Assembly (NCBI GenBank): GCA_964447495.1
Contig: CAYUTF010000042.1
Span: 1-26,886 of the forward strand
Direction of reading: 5' to 3'
From: an uncultured archaeon
GTDB taxonomy: Archaea; Asgardarchaeota; Lokiarchaeia; Sigyniarchaeales; SOKP01
Length of the DNA stretch: 26,886 bases
Shown: in pieces, positions 1-26,886 of the stretch
Numbering within the stretch: the first letter of the stretch is position 1
Layout of the letters: each line of letters begins with the position of its first letter
Translations under genes and position numbers: made by a program
Notes under the pieces: generated by a model
Databases searched by the model: none
Told to the model about the DNA's origin: nothing
What the model saw: only the letters and a program-made list of their open reading frames with translations

Positions 1-38
1 TTATGGATATCAATAATTCTTATTTTCATTAAGGGCAT
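1..38 (-). CDS. 5' end of a gene running off the left edge; possible amidohydrolase-superfamily metal-dependent hydrolase (partial)
   Basis: Reverse strand from 38 (or 29) reads MPLMKIRIIDIH(N/K), resembling the N-terminal IDxHxH motif of amidohydrolases. Divergent from the ORF at 117. Only 12 codons are visible. Confidence 0.4.
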   Translation of the reverse strand, partial: MPLMKIRIIDIH

Positions 39-116
39 AAGATTTAAATTATTAGGATGAAAAATTAGAATATAACTAATATTTACAAATTAGTCAGAAA
101 AAGAATATGTGATTTT

Positions 117-851
117 ATGGAAGATAAGATTAATGATTTTTATAAATTCAAACAGCGGCTAATAAGTGATATATTACCGAAGCAAACAGTGTTAATTGTG
201 GTTGATATGCAAAAATATCAAGTGCAAAGGGATTATGCTGTATATAAGGCAATGAATAAGGTTACCCCCGGTATATGTGATTATTTTGTAGAGGAAGTGG
301 AAAATGTAGTTATTCCAAATTTGCGAAAATTGATAGATTTTTGTCATAAAGTTGAAATTCCCGTAATTTACACAAAATACTCTAGTTTTATGCCAGATGG
401 AAGTGATTTAAAAAAAAGTAATAAGTTTTTAAATAGTTTTAGCAAGAATCTTGTAGGAGAAGTCGCATTTCCTTATATAGGTCACCATAGTTCAGAGATA
501 ATTGATAAATTAAAACCTAAAGTTGGGGATTTTGTAATTCAGAAGAACACTAGTGGAACTTTTATGTCTACTAGACTTGAAAATGTGTTAAGAAATATGG
601 CTATTGAGACAGTGTTAATAACGGGAGTAGTAACAAATTTTTGCGTGTACGCAACTGCTCAAGAAGCTGCTGATTATGGTTTTCAGTCTATTATAGTGGA
701 GAACTGTTGTGCGGCTTGGAGTCCCGAGATTCATAAATCTACTTTAAAATCATTTGGATTACTTACTGGATATGTGTTATCGTATGAAAAAGTTATAAAA
801 AAAATATCTAAGAAAGCGGGAAAGGTAAAAGAAGAAATTTTTATCCATTGA
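117..851 (+). CDS. Isochorismatase-family cysteine hydrolase
   Basis: Motifs LIVVDMQ (catalytic Asp), IQKNTSG (Lys), ITGVVTNFCV (nucleophile Cys), TAQEAADYGF and ENCCAA. Confidence 0.9.
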   Translation: MEDKINDFYKFKQRLISDILPKQTVLIVVDMQKYQVQRDYAVYKAMNKVTPGICDYFVEEVENVVIPNLRKLIDFCHKVEIPVIYTKYSSFMPDGSDLKKSNKFLNSFSKNLVGEVAFPYIGHHSSEIIDKLKPKVGDFVIQKNTSGTFMSTRLENVLRNMAIETVLITGVVTNFCVYATAQEAADYGFQSIIVENCCAAWSPEIHKSTLKSFGLLTGYVLSYEKVIKKISKKAGKVKEEIFIH

Positions 852-884
852 GTATTGCTATTGTTCATATTTATTCTGTAAAAT

Positions 885-1787
885 TTATTTAGATAATAAA
901 AATTCCCTAAATGATGCCATAAATTCATTTTCTTTAATTATCGTTCCTAGATGACCAGTATTCTTGTAAATTATATCCGAAACATTAGGGTACTGTTTTT
1001 TTAATCTTTCGTGATATTTAAAATTGGAATCTGTGTTAGAAGTTACTACTAACACTTTTCCTGTCCAATCTTGAAATGAAATCTTATTCAATTTCATACT
1101 ATCTGACGCCAATCTAAATTGACATAAAGCATCTCTTTTAGTTATTTTAGTCTTAAATATCTCAGTAAAAAAACATTTAAAAAATTCAACATATTTAACT
1201 TGTTCTTCTGTTAGATTTACACCAACTTTAGTTAGGTTTAATAATTCTCTTGAAAGAATTTTAAACAAAAGAGAATAGGGAACGATGTGTACGATAAAAA
1301 TCATTATTTTAAAGTACCAAATCCATTCTGGAAGAGGAGGAAATGTAAAACTTAAAATAAGTTTTTCAATTCTGTGGAACGCATGATAAAAATAAGATTG
1401 TGCTATTATCCCACCAAAACTTCCCCCATAAACATAAAGAGTCTCAACTTTTTCTTCTTCAAGAATATTGTCAATCCCGATGAAAAATTGATTCAGATTT
1501 TTGAATCCTTTTATTGAAGGCGCAATAATTTTGTATTCTGACTGAAATTGTAAAATTCGATTATAGGTAGATTCAGCATTGCCCATGGCTCCGTGAAATA
1601 TCAATAGAGTCTTTTTTCCCGAACCAGAAGTGATATATTCTGATGTAATTCCATTCTTTGATAACAGAGTAAATTTATTCTGATTTCTAAATTCAATTAA
1701 TTCCTTCATTAGAGTGTCATCAACATGAACATAAAAATCAATATTGCTTTTTGGTATAGGTATTTCTTTTTTCAAGTTTGACATCAT
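885..1787 (-). CDS. Alpha/beta-fold hydrolase
   Basis: Oxyanion motif LLIFHGAMG, nucleophile elbow YGGSFGG, C-terminal TGH. ATG at 1787 or 1784 is preferred over GTG at 1793. Confidence 0.85.
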   Translation of the reverse strand: MMSNLKKEIPIPKSNIDFYVHVDDTLMKELIEFRNQNKFTLLSKNGITSEYITSGSGKKTLLIFHGAMGNAESTYNRILQFQSEYKIIAPSIKGFKNLNQFFIGIDNILEEEKVETLYVYGGSFGGIIAQSYFYHAFHRIEKLILSFTFPPLPEWIWYFKIMIFIVHIVPYSLLFKILSRELLNLTKVGVNLTEEQVKYVEFFKCFFTEIFKTKITKRDALCQFRLASDSMKLNKISFQDWTGKVLVVTSNTDSNFKYHERLKKQYPNVSDIIYKNTGHLGTIIKENEFMASFREFLLSK

Positions 1788-1922
1788 TTTCACATCTGAT
1801 AATTCAATCCGGGCTCACTATTTGTAAATTATTTTATTATATTTAGTCGTGGCTAATTAGTCATATCTAATTTATAAATTTTTTCGCTAAATCAAAGTGG
1901 ATGAGTGTTTAAGATTTGTTTT

Positions 1923-2126
1923 TTATTCATTGGGCAAATTGTATCCGTGTGGCTCAAGTGAATTAAATTTTTTTATATAATCTTTCTGTTTTCTGTCCAA
2001 TTCTTCCTGGTTTGAGGCAGAGTCTAAAATTTTGAACTTAAAATTTTCTAATCCATACTTTTCGATATCCTTGATTAATTTCTCTGGGAGATCGTTCTTA
2101 ATTTTTTCATATATCTCTTTTTTCAT
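1923..2126 (-). CDS. Small protein resembling the C-terminal half of a GIY-YIG (homing-endonuclease type) domain; likely inactive or a remnant
   Basis: KDIEKYGLENFKFKILD...EELDRKQKDYIKKFNSLEPHGYNL matches the KYGxENFxFEILE...ELxxRExYWIxxYNS...GYN pattern. No GIY/YIG motif, and an in-frame TAA lies just upstream of GTG 2138. Confidence 0.65.
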   Translation of the reverse strand: MKKEIYEKIKNDLPEKLIKDIEKYGLENFKFKILDSASNQEELDRKQKDYIKKFNSLEPHGYNLPNE

Positions 2127-2374
2127 GATTTTTAACACTTTTTACGATGTTGTAATGAATAGTAAATCAAGATTTTTTAAAGAAAAATTAATATCTTTAT
2201 TTTTAGAACTTGGGTTAATTATCATTAAAGGTAAATTCAGAGTCTGATTTCGAAAAAAATTTAATGATCAAGATAAAAGTAGACAAAATCCCACAGGTTT
2301 GTGCGAGATACATCACTATTTAAAGGAACAATATTTATAATCGATGGTTTCATAAAAAATATCGAGAGGGATCA

Positions 2375-2692
2375 ATGAAGATACCTGAAAAATTCTTAGA
2401 TGAAACCATACGTGCCATAGGAGTTATTACCAAATCGGAATATAACTCACTCATATCTGTAAAAAAAATAAGAGAATTGTATAAGATTGACCCATTAGAT
2501 TACTCTAAAATTAATTTTTATTGGAGATCCTTGGAATATCTTGAAGAACATAAAGTTCTAAAAAGGTTTGAATCTAATTTACCGAAAAAATATCAAGTTC
2601 TTAATTTCTTTAAATTTTTTGAGCTGCTTTATGATGTTTATAATAATCAGATAAATATAGATCAGATGAAGGTAGCTAAAATTAATGGTTGA
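2375..2692 (+). CDS. Hypothetical protein, possible winged-helix DNA-binding protein
   Basis: 105-aa ORF with purine-rich GAGAGGGA before the ATG and TTTATAA about 35 nt upstream. The pattern ISVKKIRE...FYWRSLEYLEEHKVLKR...PKKYQV is wHTH-like (inference). Confidence 0.65.
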   Translation: MKIPEKFLDETIRAIGVITKSEYNSLISVKKIRELYKIDPLDYSKINFYWRSLEYLEEHKVLKRFESNLPKKYQVLNFFKFFELLYDVYNNQINIDQMKVAKING

Positions 2693-2737
2693 ATTTTACT
2701 TTTATAATTGATTAAATGATATAAAACTATTTCAATA

Positions 2738-3286
2738 TTATTTCTCTAGATAAATGATTTCGGGTTCTATTTTATCTTTTGAAAATCGTAAATAACCGTA
2801 TGAACTTATAACAGTAAACTTATTATCTATTGGGGTGGTGGTTCCCGGATTGAAAAATAGAATACCCTCATGAAATTCATTTACTGGTCTGTGAGTATGT
2901 CCAAATATGACAATATCATAATCAGACTTTTCCAAATCTAACTTTTTCATTAAGCGACGTATGATCATATTAGGACCTCCCATGCCATGTAATAACAATA
3001 TTTTATGTCCAAAAATGTTCATTTCGATTGTTTCAGGAAGGTTTTTGCATAACTTATCGTCAAAATCCATGTTTCCACGAACTGCAAAAACTTTTTCTTT
3101 CCCAAAAATATTAATCAAGTCATTATAGATGTTAAAAGTAGTAAAATCACCAAGATGAAAGACATAATCTACCTTTCTTTGTTTAAAATCATCATAAATT
3201 AGGTTTGGAACCTTATCTGTTCTATGAGGAACATGAGTGTCTGAGAGTACGCCAATTAGTAATTCATCTTTATTGGTTTTAATCAT
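2738..3286 (-). CDS. Metallophosphoesterase, YfcE/MJ0936/Vps29 family
   Basis: All calcineurin-like motifs are present: SDTH, HLGD, VRGNMD, LLHG, FGHTH, FNPGT. Confidence 0.92.
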   Translation of the reverse strand: MIKTNKDELLIGVLSDTHVPHRTDKVPNLIYDDFKQRKVDYVFHLGDFTTFNIYNDLINIFGKEKVFAVRGNMDFDDKLCKNLPETIEMNIFGHKILLLHGMGGPNMIIRRLMKKLDLEKSDYDIVIFGHTHRPVNEFHEGILFFNPGTTTPIDNKFTVISSYGYLRFSKDKIEPEIIYLEK

Positions 3287-3337
3287 ACTTCTTCACATCT
3301 CTACGCTACTCTTTAGAACTTATAATTAGTACTTTTA

Positions 3338-4264
3338 TTAATTTTCTTCTGATTCTTGCTTCTTCATTCGGAGCTTAATAACTTTAAGTGCAAAATTTAT
3401 GACTTCCTCTATATTATCCCAGCGTCCCTCGTCTAGTTTTCTTTTTATCCAATAAAAGAGATCTTGCTCAATAGGAATGGTAGTATAAATAGGTTGAGTT
3501 AATTGAGCTTCTTTTGAATGAGCTTTATTTTGAAGCCAAGAGATAATATTTGAAATTAGGCTAAAGTTATCAACCGCATTGATCCCATAACTATCATGAA
3601 ATCCTGAAAAGATTGACAAATTACCTAAGACTACAACTTTTCCTAAATTATAATGAATTGCTGCTATGATAGGCTGGCTTTTTACTGGTTCCTCGAGCCA
3701 TTCCTCATCATTAAATATCTTATGCCAAGAAGATTCTTCAGAAGAGAAAGCAATTGGATTTACATCAATATTTTCATTCTCAACCGATTTATCTATTTCT
3801 AATGTGCATCCCCCGGAATGAATTATCTTATTAATATCTCTAGTAATAAAATGCTTGGCAAAATGAGTAATTGTTGGTCTTGAATTTTCTTCAGAAGCAT
3901 TATCGTGTTCAAAAAGCTGATCAGAATTGATTTTTACTCCAAAATGCTGAGTCAATTCATTTAAATTACTCTTATTCTCATAATCACCGCCTTTATCAGC
4001 TACAATTAGTAATGAACCTCCATCATTCACATATTTAACAAGATCTTCTACTTCTTCAGGACTCAGATAAGATTCAGCAATAGGAACTCCAATTATAAAT
4101 ATATTGTATGCGGATAATTTTTCATAATTGAGCCCTGCTTCAATCTTCCCTAATTTCAAATTGGAATTAAATAAAAATTCGATAAAATCATTAAATCCAG
4201 GATCTTCAATTATTAATTTATTTTTATGGGAATAGTCGAACCCAATATTAAATTCGGTACTCAT
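3338..4264 (-). CDS. GIFT (GldG/IFT52, DUF4350-like) domain protein with a C-terminal ribbon-helix-helix domain
   Basis: GIFT-like segments IGFDYSH, KYVNDGGSLLIVADKGG, NLNELTQHFGVKINSD, GKVVVLGNLSIFS and DNFSLISNIISWL. The C-terminus TIPIEQDLFYWIKRKLDEGRWDNIEEVINFALKVI fits the ParD/CopG-type RHH pattern. Confidence 0.75.
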   Translation of the reverse strand: MSTEFNIGFDYSHKNKLIIEDPGFNDFIEFLFNSNLKLGKIEAGLNYEKLSAYNIFIIGVPIAESYLSPEEVEDLVKYVNDGGSLLIVADKGGDYENKSNLNELTQHFGVKINSDQLFEHDNASEENSRPTITHFAKHFITRDINKIIHSGGCTLEIDKSVENENIDVNPIAFSSEESSWHKIFNDEEWLEEPVKSQPIIAAIHYNLGKVVVLGNLSIFSGFHDSYGINAVDNFSLISNIISWLQNKAHSKEAQLTQPIYTTIPIEQDLFYWIKRKLDEGRWDNIEEVINFALKVIKLRMKKQESEEN

Positions 4265-4339
4265 AGATACTTAGGTTATTCTTCACTTTCAATTTATTAT
4301 AATGATATTATTTTATTATTTTAAAAAATTACTTTAATT

Positions 4340-4696
4340 ATGATAAAAAAAAATTATCACGAAGTAGAGAATAAAGGAGCAACATTAAGTGATGGTACTC
4401 CTGTAAAAGATGTAAATGTAAGGTGGTTAATAGATAATAATGATGGAGCGAAAAATTTTGCTATGAGAATGTTTGAAATTAAGCCTTTTAGTAATGTACC
4501 TCTCCATAATCATTGGCAAGATCATGAAATTTTCATTTTAAATGGAAAAGGTAAATTTTATAATGATGAGGGAGAATCATTTAATGTTCAGACTGGAGAT
4601 GTATTGTATATTCCTCCCAATGAGAAACATGGAATAGAAAATAACGATGAAGAAACCCTCAAATTTTTATGTTTAATCCCATATCTTAAAGAGTAA
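4340..4696 (+). CDS. Cupin-domain protein
   Basis: Cupin motif 1 PLHNHWQDHEIFILNGKG and motif 2 GDVLYIPPNEKHG; also GAKNFAMRMFEI. Confidence 0.92.
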   Translation: MIKKNYHEVENKGATLSDGTPVKDVNVRWLIDNNDGAKNFAMRMFEIKPFSNVPLHNHWQDHEIFILNGKGKFYNDEGESFNVQTGDVLYIPPNEKHGIENNDEETLKFLCLIPYLKE

Positions 4697-4718
4697 TTAA
4701 ATACTAAATTAGTAAAAA

Positions 4719-7172
4719 TTAATCTTCATCTTCTTGTGTTATTTGTTGGGTGCATTTTCCAATTGCAACTACGTAATCTCCTTCATATAATTTTATTACG
4801 CGAACCCCTTTAGCTTTTCTGTGTGTTATACGTATTGAATCTACAGGTACTCGAATTACCTGCCCTTGTTCTGTACCAATTAAAATATCCATATGCTTGG
4901 CAAGTTTAATAGCAATGACTTTATCTTTCTTTTTTTGGTCTAAAGTTATATTTTTTACTCCTTTAGCAGCTCTACCTGTCTTTCTATATTCTTTTACTGT
5001 AGTTCTTTGCCCATAACCATTTTCTGTTAAAGTCAAAATAATAGAATCATCACTAACTAATAATGTATCAATAATTTCATCTCCTTCTCTTAGTTCGGCA
5101 CCTTTTACACCCATTGATGTCCTTCCTAATTCTCTTAATTCAGATTCATCAAACCTTACAGCATACCCTAATTTTGTTGCGATAAATATATCTTCTAATT
5201 CATTTTTTAATCTCTTCACGCTAACAAGTTTATCATCTGCTCTAATTCTTTGAGCTCTCACTCCCGTACTTTTAAATTTAGAGAATAATTTAAGAGGCGT
5301 CTTCTTAATTATCCCATTCTTGGTTGTCATTAATAGCATTTCATTTGTATTGAAATTATTGATAGGGATCATTGAGGAGATGTTTTCACCATCTTGTAAT
5401 GCCATAAAATTGATTATTGGTTTTCCTCGAGCTGTTCGGGTTTGTAAGGGAATATCGAAACATTTAATTGAATACACTCGTCCTTTAGAAGTGAAAATTA
5501 GGATTGTGTCATGAGTGGAACATACAAATAAATCGATAATAAAATCTTCCTCACGTATAGTCATACCTTTCTTTCCACGACCACCTCTTCCTTGAGTTTT
5601 ATATTCTTCAACAGAGATTCTTTTTATGTATTGATTATTTGTAAAAATAACCATTGTTGGTTCTTTTTTAATTAAATCTTTCCGTTTTATTTCATGTACT
5701 TCTTCTTCTATGAGCAGAATTTCTGTTCTTCTCTTATCTCCATACTTTTTACTTAATTCACTTAATTCTGATTTAATAATATCTAATCTAATTTTTCTGC
5801 TCTTCAATATTTTATTATATTCTGTGATGTTATTATTCAAGGTTTCTTGTTCTTCCTTCAATTTTTGCTGTTCAAGATTCGTTAATTTTGAAAGAGGCAT
5901 ACTCAAGATAGCTTGTACTTGAAGATCGCTTAATTTATATGCTTTTTTTAAATTATTTTTTGCATCTTGTGTATCTTTCGAGGTTTTAATGATATTTACA
6001 ATATTATCAATATCATTAAGCGCAATTAAAAGACCTTCAACTAAATGTACTCTAGCTTGAGCTTTCTTTAAAAGGAATTCAATCCTCTTTTGAACGATAA
6101 TCAATCTAAAATCGATATACTCTTGGATTAATTCTTTTAGAGAGAGAATTTTAGGTTGTTTTCCATCGTTTATTAAGACAAGATTAGTTATGTTAAAGGT
6201 GGTTGATAACCGTGTTCTTTTATAAAGTATATTTTTTACTATAATTGGTTGTGCATTTTTAGATAAATCCAATACAATTCGCATACCTTTTTGATCAGAT
6301 TCATCACGCAAATCTTTTATGTCTTTTAATACACCATCTTTTATCAGTTTAGCAATTGACTCAATTAATACCGTTTTATTTACTAAATAAGGTATCTCTG
6401 TGATTATTAAGCTTGTAATTTTGCCATTTGTTTCAGTTTCAATTCTTCCGCTAAGATTGACTGTTCCTGTCCCCGTTGAGTAAGCATTGTAAACACCATT
6501 AGTACCTGAAATTATTCCACCTGTTGGAAAATCGGGTCCTTTAATTAACTCCATAAGTTCTTCGATTGATATACTTGGATCATCAATTGTAGCAATGATT
6601 GCAGTACACACTTCAGTTAAATTATGGGGTGCCATGGTTGTTGCCATGCCAACCGCGATACCTTTAGTTCCATTAATTAGAATATTAGGAAGTTTTGCAG
6701 GTAAAAACTTAGGTTCAACTGTAGATTCGTCAAAATTAGGTTGGAACTCGACGGTTTCTTTATCTATATCTTCTATAAGCTCATTTGCTATTTGAGATAA
6801 ACGTGCTTCTGTATATCTGTAGGCTGCGGGGAGATCCCCATCAATAGAACCAAAATTTCCCTGCGGATGTATTAAAGGATATCTTAATGAAAAATCTTGA
6901 GCTAATCTAACGAGAGAATTATATACTGCTGCATCTCCGTGAGGATGGAAATTCCCTAATGTTTCTCCGACAATTTTAGCACATTTTACATGAGCACTAT
7001 TGTAATTCCAGTTATTTGTGAGCATAGCATAGATAATGCGTCTATGTACGGGTTTTAGGCCATCTCTTACGTCCGGTATTGCCCTTCCGACGACTACAGA
7101 CATAGCATAATCGATATAACTACTTTTCATCTCGTCCTTTAATAATATATCTTCAATCTGTTCTGAAATCAA
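4719..7172 (-). CDS. gyrA: DNA gyrase subunit A
   Basis: YAMSVVVGRAIPDVRDGLKPVHRR, HPHGD, AAYRYTEARL (catalytic Tyr), GPDFPTGG, GyrA-box QGRGGRG and C-terminal pinwheel repeats. TTG at 7172 follows an SD-like GAGGT, so it is preferred over 7211. Confidence 0.97.
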   Translation of the reverse strand: MISEQIEDILLKDEMKSSYIDYAMSVVVGRAIPDVRDGLKPVHRRIIYAMLTNNWNYNSAHVKCAKIVGETLGNFHPHGDAAVYNSLVRLAQDFSLRYPLIHPQGNFGSIDGDLPAAYRYTEARLSQIANELIEDIDKETVEFQPNFDESTVEPKFLPAKLPNILINGTKGIAVGMATTMAPHNLTEVCTAIIATIDDPSISIEELMELIKGPDFPTGGIISGTNGVYNAYSTGTGTVNLSGRIETETNGKITSLIITEIPYLVNKTVLIESIAKLIKDGVLKDIKDLRDESDQKGMRIVLDLSKNAQPIIVKNILYKRTRLSTTFNITNLVLINDGKQPKILSLKELIQEYIDFRLIIVQKRIEFLLKKAQARVHLVEGLLIALNDIDNIVNIIKTSKDTQDAKNNLKKAYKLSDLQVQAILSMPLSKLTNLEQQKLKEEQETLNNNITEYNKILKSRKIRLDIIKSELSELSKKYGDKRRTEILLIEEEVHEIKRKDLIKKEPTMVIFTNNQYIKRISVEEYKTQGRGGRGKKGMTIREEDFIIDLFVCSTHDTILIFTSKGRVYSIKCFDIPLQTRTARGKPIINFMALQDGENISSMIPINNFNTNEMLLMTTKNGIIKKTPLKLFSKFKSTGVRAQRIRADDKLVSVKRLKNELEDIFIATKLGYAVRFDESELRELGRTSMGVKGAELREGDEIIDTLLVSDDSIILTLTENGYGQRTTVKEYRKTGRAAKGVKNITLDQKKKDKVIAIKLAKHMDILIGTEQGQVIRVPVDSIRITHRKAKGVRVIKLYEGDYVVAIGKCTQQITQEDED

Positions 7173-7217
7173 ATTTATAACCTCAATTATGGATGGTGAT
7201 AAAAATAACAAAAATTA

Positions 7218-9287
<2,070 letters not shown>

Positions 9288-9621
9288 TTATGTGAATTTA
9301 TCGATAATTTAACATTTTACATATAATATATGTGATTGCGGGAATTTAAATCTATGTACACTTTTTTATCACTCAGAAAGGGAATTATTCTGTTATTTTC
9401 TTCCCAGATCAGGAAAGATTATGGGAAATTAAAGTAATTGAAGGAAGAAAGGAGAATAGTAGAGATTACCTTAGTAAATGCTTCATTTTTTAATTTAAAA
9501 TTTTCCATATAAAAAATGCGATAGATATATTTTGTCGGATTTTCTCAATAGCTTTTTATGATTTAAATAAATTATTTGAAGAAATTAAAAATATTTTTAG
9601 GCATATAAATTAAAAATAAGA

Positions 9622-10491
9622 TTAGAGAGTTTTCCTTATCTCTTCAGCCATTTTTACTATTTCTAACAGTTGTTGATTCACGTCATGAGTACGCACAATA
9701 TGAGCTCCATTAAATACGGCAATAGCAGTTGCGGCAAGTGTTCCATTGAGTCTGTTTTCGGGTTCTGGGAGATTTAAAGTTGTACCTATAAAAGACTTCC
9801 TTGAAATGGCTACTAAAATTGGTTTATTTATAGCTCGTAATTCTTTCAAATTTCCAATAATCTTCAAATCATATATATGAGTTTTCTCTTCTATCCAATG
9901 TCCTATCCCGGGATCAATAATTATATTATTTTCATTATAACCTTTTTCTCTTAGATAAGAAATGGTTTTTTTTAACTCTGATACAATCTCTGGAGCAGTA
10001 CATAAATCTCCGGGGACTTTTTTAGAAGCCATTATTATTACAGGTAAATCGTTATCGATTATGAAACTGCTAAGAGTCGGATCAGTTTTTAAGCAACTCA
10101 CATCATTAATAGTAATGTGTTTATTGTATTTTTTAGCTAACTCAAAAGTTTGGGACGCAATTTCAGTATATTGGGTATCAACAGAGATTAATACATCATT
10201 GGGAATATTGTTACATACAACCTTCATTGCGGGGAGAATACGATCAAGCTCTTCCTCAATTGAAATTTTCTTTGACCATGGTGCAGTTGATCGTGCGCCT
10301 ACATCGAGCATTCTTGCGCCATTCTTAATCATCTGTATGGTAGCTTTCTTCAGTGAAGCTTCATTATCATATACAGACCCTTTATAGAAAGATTCAGGGC
10401 TTAAATTTAATACACCCATAATAATTGGAGGAAAGTCGTCTCCAATTTCAAAGAAATTATGAAGTTTTGAATAAATTGAATTCATACTCAT
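9622..10491 (-). CDS. folP: Dihydropteroate synthase (archaeal type)
   Basis: IMGVLNLSPESFY, DVGARSTAP, SVDT, INDVS, IIDPGIG, SRKSF and VRTHDV. Confidence 0.92.
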   Translation of the reverse strand: MSMNSIYSKLHNFFEIGDDFPPIIMGVLNLSPESFYKGSVYDNEASLKKATIQMIKNGARMLDVGARSTAPWSKKISIEEELDRILPAMKVVCNNIPNDVLISVDTQYTEIASQTFELAKKYNKHITINDVSCLKTDPTLSSFIIDNDLPVIIMASKKVPGDLCTAPEIVSELKKTISYLREKGYNENNIIIDPGIGHWIEEKTHIYDLKIIGNLKELRAINKPILVAISRKSFIGTTLNLPEPENRLNGTLAATAIAVFNGAHIVRTHDVNQQLLEIVKMAEEIRKTL

Positions 10492-10544
10492 CTATATTTG
10501 TAAAAAATGATACTAAATAAGTTTAATTTAAATTTAATAAAGTT

Positions 10545-10555
10545 AAAAAAAAAAA
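10545..10555 (-). terminator. Oligo-T archaeal-type terminator candidate
   Basis: Run of 11 T on the minus strand immediately after the stop codon of 10556..11749. Confidence 0.5.
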
Positions 10556-11749
10556 TTATTGTATTCTACCTTTTAAATTTTTTTCAGAAAAAGGTCCTTT
10601 CTCAGCGATCAACTTTCGAGCGTCATCAACCTTTTCCCAAACATTCCAAAGGAGGACACCCTTAACTCTTCCATCTTTTAAATAATAAACGATACCTTCT
10701 TCATAAGGTTCTTTCCAATCTTCTACAATTTCTAATTTTGCGTTTAAAATTCCAACAGCTTCATAACCTAATTCAAATAAATCAGAGTAAAAATAGGATA
10801 TATGATCATAGACTATTCCATCTCCCGTCATATTTTGACCTGCGACCTCTCCCATCGCAAGAGCATTATCTTCATGTTCCACCCGAATATTTTGTTCAAG
10901 CACGCTATTATAGTTGTATGCTACATCCCCAGCTGCATAAATATCAATATCCTTTGTATTTAGATATCTATTGACCACAATTCCATCATCAATCTTAAGA
11001 TCTGCGGTTTTTGCAAGATCTATATTTGACTTTATGCCTAATCCCGCGATTATGGTATCAAACTCCAATTTTTTACCGCTTTTTGTTTGGACTAAATAAC
11101 CGGTACCTTGCTTTTTAATGCTATTTACCATCTCACCTGGAAAAATCTTAACTCCTTTTTCTTGGTAATATTCATTTAAGAAATGAGTTAAATTTGGGGG
11201 AAATATTAGACCCCCAATTCCATTTTCAAGGAAGATCATGCTGACATCTGATTGTGGTTTGTATATTTTTATTGCCGCAGCTATTTCTGAACCTATAAAA
11301 CCACCTCCGATGACTCCAAATTTAGTGTTTTTATCAACAAGCTCTTTCAATTTCTTATAATCCGAAAGAGTGCGATAATATATAATCCCTGGTTCTTCAA
11401 CATTTGGAATCTTTTTAGGAATTCCACCCGTAGCTATTAGCAATTTGTCATAAGAATAGACATTCTTTTGATCATCATAAACTTTTTTACTAATAGCATC
11501 AATTCTTGTTGCTACCCGATCAAGATGCATTTCTACTCCCACTTCAGCTGTATTCAAATCGATATCTTCAAGGGTTTCTTCTCCTTTCCAAAGAGTTTTG
11601 GATAATGGAGGTCGTGCATAAGGAGGAGAACTTTCACTGCTAATCAGACCAATTCTTCCTTTTTTATCTTCTTTACGTATGCCCCGGGCTGCCGCATCAG
11701 CGGTCATGCCTCCTCCAACAATTAAATATTTATATTTATAGTTTGCCAT
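10556..11749 (-). CDS. FAD/NAD(P)-dependent oxidoreductase, ferredoxin reductase/AIF-like
   Basis: YLIVGGG, PYARPPLSK, LLIATGG, VIGGGFIGSE, IYAAGDVA, RVEH, FYSDL and GVLLWNV. Confidence 0.92.
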   Translation of the reverse strand: MANYKYKYLIVGGGMTADAAARGIRKEDKKGRIGLISSESSPPYARPPLSKTLWKGEETLEDIDLNTAEVGVEMHLDRVATRIDAISKKVYDDQKNVYSYDKLLIATGGIPKKIPNVEEPGIIYYRTLSDYKKLKELVDKNTKFGVIGGGFIGSEIAAAIKIYKPQSDVSMIFLENGIGGLIFPPNLTHFLNEYYQEKGVKIFPGEMVNSIKKQGTGYLVQTKSGKKLEFDTIIAGLGIKSNIDLAKTADLKIDDGIVVNRYLNTKDIDIYAAGDVAYNYNSVLEQNIRVEHEDNALAMGEVAGQNMTGDGIVYDHISYFYSDLFELGYEAVGILNAKLEIVEDWKEPYEEGIVYYLKDGRVKGVLLWNVWEKVDDARKLIAEKGPFSEKNLKGRIQ

Positions 11750-11893
11750 TTATTTCAGCCACCAATCCTTAATTTGTTCTAAATTATATATTTTCAATTT
11801 TTCATTCATTTATTGGGTTTTCATAAATTTATCTTAAAGAAAAAATGTATATTTATCCTTATTTATCTATAGGTTATAAATTATTAACGATTA

Positions 11894-11917
11894 TGCTTTA
11901 CAATATTAAGTAAAGCA
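11894..11917. promoter_or_regulatory. Inverted repeat, candidate transcription-factor operator
   Basis: TGCTTTAC-aatattaa-GTAAAGCA: perfect 8-bp arms in the divergent intergenic region between the oxidoreductase and cofE. Confidence 0.4.
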
Positions 11918-12204
11918 ATGTGTCACTTACTTTTTTTATAAAACTTAAAAAAGGGTTATACTATAAAGATTAAACTAATTAATCTCTTAGTATTTAGCTA
12001 GATTTTTTTTCTCTTATTTCAAAAAGGAAGTGCTATCTAACTATTAAACTCCTAACAGATAACAGTTAGAAATAACATTTATTTTTAAAAATATTTCAAC
12101 AATTACCCACATTTCAAAGTTATGGTAATTAATTTACAAAATTCTTAGAGAAACACGCTATAGATGAAAATTGATTTATATTAAGATTAATTCTTTCAAT
12201 TACG

Positions 12205-12984
12205 ATGGAATTATTTTCGATTAAGTTGCCTCTTATTAAAAAAAATGATCCTTTAATTACAATAATAGTTGAAAAAATAAAGGAAAAAGCTGAAACACTA
12301 AGGGAAGGAGATATCATTGTAATAGCTGAAAAAGTTGTTGCCACATCACAAGGCAGAGTTAGAAATTTATCTGATGTGAAAAATATCTCAAAACGTGCGA
12401 AAGAATTAGCAAATAAATATGATATGGATGAAAGATATGTTCAGTTGATTTTAGATGAAGCATCAATGATCCTGGGGGGAATGAGACACGTAATCTTAGC
12501 CAAAGTAAATGATTTCTTAATTGCGAATGCAGGTATTGATCAATCGAACGCAGGAGTAGGAAGAGTAGTTCTGCTTCCTGAAAATCTTAAGCAAGTTCCT
12601 TGGGATTACTGGAAAGCATTGAAAAAAAAATTCAATATATCAAATCTAGGGGTTATTATCTCAGATTCAAGGGTTCAACCTTTAAGAAAGGGTACAATTG
12701 GTATTGCTATTGCAACTGCTGGGTTTGAACCTATTGAAGATTTGCGGGGGTACCCTGATCTGTTTGGAAGACCTTTAGAAATAACGATGAGAGCTATAGC
12801 AGACGATCTTACAAGTGCGGCACAATTTCTTTTAAGTGAAGCCGCTCAACAAACTCCTGTGGTCATAATTCGAGGGGTTGACGTAAAATTTACCGATAAT
12901 CCTCAGTTTACTCCAGAAATGTCTCCTGAGGAATGTTTGTATATGAATATTTTTTCTAAATATCTTCTGATGAAAAAGGATTAA
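12205..12984 (+). CDS. cofE: Coenzyme F420-0:L-glutamate ligase family (CofE) protein
   Basis: GDIIVIAEKVVATSQGR, ANAGIDQSN, VIISDS, DLRGYPDLFGRPLEIT, ADDL and PVVIIRG. Confidence 0.9.
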   Translation: MELFSIKLPLIKKNDPLITIIVEKIKEKAETLREGDIIVIAEKVVATSQGRVRNLSDVKNISKRAKELANKYDMDERYVQLILDEASMILGGMRHVILAKVNDFLIANAGIDQSNAGVGRVVLLPENLKQVPWDYWKALKKKFNISNLGVIISDSRVQPLRKGTIGIAIATAGFEPIEDLRGYPDLFGRPLEITMRAIADDLTSAAQFLLSEAAQQTPVVIIRGVDVKFTDNPQFTPEMSPEECLYMNIFSKYLLMKKD

Positions 12985-13163
12985 AGATATGGCCTTTATT
13001 TATTTAAATCTTTCATAATTCACATTAATAAGCATAGTATCAATAATGATTCAGAAGCAACCCTTTTTATATAGAAAAAATACTATATGAGGGAGTAAAT
13101 TTTTGAAGAAAATATCTATGACCTTCTCATTTACGTCTAATTTCAATCAATTGACAGTTTTTA

Positions 13164-15728
13164 TCACAAATTTTGCTTTTTAAAAAAATACCTTTTTGTG
13201 ATTTCAGATATTATACCATAACTAATGATAATAATCGCTATTGCTATAATAAAATAACCGTTTAATGGAGTAAATCCGAGAAAGCTATAAAGTAGTGAAT
13301 AAGGTAATATAATAGTAATTATAGCGCTGAGGAGAGAAGTGATTATTAAAGCTTTACTTGGTTTGCTCTTTAATACTTGTTTATGAGTTCGGATTATTAA
13401 AAGGATTAATATCTCGGTTACTATTGAAATTATGAACCACGATGTTCTAAATTGAACCGGACTTGAATTTAAGAAGAATAATAATATAAAAAATGCGAGA
13501 AAATCAAATATTGAGCTAATTAGACCGAATATAATCATAAAATTACGAATAATTTTTATGTCCCATTTTTGAGGTTTTTCAATCATTTCAGTATCGACAC
13601 TATCAGTGGCAATCGTCATAGCAGGGATATCTGAAATAAGATTTGTAAGCAAAATTTGATTTGGAAGCATGGGTAGAAAGGGAAGAAACAATGACGCTCC
13701 CGCCATAGAAAACATATTCCCAAAATTAGCACTTGTTGTTATAAAAATATACTTTAATGTATTAGCAAATGTTTTTCTTCCTTCTTTTACCCCCTCTGAT
13801 AACACATCAAGATCTTTTTCTAATAAAACAATATCTGCCGCCTCTTTTGCTACATCAACAGCATCCTCAACTGAGATTCCAACATCTGCAGCATGGAGAG
13901 CAGAAGCATCATTAATGCCATCGCCCATATATCCTATTACATGACGTCTTTTTTTTAAAGCAAGGATTATTCGTTCCTTCTGATTTGGTTCGATTTCCGC
14001 AAAAATACTGACATCATTAACCACATTCATAAGAGCCTCATTACTCATTTTGCGTATTTCTGATCCCGTAATAACTCGTGAATTAACTAAGTTCAACTGT
14101 TTACTGGTATATAATGCGGCAAATTTATTATCTCCAGTAATAATTTTTAATCGAACACCTAAGGAGGATAATTGAGTTATTGTTTCATTTATTTGTGGTT
14201 TAAGCGGATCAAACATGACAATAAATCCCATAAAAATCATATCTGTTTCCGAATCTCTATCAATAGGTTGTGAAGATTGAATATCTTTATATGCGATACC
14301 TAAAACTCTATAACCTTTTTCATTTAGTTCTTCAAATTTTTGATCAATTTTTTCTCTGATATCTTCAATAGTAATGATTTTTTCTTTAGGAACCTCCACT
14401 TTTGTGCAAATATCGAGAATATTTGCCAAAGCTCCCTTTGTTATCATAATGTTTTTACCATTATGTGAAATTAAGATACTTAAACGCTTCCTAATAAAAC
14501 CATAAGGAACCTCATCTAATTTTTGAAATTCAGAGAGATCAAATTGATGATAATTTCGAATTGCTTCATCGATCGGATTCCTATATCCTGTTTCATAAAA
14601 AGAATTGAGATAAGCATAGAGATGAATCTTTTGGTTTTCATTTCCATAAACATCAATTGTTGAATATACTTGAACATTACCTTCTGTTAAAGTCCCTGTT
14701 TTATCACAACATAAAATATTCATACTTCCAAAATTTTCGATTGAACTAAGACGTTTAACAATAACTTTTTTATTTGCCATTCGTTTTGCTCCACGAGCCA
14801 TTGTGGCACTTATTATAGCTGGCAATAATGAGGGAGTTAGACCCACAGCAAGAGCAAGCGCGAATAAAAATGCCTCAAGGAATGGTCGACTAAAAATTAT
14901 ATTAAATAGGAATATAAATACTAAAAGAGAGATTGTTACTCTCAGCAATAAATAACCAAAGTGCTTTATACCAAGTTCAAAATCAGTTTCTGGGGGTCTC
15001 AATCTTAAATGCTCGTATATTTGTCCAAATAAAGTATTATTAGAAGTATTTACTATGATTGCTTTTGCAGTACCACTAACGATATGAGTCCCCATAAAAA
15101 GAGAGTTTTTTCGCTGATTCAAAGGTGTGTCTATAGGTAATTCTCCGGCAATTTTCTCTACGGCATAGGTTTCTCCAGTTAACGTTGCTTCATTGACATA
15201 GAGATCCTTTGATTCCAAAATCAAGCAATCTCCTGGAACCGCTTTTCCAGCAGATAAGAGAACTATATCTCCGGGGACTACTCCTTCTACAGGAATATCT
15301 TGTTGATTTCCATCACGAAGTATTGTGATAATAGTTTGAACAATAGTCAGTAATTTTTTCATAGCATTTGCTGCTTGATATTCTTGCCAGAAACCAAGAA
15401 GACTGCTTAGTAAAAGAATAATAATAATAATTATTGCATCTGTTGAGTCTCCCAAGAAAATGGATAGTATAGCAGAAAAAAGAAGTAAAAGAATAAGAGG
15501 ACTTTTAAATTGAGAGAATATTAAAAATAGAACATTTGTTTTTTTCTTTTTTTTGAAAATATTTGGCCCATATTGTATTATATTCTCTTTTGCTTGTTCA
15601 GAGGTTAATCCTTGAGATGAGGATTTAAATTTTTCAAATAATTGATTTGGTACTGCGCTCCAAAAAGCAAAATTAGAATCATTTACGAATAAATTTGAAA
15701 CATCCTTTTCTTTTTCATTCATAATCAT
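13164..15728 (-). CDS. mgtA: MgtA-like (P3B) P-type ATPase, probable Mg2+ transporter
   Basis: DKTGTLT phosphorylation site, LTGET, ITKGA, ITGDN, MGDGINDA, ANFGNMFSM and LPFLPMLP. The last two are typical of the MgtA family. Confidence 0.88.
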   Translation of the reverse strand: MIMNEKEKDVSNLFVNDSNFAFWSAVPNQLFEKFKSSSQGLTSEQAKENIIQYGPNIFKKKKKTNVLFLIFSQFKSPLILLLLFSAILSIFLGDSTDAIIIIIILLLSSLLGFWQEYQAANAMKKLLTIVQTIITILRDGNQQDIPVEGVVPGDIVLLSAGKAVPGDCLILESKDLYVNEATLTGETYAVEKIAGELPIDTPLNQRKNSLFMGTHIVSGTAKAIIVNTSNNTLFGQIYEHLRLRPPETDFELGIKHFGYLLLRVTISLLVFIFLFNIIFSRPFLEAFLFALALAVGLTPSLLPAIISATMARGAKRMANKKVIVKRLSSIENFGSMNILCCDKTGTLTEGNVQVYSTIDVYGNENQKIHLYAYLNSFYETGYRNPIDEAIRNYHQFDLSEFQKLDEVPYGFIRKRLSILISHNGKNIMITKGALANILDICTKVEVPKEKIITIEDIREKIDQKFEELNEKGYRVLGIAYKDIQSSQPIDRDSETDMIFMGFIVMFDPLKPQINETITQLSSLGVRLKIITGDNKFAALYTSKQLNLVNSRVITGSEIRKMSNEALMNVVNDVSIFAEIEPNQKERIILALKKRRHVIGYMGDGINDASALHAADVGISVEDAVDVAKEAADIVLLEKDLDVLSEGVKEGRKTFANTLKYIFITTSANFGNMFSMAGASLFLPFLPMLPNQILLTNLISDIPAMTIATDSVDTEMIEKPQKWDIKIIRNFMIIFGLISSIFDFLAFFILLFFLNSSPVQFRTSWFIISIVTEILILLIIRTHKQVLKSKPSKALIITSLLSAIITIILPYSLLYSFLGFTPLNGYFIIAIAIIIISYGIISEITKRYFFKKQNL

Positions 15729-15951
15729 GTTTTAGTTAAAATGCATCATAGGTTGCTTAAATATATTTTAAATTCTCTTTACTTTTATTACTTCAAATAT
15801 AATTAAAAGAGAAGTCAAGATATTTTTTAAACCATGCGAGTTACAAATATTAAAAATGATGTAAATGAACTTCATTTCTTATTATTTTCGAAAAAGGAAT
15901 AAAAAGAAGAAATTAAAAATATAGAGAAAATAGTTGAAGCCATTTTATGAA

Positions 15952-16941
15952 TTAAACTATTTTTAGACGTTGAAACAATCCAGTAATCAATATAGGTAAA
16001 GCAATGGTTGCATCACACCACACAGTGATATATTTTGATTCTAATGAATACTTTCCCCATGATTTACTCTCACTGATAGTACACCCGGATAACCCCCCGT
16101 CATATTCCACTGCTGTTGTAATTCTCACTGAATAGTTATATCCCATAGTCTCAATATTGTCTATTTGGTCTAGTAATGGAAATATTTGTTGAGTCCAGTT
16201 TCTTGGAACTCCACCTCCAATAATGAATGTTCCAGACTCTTCTGATTTTCGAATAATATCAGCAAACTTTAAGACATCACCAAGAATATCTAAATTGAAT
16301 TTATAACCTTCTCTTACTGAATATTTTATCAAATCCAATGCGAATTCGGAATCAGAAAAAGCAGGGACAAAAATTGGCACGTTATACTTAGCAGCAGTAG
16401 AAAGAATGCACCTTTCCTTTACTTTTTCTCCTACTTTTTTCAATAGCTCAGAAGGAGTTATATTTATTTCTTTAGAATTAAAAATTTGATGGATAATATC
16501 TAATAAAAAATTTTCTGCAAGTTTATAATTATCTTCTGGTAAAAAAGTATCATAAATTCGATTAATTCGGTCTTTAAATAAATCATTATCATCAACATTT
16601 GGACTTCCGATATAATGACCACCATTTGAAACAGCATCAACTAAGTCATGTATAGTATTGGCTCCTGTGCTAACGATAACGTTAATGAGATTGTTCTCAA
16701 TTAGAGAACATATAATGTTTCCCATTCCTGCTGGGACTAAAGCTCCAGAGAGAGTCAACACAGTTAGAATTTTATCATCAGATACCATTTTATAAAGAAT
16801 ATCCAGAGCTATTCCCAAGTTTCTACCTTGAAAGCCACAACTTTTTAGAGCCCTTAATAGATCATCTACATTTTTTATTTTCTTTGGATCCAGTGGGGAG
16901 ATTTTTTTTGATAAATAGTCTTCCTTATTATGAGGAGTCAT
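15952..16941 (-). CDS. dys: Deoxyhypusine synthase or DHS-like homospermidine synthase
   Basis: GFQGRNLG, LSGALVPAG, VSTGANTIHD, RIYD, PAFSDSE, IGGGVPRN, DGGLSG...ESKSWGK (active-site Lys) and DATIALP. Confidence 0.9.
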   Translation of the reverse strand: MTPHNKEDYLSKKISPLDPKKIKNVDDLLRALKSCGFQGRNLGIALDILYKMVSDDKILTVLTLSGALVPAGMGNIICSLIENNLINVIVSTGANTIHDLVDAVSNGGHYIGSPNVDDNDLFKDRINRIYDTFLPEDNYKLAENFLLDIIHQIFNSKEINITPSELLKKVGEKVKERCILSTAAKYNVPIFVPAFSDSEFALDLIKYSVREGYKFNLDILGDVLKFADIIRKSEESGTFIIGGGVPRNWTQQIFPLLDQIDNIETMGYNYSVRITTAVEYDGGLSGCTISESKSWGKYSLESKYITVWCDATIALPILITGLFQRLKIV

Positions 16942-17290
16942 AATTAAAAGTATTTTTTAGATTTTTTAAATCAATATAATACTCAATTTATTATAAGGTT
17001 TAATTAATTGAATAAATTGATTTCTATAATTTTTATATGGATTAGATACAGTCTTATTATCCAAATTTAACCTATAATTCAATTTTATGTAATTTTTCTT
17101 ATTGTAGTAGAATTTTCAAGTTAAACATTTGTAAGTAGCCTTTACATAATATTCAATTCAAATTTTAGCCAAAATATAAAGATTTAAAGTTATCTATTAT
17201 TGCTTAATTAATATGAATTGAATATATTTATATAATGCTTTTAGTTATATTATATATAGGTAATTAAAAGAAAAGAATTCATATTGAAAC

Positions 17291-17839
17291 ATGTCACTTG
17301 TACCAAAAAAAGTATTTTTCACTAAAGGTGTAGGATTCCATAAATCTCAGCTAGCAGCTTTTGAAGAAGCTTTAAGAGATGCAGGAATTGAGAAATATAA
17401 TATAGTGAGTGTTTCTTCTATATTACCACCGTATTGTATAGAAGTCTCAAGAGAAGATGGATTAAAACAATTAAGATCAGGACAGATTATCTATTCTGTA
17501 CTAGCTAGGTCTGCCTCAAATGAATTAAACCGTCTTATATGTGCTTCAATTGGAGTTGCGAAGCCCGCAAATAAAGGAAATTATGGATATTTAAGTGAGC
17601 ATCATACTTTTGGCGTAAAACCAGAAAAAACAGGAGAAACTGCTGAGGATCTTGCTGCAGAAATGCTGGCTACAACATTGGGGATTTCTTTCGATCCGGA
17701 TGCTAATTATGATGAAAAAAAAGAAGTATTTTTAATGGATGGGAAAATAGTAGAAACAAAGAATATTACAGCTAGTGCTACAGTTAAAGAAGAGAATGAA
17801 TGGGCCTCTGTTTTAGCTGCAGCTGTCTTTATTGTTTAA
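17291..17839 (+). CDS. pdaD: Pyruvoyl-dependent arginine decarboxylase
   Basis: VPKKVFFTKGVG, FEEALRDAGI, NIVSVSSILP (Ser-Ser autocleavage site), GYLSEHH and AEDLAAEML. Confidence 0.93.
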   Translation: MSLVPKKVFFTKGVGFHKSQLAAFEEALRDAGIEKYNIVSVSSILPPYCIEVSREDGLKQLRSGQIIYSVLARSASNELNRLICASIGVAKPANKGNYGYLSEHHTFGVKPEKTGETAEDLAAEMLATTLGISFDPDANYDEKKEVFLMDGKIVETKNITASATVKEENEWASVLAAAVFIV

Positions 17840-17958
17840 TGATAATATTATCTTTCACTTATTTTATGTAATGTATTTGTAGTGATATTTTTTAGAAATA
17901 CATAATTTAAAGTAAATAAGTAGTTGAATTTTTTAATTATTGTGTTTGAGTCAACAAA

Positions 17959-19260
17959 ATGAGTAATTTACAATATATTACCATAGAAGAAGCTTTAAAA
18001 AAAGGTTCTGGTGAAGTTAACCTTAGAGGATGGGTATATCGAGAAAGAAAATCTAATAAATTTGTTTTTCTAGTGTTAAGAGATGAATCTGATATTATCC
18101 AATGTGTTATATCAAAAGCTAAGAATTCAGACATATTTGAAAAAGCTAAGGACTTAACTATCGAATCTTCAGTTAAAATCACAGGGACATTAAAAAAGGA
18201 TGAACGAGCTCCAACTGGTTATGAAGTTAGTGTTACTAGACTTGAAATTATTCAAATAGCAGAACCCTTTCCTATAACAGAACATCAATCTCAAGAACTC
18301 TTATATGATAATAGGCACTTATGGTTAAGATCAAGAAAGTTGAATGCAATATTGAAGATACGTCATACTATTGTTGGCGCTATTCATGAATTTTTTAGAA
18401 GTCGAGGATATTATGAATTTGACGCTCCCATATTTCAACCTAGCATGTCGGAAGGAGGATCAACATTATTTGAAGTAAAATATTTCGATGACAAGGTGTA
18501 TCTCTCGCAGTCATGGCAACTCTATGCAGAAGCAGGAATCTTTTCATTGGGAAAAATCTATAATATGGGACCCACTTTTAGAGCGGAAAAATCTAAAACG
18601 TCAAGACATTTAGCAGAGTTCTGGATGGCTGAAATGGAAGCTGCTTGGATGAAATTAGATGAAGTTACTCAGGTTGCCAAAGATGAGATAAGATTTATCA
18701 TAAAGAAAGTGTTAGAACAGAATAGAAAGGAACTTGAAATCTTAGAAAGAAAAATAAAAGTATTGGAAAAATACACAAAAGCTGAGTATCCAACAATTAA
18801 ATACGCAGAAGCTTTAGACATACTGAATAATACTTATGGGATGGATGTTCCTTGGGGTAAAGATTTACGAACGAATGAAGAAGCGAAAATTGCAGAGCAT
18901 TTTGAGGTCCCTGTAGTTGTGACTCATTACCCAACTGAAATTATGGGGTTTTATAAACCACCTAGTGAGGAAAATCCTAAAGAAGCATTATGTTTTGATA
19001 TGTTAGCGCCAGAAGGCTATTGTGAAATTATTGGTGGATCTGAAAGAAGTTTATTGGTTGATAATATGATGGAACGATTAAAAGCTGATGGTGAAGATCC
19101 TCAAACATATAATTGGTATTTCGATTTACGACGATATGGAAGTGTTCCTCATTCAGGTTATGGTTTAGGTGTAGAACGTGTAATCTCTTGGATTTGCGGT
19201 ATAGATAATATTAAGGATGCAATTCCCTTCCCGAGAACAATGTTAAGGAAAGCACCTTAA
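17959..19260 (+). CDS. asnS: Asparagine--tRNA ligase
   Basis: OB fold RGWV...FLVLRD; LSQSWQLYAE (Glu, where AspRS has KQ); FRAEKSKTSRHLAEFW; EIIGGSER; WYFDLRRYGSVPHSGYGLGVER. Confidence 0.92.
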   Translation: MSNLQYITIEEALKKGSGEVNLRGWVYRERKSNKFVFLVLRDESDIIQCVISKAKNSDIFEKAKDLTIESSVKITGTLKKDERAPTGYEVSVTRLEIIQIAEPFPITEHQSQELLYDNRHLWLRSRKLNAILKIRHTIVGAIHEFFRSRGYYEFDAPIFQPSMSEGGSTLFEVKYFDDKVYLSQSWQLYAEAGIFSLGKIYNMGPTFRAEKSKTSRHLAEFWMAEMEAAWMKLDEVTQVAKDEIRFIIKKVLEQNRKELEILERKIKVLEKYTKAEYPTIKYAEALDILNNTYGMDVPWGKDLRTNEEAKIAEHFEVPVVVTHYPTEIMGFYKPPSEENPKEALCFDMLAPEGYCEIIGGSERSLLVDNMMERLKADGEDPQTYNWYFDLRRYGSVPHSGYGLGVERVISWICGIDNIKDAIPFPRTMLRKAP

Positions 19261-19410
19261 ACTTATTTTTAATTTTCATTTAGGAAATCTCAAAGCCATG
19301 ATATGTTAAATTTTTATTAAGATTAGATACAAAGAAAATTAGACAAATTTTTTAGAAGTTAATGATTATAATCGTTGACTAATTTAAGAGAATTACACGG
19401 TATACTTTTG

Positions 19411-20889
19411 ATGGAACTCTACGAATATATGGGATATGAACTAATTGAAAAAATAAGAAATAGAGAAATTCGTCTCTATGAGCTTTTGCATTCAGTATTT
19501 GAGAGAATTCATAGCACGGAAAACCTTTTACATTCCTTTGTATGTCTATCTGAAAAAAAAGCACTTATGAAAGCTCAAGAGTATGATTCAAATCTACAAA
19601 AAGGGAAAAAAATAGGGAAACTATTTGGTTTACCTTTTGCTAATAAGGATTTAATAAGTATTAACGATTTTCCCACAACTTGTTGTTCTAATATCTTAAA
19701 AGGATACAAACCACCATATAATGCTCACGTGATTGAGCGCTTATTTCAAGAAGGAGCAATTCATATAGGAAATACGAATATGGATGAATTTGCCATGGGA
19801 AGCTCCACAGAAAACAGCTGTTATGGTCCAACCTATAATCCATGGGATATTACAAGAGTGCCGGGAGGGTCAAGCGGAGGTGCTGCTGCAGCAGTCGCAT
19901 CCGGACAAACAATATTTGCGTTAGGAAGTGATACTGGAGGCAGTGTAAGGTGCCCTGCATCGTTCTGTGGTGTTGTCGGTCTTAAGCCTACTTATGGTAG
20001 AGTATCACGCTATGGTTTAATCGCGTTCGCAAATTCACTTGATCAAATTGGAACTATTACCAAATGTGTTTCTGACTCAGCATTGATGCTTGAAGTTATT
20101 TCAGGAAAAGATTCATTAGATTCCACTTCATTAGATATTAAAGTAGATGATTACACTCAAGAAATTACAAAATCAATAGCAAAAAAGAAAATTGGAATTC
20201 CTAAAGAATTTTTTGGAGAAGGCGTAAGCAATGAAGTAAAAAATAGCGTGCTGAGAGCAATTAAAAAGTTAGAAGGTTTTGGAGCAACTACAATAGAAAT
20301 TAATATCCCTCATCTTGAATATACCGTTGCTACTTATTATTTAATATGTATGAGTGAAGCAAGCTCTAATTTAGCACGATATGATGGATTACGATATGGT
20401 ATTGCAAGTAAAAATTTGGAGGGAGATGTGTATGATTTCATCAAAAGAACAAGAAGTGAAGGTTTTGGAACTGAAGTAAGAAGAAGAATCTTTTTAGGGA
20501 CATATGCATTATCAGCAGGGTACTACGACATGTATTATATTAAAGCTTTGAAGGTTAGAACTCTAATTAAAAATGATTTTCAAAAGGCGTTTAAGAAATG
20601 TGATTGCATTGTTAGTCCAACAATGCCAATTACCGCGTTTAAATTGGGAGAATTATTAGATGATCCTATTCAGATGTATACAACAGACATATTAACTTGC
20701 CCGGTAAATTTAGCGGGGTTACCAGCCCTTTCTCTTCCTTGTGGCTTTGATAGCAATAATATGCCAATTGGATTTCAAATCATTGGAGATTATTTCGATG
20801 AAAAAACCATTTTAAATATAGGATATCAGCTGGAACAAGAGTTGAATATTTATAGGAAAATGCCATTACAACAGAGAGGAGATAACTAA
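19411..20889 (+). CDS. gatA: Asp/Glu-tRNA amidotransferase subunit A
   Basis: Amidase signature ANKD, TNMDEFAMGSSTE, PGGSSGG and GSDTGGSVRCPA; also EASSNLARYDGLRYG and LSAGYYD. ATG at 19411 is preferred over TTG at 19375. Confidence 0.95.
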   Translation: MELYEYMGYELIEKIRNREIRLYELLHSVFERIHSTENLLHSFVCLSEKKALMKAQEYDSNLQKGKKIGKLFGLPFANKDLISINDFPTTCCSNILKGYKPPYNAHVIERLFQEGAIHIGNTNMDEFAMGSSTENSCYGPTYNPWDITRVPGGSSGGAAAAVASGQTIFALGSDTGGSVRCPASFCGVVGLKPTYGRVSRYGLIAFANSLDQIGTITKCVSDSALMLEVISGKDSLDSTSLDIKVDDYTQEITKSIAKKKIGIPKEFFGEGVSNEVKNSVLRAIKKLEGFGATTIEINIPHLEYTVATYYLICMSEASSNLARYDGLRYGIASKNLEGDVYDFIKRTRSEGFGTEVRRRIFLGTYALSAGYYDMYYIKALKVRTLIKNDFQKAFKKCDCIVSPTMPITAFKLGELLDDPIQMYTTDILTCPVNLAGLPALSLPCGFDSNNMPIGFQIIGDYFDEKTILNIGYQLEQELNIYRKMPLQQRGDN

Positions 20890-20890
20890 T

Positions 20891-22357
20891 ATGATTGCTC
20901 TTGACTTTAGTATTATCATCGGATTAGAGGTCCATATTCAACTTACCAACCTTCAAACGAAACTTTTTTGTAGTTGTAATAATGATTACCGAGGAGCAGA
21001 GCCAAATACTCACGTCTGCCCAATCTGTTTAAGTCTGCCTGGAACTCTCCCCGTTATTAATAAGAATGCTATTGAATTCGCAACGAAGTTAGGATTAGCG
21101 CTGAATTGTACAATAAATCATAAATTTTGGTTTTATAGGAAGAATTATTTTTACCCTGACCTCCCAAAAGGATTCCAAATCAGCCAATACAATAAAGCAG
21201 GAGGAAAAGCTTTTGGGGATGGAGGAGAGATAATAATACGAAAAAATAATCATAAAAAAAAAATCCTACTAAATAGAATTCATCTTGAGGAGGATCCTGG
21301 AAGATTAGTACATAAAGGGAGCATCGCAACTTCACCATATACTCTAGTAGACTATAATAGATCAGGTGTATGTTTAATTGAGATTGTGACTGAACCAGTA
21401 ATTTCATCTCCAGAAGAAGCTCGAGAATTTCTCAAGCAATTGAAATCAATTATTCAATATATTGGAATATCCGATTTAGAACTTGAAGGTTCCGTAAGAG
21501 TTGATGCAAATATATCAATAAAAGGTCACGAACGTTCAGAAGTAAAAAATATTAATAGTTTCAAAGAAGTCGAAAGAGCATTAAGACATGAGATAATTCG
21601 TCAAAAAAATCTACTTAAAAGAGGTAAGAATTTAACACAAGAAACAAGACATTGGGATGATAAAAGGCGAGTAACGATATCATTAAGAACGAAAGAATTT
21701 GAGGCGGACTATCGTTATTTTCCCGAGCAGGATTTAGTTCCCATAGAAATTGAAGATAAATTTATACAAGACATCAAAAAAGCTTTACCAGAGATGCCAA
21801 ATGAGAGAGCTATACGCCTTCGTAGAGAATACATGTTATCTGAATTTGATTCCGAAAACTTAGTTCTTGATAAACTTATAGCTGATTTTTATGAGGAGGG
21901 CGTAAATATAGACCCTTCTTTTGGATTAGATGAATATAAACAATATTGCAATTGGTTAATGAACAGTGTCTCTGGTTGGCTAAACGATAAAAATACAAAT
22001 TTAGAACACACGAAATTAACACCTCGGCATCTTGTTGAACTTATTAATTTCATAAAAGAAGGAAAAATAACAACAAAAATAGCTAAATCCTTTATGGAAG
22101 ATATGATGAAAGGAAATTCTGTAAGTGAGATTATGAAATGGAGAGGAAAAACGCGCATTTCAGATGAGACATTACTTAAAAGATATTCTATCGAGGTAAT
22201 TAAGGATAATCCTACGATTGTTAAAGATTGTCGGGGAAATATAAGGGCGATTGAAGCCTTAATAGGTAAAATAATGAGTAAGACGAAAGGTCAAGCGGAT
22301 CCTGAAATTACCAGAATGATTATGTTGGATATTTTACGTAAGAAAAATATTATCTAA
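20891..22357 (+). CDS. gatB: Asp/Glu-tRNA amidotransferase subunit B
   Basis: IGLEVHIQL, RKNYFYPDLPKGFQISQY, HLEEDPG, DYNRSG, RVDANIS, DYRYFPE and a YqeY-like tail. Starts 1 nt after the gatA stop. Confidence 0.96.
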   Translation: MIALDFSIIIGLEVHIQLTNLQTKLFCSCNNDYRGAEPNTHVCPICLSLPGTLPVINKNAIEFATKLGLALNCTINHKFWFYRKNYFYPDLPKGFQISQYNKAGGKAFGDGGEIIIRKNNHKKKILLNRIHLEEDPGRLVHKGSIATSPYTLVDYNRSGVCLIEIVTEPVISSPEEAREFLKQLKSIIQYIGISDLELEGSVRVDANISIKGHERSEVKNINSFKEVERALRHEIIRQKNLLKRGKNLTQETRHWDDKRRVTISLRTKEFEADYRYFPEQDLVPIEIEDKFIQDIKKALPEMPNERAIRLRREYMLSEFDSENLVLDKLIADFYEEGVNIDPSFGLDEYKQYCNWLMNSVSGWLNDKNTNLEHTKLTPRHLVELINFIKEGKITTKIAKSFMEDMMKGNSVSEIMKWRGKTRISDETLLKRYSIEVIKDNPTIVKDCRGNIRAIEALIGKIMSKTKGQADPEITRMIMLDILRKKNII

Positions 22358-22386
22358 TTCTCAACTATTTTAATGGACTTAAGTAT

Positions 22387-22402
22387 AAAAAAAGAGAAAA
22401 AA
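22387..22402 (-). terminator. T-rich terminator candidate
   Basis: TTTTTTCTCTTTTTTT on the minus strand, 8 nt after the Roadblock stop codon. Confidence 0.4.
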
Positions 22403-22410
22403 CTGTTATG

Positions 22411-22773
22411 CTACATCATTTTTTTTAGAGCATCTGTTGCTGCTCCTAATTTTAGATTTATAATTCCTAGCTTAGCATCAACAGTTGTTATAATTACAAG
22501 AATATTTTCGTTAATTTCTGAAAATAGAATTTTACCTTTTGCACTTTCTATTATTGCGTTATAAAACTGACCTTGTTCAAGTTCCTTTGTTGCTCTTTGA
22601 GATGCTTTTAATATAAGGGTTACCATAGCTGCTACTGCCTCGGGATCTACCCATCCGGGCAAAGCACTTCCCCTAATCAATCCAAATTTTTCTATAAGAG
22701 CTGCGCCATGAACTCCTTTTATTGCTTTTAAACTTTCGAGGATATTACCTATTTGATCACTCATGTGGCTCAT
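22411..22773 (-). CDS. Roadblock/LC7 (MglB/LAMTOR2-like) domain protein
   Basis: LESLKAIKGVHGAALIEKFGLI...DPEAVAAM...ELEQG...IIESAKGKI...LVIIT...KLGII is the canonical Roadblock pattern; 120 aa. Confidence 0.9.
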   Translation of the reverse strand: MSHMSDQIGNILESLKAIKGVHGAALIEKFGLIRGSALPGWVDPEAVAAMVTLILKASQRATKELEQGQFYNAIIESAKGKILFSEINENILVIITTVDAKLGIINLKLGAATDALKKMM

Positions 22774-22929
22774 CTCATCTACTTTTAGATTAAATCACTT
22801 ACTTTTTTCTTAATTAATAATATATTTCAATAAATAATCTTATGATATTATAATAGATAATTAAGATTTAAAAATATTTAAGTATCAAAATATCAAATTT
22901 AAAAACCAATAACAATCTAAGGCAATTTT

Positions 22930-24075
22930 ATGGTTCATATTATTTATCGTCATTACCAAAAAACAGATGACCAACAATTATCTGATCTTTTTAATAGAGC
23001 TTTTCAAATGAACGGGGGAGGATTCGTAAGAACTCCAAAAGGATTAAATTGGAGATATGTGCAATCTCCAAATTTCGAACCTGAAATGATCCAAATCGCT
23101 GAAGATTTCGATGAAAAGAAAATTGTAGGGGCGGTATACGTGAATCTGATAGAAACTGTGAGTCTAAATGGAAATTTATACCTAATTGGAGATATTAATG
23201 ATGTAACCTGTTTACCAGAATATACAAAGAAAGGAATCTCAACATATTTAATGCATAAGGCAATTGATTATATGAAAAGGAAAAATTGCGATCTCTCAAT
23301 TCTTACAGCAGATTTTAAAGGCTTTCCTAGAGAAAAGATTTATCTTAAATTAGGATATAGAGATATTGATCGTGGATATATATCATTTGGTTTCTCGAAA
23401 CCTAGAAAACTGATAAAAGATCTTCCCGTTTTTATTGCACTTTCTCCTATCTTCTTATGTTATTCTTACTTGCCTCGACTTATTAACTTATTATTACTCA
23501 AGTTTAATTCATCCCTTAGAGACTATAGCTATAAAATTTTTCATAATAATAACCATTATCGTTATAGAGAAGCTGCAAATAAAATCCTTTCTAAATATTA
23601 TAACGGTTATCCTCTTTATTCTGAAAAGCGAGTAGATTGGGCTAGAGTCAACGTACCAGCTAAGCGACATTCACCTACATATGTTTTAATTAATGAAAAG
23701 GATGAAATAATCGGAGGAGCATCCATTACACATAAGAATATATATGCATTCAAGTATGGTATAAAAATTCGAGTTGGCATACTTCATGAAATCTTTTTGG
23801 AAAAGGATAGATTTAGAACAAAAAAAGAGCTCAATGCAGGATATAAATATTTAATTGATAAAATTATAATCGCTGCTAGAGATAGAAATATTGGTGGAAT
23901 TTTCTATAACGGTAGTATTGAAGATAAAGATTTAAATAGAAGTTTACGACAATTTTGTTTTTTAAATTTCAAATCAGGTGCGATTATGATTAAAAAATTA
24001 AAAAAGATTCTGAAACCACTAAAAAATAATCAACCCTTATTTGTTCCTACCTATGTTTCATTAGGATTTCCATAA
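22930..24075 (+). CDS. GNAT-family N-acetyltransferase, probably tandem GNAT domains
   Basis: N-terminal IYRHYQKTD...LFNRAF...WRY; motif A INDVTCLPEYTKKGISTYLM; IYLKLGY. The second half is a degenerate GNAT-like region. Confidence 0.85.
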   Translation: MVHIIYRHYQKTDDQQLSDLFNRAFQMNGGGFVRTPKGLNWRYVQSPNFEPEMIQIAEDFDEKKIVGAVYVNLIETVSLNGNLYLIGDINDVTCLPEYTKKGISTYLMHKAIDYMKRKNCDLSILTADFKGFPREKIYLKLGYRDIDRGYISFGFSKPRKLIKDLPVFIALSPIFLCYSYLPRLINLLLLKFNSSLRDYSYKIFHNNNHYRYREAANKILSKYYNGYPLYSEKRVDWARVNVPAKRHSPTYVLINEKDEIIGGASITHKNIYAFKYGIKIRVGILHEIFLEKDRFRTKKELNAGYKYLIDKIIIAARDRNIGGIFYNGSIEDKDLNRSLRQFCFLNFKSGAIMIKKLKKILKPLKNNQPLFVPTYVSLGFP

Positions 24076-24191
24076 ATTAGAAACATTGATGGGATTCCCT
24101 TGCTAATGTCTCCATCAAAAATCGGACTCTTTAAGAGATTTATATCGTCTTTAATTTCCTTATTTGAAATTAAAAAAAATAGGAGATATAT

Positions 24192-24476
24192 ATGAGTAAA
24201 ATAATTAAATGGGAATATAATGATTTTTTTCAAGATAGAAGACATAAATTAATAGATATATTGTTAAGTGAAGTAATTTTTCTCAGGACTCATTATCAAA
24301 AATCAATTAGCTCTTTAGAAAAGAACCACATCCAGGAGGCACTAGAAAAACTTGAATATTTATTGGAAATTTTGAACAATAATGAAAGCTGCTTATCTGA
24401 GGATGATTTTGATAAAATCGTTAATTTCATTTATCAAATCTTTAAAAATATTGCTAAAAAATTAGAAGTCTTATAA
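24192..24476 (+). CDS. Hypothetical small helical protein
   Basis: 94-aa ORF with SD-like AGGAGA upstream and amphipathic helices. No motif recognised. Confidence 0.65.
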   Translation: MSKIIKWEYNDFFQDRRHKLIDILLSEVIFLRTHYQKSISSLEKNHIQEALEKLEYLLEILNNNESCLSEDDFDKIVNFIYQIFKNIAKKLEVL

Positions 24477-24484
24477 TATCAATT

Positions 24485-24500
24485 AAAAAAAATAAAAAAA
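24485..24500 (-). terminator. T-rich terminator candidate
   Basis: TTTTTTTATTTTTTTT on the minus strand, 5 nt after the SDR stop codon. Confidence 0.4.
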
Positions 24501-24505
24501 GATAA

Positions 24506-25450
24506 TTACATCTTAATTAAAGAACCAATCGAATCCATTAAGGTCTCTTTTCTCGGTAAGCCTTTTAAAAGCTCATTTTTAACTCTTTCTGCTAAGATTT
24601 CTGGTGTGAATGGTTTTCCAGCATTATCTATTTGATTAAAAGTATGCCATCCTTGAAATACATACACACGATCTCCTACAACTCTAAAAACTTCGCCATT
24701 AATCTTTTTTGCGTCATCGGATGCTAAGTATACCACCATAGGAGCCACATTTGCTGGATTGAATACATCGAAACCACTCTCATCTAATTTATTCATAACG
24801 TCCACCATTGTAGGGGTAGCATCGGTCGTTAATCTGGTTCTAGCGACGGGTACTACACAATTTACAGTGGCATATTTTTTTAATTCCATTGCTGCTATAA
24901 CAGTAAAAGCTGCGATACCTGCTTTAGCAGCACCATAATTGGTTTGTCCCATATTTCCTAAAAGCCCTGCATCACTAGAAGTATTAATGATTCTACCGAA
25001 ATTTTTTAATTTAGGATCTTCCTTTCCTACTTTTCTAAAATACTCTGCTGCATGACGTGTTAAATTAAATGTTCCTTTTAAATGCACAGCAACTACACCG
25101 TCAAATTCTTCTTCAGTCATATTAAATAACATTCGATCACGAAGAATTCCAGCATTATTTACCACGATGTCTAAATGTCCAAATTCATCTACAGCTTGTT
25201 GAATCATTCCTTTAGCATTGCTAAAAGCGGTTACAGAATCATAATTACCGACGGCCTTGACACCCAATTTTTCACATTCCTTTGCCACTTCATCAGCTAC
25301 TTTAGATTCTGCACCTGTACCATCAAAACTAGCGCCTAAATCATTAATAACTAAATTACAACCTTGTTTTGCCATAGCTAAAGCTTCTTCACGTCCTAAA
25401 CCTCGACCCGCCCCGGTTATAAGGGCAACTTTGCCATCTAACATTCCCAT
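24506..25450 (-). CDS. Short-chain dehydrogenase/reductase, (3R)-hydroxyacyl-CoA dehydrogenase (MFE-2-like) subfamily
   Basis: TGAGRGLG, VINDLG, NNAGILRDR, VHLKG, NTSS, catalytic NYGAAK and VAPMVVYLAS. Confidence 0.92.
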   Translation of the reverse strand: MGMLDGKVALITGAGRGLGREEALAMAKQGCNLVINDLGASFDGTGAESKVADEVAKECEKLGVKAVGNYDSVTAFSNAKGMIQQAVDEFGHLDIVVNNAGILRDRMLFNMTEEEFDGVVAVHLKGTFNLTRHAAEYFRKVGKEDPKLKNFGRIINTSSDAGLLGNMGQTNYGAAKAGIAAFTVIAAMELKKYATVNCVVPVARTRLTTDATPTMVDVMNKLDESGFDVFNPANVAPMVVYLASDDAKKINGEVFRVVGDRVYVFQGWHTFNQIDNAGKPFTPEILAERVKNELLKGLPRKETLMDSIGSLIKM

Positions 25451-25586
25451 TTATAATCACTTATTTATTTTTTATTTACTTATCATTTTAAATAGAGATA
25501 ATTAAAAACGATTTTTAAACTTAAAAAATTTTTATAATTTAATAGTATGTAAGAAATATATTTTAAGTTTTAACTTGTAGAAAATA

Positions 25587-26084
25587 ATGATAATAATTAC
25601 TCATCTTTTAGCCGGAATTCTTATTCAAATTTTAAGTTTTAAATTTTTTGTATTTCCAATTAATTTTTTATTCACAATTCTTTTTGCGTTTCTTTCTCAT
25701 TTTATTCTTGATGCTTTTGTTAATATAACATATCACACTCCTGATCCTCAAAAGGAAGATAAATTTTGGCTATTTTGGAGAATATTTGACTATAGCGGGA
25801 CGGCTATAATTTCTATTATCTTTTTTTTCCCTTATGTTTTAGGAATGGTATTTGCCAATATGATGGATATTGTAGATTGGGTAATACTGAGACCTATATA
25901 TAGAAAAAAGGTAGGTCAAGAAGAGTTTGATTGGAATAAAGATTTTGTATTCCATGAATTAATAACAAAATTCAGAGAAAAAGTACTTTTTTGGCTTCCA
26001 AACTGGAGATTTAAGAAGTATGGGATTATACCAGAGTTAATTATTATTTTAGGCTTTTTAATATTTATAATAATCTTATTATAG
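25587..26084 (+). CDS. Membrane protein, putative metal-dependent hydrolase (YdjM-like), tandem paralog 1
   Basis: Several hydrophobic helices; THLLAG, FLSHFILD, YH, MDIVD and FHE are potential metal ligands. Confidence 0.75.
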   Translation: MIIITHLLAGILIQILSFKFFVFPINFLFTILFAFLSHFILDAFVNITYHTPDPQKEDKFWLFWRIFDYSGTAIISIIFFFPYVLGMVFANMMDIVDWVILRPIYRKKVGQEEFDWNKDFVFHELITKFREKVLFWLPNWRFKKYGIIPELIIILGFLIFIIILL

Positions 26085-26124
26085 GTTTTATTTTTAATAA
26101 ATTAAATTAAAGAAGGAAAGATTT

Positions 26125-26628
26125 TTGGAAACAATTACGCATAATGTAGTGGCGGTGTATGTAGAAATACTTTCTTTTAAGTTTTTATTATTTCCATTTA
26201 ATATTATAATAACAATCATATTAGCATTTAGTTCTCATATTTTAGTTGATACATTCAATATAATCACCTATCATACACCTGAAGCTCATAAAGATGATAA
26301 ATTTTGGGTTATCTGGCATATTATCATATATACTCTTTCTGGAGTTTCAATTATTATCTTTATCATTCCTTTTTTTCTAGCAGTATTTTTTTCCAATTTG
26401 ATGGATCTTTGGGATTGGGTAATTATAAGGCCAATAAAAAGAAAAAGGAAAAAGGAGAATCCCGAGAGCGATTGGGGTCAACACCTATATATGCATGTGA
26501 CTGTTGATTGGCTTTGCAAAAATGTATTTTTCTGGTTGCCTCGCAGAAATTATAAAAAAAAAGGTATAGTAATTGAAATAGTTGTAATAGTAATTTTCAC
26601 CCTTTTGATCTTTTTACAATATATCTAA
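26125..26628 (+). CDS. Membrane protein, putative metal-dependent hydrolase, tandem paralog 2
   Basis: TTG start after a purine-rich stretch; THNVVA, FSSHILVD, ITYHTP, DKFW, MDLWDWVIIRPI and FWLP mirror the upstream paralog. Confidence 0.75.
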   Translation: METITHNVVAVYVEILSFKFLLFPFNIIITIILAFSSHILVDTFNIITYHTPEAHKDDKFWVIWHIIIYTLSGVSIIIFIIPFFLAVFFSNLMDLWDWVIIRPIKRKRKKENPESDWGQHLYMHVTVDWLCKNVFFWLPRRNYKKKGIVIEIVVIVIFTLLIFLQYI

Positions 26629-26886
26629 GAGTTCAAAGTCAAATAAATTTTTAAAGTGGAAAAGATGACTTCGACATGAACAATCAGATGAGCCAAAATT
26701 CAGGATTGATGCGTCTGCCTTCTTTAGGATTTCCTCTGCTAATATACACTCATATCTCTCTTCTGATGGCAAGATAAAGAGTTTGATTATATATGTATTG
26801 ATGCATCCCAAAAAGTAATCAATATGCCAATGCTTCTTCTTTTGATTATTAGGAAGCAAATGTCTCTTTATGCGATTAATTAAAGA
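26614..26886 (-). CDS. DUF123/Uri-superfamily GIY-YIG endonuclease (partial; 5' end lies beyond the window)
   Basis: The frame is open to the window edge: SLINRIKRHL...KKKHWHIDYFL...ECILAE...FGSSDCSCRSHLF, characteristic of DUF123. Overlaps the convergent gene by 15 nt. Confidence 0.88.
   Translation of the reverse strand, partial: SLINRIKRHLLPNNQKKKHWHIDYFLGCINTYIIKLFILPSEERYECILAEEILKKADASILNFGSSDCSCRSHLFHFKNLFDFELLDIL

Follow-up and report, generated by a model that had tools for sequence, protein, structure and literature searches.

Nearly all characterized ribbon-helix-helix (RHH) modules bind DNA, and in several of the proteins that carry them an RHH dimer is combined with an effector or partner domain, as in NikR, where the second domain binds metal, in PutA, and in the HicB antitoxins, in which an N-terminal domain precedes a C-terminal RHH. 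GIFT domains are known from other proteins. The ABC_transp_aux (GldG type, PF09822), DUF4350 (PF14258), and OST48 families share the GIFT superfamily and are typically parts of exported or membrane complexes. A cytoplasmic GIFT domain forms the N-terminus of the IFT-B core subunit IFT52 (IFT52N; PDB 5fmr and 5fms). This domain is described as a non-enzymatic interaction platform (PMC4818760; PMC9753473), and it is followed in IFT52 by a central region that binds IFT88 and IFT70 and a C-terminal domain that binds IFT46 (PMC9753473). Both the GIFT and the RHH domain are known; their pairing in one protein is undescribed in the literature searched and is unannotated by the curated models scanned. 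No account of an RHH regulator that uses a GIFT domain was found in that literature, in agreement with the original prediction, which had presented the architecture as one not known to be described.

Here, a GIFT-RHH protein that shares with NikR, PutA, and HicB the principle of an RHH dimer joined to an effector or partner domain is examined in an uncultured archaeon of the Lokiarchaeia (Sigyniarchaeales; SOKP01). Its gene lies on contig CAYUTF010000042.1 (GCA_964447495.1), in a stretch of 26,886 nt that was analyzed as a whole and is referred to as the window (Table 1). The protein has a mass of ~35 kDa, a pI of 4.83, and a net charge of -21, and all of the motifs originally quoted for it were found in the translation of the open reading frame (ORF). 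The open frame around this ORF amounts to only 310 aa, compared with 308 aa for the protein, so that there is no space for a signal peptide, and the highest Kyte-Doolittle mean in any 19-aa window of the protein is 1.27, so that a segment resembling a transmembrane (TM) helix is absent. The predicted lack of both a signal peptide and a TM helix is thus upheld, and it separates the protein from the ABC_transp_aux, DUF4350, and OST48 type. The accompanying generalization, that prokaryotic GIFT proteins are mostly exported or membrane-anchored, fails among the nearest relatives, where a hydrophobic window (a 19-aa window of 1.8 or above) is absent from 102 of the 130 closest cluster representatives that measure at least 200 aa. 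A total of 265 homologs were recovered at E<=1e-3, and those among the matches listed (120) are 303-323 aa long; Pfam PF23355 is precomputed for all 120 of these, and the family is already labeled automatically in databases as IFT52 GIFT domain-containing.

Table 1. Positions of the GIFT-RHH gene, its domains, and adjoining features in the window.
Feature	Position	Strand	Remarks
Whole ORF, GIFT-RHH protein (P0001)	3338..4264	-	308 aa + stop
N-terminal GIFT / class I glutamine-amidotransferase-like domain	3494..4264	-	Residues 1-~257; PF23355, AF2 model, VIA, Foldseek
RHH beta-ribbon strand	3467..3493	-	Residues 258-266; predicted dyad T262; dimer contacts, alternating hydrophobic/polar columns in tail alignment
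RHH helix A	3431..3466	-	Residues 267-278; W272 nearly invariant
RHH helix B	3344..3412	-	Residues 285-307; preceded by G-R-W-D-N loop; N290 nearly invariant
YfcE/MJ0936-family (Vps29-like) metallophosphoesterase	2738..3286	-	182 aa; 51 nt past the GIFT-RHH stop, co-oriented
AT-rich divergent intergenic region, presumed promoters	4265..4339	.	75 nt
Divergent cupin_2 gene	4340..4696	+	118 aa; Pfam Cupin_2 52.9 bits

The identity of the N-terminal domain as a GIFT domain is far beyond chance. The protein matches Pfam IFT52_GIFT (PF23355) with 45.4 bits and an E-value of 6.9e-12, above the curated cut-off of 27.2, the match spanning only positions 25-108 of the 246 in the profile. Among the other GIFT profiles, ABC_transp_aux scores 38.3 bits and DUF4350 scores 25.2 bits, the latter under its cut-off. 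In the full-length AF2 model (pLDDT 88.8, pTM 0.86), residues 4-261 superpose in VIA on IFT52N (5fmr_A) with a Z of 28.1 and an rmsd of 2.2 A over 218 of 242 residues at 21% identity. The next structures are those of OST48 at a Z of ~20, that is, 8 Z units lower, and Foldseek places the model on a second IFT52N structure (5fms_B) at an E-value of 7.5e-16. Membership in the GIFT superfamily is therefore indicated both by a profile match above its cut-off and by a predicted amidotransferase-like fold that is superposable on a solved GIFT domain. The same class I amidotransferase-like fold brings up PDX2, YaaE, and anthranilate synthase at a Z of 13-14, and, together with the near invariance of H138, S217, S220, and Y226 across the diverse family and the invariance of C153 in the close family, it could point to an active amidotransferase- or hydrolase-like enzyme in which the RHH serves as an oligomerization tail. 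Such an enzyme is nevertheless highly improbable, given that the nucleophile elbow position, which was placed by inference rather than by superposition, reads D-K-G-G-D with no Cys, that C153 is substituted in some family members, that curated profile scans matched no enzyme family, and that the closest structure, IFT52N, is without catalytic residues (PMC4818760).

The match to IFT52N also raises the question of whether the GIFT-RHH protein is an archaeal ortholog, or a direct precursor, of IFT52 itself. The fold is shared with IFT52N over the whole domain, both proteins are cytoplasmic, and the motifs given for human IFT52 in the original prediction, said to be colinear with those of the GIFT-RHH protein, show the same pattern in an alignment with mouse IFT52. 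Searching PDB sequences with phmmer returned IFT52 chains only (best E-value 3e-8), while the family profile detected IFT52 at an E-value of 2.4e-16, and its sole PDB sequence matches below 1e-3 were to IFT52. ORFs of the IFT52_GIFT type were present in 134 of 151 Asgard genomes versus 0 of 14 control genomes. Against these points, and making an orthologous or directly ancestral relationship very unlikely, significant sequence similarity to IFT52 is confined to the first ~90 residues of the GIFT domain, the alignments ending ahead of the conserved surface patch (K130/R204 in Chlamydomonas IFT52) that binds IFT57/38, 39 of 57 distant prokaryotic GIFT relatives outscore the GIFT-RHH protein on IFT52_GIFT, and P0159 scores 60.6 bits against mouse IFT52N (5fms), compared with 36.8 bits for the GIFT-RHH protein. 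Half of the long-form members of the GIFT-RHH family (6 of 12; these are described below) match ABC_transp_aux best, and in an Atlas feature search bacterial and other archaeal GIFT clusters came ahead of the eukaryotic IFT52 cluster, which was found at rank 26 at 0.87. Moreover, the structures among which IFT52N ranks first include no cytoplasmic GIFT protein of the closer prokaryotic kinds. The regions of IFT52 past its GIFT domain are absent, in that the protein stops at residue 308 and no further IFT52 family was matched at E<=1; an RHH, in a form restricted to one order, stands where IFT52 carries its IFT88/IFT70- and IFT46-binding regions (PMC9753473). The notion that the N-terminal domain is nearer to IFT52 than generic GIFT proteins are is accordingly borne out among solved structures and in comparison with a DUF4350-type relative, which scores 27.5 bits against IFT52, and fails in comparison with the distant relatives. 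Its similarity to IFT52 is equaled or exceeded by that of many other GIFT proteins of prokaryotes; the GIFT-RHH protein does not appear to be specially close to IFT52 or to be its specific ancestor, and is probably kin to the ciliary core subunit at the superfamily level only.

The tail of the protein (residues 258-~300) models as a ParD-like ribbon-helix-helix, both in its predicted strand-helix-helix fold and as an intertwined homodimer. A model of the tail alone has a pLDDT of 91.5, and the top 32 rows of a wide VIA search with it are almost all RHH proteins. The closest are ParD-family modules (7b22 ParD2, 5ceg, and 7ycv PrpA; Z 6.5-6.9, rmsd 1.2-1.5 A, 49-52 residues), headed by ParD2 (Z 6.9, rmsd 1.2 A, 49 of 49 residues), to which identity is up to 24%. 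Further RHH matches include TacA, CopA, NikR, omega, PutA, Arc, and ParG, the RHH domains of NikR and PutA at a Z of 5.6-6.1. In Foldseek, the top five matches comprise ParD2, ParDE1, PrpA, and a ParD, with an rmsd of 0.8-1.7 A and a TMt of 0.75-0.86, at E-values that are weak (only 0.1-0.7). The G-R-[YW]-type loop ahead of helix B, a feature of ParD-family RHH modules, is also present in the tail. Modeling of the tail as an RHH dimer had been set beforehand as a test, and the predicted homodimer reached ipSAE values of 0.65, 0.65, and 0.63, compared with 0.00 for the best of three controls, a pass that may owe something to RHH dimers of known structure from which the model has learned. In the calibration of the method, 20 of 30 proteins with a solved paired structure reach the mark applied, as does 1 of 23 for which the solved structure is a single chain. 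In these predictions, the partner pLDDT is at least 79 and at least 94% of contacts are common between runs. Ribbon contacts (13:13, 15:11, and 16:10/11 in tail numbering) describe an antiparallel pairing about T262, helix B packs on helix B (43:43, 40:43, and 44:40), and the contact set is that of a canonical RHH.

The sequence of the tail falls under every curated ParD or RHH cut-off, and in this it differs from the ParD family that it resembles in structure. None of the curated models RHH_1, ParD_antitoxin, and TIGR02606 reaches its cut-off, TIGR02606 (ParD) matching weakly at 17.8 bits and an E-value of 0.0026 against a cut-off of 46.2. With Pfam, the window's tail had no match at either E<=1 or E<=10, and 40 family tails had none of significance, ParD_antitoxin appearing in 2 of the 40 (best E-value 0.038). 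A tail profile had 0 matches among PDB sequences at E<=10, and among 5.8 billion proteins of 29-114 aa it recovered three fragments that belong to the GIFT-RHH family itself but no named RHH that stands alone. The earlier assignment of the tail to the RHH fold is therefore sustained by fold matches and the predicted dimer and is not reproduced by any curated sequence model. Small standalone RHH-like ORFs occur in other Asgard genomes; Pfam detected no RHH family in three such ORFs, one of which, of 49 aa, matches the tail profile with an hhalign probability of 95%.

The fusion is not an assembly artifact. The tail profile matches 144 of 153 genomes from the window's order, its own genome not being counted (125 of 134, 1 of 1, 14 of 14, and 4 of 4 in groups f1 to f4), and an alignment of the closer family located the GIFT-RHH fusion at 73 related loci; uniqueness to one assembly, which would have counted against the original prediction, is thereby dismissed. 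Two forms carry the tail, a short one of ~308 aa, to which the window's protein belongs, and a long one of ~370-650 aa. The long-form paralogs add 100-350 residues that are charged, of low complexity, and punctuated by short conserved motifs, and their long acidic tails are unusual for archaeal DNA-binding regulators. The genes on either side of the long-form paralog (Trm5/TYW2, one resembling RNA methyltransferases, endonuclease III, and a rhomboid) look like ordinary housekeeping genes and provide no functional lead.

A co-oriented phosphodiesterase gene follows that of the short form in 66 of the 73 loci; in the window its product is identified by Pfam Metallophos_2 (106.8 bits), NCBIfam YfcE (89.6 bits), and similarity to Vps29 in the PDB (E-value 1.2e-12). 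In the 65 loci with both ORFs, the two genes overlap in 26 and are spaced by 0-60 nt in 32, and this arrangement suggests that the phosphodiesterase is the probable operon partner of the GIFT-RHH gene. A cupin_2 gene is a conserved neighbor upstream on the opposite strand (55 of 73 loci), and throughout one family the GIFT-RHH/phosphodiesterase pair occupies a fixed chromosomal site beside gyrB-gyrA. A tight two-gene operon, combined with a tail whose best fold matches are ParD antitoxins, is what a toxin-antitoxin or defense system might look like, with the GIFT-RHH protein as the antitoxin-like module and the phosphodiesterase as the effector. This interpretation is scarcely tenable, as the RHH is C-terminal to a 257-residue domain rather than N-terminal, the adjoining genes encode a YfcE phosphodiesterase and a cupin, with no ParE or other toxin nearby, PADLOC returned no match for the GIFT-RHH protein and three neighbors, and the fixed place beside gyrB-gyrA across the whole family is unlike that of mobile toxin-antitoxin loci.

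We tentatively favor a soluble acidic homodimer, in which RHH-joined GIFT domains act as a one-component-type regulator or a DNA-anchored adaptor. Two non-catalytic GIFT domains would be joined by the C-terminal ParD-like RHH, the strands of which are predicted to pair as an antiparallel ribbon about T262. By analogy with nearly all characterized RHH modules, we infer that this ribbon would bind DNA and that ligand or partner binding would fall to the GIFT domain. The phosphodiesterase encoded in the putative operon would be the obvious candidate target or partner of the protein. These functional proposals, including any link to the phosphodiesterase, are of a different standing from the two folds and the dimer geometry, which come from structure prediction, and from the operon and the conservation of the fusion across one Lokiarchaeia order, which come from genome comparison. 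The signs that bear on the proposed sequence-specific DNA binding by the ribbon are divided. The central outward position of the ribbon is T, N, or S in 36 of 40 family rows, as in the RHH_1 domains that the genome itself encodes, and the RHH core has a net charge of 0, within the -2 to +4 of nine same-genome RHH_1 regions. However, all nine of those regions carry a helix B motif of the type [RK]-x-x-x-[IL]-R, in place of which the tail has I285...N290, so that both basic positions are lost and the helix B Arg of the RHH_1 domains is replaced by the nearly invariant Asn; the short form additionally has a Pro at one outward ribbon position.

Upstream of the gene, no inverted repeats with perfect arms of at least 6 nt occur in the window, the intergenic region of which contains weak AT-rich inverted repeats only. 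Such repeats are not enriched across loci, those with arms of at least 6 nt being found in 22 of 39 upstream regions versus 103 of 190 AT-rich control pieces from the same loci, and those with arms of at least 7 nt in 7 of 39 versus 41 of 190. A 9-mer, ATAATATCA, was present upstream in 9 of 39 cases versus 1 of 114, and was rejected as an operator since its enrichment is among close relatives only and it is located where a promoter would be expected.

The lost basic positions and the lack of enriched operator-like repeats, along with the acidity of the protein, are in keeping with a dimeric scaffold that makes no contact with DNA, which we regard as only slightly less likely than the regulator or adaptor. 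In such a scaffold, the RHH would only dimerize and the GIFT domains, like those of IFT52 and OST48, would be protein-protein platforms, which might hold the phosphodiesterase or other proteins. The role of IFT52N as an interaction platform, the low-complexity extensions of the long forms with their short motifs, which are typical of scaffolds, and the high level of sequence conservation (54-77% identity, compared with 69-84% for GyrA) all lend it support. Set against it are the near-universal DNA binding of characterized RHH modules, the polar dyad position kept in the ribbon, and a core charge like that of true RHH_1 domains, and the partner protein that it calls for is hypothetical. The original prediction had proposed either a one-component regulator with a GIFT sensor or an RHH-dimerized archaeal relative of a ciliary transport core subunit; of these, the architecture stands, as does an RHH-dimerized regulator or scaffold as an option, while the ciliary relationship probably does not extend beyond the superfamily. 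A bolder proposal, to which we attach very little probability, is that in Lokiarchaeia an RHH-dimerized, perhaps DNA-anchored IFT52N-like GIFT protein and a Vps29-like phosphoesterase would form a two-part adaptor, a prokaryotic forerunner of the use of these non-catalytic or near-catalytic folds as hubs of assembly in IFT-B, retromer, and other eukaryotic trafficking machinery of this kind, and that the Asgard-wide GIFT proteins of 390-510 aa would be the family from which IFT52 arose.

Regarding the wider family, GIFT domains of the IFT52 type occur widely, both in Asgard archaea and in other prokaryotes, which corrects an attractive over-reading; it follows that the GIFT-RHH protein alone says little on the origin of cilia. 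The new element is a GIFT domain paired with a ParD-like RHH that is fixed across an Asgard order and probably shares an operon with the gene of a Vps29-like phosphodiesterase. Should DNA binding by the RHH hold, the protein would represent a class of one-component regulator, new in having a GIFT domain as its sensor, and would also offer a tractable prokaryotic model of the GIFT fold, the function of which is poorly understood except in IFT52 and OST48. Otherwise, the protein would be an example of an RHH used as a pure dimerization clasp for a scaffold.

The original prediction described a cytoplasmic protein that follows the GIFT fold and ends in a ribbon-helix-helix (RHH) tail, hereafter the GIFT-RHH protein. 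Its open frame comprises only 310 codons in all and therefore leaves no hidden upstream N-terminus or signal peptide, and the Kyte-Doolittle maximum mean over 19 residues is only 1.27, in keeping with the lack of a signal peptide or transmembrane helix that had been proposed. Every motif quoted for the protein was found in its translation, and the colinear motifs given for human IFT52 are the same ones that appear in a HMMER alignment to mouse IFT52. Coordinates of the gene, its neighbors, and its paralogues are collected in the table.

Location of the GIFT-RHH gene, adjoining genes, and RHH-less GIFT paralogues of the same genome (positions in the window unless another piece of the genome is named)
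Feature	Position	Strand	Size and profile scores
GIFT-RHH ORF	3338..4264	-	308 residues
YfcE/MJ0936-family phosphodiesterase	2738-3286	-	182 aa; NCBIfam 89.6 bits, Metallophos_2 106.8 bits
gyrA and gyrB, adjoining the GIFT-RHH locus	4719-9236	-	830 aa and 672 aa
GIFT paralogue without RHH	L002 487-1848, contig C34	-	453 aa; IFT52_GIFT 47.9 bits
GIFT paralogue without RHH	L003 1462-2427, contig C89	+	321 aa; IFT52_GIFT 31.2 bits

The original GIFT paper is reportedly that of Beatson and Ponting from 2004. The top Pfam family of the GIFT-RHH protein is IFT52_GIFT (45.4 bits, E 6.9e-12, cut-off 27.2), with protein residues 32-117 matching profile positions 25-108 of 246; ABC_transp_aux is second (38.3 bits), and DUF4350, at 25.2 bits, lies under its cut-off. 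Among the sequences of solved structures, the single protein matched IFT52 chains only (best E 3e-8), and a 51-member family profile likewise recovered IFT52 chains (E 2.4e-16). An AlphaFold2 model built from the 51-member alignment (mean pLDDT 88.8, pTM 0.86) returned the IFT52 N-terminal domain (IFT52N) as the top Foldseek match (E 7.5e-16, target TM 0.84-0.89), followed by OST48. In VIA-align, model residues 4-261 superposed on IFT52N with Z 28.1 and an rmsd of 2.2 A over 218 of 242 residues; lower matches were OST48 (Z ~20), site-1 protease (Z ~19), two Salmonella cytoplasmic amidotransferase-like proteins (Z 17), and true glutaminases (Z 13-14). These sequence matches and model superpositions identify residues 1-~257 as a GIFT domain, with a predicted class I amidotransferase-like fold, as had been proposed. 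IFT52N is reported to have an amidotransferase-like fold without catalytic residues and no apparent sugar binding (PMC4818760), and to provide a platform to which the proteins IFT88 and IFT57/38 bind (PMC9753473).

The tail (residues 258-~300) returned no family in a Pfam scan at E<=1, a sub-threshold ParD match in NCBIfam (TIGR02606, E 0.0026, 17.8 bits, cut-off 46.2), and, as a 40-row profile, no match among PDB sequences; of 40 family tails, only 2 matched ParD_antitoxin (best E 0.038). Modeled alone from the same 40-row alignment (A3), it forms an extended stretch followed by two helices (pLDDT 91.5). The best five Foldseek matches included ParD2, ParDE1, PrpA, and a ParD RHH domain (rmsd 0.8-1.7 A, target TM 0.75-0.86), with E-values of only 0.1-0.7, as expected because the tail is 45 residues long. 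In a structure search independent of Foldseek, the top 32 rows were nearly all RHH proteins, led by a match to ParD2 over 49 of 49 residues (rmsd 1.2 A, 24% identity, and Z 6.9, a value near 7 being by itself not decisive under the tool's own guidance), with further matches to TacA, CopA, NikR, ORF56, omega, PutA, AmrZ, MazE, ParG, and Arc. Because the match list is uniform and the whole domain is covered, the modeled tail is clearly an RHH by fold. Two copies were predicted to pair with ipSAE values of 0.65, 0.65, and 0.63, whereas the highest-scoring of three controls gave 0.00. In calibration, 20 of 30 proteins solved as pairs, and 1 of 23 solved as single chains, attained the mark that the tail passed. 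Partner pLDDT did not fall below 79, and runs had no less than 94% of contacts in common, although such a pass may stem from resemblance to solved complexes. The closest contacts between copies (13:13, 15:11, and 16:10/11) indicate an antiparallel ribbon centered on T262; helix B packs on helix B (43:43, 40:43, and 44:40) and also contacts the partner copy's helix A and strand. The ribbon and helix B contacts correspond to the geometry of a canonical RHH dimer, and the predicted RHH assignment thus holds in the models.

A word-indexed search with the GIFT-RHH protein recovered 265 relatives at E<=1e-3, of which the 120 listed span 303-323 residues and 67-100% identity and carry Lokiarchaeota/Promethearchaeota names, a few Thorarchaeota labels, and one probably mislabeled bacterial bin. 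An exhaustive search of 50%-identity representatives recovered 654 proteins at E<=1e-3, and a profile search detected the tail in 25 of the best 150 of these, 18 of which had served in building the tail profile and 7 of which had not. Many tail-bearing representatives are 384-645 residues long and continue past the RHH with long charged, partly coiled-coil sequence containing short conserved motifs. Two such motifs recur in the charged low-complexity tails of long-form members (P0123-P0134, P0149, and L076 4001-5182; 384-645 aa), one acidic and read from the sequences as '...I(M/I)..L..IT.G..G', the other C-terminal, '...A(L/F).S(M/L)GS(I/F)(D/E)(D/E)F..K(I/L)..FK'; both look like short linear interaction motifs.

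Across 400 genomes of the phylum, the tail profile had matches in 125 of the 134 genomes belonging to the window's family and in every genome of the other three families of its order (1/1, 14/14, and 4/4), but in none of 7 genomes from other families of the class. The fusion thus extends well beyond a single assembly, and its architecture is confirmed as real and conserved in one order of Lokiarchaeia. Two copies occur in many genomes of the window's family, a short one (306-340-codon frames, ~80-98 bits with the tail profile) and a long one (405-452 codons, ~70 bits). The genome that contains the window is 98.4% complete and has the short copy only, and sister family f3 has long frames only among the matches listed. 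The rest of the phylum gave only weak matches, and those opened were small standalone ORFs of 49-91 residues. One of these, a 49-aa ORF from another Asgard lineage (L085 1462-1611, minus strand; 31.8 bits, hhalign probability 95%), matched no family in a Pfam scan and may exemplify the free-standing kind of RHH ancestral to the tail.

It had also been suggested that the protein is an archaeal relative of IFT52, and this stands for superfamily and fold (Z 28.1). That it is specially close to, or a specific ancestor of, ciliary IFT52 could be argued from the wide margin by which IFT52N leads the solved structures (VIA-align Z 28.1 vs ~20) and from its 36.8 bits on mouse IFT52N, compared with 27.5 for a DUF4350-type representative (P0215). 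However, the significant sequence match is confined to the first third of the IFT52_GIFT profile, and 39 of 57 distant representatives score above its 45.4 bits (54 of the 57 match this family, 47 as best family, at 28-100 bits); among these, P0159 scores 60.6 bits against mouse IFT52N. Further, ABC_transp_aux is the best family for 6 of 12 long-form members, and no scanned relative matches an IFT52 family past the GIFT domain. In an ESM Atlas feature search, where the protein's own cluster (106 members) bears the automatic name putative IFT52 GIFT domain-containing protein, that cluster and a 421-residue cluster rank at the top, followed by GIFT clusters of bacteria and of other archaea; the cluster of eukaryotic IFT52 comes only at rank 26 (0.87). 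The window's genome itself encodes two GIFT paralogues lacking the RHH, both cytoplasmic and matching IFT52 in the PDB; the longer has a long extension ending in a coiled coil and the shorter ends in a coiled coil. Finally, IFT52_GIFT-type ORFs exceed the Pfam cut-off in 134 of 151 Asgard genomes (the window's phylum, completeness at least 85%) vs 0 of 14 well-known controls, mostly as the N-terminal part of frames of 390-510 codons, a length close to that of IFT52. Special closeness is therefore not supported. A hydrophobic segment is absent from 102 of the 130 representatives of at least 200 residues (among the best 150 of 654). We read IFT52_GIFT as probably amounting to a general model for cytoplasmic GIFT domains, such domains as apparently common among the relatives of the GIFT-RHH protein, and the RHH-bearing family as a likely order-level offshoot and not the branch nearest IFT52. 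On this reading, what the protein shares with ciliary IFT52 is superfamily and fold and not a specific ancestry, and the Asgard-wide family of 390-510 codons is a better place than the RHH form to seek an IFT52 relative.

The order gyrB, gyrA, divergent cupin, GIFT-RHH gene, and metallophosphoesterase is widely kept among 73 related loci, with the metallophosphoesterase found in 66, the cupin in 55, gyrA in 54, and gyrB in 32; the misses are partly technical because many loci stop at contig edges. This synteny is missing at five loci with more distant copies (L065-L068 and L076), and the remaining genes of the window are ordinary metabolic and housekeeping ones. In all 65 loci with both ORFs called, the phosphoesterase gene shares the strand of the GIFT-RHH gene, overlapping it in 26, following within 0-60 nt in 32 and 61-300 nt in 2, and separated by ~1 kb in 5 (an insertion in L008, L010, L012, L023, and L062, ~4930-5940); the spacing in the window is 51 nt. 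Given the constant co-orientation and the prevalent overlap or short spacing, the two genes probably form an operon. Against the PDB, the phosphodiesterase matches eukaryotic Vps29 (E 1.2e-12) ahead of MJ0936 (E 5.9e-8), and since the metal-binding motifs D-x-H, G-D, G-N, and G-H-x-H are readable and look intact in its translation, it would be expected to be catalytically active.

To our knowledge, almost all characterized RHH modules bind DNA, which makes the GIFT-RHH protein a putative DNA-binding regulator or adaptor, a reading we hold tentatively. In its favor, 36 of 40 family rows have T, N, or S at the ribbon's central outward position, resembling the ribbons of nine RHH_1 regions in the window's genome, and the RHH core carries a net charge of 0 (family median 0, range -4 to +4), within the -2 to +4 spanned by these nine control regions. 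A purely structural role, in which the RHH acts as a dimer clasp, is only slightly less probable in our estimation and has the following points on its side. The whole protein is acidic (pI 4.83, net charge -21) and long-form paralogues bear long acidic tails; the short form has Pro at one outward ribbon position; and where helix B carries a basic residue plus Arg in 9 of 9 RHH_1 controls, Ile and an almost invariant Asn occupy these positions in the tail. Moreover, upstream inverted repeats are not commoner than in AT-rich control DNA of the same loci (arms of at least 6 nt, 22/39 vs 103/190; at least 7 nt, 7/39 vs 41/190), none with arms of at least 6 nt occurs in the window's own stretch upstream of the gene, and an enriched upstream 9-mer (9/39 vs 1/114) is limited to close relatives and sits at the expected promoter site.

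Separately, locus L078 (~3830-3937) has a ~44-nt direct repeat in three copies immediately upstream of a 60%-identical orthologue, each with the 16-nt imperfect palindrome CCTTGATATCACAAGG, and a related palindrome, TTGATAT..ATATCAA, lies upstream in a few other loci (L018 and L022); neither is present in the window.

At the level of the titles and abstracts listed, the searched literature on GIFT domains concerns only IFT52, OST48/DDOST, or site-1 protease, and contains no paper on IFT52 in Asgard or other archaea and no description of the GIFT-RHH fusion; nor was a paper on archaeal GIFT proteins found. Few subscription journals are covered, so that this is not proof of novelty, but the result is consistent with the original prediction, which knew of no description of the architecture. 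GIFT and RHH are known kinds of domain whose combination is new as far as searched. The overall picture is of a cytoplasmic GIFT domain predicted to be held as a dimer by its ParD-like RHH and encoded in a predicted operon with a Vps29-like phosphodiesterase.
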